DNA of 64,000 nucleotides from Neodothiora populina (GCF_041146345.1 NW_027191417.1:1674001-1738000); one strand, 5' to 3'. Shown: positions 1 through 64,000, numbered from the stretch's first letter. Notes: generated by a model from the letters alone, not told the origin. Numbers and translations: made by a program.

Positions 1-31
1 TTACTGTGATACGTGACTAAACTTGACACAG

Positions 32-1881
32 GAAAGGCAAGACCGCACCTGTTTTCCACCCAGAGTTTGGCCGCTTCATGCTTGAGACCACTCCCGGCAA
101 GCCATGGGGCATAGAGTTCAGGGATCTCCTTGATGTGGAGAAAGACATGAAATGGAGGTGAGCAAGACTGGCCGCAGATATATTGAGTTCACGTTATTGA
201 TAGCGCTAGACGAGTCATCGCAAAAGAGCATATGGAACCTAGCGAGTTCCCTATTACTCTGACTACATTCCCAAGGCTAGGTCAAAAAGACAGATCGATT
301 ACGCCCGAGTACCCTTTGAACGGCGACAAGCTAAGGTCACAATTCCTTCCGGACGAGATTGCCAACCCTCATATTCGATTTCCCACACTAGCTGCCAACA
401 TCAGGTCACGAAGAGGAAGGAAAGTGGAGATCAATGTGCCTGTTTTCAGAGATGAAAAGACTGTCTGGCCATTCAAGGATCCCACAGTGGACTTTGGCCT
501 GCATCAGTGGCCCGAGGACGATGATGTTCGTAATGGAGCTGTGAAGGACAACCACATTTATATGGATGCCATGGCTTTCGGCATGGGTAGCTGTTGCCTC
601 CAGATAACATTCCAGGCGAAAAACATTGAAGAAGGTCGAAAGATGTATGACCAGCTCAGTCCCATCGGACCCATCATGCTTGCTCTGACCGCTGCAACGC
701 CGATATATAAAGGCTTTCTTGCAGACACAGATGTCAGATGGAACCAGATCAGCAGAGCAGTCGACGATCGAACACCTGAGGAGTTGGGCGAAAAGGTACG
801 CATAGCCATAGTATGGTGCCCCTGGTGGAGATCTCCTACTGACATTTCATAGCCCCTAAAGAACGACCGCTGGCGCATTCCGAAATCAAGATATGCTTCA
901 AACTCCACGTACATATCACAAGACCCTCGTCTGCGAAAGGAGTATCTGGACCCGGATCTTGTCATTGACGAAGACATGAAGCGCAAGCTCATGGACGGCG
1001 GCATGGACGATCGTCTTGCAACGCACTTTGCTCATCTTTTCATCCGCGATCCGATTGTGGTTTTTAATGAAGATCTTGAGCATCTCGATCTCGACAAGGT
1101 AGACCATTTCGAAAACCTTCAGTCCACTAATTGGCAGCACATGCGTTTCAAACCGCCACCTCCAGGAAACGACATTGGCTGGCGTGTGGAGTTCCGACCT
1201 ATGGAGATCCAAATCACTGATTTCGAGAACGCCGCTTTTGCTGTCTTCCTTGTACTCATCACACGAGCCATCCTCAGCTTTGATCTGAACTTTTATATCC
1301 CCATACCGCGCACCACCGAGAATATGGAGACTGCGCACATTCGAGATGCGGTGAACACTCAGAAGTTCTACTTCAGGAAAAACCCTCTGCCACCTAGACA
1401 GCCAAGATCAGGTGGCTCTGGTACATCGACTCCAAACCCCATGAGCCGACCGCAAACGCCACAGCTTTCTGTAGACGACGAATACGAGCTCATGACTGTG
1501 GATGAAATCATCAACGGCCAGAACAATACCAATGGCACGAGTAGTAACGGCACCTCTGGTAGACACGGCGGGTTCCCAGGCCTAATTCCGCTTATCGAAA
1601 GCTACCTGAGCAGCATGAATGTTGACGTTGAGACCCGCTGCGAGATTGCAAAGTATCTTGCACTCATCAGAGGCCGTGCCAATGGGTCCTTGTGGACGGC
1701 ATCCAAGTGGATCAGGCAGTTCGTCCATGACCACCCAGAGTACAAGAAGGACAGTGTAGTGAGCGAGAACGTCAGCTATGATTTGGTGAAAGCAGTCGAG
1801 GAAATCACTGTGAATGAAGGCCGAGACGGCTTAGGACTTGAGATGCTCGGCAAAGCAAGAACACCTTGCAACTCGCCCTGA
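32..1881 (+). CDS. GCS1: Glutamate-cysteine ligase catalytic subunit (gamma-glutamylcysteine synthetase), 5' part outside the window
   Basis: Exons 32-157, 210-795 and 853-1881, with GT-AG introns 158-209 and 796-852. The spliced product contains FHPEFGRFMLETTPG, IYMDAMAFGMGSCCLQITFQ, HFENLQSTNWQHMRFKPPP and GWRVEFRPMEIQITDFENAAF, all typical of eukaryotic GCLC/GSH1. Confidence 0.97.
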
Positions 1882-4800
1882 GTGGCATAGAGGGCCGACA
1901 TTTATTCGCGATTAAAAGCATGCATAACCCTGCGTCCAGCGCTTTCCCCTAGAGTCTTTGTCCGTTAGATTGGTGCTTCATTGCACTTGAAGTACTATAC
2001 CTGGGCGAGGAGAGTATCCATTATTTTCCCTTTACACGTTAGTAGCTACAGCGGTGCCTTCCCACACGAATTGGACATATCTTTCATTTCCGGTGTGGAA
2101 TAATTTTTGTCTCCACGAGCGACTGATCTACTGTATGTCGGTTTACTTTCTTATGAAAGGAACACGCTAACGTCCCATACCTACATACTCGCGCGCGTCT
2201 GCGAAGGTAAGCGCTGGCAGTACCGAGCATCGACTGCAGGATGCAAATCGACACGCATCAACTACACGTGTCAACCCAGTGTTTTGGAATGTGAGGCGTT
2301 GAGGTCCCGGCTCATGCAGTGGTGCGTATGTATAAGCACACCTTAAACCCAGTATCTCGCAGACTGAGCACGGGAAACAGAAAAGCGAAAGTAACGGGGG
2401 TCAGAGGGGTGTTCGCCCCGCATCTCTATTTGGTTTGAAGCTGTCTCGCAAGCAGTCATGCATGCGAGAGTAAGGAGTCTGATGCATGCCATATAGCGCA
2501 CGCTGCAGCCAGCTCTTATATTACTCATAGCAGCAGCAGCAGCAGCATCATCATTTTTCCCTCGGGACAAGGTGTCGGTCAGGAATTTGTAATAAGAACC
2601 ACCGTGGCCAGATTTGCTGGTTTTGTGACAAATCACTGGGTTGTTTGCTCCCTTGTCGCAACTCCCACCTCGCATGGTTTCTGGTCTTCCGACTTTTCTG
2701 CTCCAGTTCTCCGGGTGAGCAGACCTCACATACCTATGTAAGGAGCGGCTATTTGTGACTCATGCATGGTCCTCTATGGCTCGCTTACTGCATTTGATCT
2801 TTCAGACATATGTGATCCATGCCATTACGGTTTATGTCGCAGGACGCAGAATGCAGGTCGCAAAATACGGAGATTTATTTTCCTCTTCATCGTCCTCGCA
2901 AAGATCATCGGGATTGCTATCTTCCGATTACGCTCGGCTGCATACCGTAAACCACGAACACGAGTCTTCAGTAGCTTGTTGCCCTTCAGGAGCCACTGTT
3001 CAGGAGTACACAGTTGTTTTAAGCGGTGTGACAGCAAGCTGTGATGCATACTGAACATGGCTGCTCCATGTTAGAACGCAGCGCTCTCGCAGAGTTGGAG
3101 TTCAGGCCGCCTATGACGAGGTCCGTCTTTCGGTCTCGGCGGTCGCGAGTTGAGTGTATTTCAGTGAGAAGCGGAGGGCGTTACCGCCTCCGTTTGGTGT
3201 TATGGTACCGTCCACTTGGTTAGATTACAGCCGTGGCATACCTGGGTCGTTGGTTTCTCTCGTTAATTCGAGACTTGACAGGCCATTAGTGGTGGTAGCG
3301 CGAAGCGTGGCATGCTTGCATTCCATTTCTATGATTCTACGGCTGTGGCGCTTCCAAGCGAACACAAAGACTACCTAGGTACAGTACCTACTTGTCTACA
3401 CGTCTACACGTGCAAGGGGTACCTTAGATAGTGACTAGTCGTCGAGATACTTGTACAATACCTACTCAGCCCTTGTGCCTTGTCATTATGGCTTTAGCAT
3501 GTGGCAGCAGAGATAAGATTCCGTAGTGCTCCTTCGCGTTGGTGAGGGGGGGCCGACTGCTGCAAGGCACTGTGTCCGTTCAATCTTACCCTTGCCCGAG
3601 ATGAGATCCACACGATGCCCTCGAGAGAGATAAGAAAATAGATGGCAGGAAATAGTGAGGAAGGAGCGCACATGAGATACGAGAGGTGAGCTAAGCGACC
3701 TTCCTCACATATTGGTAGCGTCATCGACTCCGCACATACCTTACCTTACTGTTCGGACGACCTCCGTTGACAAATGATACAGGGTTTGCAGAACCCCATG
3801 TCGGAGCAGGCATAATCGATGTCGTTAAGAAGTCCCATCATCAGCCATCTTTTTCACACATGCTAGAGAGCAGCCAGAGTTCTCGCGAACAGAGTTGCGA
3901 GGTCCCAAAGCCATGGTTCGGAATGACCGCCGTCGCCTGTTGAGAACAGAGTCGCTTCGAGCTGGTGAGACCGAGCTGCCGCGGTGAGGGGTACATTGAA
4001 AGTGGGCGACTGACCCAGCACTCGGAGACCTCGGAAGGCTTTGATTGTCTAGAAAGAAGACATGGGGGACGCCATCCCAGGCTCGCCAGGGTATATGATT
4101 ATCGAACACTGTGTCGACAAAGTGGGAATAATCGGACCAGTAAGCGGGAGGCGCCCGTATATGGTACTCGTACCGCATTAAACAGTAACAAGGCTTGTTT
4201 AAAGCCGGCTTACCATGAACAGCGACGCCATTTTGGATCTCATTCGCCACGCGCGAAGGCATGGATGGGATCGCTGGCTTCCTCGTGCTGCCTGCGAGTC
4301 GCTGCCTGCCGTTAACCGTCCGTCGTGACCCTGACGTCTGCCGATGCCCAAGGGATCCTTTATGCAACCCATGAGTACGGAGTACCTTGCACAACTCGTG
4401 ATTCTCCGATTACATGACCAGTTCCACTTCAATTTGCTTTGACACCACGCACTAGATGTACGTCAACTGTACACCTTCGATTCGTGATGAGCAATAGCGT
4501 CTAGCGCAAGCTGCCGTGAAACTCTCTGTGTTTAACGTTCGAGTCACGATCATCTTACTTCGACTTTGACTTTGACAACTTCTATAAGCACAGTGAAGCT
4601 TAAATCGAGATATGAACGCGAGATTTAAGATTCATGGTAAATAGTGCTGCCCACATTTCTTCCCTTAAAAGTGCAACATCGGTGCCAATCGAGCTAAGCA
4701 TCAAGATCATACAGAGATTACGAGATCTGAGACTACTGCACGCGCGAAGCCGTTCACAATACGGCAGTTGTTTATTTCCTTGTCTCGCGTTCATTCGCTG

Positions 4801-6520
4801 AGTGTCCCACACACCCTCCTCGATGCTTCTGCGCTTCATTTCTATCGATCTGCGATGGATTCATTAATGATTGGCCGACGACCAGGCAAGCTTTGACGAG
4901 GTGCTACCACAGATTGGTGCGTCCGCTCATATTCCTTCTTCATCTATTCGAACAAAGGAAAAAAATTCCCCGGTCCGGATGGTGGTTCACTTGATCTGAG
5001 TGCGGATGTGTATCCGGGTGGGTAAGATTAGAGTTACACTTTTGATTGGCTTCATATATCATAATAGCAATAAAAAGTTGTGGATTCTGCGGTCGTAAGA
5101 TCGGTTGCCTTTGGAGGCACCACATTCTGGTGCTTGTCTTGGGGTTTTCTTGGGAGGAAGGCAATGGTCGTAACTCGGTCGATATGATGAAATTCGTGGC
5201 TTGCGAATATCAAAGACACAGGACAGGTACTGTAGGTAAGCAAAAGCTCGGGTTTTCGCGTTCGGCTCGTCTGGAGGGCGGAAGAAGGCAGACCCCCTCC
5301 CAAACACCTATGACAAGTGGATCGTTTCGAACCAGCACACGAGCAAGCATGCAGCAATCCCGTTGGACTATAAGCGCACATCCGATAATGATAGCAATAC
5401 TCAAAATGGCGAATGAAGAAACAGCAGCAGCTGGCTCCGGTAATAAAATAGGCAATGATTGGAAACACAACCACGCGGCTTATAGCGGAGTATTGTATAT
5501 GCATACGCTTCTGCGTTTATTTTTTTTTATTATAGTCCTTCACGTGCGTGAAGCATTTGTCGGCAGTTGCGTGGATTATTAACGACAGCTAAGATATGCA
5601 CCGGCAACGATTGCCTTCGAAGTGAGCACAAGGGGGTTTTCCATTTGACGGCTGTCACTTCCGTTTCGAGGGAAAGAGGGGTGGCGGGATTAGATTAATT
5701 CATGCAAGCTCTGACGAGTTGAGAAGCTGGCTGGGCAAGAGTGGCCATGCAGACCACTATGCCTGCTCCATTCCCAAATGGTAGACCCGCAGCTCTGGGT
5801 CTGAATGAATTGCTGGCAAGTATCATGCGCCCAGTGATAATCATTGTGAAGGTGTGCGATTCAACAAGCAGAGCCGGAAGACGAGTGTGGTGTCGTTGGT
5901 AAGTATGATTTTAGAGCTGAACATTTTCGTCGGAAGCAAGCAGATGAAGCAGGACCACACTGGTCAAGGTTTTTGGGTGTCATCATTCACTATGCTAATA
6001 AAAAGTCAAGCCGACGCGTGTCCGAAGATCGCATGTTCGATTCATGGGAACGGTAAACCAAAGAACATATCCTGCTAGAAATCTCAGGCCTCCAATCGTC
6101 CAGGCCCGTCGAATGTAAACCCACTGTCCGTAACGCCAAGTTCTTTCTCCCAAATGCAAGGTATCGTCGTTGAAAAGGGCGCAGCCTAAAAGCTGGCCAT
6201 GATGCGTGTATAGTTCCGTGCCCCATCATAAAAACGCAATGAAATGTCAAAGGTCTAATAACCCCACGCTCGCTAATGTCGCTTGATGAGAGCCTCTAAA
6301 AAGGCCTTTTGAGGAAGGATTTCCGTGGCCTCTAATAAGACCAGACACGCTTATTTTGACTCCGTAAAATGTGTGCTGATTGTCGAATGAGGTTTGTACA
6401 AAGATCAGGCCAGCAGTAAATAATCTGATGCTGATCTTGCCGCTCGCCGGGGTTGTTGGCAGAGGCATGTATCGATTTTGCCCAACGACTTATGGACTCT
6501 AAGTAAGTGGGCTAGATGAT

Positions 6521-8117
6521 TTAATTGCTCGCGTCTGGTTGTTCCGAAGAGCCAGCTTTGGGGCGCAAGCTAGAGCCACCCATGGCAGCCTTCTGGGTGC
6601 CTTGTTTCCTGGTCAGCTTTGCGTAATCTGACGATTGTTAGTCATGCTCGTTAATTGATCCGTCGTGAAGGGAGTAGCTTACGAAGACCGCACGCGTTGC
6701 AAAGTGTTCTGGCACCATCTGGGCCTCTTCTCCATTCGGGTGTTTCCGCACGTTGACAACTGTGACAGCGACCGGGAGGAGCAGCACGACCTCTGCGTTT
6801 CTTGGCTTCGGGGCCAGCGAATCCGCCGAGCTTTGACTCGTCATGCACGGAGTCACGCTTGCTTTCATCCTGGGACTTGTACTGATGCTGCTCCTGGGCA
6901 TAGCAATACGCAGCCTCCTGGGCTACAACGGTCTCGCGCATACGGCCGAGACAATCAAGCGTGTTGCGAGATCTTGCCATCATATCGTCAATCTCGTGTA
7001 GACTAGGTAGAGTACCGGCGATTGGACCCGATCTTTGAGCTTGGTGCATCTTGGCTCCCAGTTGTCTGCTGAAATCAAGTGTTCGACTGCTGCCATCGGC
7101 AATTTCGTTTAGAGCAGCCTCAAAGTCGTACATGTCTAGATGGCGCTTCACAGACTCGCCATACACGCGATCAGGGTCGGCCAAGTTCGGTCGAGTTGTG
7201 ATAGGGTGCGCAGGAGCAGGTTGTGATACTGATGGCTGGTATATAGATCCCGATGAAGGCGCGGCATATGGGGCAGTATAGGCTGGACGATGTTGTTGAT
7301 AGCTGGAGTAGCCAAAAGAGAAGGGTGCTGGGGCCGACGGCGGGGGAGGGGGCGGCATCGACAAGGCATGTTGCGATGTGCGCTCAGCGGCAGGAGAAGG
7401 ATCGGCAGCTTGAAAGGGCTGAGGGTAGGAGTTAGGTAGGGGCACAGGTGAATATTCATTGCGCGAAGCCGTCACTACTGGCGGAGGAGGTGCAGCCATG
7501 TAGGGCGGGCGAACTCTCTCGAAGTGATCTTGTGCGGTTCGTGGGCTGACTTCCGGAGGATACTGAGGATTAGGGCTGCGACGGGCAGCTGAGTACGAAG
7601 AGGCATGGGAAGCAGGATGGGCAGGTAGAGGCGGAGGTTCCATGGCAAAAGATTTCCGCGAGATAGGCGGCGAAGGCGGCGCGGGCGCCGCATAGGCTTG
7701 CTGAGGCGCGGAAGAGTACGAAGGTTGTGATGGGAAAGAACGTGGTTGCTCCACACCAAGGGCCTCGTGTATTGACGGCAATGACTGTTTGGCATGGACA
7801 TCGTCGCCAGACGATCTACGTGCATCCGGTGGAGTGTGTGGAGCACTATGAGAGTTCTGAGAGGTAGGGTGGCTGTAAGGCGGTGGAGGACCAGTCGGAT
7901 ATTGGTAAGATGGACTCGGGACCGTCGACGATGGCGTGGCAGTGACGGGTGTCATATTCGTGTTTCGACTCTGGTAGTCGTGTTCCTCTCGCTTCAATTT
8001 ATCAAAATCGAAATGTTTCAATGGGGGCAAAGAAGCCCTGTGCACTGTGGTCAGGCGAATATTGGATGGTGAGGAAAATGCAACAATTGCCTACCTATGT
8101 TGGTCGGCGGTATCCAT
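6521..8117 (-). CDS. nsdD: GATA zinc-finger transcription factor, NsdD/SUB-1/Pro44 type
   Basis: Exons 8117-8095 (MDTADQHR), 8037-6683 and 6627-6521, with introns 8094-8038 and 6682-6628. The C-terminal finger is CHSCQRAETPEWRRGPDGARTLCNACGL|HYAKL (C-X2-C-X18-C-X2-C). LPSIHEAL and YGESVKRHLD motifs match the NsdD family. Confidence 0.92.
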
Positions 8118-11100
8118 AGGTATGAAAGAACCAATTCCAGTGGCCGTGACGTGAGAGTTTTCAGTGTTTTGGTAATCAGACAGCACCACAGACACCGTAC
8201 TGTTGCTACCTAGAAGTAACGAGAATTGGGGGCCAGATTTGACACTTGGAAGTGCTTTCGGACTTTGAGTATAGCGCTATGATGCAGTCGCGAAGAGATC
8301 ACGAGTCATCACAAGCACGCTCGAGTTTTCCCGATATGTCAAGATAGGAAGGCTGTAGATTTGTGACGAGTCAATTCGGCTCTTCGGAAAAGAGAGTGAT
8401 AAAAAGTGAGTGGGTTTCGAAGGGCCGCAGGCGAATCGTAACAATGTGAAATGCAACTGCGGAACAAAGTTCTGCGAGGGAGAGAGAATGATTGATGCAG
8501 ATGCGGAGGATGACAAGCCAGGATGTACTCGTACAGTGCAGAGCAATGCAAGTGCAGTTGGCTCGAGTGGTAGCGTGTACACAGCAAGGTACTTACAGCA
8601 GGCTGAGCGATCACGATGAACGGGAAAACGATCACGTTTAAGCGTCCAGGTAGTAGGTCGAGTAAGGCCCGGGCAAGGGTACCGACCGCAAGCCAGAGTT
8701 CCAAAGTAGAGTACTAGGTGAGTAGTGTCCGCACAGGCAATAATGCAAGAATGCGACAGGCCGAGTGGATCAACCAGGAGGACAGGGATTGACAGACGGT
8801 TGGCGTCAACTATATCGTGCGCGGACCTGGTCGGGGTCCAAACCAGCATACAGGAGGATCTTAGGTGACCAGATGGTAAAGAAAAAAAGGGCTTCCGGTG
8901 CTAATGTATGAAGCACGACGGTACATAGATTGGCCTGTGAACGTTTTTAGTGTTGGAAGGCAAAAGTTGCCGGATGTCTCTCGCTTGCCTCTGTATGATG
9001 CACCAGCGGCCGTGTAAAACACGTTCTTCATTTGGTATCTGAGTATCTTAGATCATTACTCCACCATCGACACCCAATCGGCTCCGCCAGGCCACCAGCG
9101 AACCTTAGTCGTACATGCGACCCGTTCGAGTCAAGAGCACGATTGCGATCTTGGATCTGCTCAATTTTCCGTACAGTTCTATACAGGTGTCGCGCTTATC
9201 TTGCTACTTTCTTCCGAATTGCCGGTCATGCTCCCCTTCATATACTTCGTATACATTCGTTGGTCAACATCTGGCAACCGAATTTACTAAGGTTTGTCAT
9301 GAGAAAAGGACAATGGGCCGCAACCGCCGTTGCGTGCCACTGCAGGGTCAATCTTGCCAATTCCGCGTCCACTTGTGTTGGCTTGCTACGCTCGCTATCT
9401 CCAAACGTGCTAGTGCGAGATCGGTGATCTGATCTAGCGGCAACGCTGACGTCCTCTTCGACGAAAGCGGGCCTCTCAATGGACGGATCACGCCGTTCCG
9501 TAGCTAGGCGGAGCGGAGCATCGCATGGACGAGAGCGCATCGCTGTCCGATCGAGCCCATCTAACACTGCTTTACCCGTGCATGCAGCTGCCAGATGGCG
9601 TCCCTAATAAAATGGGGCTTGTGTGGCAGCTGGGCGTTCTCTACCAATGACGAGGTAGCAGACCCCGCTAGACTGGCACTTGAGGTAGATTTCATCACAA
9701 GATCGTCGGCAATTCGTTGCAGTTGCCGCAACCATTGTGCACATCTACGCTCCTGAGGGAAGGACGTTATTCCTTTCAAGTGCAACGTTGCACATAATGC
9801 TCATGCAAGCGCTTTGCGTTCGATTCTCGACATGGTTTCAGGTCGACAGCCACCCGAGGTTTCTCCAAGTATATCCTTCTTCCCGTTTCGAGTCATTCGG
9901 ACGGACCGCTTTCTAGTAAACGCCATCCCTTGACAGAACCCGGGTGCTAATGCTGTGGTAGGATTACCAGTGCTCATGAAGCCACAGCGACATGTCAGTC
10001 CAATAGTGGTCAAGCGTGAATCGGTCCCACGTGCTTACAGCACGCTCCTAGCTCTCGTCAAGGCTCAATCAGCTCGGTCGCTACCTTTTCCCATTTGTCT
10101 TCTTCCGCAATCCGTCCCTGGTGCCCATACTCTACACTATGTCGTAAATCCGAAGATGTAACACGGGCGAAGTCCCCGTGCCTCCATGATAGGTGTCGTC
10201 ACGCCACCTATAGCACTCGCTGCAGATTCCAGTTGCTTTCTGGAAGCTGGCCTGTGGCATAGTTAAGACCAAATCACCTCGAGCGATGCTGCTTCATAAA
10301 CTCTATAAGCACGATCCAGATCTCCGTACCGCAGACCACACGTGTGGGGCGTGGGGCCTGCTTGCAGCATTCCACCTCTTCTCGACACAATCTACACGAT
10401 TTTGAGTGTTTCCGTGCTCGATACAAGTTCAATGATCAATTTTAAACATGATCAAATGGTGATCCTAACCTCTCGTTCCGCGATACTCACTACCAGTGCA
10501 CTTGATACTGGTCCATCTTGTGTCGAGGTATCATCGCAGTGTCTGAACGCATTTCAATGCAATGGCAGCAACAAACCTTCCTCGCAAAACTTTACGCACA
10601 ATTGCCCTTGTCGCTCAATTGTCCTGACCTGCTTTCGAGAGCCCGGAGGCAATACCGCCCTCTTCTGCATTGCGTAGAGTTTCCTTCTCCTTGATGATGC
10701 TCCGCCTGTCGTGGGACATGTTAAGCGCGTTGCAGTAGTTCCACGAATACGACGTCTGTGAACGTTTCGAAACTCTCGCATTTCGTTTCTGTATTTCCAT
10801 AGATGAACTAGCCACGCAGGCAAATGTCTCACCTCTCCGTGTACTTCTATCGTACTCGGCTAGAGTATCCAGACTCTTCCTGCCACCAACTACTTCATCG
10901 CTGAGACATGTAAACTAGTCGTTGAGTCCCCTGGACTCTAGCATGTTACAGCGGTATGGGAGACGATAGTAGCGAATACAAGAGAACCTACGTCCAGGGT
11001 GTGTGCTCGCCACCATATGGTTTACGCCACGTTCTTGCTTATTTACCTATACAGTACGTACTCGAAACTTTGATCTCTCAGGGTTTTATTGTCTCGCAAC

Positions 11101-14100
11101 GGTCGTCTTCCTCCAGATTTCGAACCCCGATCGCAATAGCGATTCGATTCAGCCACTGCCGCAAACCGTATCGGACATTTTCATGCATGTGGAAGGACAG
11201 TCTAATAGTCCATGGACTGTGTGTTCCTTGCCAACCTATTGTTAATGACCTCGGCATCTCTCTTCCAGCGAGATCCACACCTTCGCCGTGTCGATGTGAC
11301 CCATACATCGTCCCTCGCTTAGAATAGGGACATGCTTGCGAGCTGCTGCGATCTACCAGGTCGGAATCTCGCGGTCGACATGTGTGTCAGAGAAAAGTAT
11401 CTCACCAGATCACTGCTATGATCCGGGGTCACCACTCACGATCACCAAGGTACACGTTCTACGATCGGGCGAGATCAAAATGATCTGAGATCTGTTCCTT
11501 CCCAAAGTACAAAAATACCCTGTTTATACCACTCATGGTGACACTGCCGCAGCTGACTATCGGTGAAGAAGAAGAGTGTCTGTGGCTCTTCTAGTACCGT
11601 ACTGTACATCTCGACTGTGTTACTTTGAGCGTCGACGTTTCATATCTTCACTATCGTCTTGCCGTTAACCTTACTTGTACTTTGCACGCGTATCCTTTTC
11701 CCCTACGCTGTACCCCCTGGTCGCACATTGCGATTGCCGGCGATCCCGTGATGGCTGCATCATCTAACTAAGCCAGAGGGGGCGAGATTACCTTTCTGCA
11801 CCCTTTGCGGGGCTTCATGATTGGGGCCACGGGCGTCTGTGTCAGCAGTACACCCAGGATCACGCTTGGAGTCTTTGCCCCATCTTCCATCTAGAAAGTC
11901 CGGTGTCAAGCACGGATGGCTCAGGCCCACACCTTGACGCTGCAGACGAATACTACAAACATGGCACGAGTGGTGAGCTGATCAAAGAAGCATGGGATCT
12001 TGAATCTCATTGATCCACGCTTTGCTGAAATCATGGTCCACAAATGTTAAGACGACGCCCGGTCGCAGTGCTAATGAATGGAACCTGATTCACTGCGATG
12101 TCGCTCATGCTTTTTTTAATCTATGATCTTTTGGTCTACATTCATGTGAGCACCGACGACGGCCTCCGCGTGTCCAATAAGTCCCCCCACGGATTTTCCT
12201 TGCAACCAGTCTGCTCGTCTTCCATGAACAAAGTAGTGGACAGGCAAAACGGCTGTGACAGACCTCTTACTCGAGCCCGCGGGCGGTTGTTTTCCTGTTC
12301 GCTTCTTTAGGCACTGGAGATACCAAGACGGGCAAGGATCACCGCACAACCCGACTCATTTGCTTTTTCCCATTATCACGTCTATTCCCGCGAGTCGTGC
12401 GCTAGTTGTTTGATGGTAATGTGACGTACGTGAAGATGGATAAACAAGAGACAAAAAGAAAGCTAGAATCGACAGTACAATTATATGCGGGATTCAACGT
12501 GGCCACACGATTCAGGGCGTTTCTTGGGTGTGGAAAAAGCACGAATACAGAACCTGGTCATGGTCTCCAAAATGCCTTGTGATAAGCACAAAGGCCAGAG
12601 ACAGCGCTTTCCGCTAATCTCGGACCGCCATTGGGTTCAGGTACAGCACACTTGGGCATCTGCAACGGAGATCCGTGCTTGCGAGCCATACATAAGGTAT
12701 ACACGCCAAAGGAAAATGCAACAGACCCTGAGAAGGACGACTTCCACATGTGAGACCAAGAGATGTCAGATCTGCCTAGAACGGAAATGCATGAATCCGC
12801 CATGTGAGCCGTGCTCACGCTTATGAACAGGCTTGCGCTGCCAATCCTCCCTGCCTTTTGGACTGCGAGGACGTGGCAAGCTGTGGAACTTGCTGAAAGA
12901 ACAAGTCGAATGATCTGTCCTCTGGTGCCTCGGTACTATGGACCGTATCGAGGTGCTACAGTATTCCTCAAAACAGCTGTCTCGCCTTCCAATGGGGCAA
13001 CAGCGAAAGAAGATTATTAGAGGGAGCACGAAGGGGTCCGGTCGGTTGACAGCAGCCGATATGGGCCGAGCCCCACTGCCATACTGTATCGAACAGACAT
13101 CATCGTCATGGTGCTTTTACACATGGGCTCATTGTTTAACGCTGACGAGTACAAGACAACAGTAGTCATTGCCAACAAGACATGTGACAGCCAATTCACC
13201 CTCGACATTGTTCTGCTTGTTCCAGTCTGCTGATGGTGATCCCTTCCAGTATGGCAATTCCCTGAGACACGCACTACCGCGAACGGCCTCGACGCCACAT
13301 TCCCATCCGCTGGACCCTTTTTCGGCTTTCCTCCACGAGCTAGTGAGAGCGTTTGTCAATTGGCCACATGCCACCAGTGCCGTTTCATTTTATTTCCCGA
13401 GAACTAGAAATAATAAAGGAAAGGGTGCTTGTAGAAGCACAGAAAGCCGGCCTCATCGGTATGACGGGAATGACTCGCGAATCACAGGCCGTGTCTGACT
13501 ATACAGGTACCAAGTACTCAGATCGCTGATCATGGTTGATCTGGGTGTCTCGAAGAGGTGAGTTGGTGGGCGAGAGCGAGAAAGAAGAAAAAGGGGAGCA
13601 AGAGAGTCATGCCGTCGCAACATCTAGATGGCACGATTCGAATCGGAACGACAATCAGAGTGGAGTTCGTACCGTCGTACGTGAAGCGCGGAACTGGATC
13701 TGATCGGCAAGACGGACTTGCGATCATCTGTCTGTTCCTGTGCTTACGTAGGCCTTGTTTGTCCTGTGTTCATTCGCAAGTCGGTACGGAGTACTGTTTC
13801 CTATCAGCTGAGCCAACTACTGTGCTGTAAGTGCAGTTGATTACAAACAACGGGAAACTGAAGAGAGATTGGAGCGCGAGAAGAGATTGTTTCGCCAAAT
13901 GTGCAACTCGAGTCGACGATACAACTGAAATGCGCTGCTGGCGCGGCACTGTCGTTATCCACTCTCGCTGGCGAAACGTCGAACTGTAGATCTCGTGGGA
14001 AAAAGAAGGTCAGCCACGACTTTGCGTTGCAAGGAAGACTTCCTCTTGGCGGCATCATTGCTTACACCTCTTCATATCGCTGCTACTATGACAGAGTGTT

Positions 14101-15097
14101 GATCGCAATTCTCTGCGTTGGGAAGTGTAGATGATGTACTATATTATACCTTTGTGGGGCTTACGTGAAGAGAAGAGACAGAAGAGAGGGTTACCGTGTT
14201 ACCAGATCTAAACATCACGATTCCAAGAGGCACAGTAGGCTACGGTATGAGATAGAGTAGCCACCCAAAGTCCTTTGTCCCAGCAGCCTAGATGAAAGGG
14301 AAAGGGGAAGTGGGGAGCTTTAGCATTTGCGATCTGAACCCTCATAACACACGTCGCCATACCGCGCCATCTGTACAATGCCCTCTGTACAACAGAAACC
14401 GAGAAACATCTTTCTGCCATTTAAGCGAAACCCGGGAACGGGGCGCACGCCGTAAGACAATAGTATGCCAAAGTTTTGTGTGCCTCCCAAATGTACCTTA
14501 CTGCAAGTCCATCACCCCTTTCTTCATCCTGATCATGAAAGCAAGGTAAGGTAAGTAGGCCTATCTCTCTCTCGATCAATTGGTCGGCGTAACATGATTT
14601 CTCCGAACTCTGTAGTCTGCATGACTGATCCTACTAGTTCCGCCTATTCTTTCACGCATATTAAAACCAACGTACAGTATATACCTTACCTTATTCCTGT
14701 CTTGCAGCTAAGGCAAGGTATATGCGCCGCCCAACCCACAGCGATGACGCGTGAGGCACTGGCTTCTTTCCTCCTGTCGGGGTTATGTGGTTCAACTGCT
14801 TCCAATACATGGACGTTTGGTGGAGACGGCTGCTGCACCACGCCACAGGGTGAGGTTTTTCGAGGGTTGCATCTAGGGGGGAATAACGATGAGAGGGAAT
14901 AACTACTGTACTGCACTGCACTGGTCTACCCGTTGTGGTGGCGCGGACGAGGACCCCTTGGTCCTCGCGTTGTCTTGCCTGCTATCGCCATTTGAGCTAC
15001 TGTATGTACTTGTACGGTATGTGGGCGATGGCGGGAAGTTCTTCGCGTGGGATGAAGGATGGCATGGCATGGCGTTCGAGTGCAGAATTAACCTCTG

Positions 15098-15139
15098 CCT
15101 ACCTAGCTACCTACCTATCTACCTACCTACCTACCTACC
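15098..15139. repeat. (CTAC)n tetranucleotide microsatellite, slightly degenerate
   Basis: cctacctagctacctacctatctacctacctacctacctacc read directly from the sequence. Confidence 0.9.
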
Positions 15140-16685
15140 GTATCTTGCCTACTTCATCCTGCAGGGACGGACGGTGTCTGCATGGCTCGTGGTTCATGAA
15201 TCGCGTCGTGTGTGAAGTTTGTGGAAATAGTCGTGAGCGTGTTTCTGTGTGTGCTCTTCTTGCCGGTGTAAGTATGTGTAGGTACGTACGTGCTTTGTAG
15301 ACCTTCCTGTTCTGATACCACAGTCATTTAGCGTGGGTATAGTGGGATGAGCGGTGGATCCATCGTCCTACAGTAAAGTACTCGGAGCTGTCGATGTCGG
15401 ATGTCCGCTAGGAAGGATCGAGATTGCGGAACAGAGTGCAAGTACGTCTGGTGCAATTTGTGGTTGTTTCCAGTGTGCGAGCACTGGCAGTATTTCATGC
15501 ACAAGCGTGTCTATGCTGGCAGAGAGACGGATAGGTATCGTTCGTTCAGTCTCCCCCTCTCTTCGACCTCGCACTCGAGGTCGAGGGTCAGCTCACCTGC
15601 AGGACTTGAAGTCAATCGTAGAAACAAGGCAATTACACCCTCTACTCCGGGGAAAGGGTTTGGTATAGGACTCGAACATGAATGATTCGGTGCTGCATGG
15701 CTTCTCCATGCATCGGTCAGTGTTGTAGTAGCTATCCTTGCTTGATTTTGACATGAGGGGGGAGGGATTGAGCATGGAGAATATACCTGTATCTACTTTT
15801 AGCAAGGTGCAGAAGAGCTCACGCTGCTCGAGTAAGGGACATTCCGGTTTCATCATAATGAAGTCCTATGCGATAGCCAGAGTTTCCCCTGTCGAGCAGT
15901 TAACAGTGAAACAAAAGCTACTGGATATCCCGAAATCAGCACTATGAGATGTCGTCCCGACGCATTCCAGAGAACATATCCACCAAGAGTGTCCAGACGC
16001 TTGCATAGATGACCTATATAGTGCGATAATCCGAAAGGCATCGTGGCACAGGCATTATGTTTGACAGGAATTGCAGAGAGATAATTCACGCCGATACATA
16101 TTCTGGAACATATATGCATGCGAGGGATGGAAGCTGGGCGACCCTGTCCCTCGATTCGCACGATACTGACTTTGGACACGAGATGTCTGGAGAATATCAA
16201 CAAGCAGTATACCGTGTAGTGACACTCGACTACTATCTTTGTGAGCTGAAGACTTCGATGGAGTTGAGAGTAAGGCTTCGGCTCTTATGGATGTTTGTCC
16301 AGGTCCATCAGAAGAAAAGTACAGTAGATTCTGGTGCTCCTTTAACTGTTGTGGTATATTCATTCATCAAGGTTCATGTCATATACGGCTAACAACATGC
16401 ACATACATGCTAACACATACACAAGTATCGAATGCACAAAGAAACAGCCTACATATATGAGCAACAACTAAAGCACGGGGACTTGTCGTGTTTCTAGGAA
16501 CAATTACAAATGGATCATGTCGAGTGGAAGAACAGGAATAACATTATCATTTACCTAAACCAAAAGCCACGTCCTTCCCTGCACATATGCTCCCTGTCAG
16601 AGAACAAAAGACACTGCGAATGATGTTAGCATATGCACCCCTTGCACATGTATCTGACGGTTTGACTGGAGAAGAAAGGGCAAAA

Positions 16686-16785
16686 AGTGTCAGGTTAAAG
16701 CCTTGTCACAGGCTGATTTCGTCAATGTCCAACTTGTGGCTACGTTGACCGTCGTGAGATGATTGAAAATTGTTCATCATTTGAA
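16686..16785 (-). ncRNA. snR73: Box C/D snoRNA snR73 ortholog
   Basis: C box ATGATGA at 16780-16774. Guide TCTCACGACGGTC pairs with LSU GACCGUCGUGAGA (yeast Cm2959). It has a TGTGACA element and a D box CTGA at 16693-16690. Confidence 0.9.
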
Positions 16786-16942
16786 GCGTGCATGAGAAGA
16801 AATGGAAAAGGGGTGGGCTTACCATTAGGTGCAGATCAGACATGGAACATAGCCTGAAGTCAAGGTGGTGAAGGAAAAACTGTGAATCGGGTCAGCGACG
16901 TGGTCACAACCAATTTGCGTGCAGAGCATCAATTAATTGATG

Positions 16943-17029
16943 TCAATCAGACAAAACACTCTCGTCTTATCCACCGGTCAAGGTGGTCGGACATATGCTT
17001 GTCATTGGTATATTTATATCATCATGAAG
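16943..17029 (-). ncRNA. snR74: Box C/D snoRNA snR74 ortholog
   Basis: C box ATGATGA at 17025-17019. Guide GACAAGCATATG before D' CCGA pairs with SSU CAUAUGCUUGUC (Am28). The RNA ends TTTTGT-CTGA, with the D box at 16950-16947. Confidence 0.92.
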
Positions 17030-17207
17030 AGTAAAGGCAGAAGGGAAGAGGAAACTCCATACCATTTCAGTAATTATATACACTGGCTAAGGGATCACCC
17101 ACATCACCAGTATAGAAAAGACGTTGTTGCTCTCGAGATAATCCTACAATAACTGTAAGCTTCATGCATACTCGAAAGATCAACGATAGAAAGTAGTGCA
17201 ACAGAGA

Positions 17208-17298
17208 ATATCAGTTAGGCATGAATGGTTAAAAAAAAAGATTGTGTCGGCATCGCTAACGCGGATACGACTCGTCATCTAAAGGGTTCATCATAAAA
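17208..17298 (-). ncRNA. snR75: Box C/D snoRNA snR75 ortholog
   Basis: C box ATGATGA at 17294-17288. Guide TTAGATGACGAG pairs with LSU CUCGUCAUCUAA (yeast Gm2288). A second element ACCATTCATGC matches yeast snR75, and the D box CTGA is at 17214-17211. Confidence 0.92.
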
Positions 17299-17612
17299 AA
17301 AGGAGAAAGCATGTGCAAACAATTTTAGCTTACCATTTGAGATGCCGTGCCCGCGCTTGCCAGCTAGTGAGCTGAATAGCAAGACGAAGATGCGAGCACA
17401 ACTGCGTCAAGTGACGGCCGGTTGAAGGCCATCAAGCAATTCAATGGACGCAAATAGAGGTAACACGCTGTTCGTATGCACCTTGCAGGACCAGGGTGTC
17501 CGTTCGCATGCTTACATGGACAAAATGACGATTGCCGTTCCATACTGAATCCAATTCACGTCAGCTTTGGCCCAAAATAGGTCAATAGCAAAAGGTAGTG
17601 GTAAGATTGAGG

Positions 17613-17705
17613 TAATCAGTGGACGAGGTTTTCTAGGCCTGTCACAAAATAGGCATATCGGCTCATGTGGTTTGTGTCGGAGCCCAGTGCCGTTTCATCA
17701 CAAGA
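17613..17705 (-). ncRNA. snR76: Box C/D snoRNA snR76 ortholog
   Basis: C box GTGATGA at 17701-17695. Guide GCACTGGGC before D' CCGA pairs with LSU GCCCAGUGC (yeast Cm2197). It has the CTAGAAAA element I recall from yeast snR76 and a D box CTGA at 17619-17616. Confidence 0.9.
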
Positions 17706-17805
17706 AGGAAAGATGATGGACGAGTGTGGTCTGCATACCTATTCTAGCTATTAGTCAAGGCCCAAAAGATGAATTGAGCAGTAAAAATAGTGATGCGAAT
17801 AGTAA

Positions 17806-17896
17806 AGATCAGAAATAGCCATTTGATATCGCCAGCGATCCGAGGATCTCGGTCGGTAATTTCCAGCGTATATAATACACAATTGTTCATCCTCAG
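17806..17896 (-). ncRNA. snR77: Box C/D snoRNA snR77 ortholog
   Basis: C box AGGATGA. Guide GCTGGA(A)ATTACCG before D' CCGA pairs with SSU CGGUAAUUCCAGC, and the +5 rule gives the yeast Um578 equivalent. The RNA ends GGCTATTT-CTGA. Confidence 0.88.
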
Positions 17897-18220
17897 AAGG
17901 GGGTAGTGGGCTGAATAGTAGATGCAGTGTACGCGTACCTTTATGATGTTGTCTCAGGGCAAGCCAGCGACATATGCGGTTGCCATGAGCAAGTGGTTCT
18001 AGCTGTTGACCTAACAAAAGGCACAGCATTCACATGATGAACACAAATGAGTGGAGAAGCGAGCTGCACTTTGAGTGAAGACTCGAGTCGACATGGATTC
18101 TCATCCCCACAACGTTCCAACTCTTAGATGAAGCCAAGCTTTGCTCTGATCTGATGAAGACTCTGTCAGTAAATACTCAAGCCTTGGTCGAGTGAACAGT
18201 GACGAGCAACATATATCGAG

Positions 18221-18313
18221 CATCGATCAGACTGACGTGCTTGCAAATGCGTTTCAGTTCTCCAATGGAGATCAAAGACTCTAGTTTATGCGGTATACAA
18301 AATCATCGTGATG
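18221..18313 (-). ncRNA. snR78: Box C/D snoRNA, snR78 ortholog that also carries the snR72 guide
   Basis: C-like box ACGATGA. The D' guide AAACTAGAGTC before TTGA pairs with LSU GACUCUAGUUU (yeast Um2421). The D guide GCACGTCAG-T-CTGA pairs with LSU CUGACGUGC (yeast Am876, the snR72 target). Terminal stem CATC/GATG. Confidence 0.9.
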
Positions 18314-19110
18314 TTGTGTGGGAGGACAGGGCAGGCAAGTGAATTGCGAGCGGAGACGTGAGGAACTTACGAATTGATCAGGCGACCACACCATTGCCAT
18401 GCAGGGCTTATGCGAGATTTTTCAGTCGCGCCTGTTGATGGACAATGGTGTGTTGATGATGTTGAGGAAAAGTTGCAGCTGAATTTTGTATGCAAGCGTT
18501 GCGGGTCGGGCCCAAGCTTTCAGGCTTAGTCATCCTCGGCAGTGCCGCGCTAGGCCGTTATGAGGAAGCCTCATCGAGGCGTGTATAAATGATGTTGCCA
18601 CACGAAGCGACCACTTTTGACTGAAGTTTGTGAGATTGTCTTTCGTGGTCATTGCTGTACTATCATGCGGTAGTCATGTAAATAAATGCGCTTTTCTCTT
18701 CCATTATTTAGTTCTAATGGCCGCGTCGCCAGGGCCATGCATGAGTTATCATATGCTCATTGGTCAAATATGTTTTCACTGTACCAATTCCCGACAACGC
18801 CCAAGTGCTATCTTGTGGCAGGTAAGAGTATTAAGCAGATCGATAGAACAAGCGACACCAAACAATGCTGGTCATCGACCTTGGCAGGTTTGTCGAATGA
18901 ATAAACAATGATAAAAGACACGGATAAGTGATAGTAATAAAGGGCTTCAGCGTCCCGAAGACTTGCCAATATCTAGATGGAAAGCTTGAAATAATGGCTT
19001 GACTGGATACAAAGCGACTAGATTATTGGGGAATGACCCAGCAGGAAACATATATGCAGGGCCCAAGTCGATGGGTGAAAGAAGCAGAACAAGCGGGCGA
19101 GTCGGACAGT

Positions 19111-20610
19111 CTAGTTTAATTTCACATAATTACCTGGGTAGATGTTAGATCAACAATGCCATGATCAGCAGAAGAAAACTCACCTGGGAATTGTCCCGAC
19201 CTTCCGGCAATCTTGCCCGTCCACCATTCGTTGTCATTGCTCGTTCTTTGGATGATTTCAATAACATCACCAGCGCTGAAGCTCAGATCTCCCTCGGCCT
19301 GGGCTTCGTAGTCATACAAGGCAGTGACAGTCTCGGCCTGAGGCACGCCGCTGAATCTGCTGGGTTTCTTGGGGGGTGGCGGAGCGGCCTTTGCCTTGGC
19401 AGCTGCTGCGAGACCGCTGTTCTGCGGACTTATAACGCTAGGCGCAGTGTAGGGCGGCGGAGGGTTGTCGTAGCTATCCCGTAGAGGACTCGATGCGCCA
19501 GTGCCAGTGCCAGCAGCCTCGGAGGCCTTGGTGGCGTATTTGTTCTCGCCGTACTTGCTCGTTCCCGGGCCGAGTGCGAGCTTGCCGCCAGGGGTCTTGC
19601 CCAAACCCTTGGTCTTGAAATGGACGATTGTCAAAGCCTCGGCCTTCTCTTGAATGCCCTCACGTTTCTTCTCGAAGGCGCCCTCGATGTCGAGGGTGAG
19701 ATCAAAGTATCCAATGTCGATGCTCTGCATCTTCTCGTGCAAAGTGTAGAAGACGTTCAGCTGCATGTAGTAGAAGCTCTGGAACAGGGGGATGATGAAC
19801 TCGCGCTCGAGACGGAAAAGCTCCGGGAGCTCGTTCTTAAGGAGATCGTTGAAGTGCTCGTATTCCTGTGTGGCAACATCGACGTCGTTCTCGGCCTTGT
19901 ACAGAGCTTTTTCGTCCTTGAGCGACTTGTCTTTCTTGTCCTGCAGCTTCTTGAGCGAGGCTCGGTGCCGGTCGTAGTCGAGCTGCTTGTGGTCGCGCTT
20001 GGTAGCCATTTTACGGACTTGCTTGATGATGACCAATAGCTCATCTGCGGGACGGACGACACGGTTCTCGATCATCTCGAGCTCTGGCTGTAGGGCGGCT
20101 TTGAGGTCGCGCACAATGGCTTCGTACTCTTCGCAGGCGCGGATACCTTCCGGATTGCCATCGACGACGTACGAGTCCGGATCGGACATGCGGCCAGATA
20201 TGGGCTTGTAGATCTCGGCGCAGGCCTTTGAGAACTCGATCTGATGGTCGAGCATGCCATTGATCGAGGTGAAGTATCTGCGGAAAGGTGAGCTTTTTCT
20301 CTCTGGATTTCTGGCCAAGGGCGGCGGACTTTTGAGATTCATCGTGCAGCTTCTTTGTCTCGACCTCCAACTCTTGGAAGCGACGCTCGGCGTCGACGTA
20401 GACGGCATCTTTGGTGATTTCTCCCTGCGATCAACGCGTCAACAGGCGAAGGAGAGAGTGAGAAAGAGAGGGGGGCAGTACCATGTTAAACCTCTGCTTG
20501 AATGTTTGCGGTGCCTAGAACGAGTGAGTCAGTCGAATGCTCTCCATCCGAGGAGGTGTCGTCGCAAGTCATACCCGCACAACACTCTTGGAGAAGCCCT
20601 TCCAACTCAT
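19111..20610 (-). CDS. RVS167: Amphiphysin-like N-BAR + SH3 protein Rvs167/Hob1
   Basis: Introns 20574-20515, 20481-20425, 20329-20278 and 19183-19134. The spliced N-terminus is [43 protein letters not shown]. The C-terminal SH3 reads [15 protein letters not shown]...WWTG...[11 protein letters not shown]. Confidence 0.95.
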
Positions 20611-21531
20611 TGTGACGGCTCAATGCGGTTCAAGCCGTCGAGGCGCGTGGAAGTCGAGGGCTATGACTGTGGGTGTGTTTGTGTGTAGATGTGCTCTGCT
20701 GCGGGAGCAATGGCAAAGAATCAAAAGAAAATCAAGGGCAAGATGCGAAGCAAGATGTGATGTTGCGGGTTGGAATGTGCAGTAAAGTTAGGTAGGTTTA
20801 TGGGGCGGAGTCTATGTTATCTTGGCTCAGGTTCAGGTATCTGTTATGCGTTTTGGGTTATGACGATGATGTGTAGGATCGACTCGGCGCAGACTGGAGA
20901 CTGGGCGTTGCTGAGGCAGGCAGCGACTACAAGTATGACTATGACTATGACTACCTTAGGTAGGTATAGTGAAAGACTATCCGGCGGAACACACATTACT
21001 TTCATGCCGTATGTGCCTCGAATTGGCACCTATTGATATTAATATTTGCAGTTGATGCCCGTCTTCCGGGATGTCTTGGCTGCCGTTTGTTAAGGTAAAC
21101 TGACACAGGCAAGGTATGGTGGGCTGTCTGACTTGGCATCACGTCATATCACTCGTCCATTCCTTTCTCTAACAGCTTTATCCTCCTGTCTTTTGTCTCT
21201 GGCAGTACTGTAATTAGTGCACAGGTGAAATAGACAGCAAGATGAACCGAAAACGGCGACTCGGAGACCGACGGACGGAAGGTCAAAGTCCGAAGTTCCT
21301 GTAGTACTTGTATCCACCTACCCAATGAAGTAGTCAGGTAATGATGCGCGGTGCGTAATGGAAAGCTGAAGCAAAGCCTCGTCGCCCAAAGTAGCTTAGC
21401 AGCAAAGCGCAATTGTCAGGGAACTGTGGAAGCTTACCTTATCTGGGCCTGTCTGTCTGCAACTACTCGTACAAAGCATATTGTTTTGTCGCCTTCTTCA
21501 CATCTATCCTGGATTTTGTTCATCAAATACC

Positions 21532-21574
<43 letters not shown>

Positions 21575-21575
21575 C
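21532..21575. repeat. (ACA/CAA)n microsatellite just upstream of the NFS1 start codon
   Basis: About 14 perfect ACA units ending 13 nt before ATG 21589. Confidence 0.95.
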
Positions 21576-21588
21576 GACATCCACCAAA

Positions 21589-23154
21589 ATGTCACAGAGT
21601 GTGTCTTCGGTGGCGAGGCAGGCCCTCCGCCACTCATCCAGACGTCTCTCAACCACAAATGCATGGGCACACCCGGCACACCAGGCACACCAGGCACACC
21701 AGGCACCCAGGCTCGCCGCCACCTCGCGCTTCGCCGACCGCAGGACCTATGTCAGCGAGAGCAGCTCCAAGAATGCCTCTGTCAGTGTCGAGTCGACCAT
21801 CAAGGCAGACCAGAAGGCTTTCCTCGCCGAGACCGGCATCAAGCCCAAGGACGCCACCATGCCCACCACCGGCATGAGCGCCGATGCCATGATGAGCCCT
21901 ACCGCCGGCATTCTCAAGCAGGCCACCATCATGGACGAGGGCAGCCGTCCCATCTATCTCGACATGCAGGCCACCACTCCCACCGACCCTCGTGTCTTGG
22001 ACGCCATGCTTCCATACTTCACCGGTCTCTACGGAAACCCCCACTCGCGCACCCACGCCTACGGTTGGGAGACGGACTCGGCCGTCGAGAAGGCCAGAGC
22101 CCACATCGCCGCACTCATCGGAGCCGACCCCAAAGAGATCATCTTCACCTCTGGCGCCACCGAGTCAAACAACATGAGCATCAAGGGAGTCGCTCGCTTC
22201 TTCAAGCGCAGCGGAAAGAAGAACCACATCATCACCTGCCAGACCGAGCACAAGTGTGTCCTCGACAGCTGCCGATACCTACAGGACGAGGGCTACGAAA
22301 TCACATATCTGCCCGTCCAGTCGGATGGACGCATCGACATGGCCGAGCTGGAGAAGGCCATGAAGCCCGAGACCATGCTTGTGTCTATCATGACCGTCAA
22401 CAACGAGATCGGAGTGGTGCAGCCAGTCGAGGAGATTGGAAAGCTGTGTCGCTCCAAGAAGATCTTCTTCCACACCGACGGCGCCCAAGCTGTGGGCAAG
22501 ATCCCTCTCGATGTCAACAAGATGAACATTGATCTTATGTCCATCTCTGGCCACAAGATATACGGTCCCAAGGGCATCGGTGCTTGCTACGTCAGGAGAC
22601 GACCGAGAGTCAGACTCGAGCCCATCATGTCCGGTGGCGGACAGGAGAGAGGTCTGAGGAGTGGAACCATTGCGCCGCCTCTTGTCATTGGATTCGGAGA
22701 GGCTGCCAGGATCTGCAAGGAGGAGATGGAGTACGACACCAAGCGCATCTCTGCGCTTTCCAAGCGTCTTGAAGACGGTCTCCTGTCCATGGAACACACG
22801 ACGCTCAACGGATCGCCCGAGCACCACTACCCTGGCTGCGTCAACGTTTCTTTCGCCTACGTCGAGGGAGAGTCGCTTCTCATGGCGCTCAAGGACATTG
22901 CTCTTTCCTCTGGATCTGCCTGCACCAGTGCGTCTCTCGAGCCTTCGTACGTGCTGCGCGCGCTCGGAAGCAGTGACGAGAGCGCACACTCCAGTATCCG
23001 ATTCGGCATCGGAAGGTTCACCACGGATGAGGAGATCGATTACGTGCTCAAGGCTGTGCAGGAGCGAGTGACGTTTTTGCGCGAGCTCAGTCCCCTGTGG
23101 GAGCTGGTGCAGGAGGGCGTCGATCTCAACACGATCGAGTGGAGCCAGCACTAA
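21589..23154 (+). CDS. NFS1: Mitochondrial cysteine desulfurase (IscS/Nfs1), intronless
   Basis: Motifs [29 protein letters not shown] (PLP lysine), [19 protein letters not shown] (catalytic Cys) and C-terminal WSQH. Arg/Ser-rich presequence from ATG 21589 in AAAATG context. Confidence 0.98.
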
Positions 23155-23620
23155 AAACACAGAGGTCGCGGATGTGTGGTCCGAGCGGATTTATGTTTGG
23201 CGTTAAGAGAAGGGGACACGGTCATTGTAGCAAGCAAGAAGCAAAGCAAAGCATACCCGGGATGACGAATTGGTTTACTTTTGATACATGTACGATAATG
23301 GAGAAAACACAGAGCTCTATCTCATCCAGCATTCTTGTCTTCTGTCTCATAAATCAATAAAGGAGTGGGTAGAGGTTGTATGACAAGAATGGCCTCCACT
23401 TCCCCACGCCGCCGCCGCCCCCGCCAAGTTGACCTCCGCCCGCCTTACTTGAGGTAGATATGTCCAAGGTAGCTTTACATGACGATCAGCAATTACCAGA
23501 ACAATTGACTCGTCCCAAAAAGCCAATGAAGCGACCGACGTGACATGATCGTGTTTGATTGTCGGAGAACAAAGACAGTGCAAAGCGTGTCGCAGGAGAT
23601 AAGAGGTCGGTGTAGTAGTC

Positions 23621-25559
23621 ATGGCCCAGCTGCCCGACGGGCTGCTACGATGGCTCTGGAATGCACTTCAGAATGTAATTGCACTTTCATTTCTTTGCTT
23701 TTCTCTTCTCGTCCCATCTATAAAAGAGCAGTTGCCGCTACATCAAAAAGCAAGAAGCTAAGAGAAGAATTCGTTTTTTCGTACTCGTGCAGGAATACCG
23801 CAATGCGCAAGCCACCTACTCAGACGCCGTGTCCGCCCTCTCTGCGTTTCCCTCGCTGCAGCCACGGACGGACGTCTACACTTACAACAACGGCCAGCCG
23901 GCTCTGCTGCTGTGTCTCTCCGGCACCTTGCCCGTGAGCTTTCGCGGCACCGTGTACAGGTTCCCGATCAAGATCTGGGTGCCGCAGGGTCACCCGCAGG
24001 ATGTCGAGGGCATCTTGGTGTTTGTCGTGCCGGGCGAGAATATGATGATCAGGCCCGGTCAGCACGTCAGTGTCGATGGCAGAGTCTATCATCCTTATCT
24101 CAGGGATTGGAGCGTCAGGCCTCAGAGATCTAGTATCGTCGAGTTTTTGAGGGTGTTGCAGGACGTGTTTGCCAGGGAGCCGCCGGTCGTCGCCAGACCG
24201 CTGCAACAGCAACAACAATTGCAACAGCAGCAGCAGCGACAATTACTCTCGTCTCCGACCCAGAGACCGCCGCCGCCTCCGAAAGAGAGGTCAGGGAGTG
24301 TGGCTCACCCTGCACCGGTAGAGATGCCCGTTCCTCCCAATCCGCCGCCCAAGCCACCCAAGCCTGGACAACAAGTAAGAGCAGGAACGCCGTTGCGGCA
24401 GACGGACGGGAATGGTCCACCTCTACCACCCCTTCCACACGAAAGGAACACACAGGGATATCATTCACCACAGTTGCATCATCAGCAGCAGCACCAACAG
24501 TATCAGTCTACTCCTATACCTTCCCCTGGTCCTGGCGTTGGGATGGATGGCCCTCCTCTACCGCCTGTACCTCCCCAGGCTCAGCCGAGGGACATGTATG
24601 CTTATGCCAGGGACAGTCCCGTGTCTCCGTTGACGCCATCAAGTGGAGCGGACAAGATGCAGCAATACGCACAACATGGTCAACAGCAGCCGCCGCCGCC
24701 CCTTTTCCCTAACCAGCAGCAATTGCAGCAACAACAACTCCCCTATCAGCAGCCGCAACAGCAACACTATCAGCAGCAGCAGCAGCAAGCGCAGTATCAG
24801 CATCAGCCACCCCAGCAGTACCCATCCCAGCAATACCCTCCGCAGCCTCCTTTGTCTCAGCTACCTCGACAACAGATATACCAGCAACCTAACCCCATCA
24901 CGCAGCCGGCCAGACCACCTCCAGACCTGTTGACAGATCCATTCGAGGTCACTCTGCCGACCCAACCCGCACAGACGGGACCACCCCCACCAATCCCGCC
25001 GAATCCAGAAAAGGAACATCTTCTCCAGCTGCTGTCGCAGTCTCTCGTCAGTCAAGCGCAGGCGCAGATGCAACAAAATGCCACTGCCGTGCCCGCCCTC
25101 CGAGCCCAGGGAGTAGCGATGCAAGAAGCCAGCCACCGTCTGCAATCGGAACAAGCACAGCTGGAACATCTCGACCGCACGCTGAGCTCCAACGAAGCCA
25201 TTCTGCGCGCGTCGATGGAGCAGTGTGACGTGTTGATGGCAGACGGCGCCAAGATGGCAGAGCCAGACATTGACCATGTCCTCGTTGCGCCGACTCTGGT
25301 TCACAACCAGCTCTGGGACCTCGAGGCCGACACGGCCGCCTTGAGGGAGTTGCTGTGGGTTCTGCAGAGGGCTGTCGGCGCCGGCAGGGTCGGCGCGGCT
25401 GATTTCACCAGGCTGACTCGAGGTCTCGCTCGAGAGCTGTTTTTGAAGATGGCACTCAGCAGGAAGATTGCACGAGGATCAGGGCTGGACTTGGGGAGCG
25501 TCGGTGTTGTGGGAAGTAGTGCTGCAGATGCAGGAGGAGACGAAGGGTTCTACAGTTGA
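23621..25559 (+). CDS. VPS23: ESCRT-I subunit Vps23/Tsg101 (UEV domain, Pro/Gln-rich linker, coiled coil, steadiness box)
   Basis: Exon 23621-23674 (MAQLPDGLLRWLWNALQN), intron 23675-23792, exon 23793-25559. The UEV reads LLCLSGTLPVSFRGTVYRFPIKIW...VDGRVYHPYL. The C-terminal SB-like segment reads LVHNQLWDL...RGLARELF. Confidence 0.93.
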
Positions 25560-25809
25560 TCGTTCGTCTCGCGTATCTTTGATGCCCAGTCCCATCTTTC
25601 TTCTTGTCTCCCTACTACTGATATGATGACCACGACAGTCGTAAAGACCACCTACACCTTTTTTTCTGATATTCTGATATTCTGCTATTCACTTCTTTAT
25701 GTCTCTTATGTCCGAGCTTCACCTCCGCAAGTGAGACGATCAAGTCTTTCTTGGCGGGCTTTTCCGATGCTACAATGAGCCAATGATCTCTAGAAATACA
25801 CAACACCAC

Positions 25810-25835
25810 CAACAACAACAACAACAACAACAACA
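25810..25835. repeat. (CAA)n microsatellite
   Basis: About 8 CAA units between VPS23 and FMC1. Confidence 0.9.
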
Positions 25836-26035
25836 CGACGAATCGGGCTGCCAAGTCGCTGGATATCTCTCTCTACTCTCAATCTACATTGGATTCGGAC
25901 TACAATAGCCAAAGACAGTTGAAGACGACTCTATACCACCGACCTTGACCTTCTTACCCGCCGCTTTAGAAGAAAACAACCACCCCAAAACACAAACCCG
26001 CGCCCAACCAACCAACAGCACAAAACCCACAGAAT

Positions 26036-26524
26036 ATGGCAACAGCAGCAGCAGCGCAATCGCACCTGCGCTCGCTCTACCGCCGCCTGCTCCGCGAACT
26101 CCCCTCGCACCACCGCGTCTCACTCACTCCCTCAAACAAAAGAACCGGGCCCGCCTCGTTACTGTCGCACCCCTCGCCACTCCAAACCCACATCCGCACG
26201 ACTCTGCTTTCCCCGCCCTCAACCTCATCCCCAGCGAGCGCAGCAGACCAGCGCACCACGCCGACCTCCCCCCTGACGACCGCCACCCTCTCCGACCCCT
26301 TGTCTCCAAGCAGTAAATTCAACGCCGAGAGCGGGATCCACGCCAAGACGCAGGCGCAGCGACTGCACGAGGCAGAGCAGTTCGTGAGCTATGTCCAGGC
26401 GCAGAGAGAGTATTTGAGTTTGCTGGAGCGGTATAATCCTGGCGCGAACATGGATGAGGAGGAGAGGGTTAGGCTTTCTGCGAGGCGCGTGGGCATGGAG
26501 TTGCCTGTTGAGGTTGATAAATAG
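26036..26524 (+). CDS. FMC1: Mitochondrial ATP synthase assembly factor Fmc1 (LYR-motif protein)
   Basis: N-terminal LRSLYRRLLRELP (LYR motif) and C-terminal YVQAQREYLSLLERYNPG...EERVRLSARRVGMELP, typical of Fmc1. Confidence 0.88.
   Translation: MATAAAAQSHLRSLYRRLLRELPSHHRVSLTPSNKRTGPASLLSHPSPLQTHIRTTLLSPPSTSSPASAADQRTTPTSPLTTATLSDPLSPSSKFNAESGIHAKTQAQRLHEAEQFVSYVQAQREYLSLLERYNPGANMDEEERVRLSARRVGMELPVEVDK

Positions 26525-26527
<3 letters not shown>

Positions 26528-26579
<52 letters not shown>
26528..26579. repeat. (GA)n dinucleotide microsatellite in the FMC1 3' UTR
   Basis: About 26 GA units starting 4 nt after the FMC1 stop. Confidence 0.97.
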
Positions 26580-26582
<3 letters not shown>

Positions 26583-27224
26583 TCAGAGACGGAATGTCCG
26601 ATCGACTAACCGAAGACGTGGATGAACCATCACTTTGGGTCTTGGTATATACCATTGTCTTCATCATCTTCATTGTTGTTACCCGAACCCTACAAAGAAA
26701 GAGAGGTCGAAGTACAGGTGTTGGTGATTAGCATGTATACATACATTTCCCATATTATTTATACGTGATAAAAATAAAAACAACCGAGTAAATCTATGTA
26801 TTCCAAATCCTCCAACGACCACAGCAACAACCGAGAGAATCAGAGATGGTAGCAGACTGGACAGGGGCAGAGGGGTGTATTATTCATCCTTCTCTCTCTC
26901 TTTCTTTCCTTTGAACAGATTACAGCAACAACAGCAGCAGAAACTAAGAAGAAAAAAGACTCGCTCGCTCGCTTGCATTGGAAAGACTGATAGAAATCAG
27001 AGAAGAAATGGAGAGGGTTTCGCCTGTGAGATGAGTTGTAAAACAACACCCGAGAAAAAGAAATAAAGAGGAAAATCCACAAATTCGGATGGATGAATCA
27101 AATCAATCGATCGTTGCGACAATAGGTCTTCGATCAATCTTTCGAGTGTGTACTTTTCCTCTTTTCCCTCCTTTCATCCATTTGTTTTCGAACAAGAACA
27201 CGAACAACATCCACCAACACCACC

Positions 27225-27261
<37 letters not shown>
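27225..27261. repeat. (CAA)n microsatellite
   Basis: About 12 CAA units downstream of the 27364-31821 minus-strand gene. Confidence 0.93.
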
Positions 27262-27363
27262 GCCCGGCAGCATATTTATCGTCGTTTACCAGAACGTCGG
27301 CGAAACCTAAGATCAGACATCGACGACGTCTTCGATCCATTGCAGCACTGTAGCCACGCACTC

Positions 27364-30300
27364 CTATATCCGTCCGCCCTCGACAATCTCCCTGTGAATC
27401 AACTCAGGAAACCCCTGCTGGCTGGTCCTCCTCCGCTCAATCACCCATCTCTTCGTGCCCGTCGTCGCATCCTTTTCCTGCACGTACGTCACCGTGTCGG
27501 CTGCCGCGCTGCTTGCTCTCTTGTGTCCATGGCCTTGTCCGCTCGTCACGCTACGCGGAGACGCAAGTGGAGAGTAACACGCCTGCTCGTGGTCTTGCTG
27601 CTGCTCGGGTCGATGCATCTGCTGCTCGTTGGCTGACCTCGGAGCCAACACCGAGTACGGAGGAGGATCCCCAGAATAACCATCTGGTCTCAACGGCGAC
27701 CCCTGAGAAGCCTTGGACATGCTGGCATACGCAGGCGTGGAGATAGCAGCCGGCGGAGCTTTGCGTGCTGTTGTTGGTGTCTGAGGCTGTGCGGGCGGTC
27801 CTAAACCTGCCGGCGACGAAGACGGAGAAAACGGTGCCTTTTCTTGCTGCTTTCTCGGCGTCACACTGTTGTCGTGCTCCTCGTTGACAACACTCAAGAA
27901 ACTACCGCCGTTCGTGGGGGGCGGAGGCGCATCGTGGCCGTCGAAAAAGGAAAATGCCTGTGCTTGTGTGACCTGCGGTGATGTCGATGCGGCAGTGGCA
28001 GGCGCAGGTGGTGAGCCAGGGCCACCAGGACTCGACGAAGACAAGGAAGAATTACTGTCTGTGCTGCGTTGCCATGCCATAGGTACACCGCTGACCAAGG
28101 GCATGCCACTGCGAGGTGGTGGCATATAGTAATTGGCTCCAGCTGACAAGTTTGGCGCTGCGTTCTGAAAAGCGGGACTGTATGGGCGACCTGCAAACTC
28201 GGCGACAGGAGAAGACAAAGCTGGTCCAAAGTCACTGTTAAGACTGCCCACGCTCCCAGCATAGGCATTGGCATGTAGTCCCTTTCGAATCTCCGCCAGC
28301 GTCAAGTTGTCTGTGTCCGGCACGCGACTTCGTGAGTGAGGACTCATGCCGCGCTGTTGGGCGAGGCTCATGGTAGCCGAAAGAGCAGGACTCGGCATAC
28401 CCTGTGCGCTGCCAGCGTAGGATGTCGGCGACCAAGGTCCGCCCATGATGCTGCCCCCTGCAATATAGCTATTGCGTGTGCTGAATTCGCTCCGCTCGGT
28501 GATCGGAGTCAGATTGGGTTCCCTGAGACTCTTCTGTCGCTGAATGTCAATCCCTGGTTGGCCAAAGTAGCCGCCGTGAACGTCGCTCTCGCCTTCTGCA
28601 CCGCCGGGACGAGGCTTTGCATAAAAGCCAAACTCTTGACTGTACATGCCGCTATCATCAGCAGACAGCGCCTCGGCGTTCGCCGCAGCGATGAGATCTG
28701 CATCGTCAAAGTCATCGTAGTCGTCGCCAGGCTGGAACTGGTAGTCATACGCATCGGTGGGTACCTCAGATGACAACATTGTGTCGTAAAAGGTGGAGTT
28801 GCGCATGTTGTTGTTCTGGTTCTGGAAACCGAAATCGAAGTTGACCCGTGCAGGTTCTCTCTCATCTGTCTGGAAGGTCGAGGCCGATGACAAACGATCG
28901 TGATCGTAGTTGCTCGAATTGTTCTCTGACCTCTCAGCAACCTCTGATGGTTCATCGTCGGTGAGAGATTGTCTGGAGGCTGATGTTGCTGTACTCGGGT
29001 GTCGAATAAAGCGACCCGCAGCAGCAGCCTTTTGCGCTGCCTCTGCCAGAGCACTGTGATATGCCGACAAGCTGTCTTGTGGACTTGGTCCCCGACCGTC
29101 TTGACCATAAGTGCTTTGTCTACCACCAGGCAGAGCGGAGGCAGCTCGCTCGTCTCTTTGCGGTGACGGCTCGGAACAGGGCGAGTCTGAAGTAAAGTGC
29201 CCGAGACGCGGGTCGCGGGGATTATGCATTAGAAAATCGTAACCGTTAATGTTATAAGTACTCGAGGTTGCATCGAGTTTGTGAGGTGGTGGAATGGTAA
29301 TCTCGGGAGTTTCTTCAGGTGGTGGTCGCTTCAAAAATGTATCGTCATCAAATCTATCCTCGTCAAAGACGTTGCCGTCTCGATCATGTGGCCCTTCGCG
29401 GACGTCTTCAAGGTCATCAATCATGCCATCGTCAAAGTAGAAAGAGTTGGGAGACATGGGGCTGGCAGGTTTCGCGGGAATATCGGGAGAGGCAAGCTGA
29501 AAGGGAGGCGACCTTGCTGTGTGCACGGCCAGTTGTTGCTCGGACAAGCGGTTGGAATCTTTCGGTGTAGCTGGAGAAGTGAGTTGCTGCGATGCTCGTG
29601 GTGAATTGTTTGACAGGGAAGAGCCTGGCTCGGAAAAGTGCAGGCCTGACAGATCGACAGCGAGACCCGATGCAGGATCAGGCCGATTGTGAGTAGTCTG
29701 GAAAACATTATTTCCACCAAGCACTTCGGGCTCGTTGAAATCCTCCATTTCATCGTGGTCATACATGGCATCCTCGTCGAAGAAGTCGTCTTCATCCTCG
29801 TCAGAGTCTACGTCGACGACAGCAGGAAATGTCTGCTGGGTCGAATGACGCTGTTTGTGTTTGTCTTCGAGCAGTTTTTCCTCAGCCAGAGAATCCATAC
29901 TCGCAATCTGGAAACTGAAGCGAGAGGCGCTGCTGGGTAGATGGCGAAGGTGACCAGACTTACGACTCTCGCGGTCTGCAATCTCACCACTCCGCAGGTC
30001 CGGTGATTCGCGCTGTGGGGGCGAAGACGACGAGCGTCGAGATGATGTCGAGCCTGCTTGCTGTTCGTGGTTGCGAGTCTCACCACTATCGGGCCTCGAG
30101 CTAGTTGTTGGCAGCGTCTCTGGGGAGGTGCGACTTTGTGCCGAAGTTCTAGCAGTGGTAGATTGAGAAGCATCGAAGGGATTGGTGTCGGATCCATCGG
30201 AAGACACAGAGACGGGGTTGCTGAAACGATTGTTAGACTGCAAGATAGGACCAATCTGCTTGTCGTCCAGCTGCTGGCTCTTCCTGCCGAATGGCGGCGG

Positions 30301-31821
30301 TCCTACAGGGGTTTCTGCCTGGTTGTTCTGCCATGAGTTGCGTGCCAAGAAGGCATTGCTCGCCAGTAGCTCCGCGTGTACTGCGGAAGGACCCCGCTCA
30401 TCCGAAGGCGACTCGAAGTTCTCAACAAAGACAGGGGTGTGTTGAGCCGACTTGGCCCTCTGGTGAGTGTATTGGTCAAACGCAGCCGAGAAATGGCTGG
30501 GAGGCGATTGCTGGATGGGATCAAGGGAGGTGGAATGATCGTCCTTGCTGGAGTCAAGTTGTGGCGAAGCACCACCAACAGCATCATTGTATGACAGATT
30601 ACGTCGCGGCCCTCGGGGAGCGCTGAAGTCGTGGACCCCCTTGCCTTTGATCCTAGGGTCGTAATCGTCGGGCAGGTCCATGGGAGGCACAACAAGACTC
30701 TTGGCCGGAGCCTTGTCTCCGCTTGGTTCAACCTGCTGACTCGAGCGTCTCCGCATGAGCAGGTTGACAGGATTCAGTAGATTCAGCCCTCTTCTGCTCT
30801 TGGAGGGCGGAGGAGCTTCATGGCGGGAGGTGTTGGGGGCCAGTGTCGTTGTTGTTGTCGTCTTGCTCAAGTGCTGAGGAACGCCGTTGACGGTCGCAGT
30901 GGCAGCAAGAGGCCGCTGTCCAGAACGAGGCTTTTCCCTCGCCGTGGTGGAATTGTAGGGCACACCGAGAGTGGTGGAGCTGGCCGACCGCGCCGAGCTG
31001 GGCGAGACCGAGTCCCGCGGGGACTGTGTGTGGAGGAGATTATGATCACTCTTGAAGGAAAGAGAAAAGTCGGGGCTGGTGATGGATCGACGAGTCAATC
31101 TTGGTGGGTCGTTCATTGTGTGATGGTAGCTCTGCTGGCTGTGGCTCTGTGTCTGGTCCAAGGGATAATGTGACCATGTTCCGTCCGAGGCAAGCGACGG
31201 CGATGATTGTGCGGGTGACAGTGACGATGTCCTTGATGCTTGCTGCAGTAGTGATGGCGGTGATAGTGCTGCTGATTGGTCAAACGACAGTCTGTGGCCG
31301 AACATGCTATCGCGACTGTTCTCTTCCGCCGTCGTCGGGAGACGAGCTTGCTCTTGGCCAGACTTGTAGTCGTGTCGTGCATCGGACGAGGTTGATGAGT
31401 CGAGCTGAGAGGCCACACGCGGTATTGGAGGGAGGATGGGGGGAAATTGCGAAACAGAAGAGGTCGACGGCGACTGAGAATGCTGATATTGTTGGCCGCC
31501 GTGGTCGCGGTGATCATGGCGATCATAATGATGATCATTGTCGTCTTGGTCCTCGTAGTCGTGACTGCCAGATTCATGTTGATGACGTTGATATTGATAT
31601 TGATATTGATATTGATATTGATATAGATGGTGATGATTATTGTTATTATTATCACTCATATATCTCTGCTGCTGTTGCTGTTGTTCAACGTTATTGTTCC
31701 CTGTGGCCGACGGATACATTTGCGGAGTGCGCCAGAAGCCCATGATGTGTCGGTCTCTGATTTCAGAGGAAAATGCATTGGAATGGACATTCGGATGCGT
31801 TGAATTCCTCGGTAGAGACAT
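27364..31821 (-). CDS. Large, mostly disordered Ser/Pro-rich hypothetical protein; start at ATG 31821 or 31743
   Basis: Uninterrupted ~1480-codon ORF with conserved-looking islands: NLLNPVNLLMRRRSSQ, LPDDYDPRIKGKGVHDFSAPR, ASRFSFQ, ANAEAL...YSQEFGFYA, REPNLTPITERSEFSTRNS and C-terminal WVIERRRT...REIVEGGRI. Confidence 0.88.
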   Translation of the reverse strand: MSLPRNSTHPNVHSNAFSSEIRDRHIMGFWRTPQMYPSATGNNNVEQQQQQQRYMSDNNNNNHHHLYQYQYQYQYQYQRHQHESGSHDYEDQDDNDHHYDRHDHRDHGGQQYQHSQSPSTSSVSQFPPILPPIPRVASQLDSSTSSDARHDYKSGQEQARLPTTAEENSRDSMFGHRLSFDQSAALSPPSLLQQASRTSSLSPAQSSPSLASDGTWSHYPLDQTQSHSQQSYHHTMNDPPRLTRRSITSPDFSLSFKSDHNLLHTQSPRDSVSPSSARSASSTTLGVPYNSTTAREKPRSGQRPLAATATVNGVPQHLSKTTTTTTLAPNTSRHEAPPPSKSRRGLNLLNPVNLLMRRRSSQQVEPSGDKAPAKSLVVPPMDLPDDYDPRIKGKGVHDFSAPRGPRRNLSYNDAVGGASPQLDSSKDDHSTSLDPIQQSPPSHFSAAFDQYTHQRAKSAQHTPVFVENFESPSDERGPSAVHAELLASNAFLARNSWQNNQAETPVGPPPFGRKSQQLDDKQIGPILQSNNRFSNPVSVSSDGSDTNPFDASQSTTARTSAQSRTSPETLPTTSSRPDSGETRNHEQQAGSTSSRRSSSSPPQRESPDLRSGEIADRESRKSGHLRHLPSSASRFSFQIASMDSLAEEKLLEDKHKQRHSTQQTFPAVVDVDSDEDEDDFFDEDAMYDHDEMEDFNEPEVLGGNNVFQTTHNRPDPASGLAVDLSGLHFSEPGSSLSNNSPRASQQLTSPATPKDSNRLSEQQLAVHTARSPPFQLASPDIPAKPASPMSPNSFYFDDGMIDDLEDVREGPHDRDGNVFDEDRFDDDTFLKRPPPEETPEITIPPPHKLDATSSTYNINGYDFLMHNPRDPRLGHFTSDSPCSEPSPQRDERAASALPGGRQSTYGQDGRGPSPQDSLSAYHSALAEAAQKAAAAGRFIRHPSTATSASRQSLTDDEPSEVAERSENNSSNYDHDRLSSASTFQTDEREPARVNFDFGFQNQNNNMRNSTFYDTMLSSEVPTDAYDYQFQPGDDYDDFDDADLIAAANAEALSADDSGMYSQEFGFYAKPRPGGAEGESDVHGGYFGQPGIDIQRQKSLREPNLTPITERSEFSTRNSYIAGGSIMGGPWSPTSYAGSAQGMPSPALSATMSLAQQRGMSPHSRSRVPDTDNLTLAEIRKGLHANAYAGSVGSLNSDFGPALSSPVAEFAGRPYSPAFQNAAPNLSAGANYYMPPPRSGMPLVSGVPMAWQRSTDSNSSLSSSSPGGPGSPPAPATAASTSPQVTQAQAFSFFDGHDAPPPPTNGGSFLSVVNEEHDNSVTPRKQQEKAPFSPSSSPAGLGPPAQPQTPTTARKAPPAAISTPAYASMSKASQGSPLRPDGYSGDPPPYSVLAPRSANEQQMHRPEQQQDHEQACYSPLASPRSVTSGQGHGHKRASSAAADTVTYVQEKDATTGTKRWVIERRRTSQQGFPELIHREIVEGGRI
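31588..31625. repeat. (GATATT)n hexamer repeat encoding a (YQ)n tract on the minus strand
   Basis: About 6 tandem GATATT units, translated as YQYQYQYQYQYQ. Confidence 0.9.
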
Positions 31822-33694
31822 CACTCTCGCGTGTATCGATCCAAGTCAGACAACCGCCGCTCAAATTAATGGATGCGGCACCGACGGATACAGAAAACCA
31901 AGGCAGGCAGGTCGCGTTTCTTGTTTCTGTTTCGTTGGTTTTGCGCTTCAACAACACTCGCTGGCTGCTGAGCGAGAAAGCGTAGAGTCGAACTCGAGCC
32001 AGGCGAAAATGTAATCTGATGCTACGAGTACAGGGATCCACACCTCACCCTCTGTCCGGATTGGAATATGCTCGACAACACCCTTGGCTGCATGTGAAAC
32101 TCGCAGGCCGCTTTTAGTGAGATATGGGAAGAACGTGTTAGACGAGACCTTTTTCTGCCCCGCCTGGTACAAGCACCTGTAGTTTTATCGGGACCGAGAA
32201 CCTAAATGATGCTTATAAAGTACAATGCTTTGTGCATGAATGCGCCTCTGGACTATTGCGCATTAGCAACCCGATTATACTGCAATGACATGTTGTGACA
32301 GAAAACAATAGAACAGTGGTGGCCGTGCAATAATGTTGACGAATGAATGCAACCAAGGCACTGTAAGGTAAGGTACCTACCTAGCTAGCACGCTCCAGTA
32401 TTGCTTGCTTGCTTGAACAATGCTTGCTCGATTCCCGTAACACTTACTGAACACAAAAATAGTCCTCGTAAGTTGCGAAGCGACTACTGTACAGTACTTG
32501 CAGCCAAAGATGCCTGTGCTTTTGTGCTCACTCCACCTTCCGCGCCCTGCTCTGCCACCACTGCCGGAGCACAAGTCACAGACCCGTCACCTACCGTATC
32601 TTGATCCAGCATTCACGATTCATCATTCTGTGATCGAAACCTTGCTGCAGCTAGCTGTGCGGTAACTTATCAATCAGCCAACTTCCCTGTCCTGTTGATC
32701 CCTGCGAGGCGACAAATGCCTGCTGCAATGGGAGAATGATGAGTGATACTGATGTCTGCCTTCTCCCGCATCCCGATCCAGTGTCACCGCGTCATGTCAC
32801 GTACCCCAACTCTCTCCACCACCATGTGTGCCCTTGGGCTTCCGGCCCTCTTGGCCTAGTGTACAGCGCAGTGTAGTCTGCCCGAATGAGGTGTGCTGGA
32901 AAGAGAAGACTCCCAGCGCCCGACCGTCCCGCCCGCCCTAGCCTTGTGGCTCATTACAAGAGAGCGCCATGTCCAGACACGAGATAGTTGCGTTAGTCTA
33001 CTGTAAGCACTGTAAAGATCAAGTATGCTCTCTACAAACTATAGCGGTGGCCGAGCATGTGCAATTGCTGAGACGGAATTATCGACACACAACTTACAAC
33101 CAATTTACCCGGCCAGAACAGCTCGAATCATCGTTTCTCTAACTGTGCTTTGGCTGATCACCAGGGCACCCACACAAGCATTTAAGTCTTAGCCACTCCC
33201 GTCTCCCATCACTGCCGCAGTACCTTATCTTCTGGATCGCGGTTACACCAACTGCACCCGCACCCACAGCCGTCGCGTCGAACCTTGGGTGGGTTAACGA
33301 AAACGTCCAAAGAGGCCAAAGCTCCAAGTTTCGTCACTGATGAACCCCGCCGATCAATTTGCGGAGCGAACTTCTTCTCAACCATACAAGACAGGCCTAT
33401 TAGTTATCTGGCTGGGCGTTGATCGTCCTGCAAATTTTTACAGTGAACGTACAGCTGAATGTGTCTCTTTTCGGAAGTTAATCCTCGTCGACGTCCTCCA
33501 TCAGTTAGTGTGTATGCGTGGGCTATCTACATACCTTATCTAACCTCCCTCGACATCTTGCCAAGCCACAGCACTGTAGCTTGTCGTGATTGTGCCTATC
33601 GATCGCCGCCCGATCGAGTTCACAAGCACCGCAACCAGGTTCATTCCCAGGCTCGAAGTTTACAAAGACTGTTTTCTTGTCAAGCTCGATAGCT

Positions 33695-35461
33695 ATGGCT
33701 CCAGGTGTTGTGCGTCTCCCTAATGGCTACAATCTGACTGTCACCCCCGTCTTCGGAGGTCTCTATTTCAAATCGTTAGATGCCAATACCCAAGACTGTC
33801 CTTTTCCCCCGGGTTGGACCATCTTCATAAGCACTCAGGATGAACCCCGGGACGAAGACGACCAGTCTGGTGATGACCTTGGAACCATAGATCCATTCTC
33901 TGGTTCCGTGAAGCGCAAGCATCATGTTCATGCTTATCGGAAACCCACGCTGCAAAATGACCATCTTTTCTTTTCTTCCATCTCTAATCCCGCCTCGAGC
34001 GAATCTAAATCGAAACTTTTCCCTGCTTCCTCCCCGACTCGTCAGATAGCGATGATGCTGTGGGCTACCTTGTACTGGTACTTCCACCAGCCTGAGCCAG
34101 ACGCACGTATGATCAACCCTACTTCGAAAGATACGCCCGAGGATGGTCGACCCAGAGGTGAATGGCGGCTCAACATCAGCCGCGAAGGCATTTTCAAGGG
34201 TCGCCAACTCATGCAGAAACTCGAACATATGGGCTTGATCGCTACAGAGGAAACTAGCGTCGGACTGGAAACGGACCCCAACACTCCTGAGGGATGGTCA
34301 AAGATGTTTGTCTCTCGTAGACACTTCTGGCAGTTGGATCCACGCATCTATCTATTCACTCTCTCTCCTCAAGTCAGATCTTCGGCACCTGGAGAACCTC
34401 TTGCTAGCTCCAGCCAGCCTCGTGGGCACAAGTCAGATGCATCTGTAGACAAGACCCCTACGTCCCCGACTGCTGTAAGATCTGGGCTGTGGCAGCCACC
34501 GGGCCAGTTCAAGTCTTCCTCTCACCTCCCGACTTATTATCCTCCTGCGCCGGCTCAGTATATCTTCACTAACAACGTCCGCCACCCGCTTAGACCAAAG
34601 GCCCAACGGCAAGGTGAGACGTTCTACACTCGGTACATTGCATCATTGGACGAGTATTTGTCTTTCCGTGTTGCGAGCAGCTCCTCGCGTCCTATCTTTC
34701 ATGCCGGACCAGTTGCTAAACCGGCGTTACCGTCTGGGGGTCCCGCACTGCCAAATGGGTCGTCGACCGTCAGCAGCCCGAGTTATGCATCTGATTCTCA
34801 CGTACCCACTCTGGGAGCGCTCAGTCATGACTTGACCGATTCTGAGCTCCTGCATAGATGGATGAACGATCCGCGAGTTGCTTACTCGTGGGGCGAGGAA
34901 GGTCCGTTGAGTCACCAAGAAGAGTTTCTTAAGCACAATTTACAGAGCAGGCACTCTTTCCCTGTGATTGGACTGTTTGATGGTCAGCCGTTCGGCTATT
35001 TTGAAATCTATTGGGTCAAGGAGGACAGACTCGGCAGCTATCTTGGTGGTAATGTCAACGACTGGGACAGAGGTGAGCCGCTCAGGACAAGGCCTATACT
35101 GTCCTTCGCTTGCTGACACAAGAATAGGTATACATGTTCTAGTAGGCGAGCAATCTTTCAGAGGACCCCACAGAGTCAAGGTCTGGCTTTCTGCTCTTGT
35201 GCACCTCTGCTTTCTAGCCGATTCCCGCACAGAGTGTGTCATGCTCGAGCCGAGAGTTGATAACGTAAAGTGAGTCATGTTGACAGATCATTTGTTTTGA
35301 TTGCCTATTCGTATTTGAGACCAGTCTGCTAACGGATACACAGACTCAAGAGATATTGCGAAGACGTGGGTTTCTTCAAGGAAAGGGAAATCAGCTTTCC
35401 TCATAAACAAAGCAACCTCATGAAGATCAGGAGGGACGCATGGACAGCACCTGCCATCTAG
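33695..35461 (+). CDS. sidL: N5-hydroxyornithine acyltransferase (AlcB/IucB-like GNAT), SidL type, siderophore biosynthesis
   Basis: Exons 33695-35072, 35128-35269 and 35344-35461. N-terminus [22 protein letters not shown]. The C-terminal GNAT reads [15 protein letters not shown]...[13 protein letters not shown]...[16 protein letters not shown]...EPRVDN...FPHKQS. Confidence 0.88.
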
Positions 35462-36186
35462 ACAATTCAGTATATATAGTATAAAAACTTAGGTACAGAA
35501 CTAAATATCGACCACTGTGAAGCTATTCGTCATGTGAGCTCCCAGATGGATTAGATACTGTTGATCAAGTAAAAGTTGGCCGTGCCCTATGACTATGGAT
35601 AAGGGTAAAGTGTCGAAGATTGCAAACATCTAATCAGGCAAAGCTGAGGCCTTCATATCGGGACCTGCAAAAGTGATCCTTCAATAAGGCCACCCATTTT
35701 CTGCATCCTCAGGCCCCCACATGTGAGGGGTTTCACCGCATACAAGTATATGTCTGCCAAGGGATCGCCAAGCCCCTGCGCGCTGTAGATACTATAATCA
35801 GCAGCCTCAACTTGTAGGCGATGCAGCCAACACTACCTGCGTGCTAATAATGTTGCTATTTTGGCTGTCGAGACATCGTCACATGGATGGATGTAGGCTG
35901 TAAGTCGTGTGGCTTCTGGAGCCACATTCTCTTTCGGGGGGTCATGTAGCTGCAGTTGCCTTATTCCTGGAGTCTGGTAGATCTCTATATCTGCATACTA
36001 TCGATGGAAGGCCTAGGGTGGACATACCATGGGATCATTGTCCAAAGCCACCAGAATGAGGTATAAGACAGGCAATTTTCTTGTGTTTCTACGTAGCTCA
36101 GCATATACTGCGTAAGTCATTGTATACTCTGATTGTTTCCTTTCCCTCAATCTTCCTCCAATTGCGCCTGAAAAAACAAAAAGAAG

Positions 36187-37710
36187 ATGTCCATGCCACA
36201 GACCCAAGATTTCTACGTGCCGTCTCCCATATCGCCAGGCGGTCCATCAAGAACAAACGACTCCAAGAGTCCCAGTCCATACAATGCCAGTCAGTCGGCG
36301 CCGATGAGGCAGGAGAGATCCTCTATAAGCGGGAGTGTCAAAACCCACCACTTCAACAAGAACGACAGCGACACGCAAAACGACAACGACGAAGACGAGA
36401 ATATGGTCCCGGTGACGACACTGAAACATGCGCCGACCTTCGACCGCGAACGCACTTCGCGCTGTTGCAGGGTGTCGAACCGACCACGCCCACGCCTCGT
36501 GGAAGCTACAGAGGCCCAGCAGCTTCCCCTATTCCGCGGTGACGGATCCGACGAGGGTACTGCCATCGCTACCTCACTTTCGCCATCTTCGTCTTCTTCT
36601 GCGTCAGCAGCCAGAAAGCAGCGAGAGACGGAAGATGCTGGGAAATATGTTGTCTTGGGTATCTTCAACCGTGTCGATGGACGGCCGCAGGAGATACTGG
36701 TGGATATCAGAGATGATGCGAGGTTGTTTTGTAGTGTCTACTGCTCTATCATTCGGTTGAGAGGGCTGGCGGCGTTTTTTAGTCTCAAGGACGTCAAGTA
36801 TTTCAAGGTGTTCAGCGTAAGTTTTTCCATTTTCTCCTCCTTATCAACCATACCTTGCCCGTTCTTTGTATCTCCTACCTGTGAGGGCAAGAGAGACTGC
36901 AAAGGACGAACCCCAGCAGCAGAAACTAAAGATACAAACCGTACCCAGTGTGATCCCCAAACCGGCGTGCACCACCGCATAAAACTCGATGCCACATCCA
37001 TAGACGCCCTGCACAAGTTCCAGCTCGCATATTCCTCCTGGGCATCATGGACCGACATCTTCGACCACCCCTCGTTGCCCTCATTCATCCAGTGCCTGAC
37101 CTCTCCCTTTCGATTTCTCTCGTCCCTCAACCACCACAACACCTCCGAGTCCAGCAACGAAAAAGAACCCAAAAAGCAGTGGTGGAGCCGAGGCCGGAAA
37201 AGCAAACACAACGATCCAGACGCTCGCAAACTCAACACCGAGTGGGCGAAATGGATCCACGAGGCCCTGAACGGAAGCAACCGCGATCCTTGCGCTGCAC
37301 TGGGTAGATTCCCCTCCTCTACCACCACCACCACCACCACCACCGCAGCCCACAAAGACAACAAAAACATCACCGACGACGACAGCGAAGAACTCCGACC
37401 CCACCCACATTACTCGCTGGAGATCATCCTAGCGTGGTCGCCGCGGCGCATCGCAGTCGTGGTTTTCCTGCCTGTTCTCATCAGTTTCGCGGTCGGACTG
37501 GGACTCAACTCGACGGACTGGGAGGGCACGGAGAGGATCGAGATGAGTTGGGTCGTTGCTACTTATATTGCTACTACGGGCGGGAGTAAGTGTCCTTGCT
37601 TTTTGGTTCCGTTGTGACTTATTTTCCCCATTCGAGCAAAGGGTTAGCTGACTTTGATGCGTGCAGTTGTTGCGGCTATGATGGCTATTGTTTCTGAGAT
37701 CAAGAAGTGA
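36187..37710 (+). CDS. Hypothetical protein with two predicted C-terminal transmembrane helices
   Basis: Exons 36187-36816, 36949-37585 and 37667-37710 (GTAAGT donors, CAG acceptors). Hydrophobic segments are IAVVVFLPVLISFAVGLGL and WVVATYIATTGGIVAAMMAIV. Confidence 0.75.
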
Positions 37711-39023
37711 CGGGCCGCCGTGATGCTGCTTGAGTGTGGATGAGGGCGAAGATGAAAATAATTGTGTGGTCGAGGACTGATATCATTAACGGGTTAGGAA
37801 GGGCTATTGCTTGAACATATATGCATCTATCGAGCGGCGTGACAGAGCAGGCATGCATGTGCTTACTGTATCGTATTGTTTTATCGATATAATAACGTCT
37901 ACCTTCACGAGAGCAGGCAATTGCTCTCTTCACTGGACCCATCGGACGAGTGAAACGTCACGAGTGTCGTCATTTTATCACAAAAGAGGAACGAAAGAGG
38001 AAGACTTGATTGAAGTGTTTCATTCATTCGATAATGCGAGCTCGGGACATGTCACAGGATAGTAGACGAGTCCGGTAACAATCCCAAAACACCTAATCAA
38101 ACGCCACAAGTGCCCCCCCGACAGAATTTCAATGAAAAACAAATCTAAAAAACAAAGCGCCGAGTACTCCAGTCCCCTGATCCCAGCGTTCCCCACGCCC
38201 CACTTGCACCTTACCTTGCTGTCATGTACTGTCCTGTACTGTACTGTCCATATCCAGACGTACCTAATTCCCGTCATCTGCAAAGCGAGGAATATCCAAA
38301 CGCGAAGCGCGGAAAACTCCAACCATGTGAAGGGGATCCATCCGACCTTGAAATGCATGCGATGCAATGCGATGCGAAACACACCCTCTGTGACTCCGCC
38401 GCTGAAGATGATTTGGAAGTGAAGTGATTCACAACCACGTAACACCCACTTTTCCGTACACAACACCTCGTAATACCCTTTCGGCTCGCTGTGCCGATGC
38501 ATACGCCGTTTGGGATAGTTGACCAAATCGATATTCAAATCAACCATCCATCCCATGCGATGCGCATGATACCTTATCAGAAAGTGCAGAATGCCTGGTT
38601 CTCTTTTTGCTTCCTTTGAACTCCACTCCATGCGAGAAGGAAAGAACAAAAGAAAAGAAGATAGCCAAAAACACCTGCTCAGAAAGGATGACGGTGAAAT
38701 CTTCGCCTGGACGAAACTCCCTCGATCGCCATGGGCCAAGATGACGAATCAATCTCCCATGCCACAGAATCTCAACGCTTTTTCTGTACACCACTATTGC
38801 TACTGCCAGACCGAAACAGGTTCAGGAAAATGGCGAAACAAATTCGTTGATGAAGCCGCACAAGAAACCTCCGATATATCGATATCCAGAGAATGGTCGT
38901 GGGACCGCAGAGACGTTTAGCTTCCGCAGCCAAGTCGAATGCCGAGTCGGGGAAATCGCAAAGCAGACCACTTGATGCGATCCAGAAGTAAAACCTTCAT
39001 TAGTCACATCATCGCTCGTAGTC

Positions 39024-40892
39024 TCAGCCGCGTCTGCCGTCAATTGCGTAGCCATCTCCAACAGTCGAGGAAGCGGCACCACTGCCATAAGCTTCCCTTT
39101 CGGAGACGATCCTCTTTGGGAAATTTGCAATGGCAGCTTCGTGGATGGCACCCATGAGTCTACTCTTCTGTGCTTCTCTTGCTCCTCTCAGGCCTTCGTA
39201 CGTCCCTCTCAGCCCCTCGATCTGTTCCTCGACGGTCAAAGTGCTGCTGTCATTCGCTCTGACTAGTGGTGACACAAGCTTCTTACGCAGAATCTCGAGA
39301 TTGCTGCGGAGTTGAAGCAAACGACCGTTGTGGTCGACCAGGACATGCTTGTTGGTGATTGTGCGTTCACGCAGCGAAGACAGAAGCGCCTTGTTTCGGT
39401 CAAACTTGCGCAGGCGACTGCTGTTGGGTCCAATCACGCGTGCCCACAGGGAAGCGAGGAGCTCGGATTCTTCTCGTTCCTGAGCGTCGGTCTCGCGAAT
39501 CACGGTACGTTGGAGATTCAGGAACTGACGGTCAATGGCTTCGAAATGTGCAAATAGCGATATGCTTGCAGTCAATTCGTTGTTAATGCCCTCTTCCAAG
39601 ACAGACAGGAACTCATTGAATGTTCGATGTAGGGTGGCGCGGGTGGTCTGCGCCTTTGTACGACCGAACAAATCGGTGACAAGAGCACCGAGTGCGGTAG
39701 GTTCGCCGGTGCTTGCTTTTTCGAAAATCCCCAGACGTGAGAGCAGAGTGTGCAAGTTCGAAAAGGCAAGAGAGAGATGCGATGCGGAATGGCCATTGGC
39801 TGCGGATAGCTTGTTGAGTTCGCGCTGAGCCCATTCCATGACAATGAGGATGCTATCCACATCGCCATCGACCGAAGCGAAAAAGCGCGTCAATTCTTGA
39901 GCCAAAGACTTCAAACTCTCCGACAGCTCGTCCAGCTCGCGCACGATGATGGGTCCAGAAGTCATGTTCGTGGAGCGCACAGATTCGCCAAGGTCCCAAA
40001 CAGCAACGCCAGTCTCGCCTAACTGAACGACCTGAGTGTGTCCATTCTCACTGTAATACATGAGAGGTTCGAACGACTTGGCCAATCCGGCAACCCTGAC
40101 GAGATCAGGTTGGGGTTGCTGAGCGGGTTCTCGAAAGAGTGCGCGGGCAATAGTGATGGCCAGCAGAGCGCCGACGAAGGTGAGAAAGGTAGAATACTTG
40201 GACTTGGTCATGTTGGAATACGTCTTGCGAACGTAGGTCACTGCAGCTTCAATGGGTTCGGTGCGGTGTTGCACATCGGCGCGCACTGAGAAGCGTATAT
40301 CTATCAGTCACACAAACGCACATATCAGCCTCTGAGGTCTATGTCTTGGGTCATGTTTCTCTCACGAGTGCGACATACAGTTGTTGTTATTTTCCGTGTT
40401 TTGCCATCGTGGTGGTTCTGAGTCATGTCTTGTTTCTTGACTGAGCGGCGGAGTGAGATAGTCGGTCTTGGTTGGAATGGATTTTATTGCAGGACTATAA
40501 TCGCGCTCAGGAGTTCTGCCCTTGAGTGGACTTTCGGGTAAGGCGATACGAGCTGCAGTCATGGAGACGTCCTCATCATCATCATCTTCGTCGACGATGC
40601 ATTCATCCTCTTCTGGTAGTGGACTGGTCTCACGACTCCGCGGCGGTGACTTTAGTCCGGACTGATGCTGATACCACCCTGTTCCGTGCTTGCGCCACGG
40701 AGGCGGTGACCAGCCTCGGTGGATGTCTTCGGACATGTCGGAGTACACTGAAGTGACGGGACTCCGGAACTGGAGACGCGAGTTGGACGTGACATTCAGC
40801 AGATCGGGAGACATGTCGCGCGATTCAAAGTCTTCCATTGAAGCTGTCACCGATGGATGCGAATCGTAGAGAAGCCTTGTGCTTGTGGTCAT
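39024..40892 (-). CDS. Hypothetical fungal single-pass membrane protein with a helical/coiled-coil C-terminal region
   Basis: Intron 40378-40301 (GTATGT...GCTGAT...TAG) joins the two ORFs as NNN-YIRFSVRADVQHRTEP. One TM segment (FLTFVGALLAITIA) is followed by PDLVRVAGLAKSFEPLMYYSE and long amphipathic helices. Confidence 0.85.
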
Positions 40893-42919
40893 GCTATAAT
40901 GTTAGGCAACGGGAAAGCGGTGAGAGGGGGATTTCTTCTTTGACTGATTGATAGATAGATGGATTGATTGATTGATTGATTGCTTGGTTGACGCTTGATT
41001 TGATTTGTGGGGTAGCTATAGGAAGGGTGGTGGTAGCGATGACTGATAGCAACGACGAAGACGACGACGACCGTGTTGTTTGATTGTCGATCGCACAAAG
41101 AGACGGAAAAGTGTAGTTGGAACAAAGAGAAAAAAGATCGGGAGAGGATCAGGGGATTCGATATGGCGCTATGCGATGCGACACGAATAGTCCAAGTTGA
41201 CGAGTGACTCGTGGTTGATGCGCATGCGCCGGCGATAAGGGTACACGCGATCGCGAAAGTGACACGGCAGCCTCGTGGACGACGAATGGGGACTTAAGAG
41301 GAAAGCTTTGATATATAAACGCGGGTTCACCTATTACTTTGAATGATTGCAATTGTAGCGATATCGATGCGGGAAGAAGAAGAAAAGAAGATCGAAGGAT
41401 GATCAAGAGAGGAGATTAGAAAAGTGCGAGATGCCCCGGGGGACCTACCTTACCTTACCTTACTGCTGCCACCGTCCTGTACTGACCAGTCCGACCCCTC
41501 TCTTAGTCCCATGCGCTTGGGATGGTTTGTGATAGCCTCCCAGCCACTCGCGGCCCGGGGCCGTCTGAGTGTTGGCATGCAAGGTTAGCTGAGATCGACA
41601 GGCCAAAACTCCGTTTCGCCATGATATCTGGCAACTTTGGACCTATGACCCTGTCCATCCTCTGGACCCTACGCCCTCTTGTTTCACCGTACCTGACATG
41701 TGGCTGCATCACCGTACAAGCACTGTATCATGCACGTCAGCAGCAAACACTCGCTCGAGACAATGTCGACTTTCTCGTGGGCTGCTGGAAGAAGTTCAAG
41801 TCGGTCGAAGTATGGCGGGGAAGTGTCGCAGCTCTAGCTCAATGGTGTCTGGCACCATTCTCAAACCTTACCTTCCGCTTCTGCTCCTCGTGTCGGTCTA
41901 ATGTGACATCGTTGTAATCGCCATTATCATGGCCCAGTGCCGCCACAGCACTGACATGTGCATCCTCCGCTACTCCACTTTAACGGTTATTAGCATTTCC
42001 CGCCGCACAGCTAATCAGTCATCATCATCGTACATGAGCCGCATCAGATTTGACTGCACATCCTGGACCGTGTCAGGGAAGTGTCTCACGGAGTGCAAGT
42101 GTACTCGGCCACATAGCTTTGTCATCGAACGACATCTCACATTGCAATGGACCTGCGAATAAGACTGTACAAATGTTGATTGACCATTCTGGAGGAAATC
42201 GTGCCGAATCCCGTCGTGAACCCTCCGCTTTGACATGATGCTCTGATAGTTTTACTGCCCATCTCAAGTCACACCGTGTGGTAGATATGAAATGTTAAGG
42301 ATATCACCATCTTCCATCTCTTGCCAAGTACGATAGAGGAAATATGAGACCGTTAGAAAGAATATCCCCATTGCGCATGTCCTCAGTGTTATGCGATGAC
42401 GCCTGCGAGTACAGTCGCATCCAAGTCCAAAGCCAGAAAGCCGAAAACATGTGCTAACAGACATGGTCCCTTTTTCTGATCTGTGCAATGGTCTGCAAAG
42501 CTGTACTCTGCGAGGACGACAATGAAAACCATAGACGCCACCACCGACCGCGGTGTTGAATGTGCCGTAAACTCCAGAGCCACAAGGAAACCCATGAAAA
42601 GACGGCCGAGATCGGAATCGCCTGCGCTGAAGATCCAGTCACGGTCTGATCCGGTCGGGCTGCTCTCATGGAGTACAAACAATCGCCAGCACATTCAACG
42701 TTGTTGGAGAAAAAGAGAATAGAATGGGAAAGTCGGTCGTCATAAAAGTGTTTGGGGTATCGTGCAATCATAGACGCCTTTAAATAAAAAACAAGGATAC
42801 GTCCGCCATAATCATTGCAGAGAGAATGTAACTTTTGATGGAGTGCCTAGCTCCACGCCGGGTCACGCTTTTGACCGGACCGACGAGCGCGCACGCAGTC
42901 CGATGTGCCGGTCGCTGCT

Positions 42920-45238
42920 TTACTCGGCCTTCTCGGCACCCTCCTCAGCGGCAGGGGCAGCGTTCTCACCGTTGGTGGGAGCGGCACCGTCCTCGGGGTT
43001 CTGGGTGGTGACGTACTCGTTGTAGACACGCATGGCCTCGTCAACCTTGTTACGGAGGGCGGCCTCATCGGTGGTACTGTCAAAGCATTAGCATCATTGT
43101 GAGAAAACGGCAATAGCAAAAGGTAAAACTTACAGCTCAAGGAGCTCGGCGTTGTCCATCTCGAGGAGCATACCGGTGATCTTGCCGGCAAGCTCGGGCT
43201 GCTGCTCGTGGATCTTGGGGTAAAGAGCCTCACCGAGCATCTGCTTCTGCTGAGCAGGAGGAGCGGCGTTGAGGGCGTTCATGTCAACAGCAGGCTGAGG
43301 CATAGAGGCACGCTGCTGAGGAGGGAAGTTTCCGCGAGGAGCCATGCCACCGCGAGGAGCCATGCCGCCGCGCTGAGGACCACCGGGACCCATCATGTTA
43401 GGGGGCATACCGGGCATCATGCCGGGCATAGGAGCGCCACGTCCGGCGCCGCGACCACCCATGGCAGCCTGGGTGGCCTGCATGAGCTGAGCATAGGCCT
43501 GGGGGTTGGCGTATGCTTGGGGAGGGAAGTTTTGCATTGGAGGGACACCGTAAGGGATCTGGGGCATCTGCTGGGCGTTAGGAGCGCCACGGCCGGCCTG
43601 AGGGGGGAAGCGCTGTCCGGCGGGAGCACCCTGGACGAATGGCATCTGGCCACGGGCGGGCATGATGGGCTGGCCACCGGGACCGAAGAACATCTGGGGT
43701 TGCATGAACTGGGGAGGCATACCACCAGAGGCGGCGGCCTGCTGCTGCATGCGGACCTGGTTGCGGGCCTGGATGGAGGCCTCGAGCTGGCTCTTGCGGA
43801 CGTCCTTGCGCTGGGCGAGAGCAACATAGAGAGGCTTGTTGTGGATCATCTTCTGGTTGAGCTCGGTGACAGCTTTGGTGGCCTCGTCGGGGTTGCTGAA
43901 GCAGACGAAACCGAAGCCCTTGGACTTGCCGAGGATGCGGAGCTCGCCGCCAATCTTGACCTTGTCCATGTCCTTGGTGAGGCCGTCAACATTGTCGTCC
44001 TCGTCCTTCTTCTCCTCACTCTCGGTCTTCTCCTCGGCCTTCTCCTCGGTCTTCTCCTCGGTCTTCTTCTCTTCCTCGCCCTCGCTCTTCTCCTCACCAT
44101 CCTTGGAGGCGGGGGAAGCGACGCGGTCGGCGGGCTGGGTGTCGCGCATGACCTTGGCCGAAGTGATGGAGCCGTAGGGCTCGAAGATCTTGCGGAGCTC
44201 CTCGTCGTCGATGTCGTCGGCCAAGTTCTTGACGTAGAGGTTGACGCCCTGGTACTTGGTGACCTTCTCCTGACGAGCGGCCTCGTACTGTCTGCGGAGC
44301 TCCTCCTCACGCTCGTGCTTCTTCTGGGCGCGGCCAACGTAAAGCTTCTGTCCCTTGAAGTCGAGTTCGTTGAGCTCGTCGACGGCCTTGGAGGCATGCT
44401 CGTGGTTTGCGTAGTTGACGAAACCGAAGCCGCGGCTCTTGCCCTCCTGGTCACGGGCGAGGGAGGCCGAGGTGATCTCGCCGTACTTCTCGAAGAGAGC
44501 GCGGAACTCGTCCTCGGTGGCCTCGCTGTCAATGTTCTTGACGTAGATGTTGGTGAAGTTGGCCTTCATCTCCTCGAACTTGCTCATGCGGTCCTTCTTG
44601 GGGATGTGGTGGCCGACAAAGACCTTCTTCTCGTTCAGAAGCATGCCGTTGACGCTCTTGATGGCGCTGTTGGCAGCCTCGGCGGTCTCGTAGTGGACGA
44701 AGCCGTATCCCTTGGAGTTTCCGTGCTCGTCCACGGCGACCTTGCAGGAGAGAATGTTGCCAAAGGCAGCAAAGGTGTCATGAAGAGCCTTGTTGTCAAT
44801 GGCGGCATCGAGGTTCTTGATGAAGACGTTGCCCTGGCCGGTCTTGCGGAGGGCGGGATCACGCTGAGACCACATGATGCGGCAGGGTCTGCCCTTGATA
44901 AGGGTGTAGTTGAGCTCCTCGAGGGCGCGCTCGCCGTCGTCAGAGCTGTTGTAGTTGACGTAGGCGTATCCGAGAGAGCGACGAGTGACGGCGTCACGGC
45001 AGACACGGATAGAAGCGACTTGGCCGATGGAAGAGAAGAGCTCGAAGAGCATAGCCTCGGTGACGGACGTGTCGAGCTCACCGACGTAAAGCGAGGCCGA
45101 GTTGGAGTGAGCGGTGGAAGGAGCGGCCGATGCATTGTCGCCGGAACTTGCGTGAGCGCTGCCGTTGACATCGGCGGCAGGAGAGACGGGCTGCGCAGCA
45201 GCGCCTGCTGGGGAAGTTGCGGCTTGGACGTCAGACAT
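42920..45238 (-). CDS. PAB1: Polyadenylate-binding protein (4 RRM + PABC/MLLE)
   Basis: RRM1 reads ASLYVGELD...[18 protein letters not shown], followed by three more RRMs. The MLLE domain reads [12 protein letters not shown]...[12 protein letters not shown]. Intron 43133-43077, last exon ends ...EKAE*. Very strong codon bias. Confidence 0.98.
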
Positions 45239-46474
45239 TGTGGATTTTTTTGATTTTCTAAAAAGTATCGATTTTCTGATCAATTGTCAAATGTCAGTAA
45301 ATTGCATAAGACTGTGTGCGAACCAAGCGTAGAAACAAAATCAAGCTTCGACATCCTGCGAAGACTGCTCAGTTGCGGAGAATGCAAAAAGACAATAATA
45401 GCAGTGGCAGTTCACAGGCAGGTGCGTGGCTACTGCCAAATCAAGGCACTCAAGGCCATGGCTGCCTGCACCCAGATGAAGAATTTCTCCTTCATCAGGA
45501 ACCCGACCGCTGATCGCGGGGATGATTGTGCAAGTGCGCGCACTGTCTTGGACGAAGACCATTGCCATTCTCGAGTGAAAGCTCGACTATTATTCTCATG
45601 TTTGATGTCCTCGCAAAAGCTTCGCCGATCGTGGACACGTCTATGATATGCGCACCTTTTTTATATTGAGGTTAAAAAAGTGATCCTTTCCGAAGCGACT
45701 CGTGTGTTTGGGTGATGGGAACCTTCTAACAACAGGCGTTGCAGAAGTAATGGGCTTTTCTGGTTTTCTTTTCAAATTTTTTTTGGGATGTTACGAGTCT
45801 TAAGAAAAGGGGAAGAAGTGCAAAGAAGCACTGGAGCGTGTGTACCTTGAGGGATGTGGATATGACTTGCGTGAAAGAAACGAAGTCTGCTCAAAGAAAA
45901 ATCATCCTCTCCAAACTGTGCTGCTTTGGGACGCTTGGACCATCTGGCTTTTTATGACCTACCGCCAAGTAATCATGTGATGCTGGTTTCCTCGCCTGGC
46001 TTCTTTGTCGCCGACCTGTATTTCATGTATTTCGTGTTATTTGTACATCCTATCTGTCCAGATGGCTGGCCTTTTTCTTCCTTTTCCGCATGTCAATTAT
46101 TTCAACAATGACTTCAAACCAGAACCGGTCTTTGTTGTGGTTGGCGGTGGAATGTGACGCTTCCTCTCTTCTTTACTGCATGTGCTGAACTATAACCGTA
46201 GCGAGGAAGCAGCACCACTTGGCGAATTAGGAAGCTGCAGTGGTCAGCGCGCTCTAGCACCCACATGAAATGTGACTGATCACCATAGTGTGCTCTCGAG
46301 AAAGATGTTATTGTCTTATCTTCAAATCCGTCCTATGATCCTGTACATCATAATCACGAGCGAGCCTGCGCTCAGTCTATTGTGTTACAGATAGTATCCA
46401 ACAAAACGATGCCGTCCTCGCTGTCTGTTAAGTGATGAAAAAGTGCCATGAACAAATCATCCTAACGGATCTTG

Positions 46475-49400
46475 TCAAACATCAATATCTTCCCAGCCTC
46501 CTTGCTCCTGTAAGACAGCTTTTGCTTTCCCCATGACAGCTGTAATGTCCTTGCCTAGCGCACTATCCCACTGATCCTCTAGACAAGCAACCCTCTCTTG
46601 TAGCACGCCTGTTTCATGCTCCTCTCTACGTCTCCTGACCTCTGTAAGTTCTGCCTTTACTACATCTACCCTCTCGCCGTTCACGACCCTGCCAATTTCT
46701 GAAAACTTGGTCTCCGCCGCTATTGCTGCAGTGCGCACCTCATGTAATAGACACAAGAGGTTGGTCTGATTTTCGATGAATTGATACGCGCTCTTCTTCG
46801 CATGCGTGAGTGTTTGCATCAGGTACTGTAGCGGATAATGTTGATAACCTGGATTATCGACAAATTCTTCGGGAGGGATCGCTATTCTCAAAGTTGCGAG
46901 AGAATAATTGTCCTGAGCAGGGATCTTTTGTACCACCTCGCCCAGTGCAGGTGCAATGTCCCAGAATGCAGAGAGCTGGATCTCAACTCCGCGACCAACA
47001 TGTTGGTCTACGATCTCCAAAAGCTGATCAAAGCGCTGCTTCGCGTGCCTGGCGAAATAGAGTTGGGCTTGTTGTAGGTGGTAGCCTAACCTCCCCTCTT
47101 CTTCAGCCTGCCGTCGATGTTCACCTGCTGCCCGGCATTGCTCAATGTAGACTTGGGACCGCCTTCTCATCTCCTGCGTCGCCTGATCATACTCTTGCCT
47201 CCGAAGCTGTTCTCTTGCTTCGAAGAGCCATTTGAGCAACGTGAGCTGTTCGAGCAGCTCCGGCCGTTCGTCCCCTTCGATTTGTGCCACAACAACCCCT
47301 TGTTGAGTGTTCCAGGATTCATCGAGTTGTCTGACCAGCTCTCTGATGCTTGCCTCGCAGGACTCTACCACTTCAGTATACGCAGTATGCTGCCAGGCGT
47401 GCTCGACTTGCGGGCTGGATTGCCGCATTTTAATTATTTCTGCAATCTCGCGATGCTTTGCCCGGAGGTTACTTAGCGACGGATGATTATTCTGAAGTGC
47501 AGGATAATGACGCGGGTACGGCGGAGGTAGTGTCACAAGCCTTGAAACATCTAATGAGGGAATGAGCGACTGCTTTCCAGGTGCATGTAACACTCTTGAC
47601 GGTGTCATATCAACATGATCGAGCCTGGCAAGGGTGGCGGGGCTCCCTTCCCCTAGGTTCGTCTTTTCTGGGGGATACTCTTCAGGCGCATACCCGAACG
47701 ACTTGTCGTTAGTACCCGGTGTGGGTGTGCCCTGACTCGGCGAAGGTTGAGCGGCCAGTATAAGCTCATCGGGGTGAAGACTCATATATTTGCTCTCTTG
47801 CTTCGTCATCTCCAACTTGCGACCACCATTGCCAACCGATCCCTCACCACTCCCCTCCCACCATCGACTGGCTGAGCGTCCACGTGATCCTTCTTCACCT
47901 ACCACAGTGCTCATGGCCATACTAGGTACTGAGCGTATCGGCGAAAGTGATGGCTGGAATCTTTCTCCCCATGATGCGGGGGGTGCTCGACTTTCGGGTC
48001 GTTCATCCGCATCGTACAACGAGTCAGTGTCCGTTGCAGGTGTAAGCTCCGTTGCGGACGAGCAAGAGCTGTCACCCATGGCGGCAGAGTTATGGGCGCT
48101 TCCTGGTGAGGCCGCCATACGACTGACCTCGTGCACCAGCTCATCCAGCGATTGACGTTGCTTTGGAGAACTATGGCCAATGGTCGACCTCCACATATCT
48201 CTAGTCAATTCCATGATCTCGCCCGCCATTGAACCAAATGCATGATTGTAACGATCTCGTCTGATGCGCGATTCCTGGACCATGAAATTTGCAAAGAGCT
48301 CCAGCCGAATCCTGTCGGTGGGAGAAGATGCTTCTTGCTGTATGAACATGTGAAACCTCTCCAGACTGGCTTGAGCAAAGGCATCCGAACCTGGAGTAGT
48401 TACATCTTGGTGAGCGATACCAGAAGTTACAGCCTTTGCTTGTCGCCGTTGTAGATCGGGGCTAGGCGTATATGGGGGCGTAAGGGCTGTGATACTCAAA
48501 GGCGCTTTAGAACGTCCGCCAGATTGAGGGGATGACCGCTCTTCGCGCTCGGCAAGTCTTCTTTCCAGCAGCGGATCCGCCGAGGAAAGAACAAGATTCT
48601 TAGGCTTGCGGAATGCTGGCCCTTCGATAGCTGGGCTCCTGCGTACACCACTAGAACCTGACTCGGTATCTGTAGAGATGTCCTTGCCAGCTCTACTTTT
48701 TGACCTCCTTTCTAGAATGCTGTCAGCACTAGGGTCCCTCCTAGCCGGCCGTCTGATCAAAGAAATTGGTTGCTGAGGCGCTGGATCTGGTTGAGCAGCT
48801 ATTGGTGCAACTTCAGCTCTCACCATCGAGTCTGGAATAGGATCATCCTCTACCCAGCCAGCTGGAGTCGGTGGAACAGTGGGTAACACACCCGTGTTGG
48901 ATGTCCTATAAGGAGCCGTTGATCTCGCCACTGACTGCGTGTCAGGAAACTCAGTGGATGGCTGTTGGCCGAAGCGATTCAGACTGTGTGATCTCACAGA
49001 AATAGCTGGTGGCGGTCCTGGCGGTGGTGGTGGCAGAGGCATTCCTGGTTCCCACCGACCAGAATCGGGAGATACTCGATTGAAAGGCTGGTTGTCACCT
49101 CCTGAAACGGAGGATCTCGGTAGACTGATGGCTCCAGCAGATATCGCCCTGCGTCCTGCTGGGGGCCTTGGGTTGTAATCTGTTGTAGGCATCATCGGTG
49201 AGCTTGGCTGCGAAGGCGATTCATGAGTTTCTGGACGTTTGACCATGGCTGTCAAGGTTTGAAACCTGAACCTAGAGCGAGATGAGTCCCGATCATTTCG
49301 GATCGACGTTGATGGAGGTGGTGGAAACTCTGCACGTGTCTGCAACTGGGGAGATGAACGCGGGTTGCTAGGATGAGTCGTCGTGAAACTATTTGCAAGT

Positions 49401-49952
49401 GGCGAGGATACGTGGACTTCATTACCAAATGTCGACGCCCGCTGCGGTCGAGTAGCATCATTGCCCGCCGGAGGTGTATAAGGGGGTGGCGGAGAAGGCA
49501 TTGAAGCTAAAACAAGTCACAATAGAACTAACATGAATGTCACGCTAAGAAGTATTCGGAGCCTCAATATAACGAGAGAGTATCGAGAGACAAAAGAACT
49601 ATGGTGACTTACTCTCCATGCCAGTAGCATCTCTTGTGCTCCCTCTGGATGCGGAGGCGCCAGAGCCAGCTCGCGAGCTTTCTGCATAACCTGGGTGGGA
49701 CCACTGCCCTGGGTTATACGTTCTTGACGACGTATATGCAGATTCGTCGAAATGAGGCCGCGACGGAGAGAACATCGGGCTTAGAGGAGTTCCAGCATGT
49801 GGTTCCTGAGTGGATAAATTCGACAGAGGTCCATGAGCTCTGTCAATTATCGTAGTCATCAAGCGTGATGGTCCAGTTTGCTGGCGTCCATGCGATGAGA
49901 AGCCACTGTTCAATTGAGTTGGTGAAGGACGACCATCATATTGGTTGCTCAT
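46475..49952 (-). CDS. Hypothetical protein with a Pro/Ser-rich N-terminus and helical C-terminal domain
   Basis: Exon 49952-49613, intron 49612-49507 (GTAAGT...TTTTAG), then a ~1010-codon exon in frame (GME-TSMPSPPPPY). Conserved-looking blocks: LDVSRLVTLPPPYPRHYP, PELLEQLTLLKWLFEARE, GVEIQLSAFWDIAP. Confidence 0.85.
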
Positions 49953-51248
49953 ATTAGTCGTTTGCAAACCTCAATCCTTCTACTTGGGAGGAAAAGAGTA
50001 ATAGAGGCGGAAGAGACAGTGACCCTGCCACAAGTAGAGAAGGCAAAGTACGCGTTATGGCGCGCATCTTATTATGGCCTTGTTTGTCGAACAAGCTTTC
50101 TTCATGCAACCGGATATGTATGGCGAGATGACCTACAGATCATTTTATTGGCTAAAGAAGTCCAACAAGCGACAAGGACGGACATTGTTGCTATTTTGGC
50201 TTGTTGCAAAACACCCGTCAGAAAGTGGATGTACGGGAGGGATAGTGGTGAGATGCTGCAAGTAAGACGGCCAATCAAATCCTCTGTTTGTTGTGACATA
50301 TGCATGGCGTTCTTCTGGGCGCTTAGAAGTCGACTGCCGCGGCGATCTAACCATAGAACTATAAGGCCGAGCAATGAGATAGAGAAGCAAGCGATCAACA
50401 GAAAGTGCGTCTAATGAAGTGCTAGCCCCAGTGTCCATTACTGCCAACGAAGAGCGAAACCCCGTACGGCTTGGTGATACTGAGATTAGCTGTATGCTTA
50501 ACGTAGCACCTGCCAGTATATCTATCCATGTTGACTTTGGCGGCTCAACTCGTCGCAATAATGTCCTGAAGTCTGTCTGTTCTATATATACATTATGCGC
50601 ATTCACACACTTTGATGACAATATCTACGAAGGTCGACCGTGGCGTCTACTTACAGTATGTAGGTAATTATAAGCAGCAGAGAACGACTTGTCGTCCCTT
50701 AATCGGCGCTTGACCCGGTGACCTCCGTATCAGCAGTGAATCTGTACGTAGGCCTAGACCAATGCAATTTACCCTGGGAATATTTAAAATAGGTAGCAAG
50801 GAGGTAAGAATATCTTATCTATGGTCAAAGTAGAATAGAGGAAATTGACCAAAAGCAGTTGTGCAGATTAAACAAGATGACCTGACGGTCCTGAGTAGAA
50901 AGGTGACTTGCCCCAGACTGTTCGAGCACACACGTCACTACGAGGGTATGTGATACCGAGGTACATTATAAAGGAGCGTGGCCGATCTTACCATAATTAC
51001 CCTACCTGTCCAAGTAGCTTCACTCTACTTTGCTTCTATTAGTGCTGTCGTACCTCGAATTGGAACGACAACAATCGGAATTTGAGTTACAACCACGACT
51101 CGAGTGGGAATTGGACTTGTCATCCGATGTAAGAATGCACAAGAATTGATTAACTGTCCGCCCTGCTGAGCAATCTACCTAGCTGTTTCTTGCTGGCCGT
51201 TTGTTTGATAGAAAGGTAGCTAAGGCTTCATCATACTTTCTCGAAGCT

Positions 51249-52826
51249 ATGAATCCAGAGTCGTGGTTCAAGGACCTCACAGCTTACTTCATCTTACTAC
51301 TTCTTGTTTCTACCCTTGGACCTCTTCTGTTCGGGTATCATCTTGTAGGTGATTGTGCTAGTATGACTCGATGAGCATCATCTAATGAAACTCGCCAGGC
51401 TGAGCTCAATGCACCCCAAGATGTCATTACTTGCAAGAAGAAGTCGCTATCCTTGGCTATTTCTCCATCTTTACCGCAATGCATACCTATGAACTCTGGC
51501 GAATTTGGACTTGTTTCCTCGATATTTACACTAGGAGGATTACTAGGAGCCCTAGCTTCAGGTCCTGTTTCCGCCCGCTATGGCCGCTACAGGACGATGT
51601 TGATGACCACGATACCATTCGTCATTGGGCCAGTGCTAAGCCTTTTCGCGAGCAACATCGGTCTGCTCATAGCTGGTCGACTCATAAGCGGACTGGGTGC
51701 TGGATCGGCTGTGGTAATCGTGCCTCTCTACATCTCGGAAATCGCACCACCTGAGGAGAAAGGGTTCTTTGGCGCCTTCACCCAGATCATGATCAACATG
51801 GGTATATTCATTGCGCAGCTACTTGGCTATTTCTTGAGCAAAGGGCAAATGTGGCGAATCATCCTCGCTGTCGGAGGCGCAATTGGGTTAGCACAAGCCA
51901 TCGGTCTTGCCCTTGCAGGTCAGGAGAGTCCGAAATGGCTTGCCGAACGAGGCGAGGGTAAAAAGGCAAAGGCCATCCTCCGAAAAATCCGCGGCCACGA
52001 GGCTGATGTGGACGAGGAGATCACTGGCTGGGGCCTCCAAAGCGCCGAAGATATGCATGATGAGGAGCAGAGTCTCTTGCATAACGAAGAACGTGAGCCG
52101 AGCAACCCTAATGCCCAGCCAAGTGCAGCTTCTCAGACGACAATGAAGGATGTTGGAAACGAAGCAGAAAGAGAGATGATCGGTGTCATAGGCGTCTTGA
52201 TGAGTCCTGAATCGCGACCCGCTGTATTTGCAGTCATGGGCATCATGGTCGCACAACAGCTGCTGGGTATCAACAGCATTGTCATGTACGGCGTGTCCCT
52301 ACTATCCGATCTACTGAAAGCCAATGCTGCCCTCCTGACTGTAGCAGTTGCTGGCTTCAATATCATCATCACTACTGCCGCTGCACCACTTCCGGACAAG
52401 TTAGGTCGAAAGACTTGCCTTCTGCTCAGTATCACCGGCATGGGTATCTCGTCCTTACTGCTTGCCATTGGTATCATGAAGAGCCTGGAGGTGCTTTCTG
52501 CCATCGCTGTCTTGACCTTCGTCGGTTCATTTGGAATCGGCCTCGGGCCAATTCCTTTCATATTGTCATCAGAACTCGTCGACTCAAAGGCCGTGGGAGC
52601 AACGCAGAGCTGGGCATTGGCAGCCAATTGGATAGCAACTTTTGTTGTGGCACAGTTCTTTCCTATCGTCAACGAGAAGCTCGGGAAAGGCAAAGTATAC
52701 TTTGTCTTTGCCGGACTCGCCGCGATATTTTTTGTATTTGTTGTATGGAGGGTACCAGAAACTAAAGGCAAAGCGGACGTAGACGAGGTATGGGGTCGAA
52801 AGAGCAGCAGCCGAAATGTCGACTGA
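51249..52826 (+). CDS. MFS sugar-porter family transporter, Vps73/YBR241C-like
   Basis: Exon 51249-51344, intron 51345-51398, exon 51399-52826. Motifs LLFGYHL-AELNAPQ, GRLISGLGAG, VPLYISEIAP, ESPKWL, QQLLGINSI, DKLGRK and VPETKGK, with about 12 hydrophobic segments. Confidence 0.93.
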
Positions 52827-53434
52827 AAAGGGATGGTTGATGATCAATTCTTCACATCCAGAGAGATCAAGCTGTTCAGATCTGGTGACGAGACGACTAT
52901 ATACTGCTGCACGAATCGACATTCAACCGCTGATTGATGTGTCGAGATAGTCCATGTGTAATGGTGCAACTCAGTAACATTACCGCCTGCCATCCATGCG
53001 TCTCCTCACTAATCTTGGTACAGGTAGATCAGGCACCTTGATCTGCGAGTATTTGCGTGCGCAGGGCGGTCCGAAAGTATTAGCTATTCGGGTATCCTAC
53101 CTACCTTACCTACTGTAGGTATTTAGGCATAATCCGGTCACGTACGTAAGGTTGTACTCCAAGGTCACTTTTGACGAGCTCAGCAGGAGTTGTAGGTCGT
53201 TCTTGCCTCGATGCAGGTGGTCACTCTGATGCCAGGTGTTTGTAAGTCTTCTCAAGTGCAGATGTCCCCGTATCTCTGAATATAGCCCATAGCATACACC
53301 ATTCATAATATCACAGCAAAATTGATACAACACATATTCGTTACAAAGCATATTCAAGTTGCATACACCCTTTATAAACAGATACATCCTTGTCCTTACT
53401 CATCCACCTCACGAAACGGCGAAACGGTCATCCG

Positions 53435-56400
53435 ATGTTTCTCGAACCAACTAGCTTAGACGAAAGGACTGCTCGTGATGCAGCACAAGCTTTACCTCTC
53501 GATCAATCTACATCTGCCATACAACAAACTCGAAACCCCATCAGCCGAGCAGTATCGTCGCTGAGTGAATGGCTTGAGGGTCATCCACCAGGCTCGACGA
53601 TTAAACGCAATGACCATAGGTATTTGGAGGATTCTATGGACGATCTGCCAGTTACATCGTCTTTCGACATTATCAGCGCAACCTTAAGAACGTTGTTGAG
53701 ACATCTGAAACGAGCAGGTCCCGTAAACCTGATTCCGGAAAATCTGTCCATCGTCACCCGGGGCTTCTAGCATCGTCCACAGAACGATGAGGATTGGGGT
53801 TCTCCATCCATTCCATGTCCCGAAATTGTTCAACCGCCGTTCAGAGAGGCTCTGATCGAGTATGAAGTCAGGAAAGGAAAGCAATTAAGCGCCCCTGCAA
53901 CTACCGCGTCATGCTCCAGAGTGGCCTCGAAAACGGCCGGCGCTGATAGCGTTCGGCCTACTTCACCACCCCTCACGTTGACGGGCCCGGGTTCGAATGT
54001 CAACTATGTTCAGCTTCGACGTGGTGCCATTGCAGCACAAGAGAGTGTTGCACCGAGTCTTCCGGTGGCCCCTGAGCCCATGAGCGAAAAGCGCAGAGGT
54101 AAACAGAAAGCCGTGACTGCAAAATTTCCCGACGACCGACACGATTCAACGTGGCAAGGAGAGCCGTTTCAGGAAGAAGACCACACTGAAGCACGCAAAA
54201 GAGAAGCTTCACGTGCCATATCACAATTCCCGTCCCTACTCACGAAGGCACTTTACGCCGCCCAGAACGATCTTCCACAGCCTAAAGAACAAGCCAGTGA
54301 GAAGGCGCATGTTACGTGCAGTCACGTCAGAAACGTCAGCATCGTGAGCCCACATTCAAAACCAAATCTCAAAGCAATGAGTGGCTCGAGTGATGAGCTC
54401 TCGCCTGGGTTCTGGGAAGAGGCTCTGACCCCATCTGATGAGGAACGTCCGTTACGGTCACGTGTAGAACACGAAAGCGAGTCTTGGGAAACAGACAGTG
54501 ATGCGCATAGCGACACAAGCGCAGACTCCTTGAGTTCAACGGATTCCGCTCAGAAACTAGCGCCTCCAAATGTCGTGCTTAGTCTGCCTTCCCCTCTGGG
54601 AGTGGCCGATGTTCCACAGTCAAAGCCCAAATCCTTCATAGACAGAGATGTAATCACCCACGACCCACTGTCGAAGAAGGATCATCGTCGAAAAACAAGT
54701 GCTCGTACGGAAAGGAATCCATTGCAAGAGAACCAATCCTCGGATCATGAAGGAGGATGGATTCATGCTCCCATACCTGATACCGAACTTGAATTGTCAC
54801 CAGAAAATATCTTAGAGCAACTGGTGAAGAGAGAGCCCTCTCCGAATGCAGCCCAACGAGTATCCGTCCATGAACGAGCTACTTTGCCATCCGCAGAAGT
54901 TGTCTACGGTCGAGAAATGGCAAGGCAAAAAACATTAGCTCAGAGTGATAATTTGAGGCGCGAAATGTCACAAACCTCTATCGACACTGAGCAAAATACT
55001 AGCCAGGACGGCACTGAAACGAACCTACTGTCCCGTCAAGAGCCTAAGGCTGCGCAATCCTCTGCTCTGCCCGACGCAAGCCCCAGGGTATCGCCTTTCA
55101 GATCGCTATATGCTGGAGGAGACCGAGTCAGAAGGAAACGGACTGAAGCGACACCTGCGGCACGCACAAAAGCCTCGGATCTAACCTCAAATAAAACACT
55201 CCAGCGAAGTCCTCTGTTGGCTAAGAAGGCTCACAGGCGCAGCGCATTGTCTGAGCGAACTGAGGTACAACACCATCGCAAAAGTATGATTCCTGAGCCA
55301 GTCATGCACCCACAATCATTTGATGATGTCGCTGTTGGACCTTCACAAGTCACGGCAACCTTGCAGACAACCAGGTCAGGAAGCCCCCACGACATTGCAG
55401 ATGACGACGCCTTGTCTGGAAGATCGAGCGACATACCAGCTGCTCTCGACAAGCCCACCTCGGAACGACTGCGGTATCACTCAGGCAACAGGGCTCTGAA
55501 GTCCCACAGTAGGTCTCAGATCAATCATTCGACCAGGGTCTCCGCCAACTTGAGGCAAAGTAAGCGCATAGGAAAAGTCGAGAGTAAGCACTCACGTAGA
55601 TCCAATGAACCTAGAGCACGCGAAAGCCAAATCTCTCAAGAAGCATTAGACACAGGCAAGGTTAAGGTAGACATGCAGCGACTTGATCGTTCTGCCAGAC
55701 CTCTGGGTATACACACACCAGGTCTTGGGTCTTCTTCAGCCCTACACAGTCCATACATGAGAACCAGGGCCTGTGGTCAGACTCTTGCTCATAATCCAAG
55801 TATAACAAAAGCTACCAAATTGACCACGCTTGTTGGCTCACCAGATGCGATCACGATCACGCTGCGCTCAATCCTGGAGACAGAGGTTGTTGCTGAAGGG
55901 TCATGCGCTGGGAGTCTACCTGGAGTCGATATGCCAAGTATAGCCACGTCTCCTATGCAAGACGAACAACCAATGATGTCTACACAAACCGATGAGGCGA
56001 CTAGGCCACATCTCATGCATCGACGCAGTACCGCAATCAATCTCTCTGCGGCAAGCAAAGACACTGTTTCCACGGAAGAATACTCGCCACTTTCAAGTCC
56101 ATTGCAAGCAATCATTCGTGCCTCAGTATCCCGAAATGGTCCTGGACATGACCTGTGTCCAGAGAGGATAGAACCTAATGACGAGGAATATGCCTCATTG
56201 GTGCTCACCAGTGTTACACAAAATCAGACTGATTCGACCAATGTCCGCGATGAGATTTTCCCAGAGCCACGAAGAGATCAATCTCGTCCACAATATCGGA
56301 ATCTGTCGCAAGGATCCATTCTGCCTCACACTCCAGAGTCATCTCCTCCACGATCGAACGAATTCCAGGCAAGCCCTGGGTCTAGAAGACAAGGCATGAG

Positions 56401-58906
56401 GACGATTCGGATGAGGAGACGAGTCAGCGGACAGTGGAGTGGTAGTCCGGGCCCGCCATCGTTTAATGCAGCATCGTCATCGCCTCTTCCTTCAAGGTTT
56501 CTAGAATGGACAAGAGATGATACTGCCTCCAGAGGCATCGACTCGGCTTTTTCTGGTAGTGACGGCGCTGCTCTTGCATCACAAGTGATTGATCATAGTC
56601 ATAACGAGCCAGATTCGGCTTTGGCGAACTCTCGGGAAGACATGCATTCTAGGGCTGGCAGTCTGTCTGATTCTCGCACATCGTTATACGGTGGAACGAT
56701 ACCTACGGACAATAGTGCACGTACCTACCTTGAACGAGGAACGGTGGTTCACCAGCCGGACGGTTCGTTCAGTATCTGGTATCTGGGAATACCCTGCACA
56801 GAGAACCGAGTGAACAGAAACCGACATGCTCACTTGAGAGGAGGCACTTACGATCAGTCTTTCGAGGAGCCCTCATTGGATCTGGACACGTCGACCGGTC
56901 CGCAATCATCAGGCAGGATCACCGGTACTGTACAGTGGTCTCAGCTTCGAAGACTTCGGGGCGGAGCAGAACAATTTTCAAACTACCAAGACTCCGACCA
57001 TGACGAGAATGCCCAGAACTGCATCAGTGATACCGAAAACGAAGATGAAGCGGAAGAAGACACATTCCACACAGTGACACATTCGCAAGCGAGAATCCTC
57101 GACCAGTCTACAAGTCCACCGTTCGATACGAGGATCTCTCGGCGATTTGCTGTTGCAGATGTCGGACAATTTCTACGCTACGGTGACGAAGAAGAAGGAG
57201 CAAGGAGTCAAATTATTGAACCTAACGAACGCGTGTCAATCGTAGGGATTGAACGATCTTCTGGCTCACCACGCTCCGGTCACATAAAGAGTAGCTCAAT
57301 CGGAGGGTCGCTTGGGAGATCTGGTGCGTTGTATGGCACAAGGTTATTGTCAGGACCTCGCCGCGGGCACGAAGTCATTGCTACTCCACCCAGTTGTGCT
57401 AGATGGAAAGGAAAAGGCAGGGGAACCAGCACTACATCGGTAAAGAAAGTGAGTAGTCCACCGGACGAGTACACTATTCACGAGGCAGACCCTGCCAGGA
57501 TGCATTACGGAGAATATGTTCGGCACTATGGCCCGAGACGGAGCGCTAAGGATGGGTCATACCACGGCGAGGCGCCACCCATCGATCCGATCGAGTGGGA
57601 TCTTGGGCGACTATACGGTCGTAACAGTGATGAGCTTGACAGGATCCTTCGCGATGAAGCCAGAAGCCCAGATACTTTTGATCATGGGAAGCGGTTTTTG
57701 AGCTTCCGACGTAGACTACAAGGCTTACGATCTCGAAGCTCCTCCAGTGGACCATCGACAAGTCAGATGAATTCACCCTCTGGACGACCACCACTTGTTC
57801 GCACACGCGGCCCTAGTGATCCTATGGAAGGGCCGAGCAATTCTCGGCTGCGATCTGGAAGGATAAACCCATCTGATGGCGAGCCATTGTCAAAAATCCC
57901 CATCGACATGCACGACCTGAGAGAGAAAGGAAAGAAACTAGCTCATTCGGTGAGAAACGTGCTGACCAGAAACAAGAGCGAGAGATGGGAAGATGCACAC
58001 AGAACTGCTGATGATCGGGCCAATATTCCAATGTCTACATCTGGGGGTTTGGAGACATCCCCTCCAAGCTATGAGGATGATGTACCTCCACCTCCGGCGA
58101 CGGAAGGCGAGATGTCGCAAACGGTTCGTGAAGTAGCACCCCACGAAGATGCTCAACTCATGCAGGATATGCAACGTCGTCTAGCTCGAGAGCGCGCCGC
58201 CTGTAAGGACGAAGTACCTCTCACTGACAACGAGGCTGTTGCCAACGACACGCTGCTGGAAAACCTCGAAGGTGATCTGCAGACACAAATGAGAAGAGCG
58301 ATGCGGAACAAGAGCCACAACGAGGAGGATACGGCGTACTTCCGACGAGTCGCCAAGGAGTTGCGAGAGAGCAATAATTCAGACAAGTCGGACCGGGTGA
58401 TGTTGGAAGACGAGAAGCTGCGCGCACGAGGATATAAGTCAAGAGAGCTTGCTTCTGATGACTTGCTCTCCCTGGTCTTGCATGGTCCGCCTGCTGGTCG
58501 TGACCACAACTCTATCACGGGCAAAGGTATGATGCCAAGAAGTAGGAGAGGCTCATTCGCAGGTAGCAGATCCCGAGACTCGTCCATAACTACACCTGTC
58601 CCAGTCCTAGGCAAGGGCAAAGAACGAGCTCACGCGCAGGAGGAGGAGCATGGTGGCTACGCAAGCCCCATGCCAAGGCGCAGGAGAAGCTTGCAGGTGG
58701 ATGTCAGGGAGATCGAGGACAATGACTCTGTCGAGGGACAAGTCATAGATGAGGAAGACCTACATACAGCGCATTCGGAACAAGAGGTAGACGACACTGC
58801 CGGGCATGGCGCGAGAGATGAGGCTTCGCGAAGTCGTTACGATACCTTAGCAGAGATCGATGCAAGCGGTCTTGGCCAGGCCAGAGCGGACACGAAGTCT
58901 ACGTAG
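53435..58906 (+). CDS. Very large Ser/Arg-rich low-complexity hypothetical protein; 5' structure uncertain (in-frame TAG at 53768-53770)
   Basis: Open frame 53771-58906 (~1710 codons) is in the same frame as an upstream ORF from ATG 53435, separated by one TAG. No recognisable domain. Confidence 0.7.
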
Positions 58907-59534
58907 GCAATCCATCACAGCAGATATGGCTTGTGACGGACTGGCGGTGATCACAAGTCCTAGTGGCTCGGTTGTACAAGTCACAGCTGAAGGTGAGGTG
59001 GCGGGCAGAAAGCAGCACTCGGAGTGGCTATATGAGTAAAAGACGATGGGTTAGATGGTGGGTTAGTCGCTGCCAAGGAGATTCAGTGATTCGTGGAGAA
59101 TCCATAGCATTAATAAATGATTAATTCAGCGAATGATAGAACAACAAGGCCAAGCGGATGTGATGATTCGTCATGCTGGATGCATCTCGCCCGTCGGTCC
59201 AAATGGCTCTGACAGTACAGTTGCTATGGATGTGATTCAGCTCAGAGGCGAAGTTGAAACTCAACACGAGGGTCGACCTCAACTAGCAGTAATTAATTAG
59301 CTAAACCCCAGACTCCGAATCTCGACTCTGGCCCGACCATCTGTCACTACTTGACTAGTTTCCAGAGTAAAGATGATCTTATATTGAACATACATCTCTG
59401 TTGACCACCCGCGTGCTTCTGCTTGCACTTCTCCAGACCCCGTTCATTCTCTCACCCCTCTCCATAGCCACTCATATGACAAGGGACCGTGAAAGCCCAA
59501 CAAGAACAACAACAACAACAACAACAAGCACCAA

Positions 59535-60647
59535 ATGATGGCAGCACCCAACGGCATGAACCCCGGGGTGGGGGTCCCATATGCGCCAGGAGGCGGGATA
59601 CTGCCAAACGCAGGCCACCACAACGACGTGCAGCACATATGGAAGCTGGTCGAGGAATTGAGCAGTCAACTGCAGGAGAACCGGCAGAAATACGAGGACT
59701 TGAGGGAGAGTATCGCGAGGGCACAGGTATGCGGTATTGCACTTTCTGACCGGTGTTTGATCTTAATCTCTGTCACAGACCAGACCGCAAGCGCAAGTGC
59801 AAGTGCAGCACCTCTCGCTCCTGCCGCCGCAGGAGAATGGACTCGTCAATGGAGACTCTGGTATGCTACTGCTGTCCTTTGATCCAGCTCACCACTACCA
59901 CGACACATGCTGGAACCTCGCAGCATGCCATGCCTTGCAGCCTACTGACGCGCCAACCCTCTCACAGCATCACACCCCCAGCAGCAGTCACCCTCGACCT
60001 CAACAACCAGAACCACCACCACCAACGCCAGCCAACAACCGCAACAACCACAACAAGCGCAGATCGCCTACCTGAACAACGCCCTAGCGCACGCGCAGAC
60101 CGCCATCGCCGACCTCGAGACCCAATCCACATCGCAAGACTCGCTTCTGAGCGCCTACGAGTCCGCGCTGCAAGAGACGACGGCGCGCCTGCGCCAGCAC
60201 GCCTACGAAGCCCAGTCGCACACCATCGCGCTGCACGCTCACTATAACTCGCTGCTCGAGCAGGCGCGCAACGAGACGGTGCAGGCGCAGCTCGTGCATC
60301 AGGCCTGGCAGGCGGGGTTGGGAAGGCTGGCTGAGGGGGTTCGCAGCGCGTATAAGGAGGTTGGCGAGGGCGAGACGAAGAATCGACGCCGCTTGCAGGG
60401 GCTCAGAGAGGAGAATAGGATATTGCGACGTATGGCTGGGTGGGAGGATGGGAACGGGCACGGCGGCGATTGGGATAGTAGTGATGAGAGCGGGAGTGAC
60501 GAGGAGGGAGGAGGAGGAGGAGGAGGAGGAGGAGGAGGAGGAGGAGAGAGGAGAGATGGTGCTGCTGGGGATGCAAGAGATGGCGATGGTGGGCCTGGGG
60601 CGCTGGCTAGAGGGAGGGGCCGCATGATGGGTTTGGGGTTGATGTGA
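59535..60647 (+). CDS. Small coiled-coil protein, probably a SIKE/FGFR1OP2-like STRIPAK subunit (SCI1/SipB-like)
   Basis: Exons 59535-59726, 59779-59860 and 59968-60647. The N-terminal coil reads AGHHNDVQHIWKLVEELSSQLQENR. The second coil reads YESALQETTARLRQHAY...LHAHYNSLLEQ...HQAWQAGLGR...LREENRILRRMAGWE. The gene model is solid, but the family call is from recalled similarity only. Confidence 0.6.
60507..60546. repeat. (GGA)n repeat encoding poly-Gly
   Basis: About 13 GGA units in the last exon of the 59535-60647 gene. Confidence 0.92.
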
Positions 60648-61152
60648 GAGACACATCACACGTGCTTCGACACTGCAACCAGCAACATGACCGGGACATC
60701 CTTCTACCGAAAGCGACACGGATCATCATTCAGAGACAACATCTCGCACGCTCGGCCTCGAACACCAGATAGAAGTTCGCAGAACGCTTAGAGACATGAC
60801 TTATCTTGCATCAACACTTGGTATAGCGAAGGAATGGATACCCACCGGGCGTTTTTCGTCCCCAATCACTCACGCCTGAGTTCTGGAGCTACAGGCAGAC
60901 TGGGATCTTACATGTAATTCTTTTGCACGCATCCCTAGGCGGGAACATAGAAGGCGAATCGACACGCCCACCTTTTTCACTTGCATCATGCACTCGAGAA
61001 TGGAGGTTGGGTGTTCTCATCACACGTCGGTCGTTGTCAAAACCATGTTATATACGCAACGTATCTGTCGAGGAGTCTAATGATACCGAGGGTCGATGAA
61101 CCGTTTGCAGAAGACTAGTAATGGAGGCCCATGTAGTCGCCTGCTGTCACTA

Positions 61153-62623
61153 CTACTCGGCAACCCAGACAGCAGCCATTCCCATACCGGTACCCACACA
61201 CATACTAGTCACACCAATCTGCTCCTTTCTCCTCTTGAGCTCATACAGCAACGTACTGACCTGTCTTGCACCCGTGCAACCAAGCGGGTGACCGAGCGCA
61301 ATGGCGCCGCCCTTGGGATTGACCTTGGCCATATCGATGCCCAGCTCCCTGACGCAGAACAGGCACTGACTGGCGAACGCCTCGTTGATCTCCCAGACGT
61401 CGACGTCGTCCTTGGCGATGCCTGCCTTCTCCAGCGCCACGGGGATGGCTTTCCACGGTCCGATGCCCATGAGCAGAGGAGGCACGCCGACGACACTTGC
61501 GGTCACGTATTTGCCGATGATCTGCTGGCCGAGCTTCACCGCTGTGCTGCGCTTCATGAGCAGGACCGCGGCGGCGCCGTCGCTGATCTGCGAGGCGTTG
61601 CCGCCGTGGATGCTGCCGTCTTTGGCGAACGCGGGCCGGATCTTGGAGAGAGACTCGGCCGTCACGCCGGGACGTACGCCGTCGTCTTTGCTGACGGTTA
61701 GGGTCGTTTCTTCGTCCGTCTTGGGGTCCGTATATTTGACTGTCAGGGGCACGATTTCCTCGTCGAACAGGCCGCCCGTTTGCGCTGCGGCGGCTTTGGC
61801 GTATGACGAGGCGGCGAACTCGTCTTGGTCTTTGCGTGTGATCTGCTTGTCTTTGGCCATGTGCTCCGAGAGCACGCCCATGGGTACCTTGCATTCCGCG
61901 GCGGACTTGTTGTTGTTTAGAAGATCCGAGAACTCGGTGACTGCGCCAGGGCTGTGACGGTTGGTAAGCAGACTGCACAGGGGTATATGTTGAGCATGGA
62001 GAGTGATGACGAGCTGGAAGGGAAAGTAAAAGAGGACAAAAAGAAAAAGGTAAAATAACGAACCCATATTGCGAGCTCATGCTCTCGACGCCCGCGCCAA
62101 CGCCAATCTCAATCATGCCGCATTTGATCGCGTTTGCAATCTCAACGCAAGCCTGCAAACCACTGCTGCACTGTCTGTTCAAGGAGTGCACTGCAGCGGT
62201 ATCTGGAAACCCAGCAGCCAAAGCGGCAGCTCTGAACTCAGTCGCGCCTCCACCTGGAGGGAGCACAGAACCGACCGCTATGTCTTCCACGAGAGAAGGG
62301 TCCATCTTGCTACGCTCGATCAGAGCCTTGAATGCGCCTTGTAGTAAGTCCGCCGCCGCTGTGTCCTTGAATCCACCCTTGCCGCCCTTGGTGAGGGGAG
62401 TCCTTAGACATGCGGTGACGACAATGTCGTCTGGGTGCTTCTCTAGGATGGCTTTCTTGTTTGGAGGCAGATCTACCTCGGAAGCACGAAGATGTGAAGA
62501 AACTTGAGACAGTCGCTCTTGAGCTATCGTACGAGATCAGACTGAGCTTCGGTATATAGTTCGACACGGAACTGATCAGTGGTCGTTCTTACCCATGCTA
62601 GGTTTGCCTGTCTGGTTGGCCAT
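61153..62623 (-). CDS. POT1: Peroxisomal 3-ketoacyl-CoA thiolase
   Basis: Exons 62623-62593, 62523-62064 and 61951-61153. PTS2 RLSQVSSHL, catalytic motifs LNRQCSSGLQA, EINEAFA, GAIALGHPLGCTG and SMCVGTGMGMA. Confidence 0.95.
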
Positions 62624-63350
62624 ATTGACGTTTATACTTGAACTCGTTGAAATGGAAAAAGGTAAAAGTGGAGGAAGAATGTATGGATGAGAGAAAGCAG
62701 ATGAGGATAGGAAAACAAAGATAATCAACTCTACTACTGTACTTTCTGTCCCTCCTTGCGCGCTTGTGACAGTCCGGGGATGATGATGTATCTCTCTTTC
62801 TAGTGTGGAGGGAGTGTGGAGAGTCGATGACCGAGGCGCCTCGGCTTCATATGACCGCCAAGCCCTGTCTTCGGTAGACGCCTGAGGCCATCCTCGTTCA
62901 CTCTATTTCCCTATAGCTCTCAATGAACCGTCTTCTCTGAACCGAGCAGCGTTTGAATTAACATGTGTCCGGGAGATAAATCGTAGCGTGGAGCGCCCCA
63001 GTCTCGTAATCCAGCGTTATTGTGTTGCGACCTCATTGATGGCGACAAAATTCGACAGGATGAGAAAATGCAGTGACCAAATCCCCATACAATCCAGGGG
63101 GGACAAGATTGCATTCATGGTGCTCGTCGTACTTGCAGTCACCTATTTACATGGAATAAACCGAGTCAATGTTATTGGTTGACTCGATATCTCATGTGTC
63201 TGCGATCAGCGAAGCGTCTTGTGAGGTGATCAGATGTGTGAAGCCGGCCGACCTGACGCCGACGCCAAGCTTGCTTCATTTCTCATGTGAATCTTCACCT
63301 CTCAAATTTATGCTTGCGCCAGGCACACAAGGCAGACATCGTTGACAAAA

Positions 63351-64000
63351 ATGGTACGGGTTTCGGAACCAATATAACATTAATACCAGGAAGACTTGGC
63401 TGAATCGTAAAGGTACACGCAGATGCCTCGAATTTTGACACCAACGTGAGCAAGAAGGATGCGTATGCTCAGGTTCTAGAGCAAGCGCGGGCGCTGTTTT
63501 TCGAACAGAGAAATTGGGTAAGTCAGCAGTGAACTCTACAGACGCAGAAACAGAAGCTGACTGAACCTAGGTCTGGTATGTCGTCGACTTAGGAATGCGT
63601 GCCTGAATCACATAACTGACTGGATTTCATAGCAATCTTGCAAATGCAGCTTCCCTTCTCTGGCACGCCCTGCACGCTCTACCTGCGCCATCGAATGCGG
63701 TGAACTGGGCTGGATTCTATGTGCTGGATAAATCCAACCCAAGTAACTTGATACTGGGTCCTTTCCAAGGTAAAGTCGCATGCCAGACCATCGCTTTCGG
63801 GCGAGGTGTATGTGGGGCTGCTGCAAAGGAAGCGAAAACGCAGCTGGTGCCGGACGTAGACGACTTCCCTGGACATATTGCATGCGACGGCGACTCACAA
63901 AGTGAAATTGTCGTTCCTGTCATACAGAACGGAAAGGTATGGTTCTCATGCCGGGATATCATGTTCCAAGGTAGCCTTGACTAAGATGTTTAGGTCGTTG
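63351..64000 (+). CDS. GAF-domain free methionine-R-sulfoxide reductase (fRMsr, YKL069W-like), continues beyond the window
   Basis: Exons 63351-63353 (ATG), 63413-63517, 63571-63575, 63633-63936 and 63994 onward. The spliced product reads MVHADASNF...QRNWVCNLANAASLLWHA...VNWAGFY...LGPFQGKVACQTIAFGRGVCG...FPGHIACDGDSQSEIVVP. Confidence 0.92.

Follow-up and report, generated by a model that had tools for sequence, protein, structure and literature searches.

A minus-strand locus with six box C/D snoRNA units

In the Neodothiora populina window, the whole 64-kb stretch of DNA that was analysed, we found six box C/D snoRNA units on the minus strand between 18370 and 16614, all six at the coordinates and on the strand given for them in the first-pass annotation. 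The order and strand proposed there are borne out by Rfam matches, by the register of the guides, by intron geometry and by an orthologous cluster (L230) whose order is identical, and this order of six snoRNAs on one strand is that of Pezizomycotina snoRNA cluster I. Every splice coordinate that had been named falls on a GT or an AG, and splice motifs at uniform distances around six of six units argue for the claimed layout of one snoRNA per predicted intron. A branch-like motif, also claimed for each intron, is present in all six with its A 12-16 nt from the intron end, those of intron 2 (ACTAAT) and intron 4 (GCTTAC) being off-consensus. The geometry is uniform throughout, with introns of 183-220 nt, C boxes starting at intron position 39-63 and a distance of 55-64 nt from D box to branch A.

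The predicted exon 1 (18371..18470) has its 3' end at 18371, as set by the GTAAGT 5' splice site at 18370, 18470 being an arbitrary bound of the ORF scan. For the promoter this leaves only the interval from 18371 up to 19122, where a BAR-SH3 ORF ends; a paper on snoRNA and ribosomal-protein co-regulation, in the part available to us, names a shared motif for neither A. fumigatus nor N. crassa. Intron 1 (18151..18370, 220 nt; GTAAGT, ACTGAC with branch A 18166, CAG) is followed by the non-coding exon 2 of 212 nt (17939..18150), which is delimited by splice motifs and is unconserved against the 67-nt L230 exon (z 1.3). Intron 2 (17739..17938, 200 nt; GTACGC, ACTAAT with branch A 17751, TAG) directly adjoins the next 5' splice site, and intron 3 (17545..17738, 194 nt; GTATGC, GCTGAC with branch A 17561, CAG) follows with no exon in between. 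A non-coding exon of 211 nt (17334..17544; z 1.2 against the 102-nt L230 exon) leads to intron 4 (17144..17333, 190 nt; GTAAGC, GCTTAC with branch A 17156, TAG), and two further non-coding exons of 81 nt (17063..17143) and 57 nt (16823..16879), both placed by splice motifs and unconserved against L230, enclose intron 5 (16880..17062, 183 nt; GTATGG, GCTGAC with branch A 16892, CAG). Intron 6 (16614..16822, 209 nt; GTAAGC, GCTAAC with branch A 16626, CAG) ends with the 3' splice site at 16614, after which the last exon (16400..16613) starts at 16613, its other end again being an arbitrary bound.

The D box is CTGA in all six units, and the C boxes of units 1 to 6 read ACGATGA, AGGATGA, GTGATGA and then ATGATGA three times, so that four of the six are canonical (RUGAUGA) and those of units 1 and 2 deviate at the U. 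From C to D the units span 83, 85, 86, 84, 79 and 91 nt, within the 70-100 nt expected of box C/D snoRNAs, and unit 1 is the only one with a flanking stem (4 bp). Exactly four matches in the whole window reach the Rfam gathering score, all of them within the cluster (E 1.2e-14 to 6.1e-3), and the curated threshold is passed by four of the six units (Afu_300, Afu_513/snR76, snR75 and snR73). The expected recovery by Infernal of the Rfam snR73-snR78 models therefore held in part: units 1 and 5 fail, and units 2 and 3 are found by A. fumigatus families rather than by snR77 and snR76. Unit 1 has no Rfam match at E<=10, and unit 5 matches only SNORD27, over the guide, at 28.6 bits against a threshold of 52 (E 0.064). 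Rfam searches at E<=10 returned no further snoRNAs in the two long exons or on the plus strand, and when every NTGA box was scanned for register, whatever matched outside the units was either rich in G-U pairs or limited to one rDNA. As a candidate for an additional snoRNA, the inverted C-box-like string at 18029-18043 was rejected, having no supporting guide, and short repeats in the locus are at about chance level.

Guides and predicted rRNA targets

Targets were read on two stand-in eukaryotic rDNAs (L133 and L121), neither of which looks like a close relative, rather than on the organism's own rRNA. The stand-ins come from metagenome contigs in which a standard 18S primer matched at 108 loci, 11 of them with at least 4.5 kb downstream of the match, and Rfam delimited two full units among these; a scan of viral contigs with the unit 6 guide gave 120 loci, none prominent in k-mer tests, and no rRNA in the five that were given to Rfam. 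On L133, seven guides stand in correct register at the sites known for yeast snR72-78; six of them do so on L121 as well, where the 12-mer of unit 4 is 9 nt. The guide's 3' end lies one base before the D or D' box (two bases in unit 6), and the fifth base upstream of the box faces A894, U2421, C2197, G2288 and C2957 of the L133 LSU and A28 and U568 of its SSU. Contiguous lengths on the stand-in rDNAs are 9, 9, 8 (plus 5 past a one-base bulge), 9 (plus one G-U), 12, 12 and 13 nt, and the earlier figure of 9-13 nt was thus nearly right, the one stretch of 8 contiguous nt being that of unit 2. Twelve-mers complementary to rRNA are in themselves not rare: counting both strands, the 64 kb contains 41 twelve-mer starts, and two of the five such sites in the cluster stretch fall outside any unit. 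We therefore give weight to register, box context and conservation rather than to complementarity by itself. We take A28, U578 and C2959 to be the yeast site numbers for the snR74-, snR77- and snR73-type units. For the others, the published material available to us gives the yeast sites as 876 for snR72, 2421 for snR78, 2288 for snR75 and 2197 for snR76.

Unit 1 (18227..18309; C ACGATGA, D' TTGA, D CTGA) had been read as a plain snR78, but its guide register and L230 ortholog identify it instead as a double guide of snR78/snR72 type. Its D' guide ACTAGAGTC faces the 2421-type U and its D guide GCACGTCAG the 876-type A of the stand-in LSU, both in exact +5 register on L133 and L121, and the unit 1 match ends at 9 nt in all four loci that hold that part of the LSU. 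According to the available text of the source papers, this double guide occurs in N. crassa (CD5), at the root of Pezizomycotina and in all Pezizomycotina (PMC2780460, PMC5824354). Since unit 1 fuses snR78 and snR72, all seven yeast guide functions are covered by six RNAs and nothing is "missing". Unit 2 (17807..17897; C AGGATGA, D' CCGA, D CTGA) is of snR77 type and matches Rfam Afu_300 at 84.4 bits (E 1.2e-14); its guide AAATTACCG faces the 578-type U of 18S, with extra pairing by ATATACGCT just downstream, and the duplex with L133 SSU 564-593 is calculated at -21.2 kcal/mol with a contiguous guide of just 8 bp. A U5 snRNA target has been predicted for N. crassa CD24, as far as the text at hand goes (Liu et al. 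2009, PMC2780460). The snR76-type unit 3 (17614..17705; C GTGATGA, D' CCGA, D CTGA) scores 70.7 bits with Afu_513 (E 1.6e-12) and 27.8 bits with snR76, under the threshold of 55 for the latter, and its guide GGCACTGGGC pairs with L133 LSU 2194-2203 and faces the 2197-type C. Another 9-mer of unit 3, complementary to L133 LSU 3298-3306, was discarded as a target: the match is absent from L121 and varies among relatives.

In the snR75-type unit 4 (17209..17296; C ATGATGA, D' CGTA, D CTGA; Rfam snR75 at 77.7 bits, E 4.4e-14), the guide TTAGATGACGAG faces the 2288-type G and CCATTCATGC is the extra-pairing element, the two pairing with L133 LSU 2285-2296 and 2307-2316; for yeast snR75, extra pairing is described as demonstrated experimentally in the sections available to us. 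Unit 5 (16947..17025; C ATGATGA, D' CCGA, D CTGA), of snR74/U27 type, carries the guide GACAAGCATATG, which faces A28 of 18S in a 12-nt Watson-Crick match, in register, to SSU 25-36 of both L133 and L121. Unit 6 (16688..16787; C ATGATGA, non-consensus D' CGTA, D CTGA) is of snR73/U35 type and passes the Rfam snR73 threshold of 37 with 39.6 bits; its guide TCTCACGACGGTC faces the 2959-type C, and the 13-nt match falls at L133 LSU 2955-2967 and L121 LSU 2924-2936. A conserved, unusual D' box is on record as typical of snR73 in the literature passages at hand. The conserved D-side segments of units 2, 3, 5 and 6 gave no convincing duplex with the stand-in rDNA, and those of units 5 and 6 form hairpins in which both strands have changed relative to L230 and yet the pairing is kept.

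Conservation, host RNA and related clusters

Conservation was assessed by comparison with one orthologous locus, L230, a cluster of the same six units with the same intron geometry. The snoRNA bodies are 65-78% identical with z 11.0-13.9 against shuffles in six of six cases (unit 1, 65/86, z 12.1; unit 2, 71/91, z 13.9; unit 3, z 11.0; unit 5, 58/79, z 11.8; unit 6, 69/92, z 11.9), whereas intron flanks (z -0.0 to 2.9) and exons (z -0.0 to 1.3) are at background. The guides are intact and conserved, as are the extra-pairing elements and the D boxes, and both units that are weak in Rfam, 1 and 5, are among the conserved ones (73-76% identity, z about 12), both guide/box segments of unit 1 being identical and the internal hairpin of unit 5 being kept by changes on both strands. 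Exon sizes are 67/52/102/92/307 nt in L230 versus 212/0/211/81/57 nt in N. populina, and a search for synteny within the 3-kb flanks gave no protein-level match. The longest ORF in the spliced model encodes 64 aa and another 59 aa. This low ORF content and the unconserved exons uphold the description of the host as non-coding, and the longest ORF matches in size those of the N. crassa hosts, which are given as 159-267 bp in the portion of that paper available to us (Liu et al. 2009, PMC2780460).

We are therefore highly confident that the locus represents, in its filamentous-ascomycete form, the conserved fungal "snoRNA cluster I", a multi-intron non-coding host on the minus strand, presumably transcribed by Pol II. 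Its only evident products are, in all likelihood, six box C/D snoRNAs, each from an intron of its own, that follow one another as snR78/72 - snR77 - snR76 - snR75 - snR74 - snR73. From the sequence we infer transcription, splicing, processing and methylation along the following lines: each intron would be spliced out and debranched, and exonucleases would then trim it to the snoRNP core assembled on the C/D boxes. Assembly is probably coupled to splicing, because the snoRNAs have no terminal stems and their distance upstream of the branch point is constant at 55-64 nt. The mature RNAs, predicted at about 80-95 nt, would direct 2'-O-methylation at seven rRNA positions, namely the equivalents of yeast A876, U2421, C2197, G2288 and C2959 in 25S and of A28 and U578 in 18S, and the extra pairing elements of the snR75- and snR77-type units may help target binding.

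Cluster I is known from Luo et al. 2013 (PMC3596301), Liu et al. 2009 (PMC2780460) and Canzler et al. 2018 (PMC5824354), each cited here from the part of it available to us. To this extent, the Pezizomycotina cluster shares with the N. populina locus the snoRNAs and their order, the layout, predicted in N. populina, of one per intron of a UHG-like non-coding host, short ORFs only, a first snoRNA that is a double guide (2421-type by D', 876-type by D), and exon loss that leads to juxtaposed introns; we see no difference of kind, only other exon sizes, a degenerate D' box in unit 4 and the position of the lost exon, which in N. populina sits between the snR77 and snR76 introns. The N. crassa homologues CD5-CD24-CD12-CD7-CD21-CD31 are described as all intronic, on chromosome VI (PMC2780460). 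In A. fumigatus, the account available to us lists a chromosome-4 cluster of Afu-40, Afu-188, Afu-300 and Afu-513 together with Afu-515 (Jochl et al. 2008, PMC2377427). Unit 2 scores 84 bits and unit 3 71 bits with the Rfam families derived from Afu-300 and Afu-513, respectively. All five snoRNAs of that cluster, these two included, were cloned as cDNA, and thus the A. fumigatus orthologues are expressed; the same text calls the RNAs intergenic and classes Afu-300 among the orphans, whereas in N. populina both the introns and an 18S target can be recognised. S. cerevisiae snR72-snR78 share guide functions (876, 2421, 2197, 2288) and the snR75 extra-pairing element, as far as the published descriptions at hand go, but are seven separate snoRNAs without introns and with snR72 at the 3' end, unlike the six intronic units of N. 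populina, the 5'-most of which combines snR72 and snR78. The animal hosts UHG and GAS5, a comparison that the N. crassa authors draw in the text available to us (PMC2780460), resemble the predicted host in being non-coding and spliced and in holding a single box C/D snoRNA in each intron, set at a constant distance from its branch point; their sequence and snoRNA content are unrelated, and the fungal introns are of about 200 nt.

The gene is thus ordinary, its intronic arrangement has already been described in filamentous fungi, and little in it is new. Those of the "unusual details" in the first-pass annotation that we could identify (the fused first snoRNA, the two introns with no exon between them and the degenerate D' boxes) are present but not unusual, all being published for the cluster in the literature available to us. 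The value lies mainly in annotation: ORF-based pipelines would leave such a 2-kb locus blank, and it is predicted to supply the guides for seven conserved rRNA methylations.

Alternative readings and the exon-less junction

Production of the RNAs in the S. cerevisiae mode, from an unspliced polycistronic precursor cut between units by an RNase III-type enzyme with the GT/AG motifs as relics, is how the corresponding yeast snoRNAs are reported to be processed, but we consider it very improbable here. An intron-less cluster of this type would have no splice signals around its units, whereas 5' splice site, branch and 3' splice site motifs flank six of six, at distances conserved between N. populina and L230; moreover, the accessible literature gives the intronic form for every Euascomycete examined, and for N. 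crassa the spliced transcripts of the hosts are stated to have been confirmed by RT-PCR (Liu et al. 2009, PMC2780460). That the host encodes a small protein or micropeptide, with the snoRNAs as passengers, could appeal to the 64- and 59-aa ORFs but is scarcely credible, as the exons are unconserved in length and sequence against L230 (z -0.0 to 1.3) and the ORF sizes resemble those reported for the non-coding N. crassa hosts. Decay of one or more units that no longer guide methylation is improbable: the candidates are units 1 and 2, whose C boxes (ACGATGA, AGGATGA) deviate at the U, and unit 4, whose D' box CGTA lacks the GA of CUGA, CTGA being kept at that box in L230 and in the Rfam consensus. 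Against this stands the intact and conserved state of guides, extra-pairing elements and D boxes, and yeast D' and C' boxes tolerate much divergence according to the published passages at hand. Methylation at the 2288-type site may be weakened, because the D' box of unit 4 is CGTA and not CTGA, and the unit raises the question whether an extra-pairing element compensates for a D' box without the GA dinucleotide.

At the junction of introns 2 and 3, the AG at 17740-17739 is followed immediately by GTATGC at 17738, and each intron has its own branch motif (17755 and 17565), a configuration of juxtaposed ("complex") introns or a zero-length exon. Exon loss leading to juxtaposed introns is published for the cluster, and for other clusters stepwise splicing and alternative acceptor use are both called compatible with the data, as far as the available text goes (Luo et al. 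2013, PMC3596301). The two introns are most likely removed by two successive splicing reactions through the AG|GT junction. A single intron of 394 nt (GT 17938 to AG 17545) that holds two snoRNAs, with the internal AG|GT unused and the RNAs parted by an endonuclease or an alternative acceptor, would agree with the off-consensus ACTAAT branch motif of intron 2 and with the statement, in that same partial text, that stepwise splicing and "one donor picking any of several acceptors" are inseparable for juxtaposed introns. We regard it as unlikely, since the internal junction has complete signals at the distances of the five ordinary introns (58 nt from D to branch A, 12 nt from branch A to AG), GTATGC stands 38 nt before the next C box as in ordinary introns, and the counterpart snoRNAs of L230 lie in two introns separated by an exon of 52 nt (17 nt with an alternative donor). 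Within the stepwise reading we put forward, as a tentative proposal somewhat short of even likelihood, that an obligate zero-nucleotide exon, represented by the AG|GT at 17739/17738, arose in this lineage after its split from that of L230, with introns 2 and 3 removed in fixed 5'-to-3' order. If so, the snR76-type RNA could be released only once the snR77-type intron had been excised, two methylation guides would be coupled in their output, and the locus would offer a compact fungal model of recursive splicing. Neither this junction nor the D' box of the snR75-type unit would surprise specialists in fungal snoRNAs, and a junction of snoRNA introns that has no exon lends itself naturally to a test of stepwise splicing, with the sole available relative keeping the exon.

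Six intronic box C/D snoRNAs and their host gene

Between 18800 and 16300 on the minus strand, reading revealed six units that each contain a C box and end in CTGA, and by this reading and a script the GT and AG around each unit lie exactly where the first-pass annotation had placed them. Its observation of six intronic C/D snoRNAs at 16614..18370 (here units 1 to 6 in transcript order, assigned to the snR78/72, snR77, snR76, snR75, snR74 and snR73 types) is confirmed. A scripted check gave intron lengths of 220, 200, 194, 190, 183 and 209 nt (n = 6), and the 5' splice sites of introns 1 to 6 read GTAAGT, GTACGC, GTATGC, GTAAGC, GTATGG and GTAAGC. Every intron carries a branch-like motif with its A 12-16 nt from the 3' end, the C box starts at intron position 39-63, the C-to-D span of the units is 79-91 nt and the distance from the D-box end to the branch A is 55-64 nt (6/6 introns). 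A flanking stem (4 bp) is present in unit 1 only, the other five units having none. Splicing-coupled snoRNP assembly has reportedly been linked to branch-point distance, and the constant distance, together with the absent terminal stems, fits such a mode of assembly as a prediction for this locus. That the distance to the 3' splice site matters is cited in the N. crassa paper (PMC2780460).

Across the whole 64 kb, Rfam at gathering score returned exactly four matches, all on the minus strand and within the locus (18370-16614): the A. fumigatus-derived family Afu_300 at unit 2 (84.4 bits), snR75 at unit 4 (77.7 bits), Afu_513, also A. fumigatus-derived, at unit 3 (70.7 bits) and snR73 at unit 6 (39.6 bits, threshold 37). 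Relaxing the cut-off to E<=10 over 15500-19500 matched the unit 5 guide to SNORD27 (28.6 bits versus a threshold of 52) and unit 3 to snR76 (27.8 versus 55), with zero matches to unit 1 in this interval. The family assignment that had been proposed as a check thus held for four of the six units, but failed for unit 1 (no match) and unit 5 (sub-threshold).

By analogy with N. crassa, in which spliced host RNAs were sequenced (PMC2780460), and with A. fumigatus, from which clones of five cluster snoRNAs were obtained (PMC2377427), we infer that a single precursor would be transcribed across the locus and that each intron would be spliced out, debranched and trimmed down to the snoRNP. Expression, splicing and methylation are predictions for this copy. 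The earlier interpretation as an intronic snoRNA host gene is supported, and its sequence marks the locus as an ordinary representative of a family of fungal snoRNA host genes that is already well described.

Conservation of the cluster in a second locus

The ortholog search probed genome contigs with 20 nt taken from unit 2 and yielded five loci. In one of these, L230, reading shows the complete set of six units, in unchanged order and each within a GT...AG intron; Afu_300, Afu_513 and snR75 reach Rfam gathering score there, and the intron geometry matches that of the window introns. Identity of the snoRNA bodies between the window and L230 is 76, 78, 65, 76, 73 and 75% for units 1 to 6 (z 11.0-13.9), the 65% of unit 3 being an underestimate, as the L230 boundary overran the D box by 9 nt. 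By contrast, intron flanks (z -0.0 to 2.9) and internal exons (z -0.0 to 1.3) are at background, and the internal exons measure 212, 0, 211, 81 and 57 nt in the window and 67, 52, 102, 92 and 307 nt in L230. The alignment shows that selection acts on the intronic RNAs, not on the exons. It also rescues the two units missed by Rfam: both guide/box segments of unit 1 are identical in L230, and in unit 5 the guide is kept and an internal hairpin is maintained through changes on both strands.

The other four loci were rejected as orthologous clusters, with L229 and L232 resembling protein-coding DNA of bacteria, and L231 and L233 resembling chance matches. The exact copies of the 20-nt unit 2 guide string in the bacterial contigs (L229:3001-3020 and L232:3001-3020) lie within what looks like one shared, conserved protein-coding motif, and are a coding-sequence coincidence and not a snoRNA. 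The complete fungal-type six-snoRNA intronic cluster of L230 (2667-4531, plus strand) lies in a record labelled as a 6.65-Mb bacterial MAG chromosome, suggesting that this record contains eukaryotic DNA or is mislabelled. In its snR76-type unit (L230:3245-3270, plus strand), the fifth base upstream of the D' box CCGA differs, being A in L230 and G in the window (guide segments GGCACTAGGCT and GGCACTGGGCT, respectively); the differing base should face the target C, and the mismatch may reflect either a different rRNA base in that fungus or an impaired guide.

Predicted rRNA targets

Since Rfam found no rDNA in the 64 kb, targets were read on stand-in rDNA. A viral-contig scan for stand-ins gave nothing usable; metagenome contigs scanned with a standard 18S primer yielded 108 loci, among them L133 and L121 with complete rRNA units, their limits set by Rfam. 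Neither is a close relative, and guide lengths from them are therefore lower bounds. Taking the L133 base that faces the fifth position upstream of the box, the unit 1 D' guide (ACTAGAGTC, then T and TTGA) faces LSU U2421 and its D guide (GCACGTCAG, T, CTGA) LSU A894, unit 2 (AAATTACCG, A, CCGA) faces SSU U568, unit 3 (GGCACTGGGC, T, CCGA) LSU C2197, unit 4 (TTAGATGACGAG, T, CGTA) LSU G2288, unit 5 (GACAAGCATATG, T, CCGA) SSU A28 and unit 6 (TCTCACGACGGTC, AA, CGTA) LSU C2957. In yeast numbering, the unit 2 and unit 6 sites correspond to U578 and C2959. The unit 2 guide forms 8 contiguous pairs, a one-base bulge and then 5 pairs with the stand-in SSU, with additional pairing of ATATACGCT directly downstream, and CCATTCATGC of unit 4 makes a second pairing at LSU 2307-2316. 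The unit 1 match ends at 9 nt in all four loci holding the relevant LSU part.

These predicted sites agree with the published functions of the snoRNAs. SnR75 guides 2288 and snR76 2197, extra pairing having been tested for both. SnR72 acts on 876 via D and snR78 on 2421 via D' (PMC5824354), while the N. crassa homologues are assigned to 18S Am28 (CD21), 18S Um575 (CD24), 26S Cm2917 (CD31), Cm2159 (CD12), Gm2250 (CD7) and Am856 plus Um2383 (CD5) (PMC2780460). By itself, rRNA complementarity is weak evidence; 41 twelve-mer starts in the window are complementary to L133 rRNA, and two of the five twelve-mer sites within the locus fall outside every unit.

Fused guide, abutting introns and predicted host transcript

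A separate snR72 unit is absent from the cluster, and unit 1, which covers both guide functions, is the fused snR78/72 double guide. This fusion is described for all Euascomycetes (PMC3596301), for CD5 of N. crassa (PMC2780460) and for the root of Pezizomycotina (PMC5824354). Introns 2 and 3 abut (AG 17739, GT 17738), and juxtaposition of introns by exon loss is likewise described for Euascomycetes, ESTs and RT-PCR from other clusters being compatible with 5'-to-3' stepwise splicing or alternative acceptor use (PMC3596301). Because L230, the one relative compared, still has an exon at this position, the loss appears specific to the window's lineage. D' and C' boxes are documented to diverge, and snR73 has a D' that is odd yet conserved. 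The D' box of unit 4 (17266-17269, minus strand) is CGTA, where the Rfam consensus for snR75 and the orthologous L230 unit both have CTGA, with guide and extra-pairing element intact, and is probably the one feature deserving the term copy-specific.

The longest ORF of the spliced host model, whose outer limits (start of exon 1, end of the last exon) were set arbitrarily, is 64 aa, a length within the range reported for N. crassa non-coding hosts (PMC2780460). The locus is neighboured by a BAR+SH3 ORF upstream on the same strand (amphiphysin/Rvs167-like; 19122-20408, minus strand) and by a class-V aminotransferase ORF (cysteine desulfurase-like; 21481-23154, plus strand), and no counterpart of either lies within 3 kb of the cluster in L230. 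In the host RNA, AATG stands right before GT at the end of the last three internal exons (17334-17337, 17063-17066 and 16823-16826, minus strand; CAAATG, GAAATG and CTAATG); an ATG end is seen for just one exon of L230. Inside the host gene, a motif of 15 nt (plus strand TAGTGAGCTGAATAG) is accompanied by two further copies with 80-93% identity, the three lying at 17365-17379 (exon) and at 17788-17802 and 17904-17918 (intron 2, either side of unit 2), a threefold occurrence that may be chance. Finally, 14 nt of exon 5 (17073-17086) are 93% complementary to the guide/extra-pairing segment of unit 2 (17863-17876), by rough estimate about the chance level for a 2.5-kb stretch.
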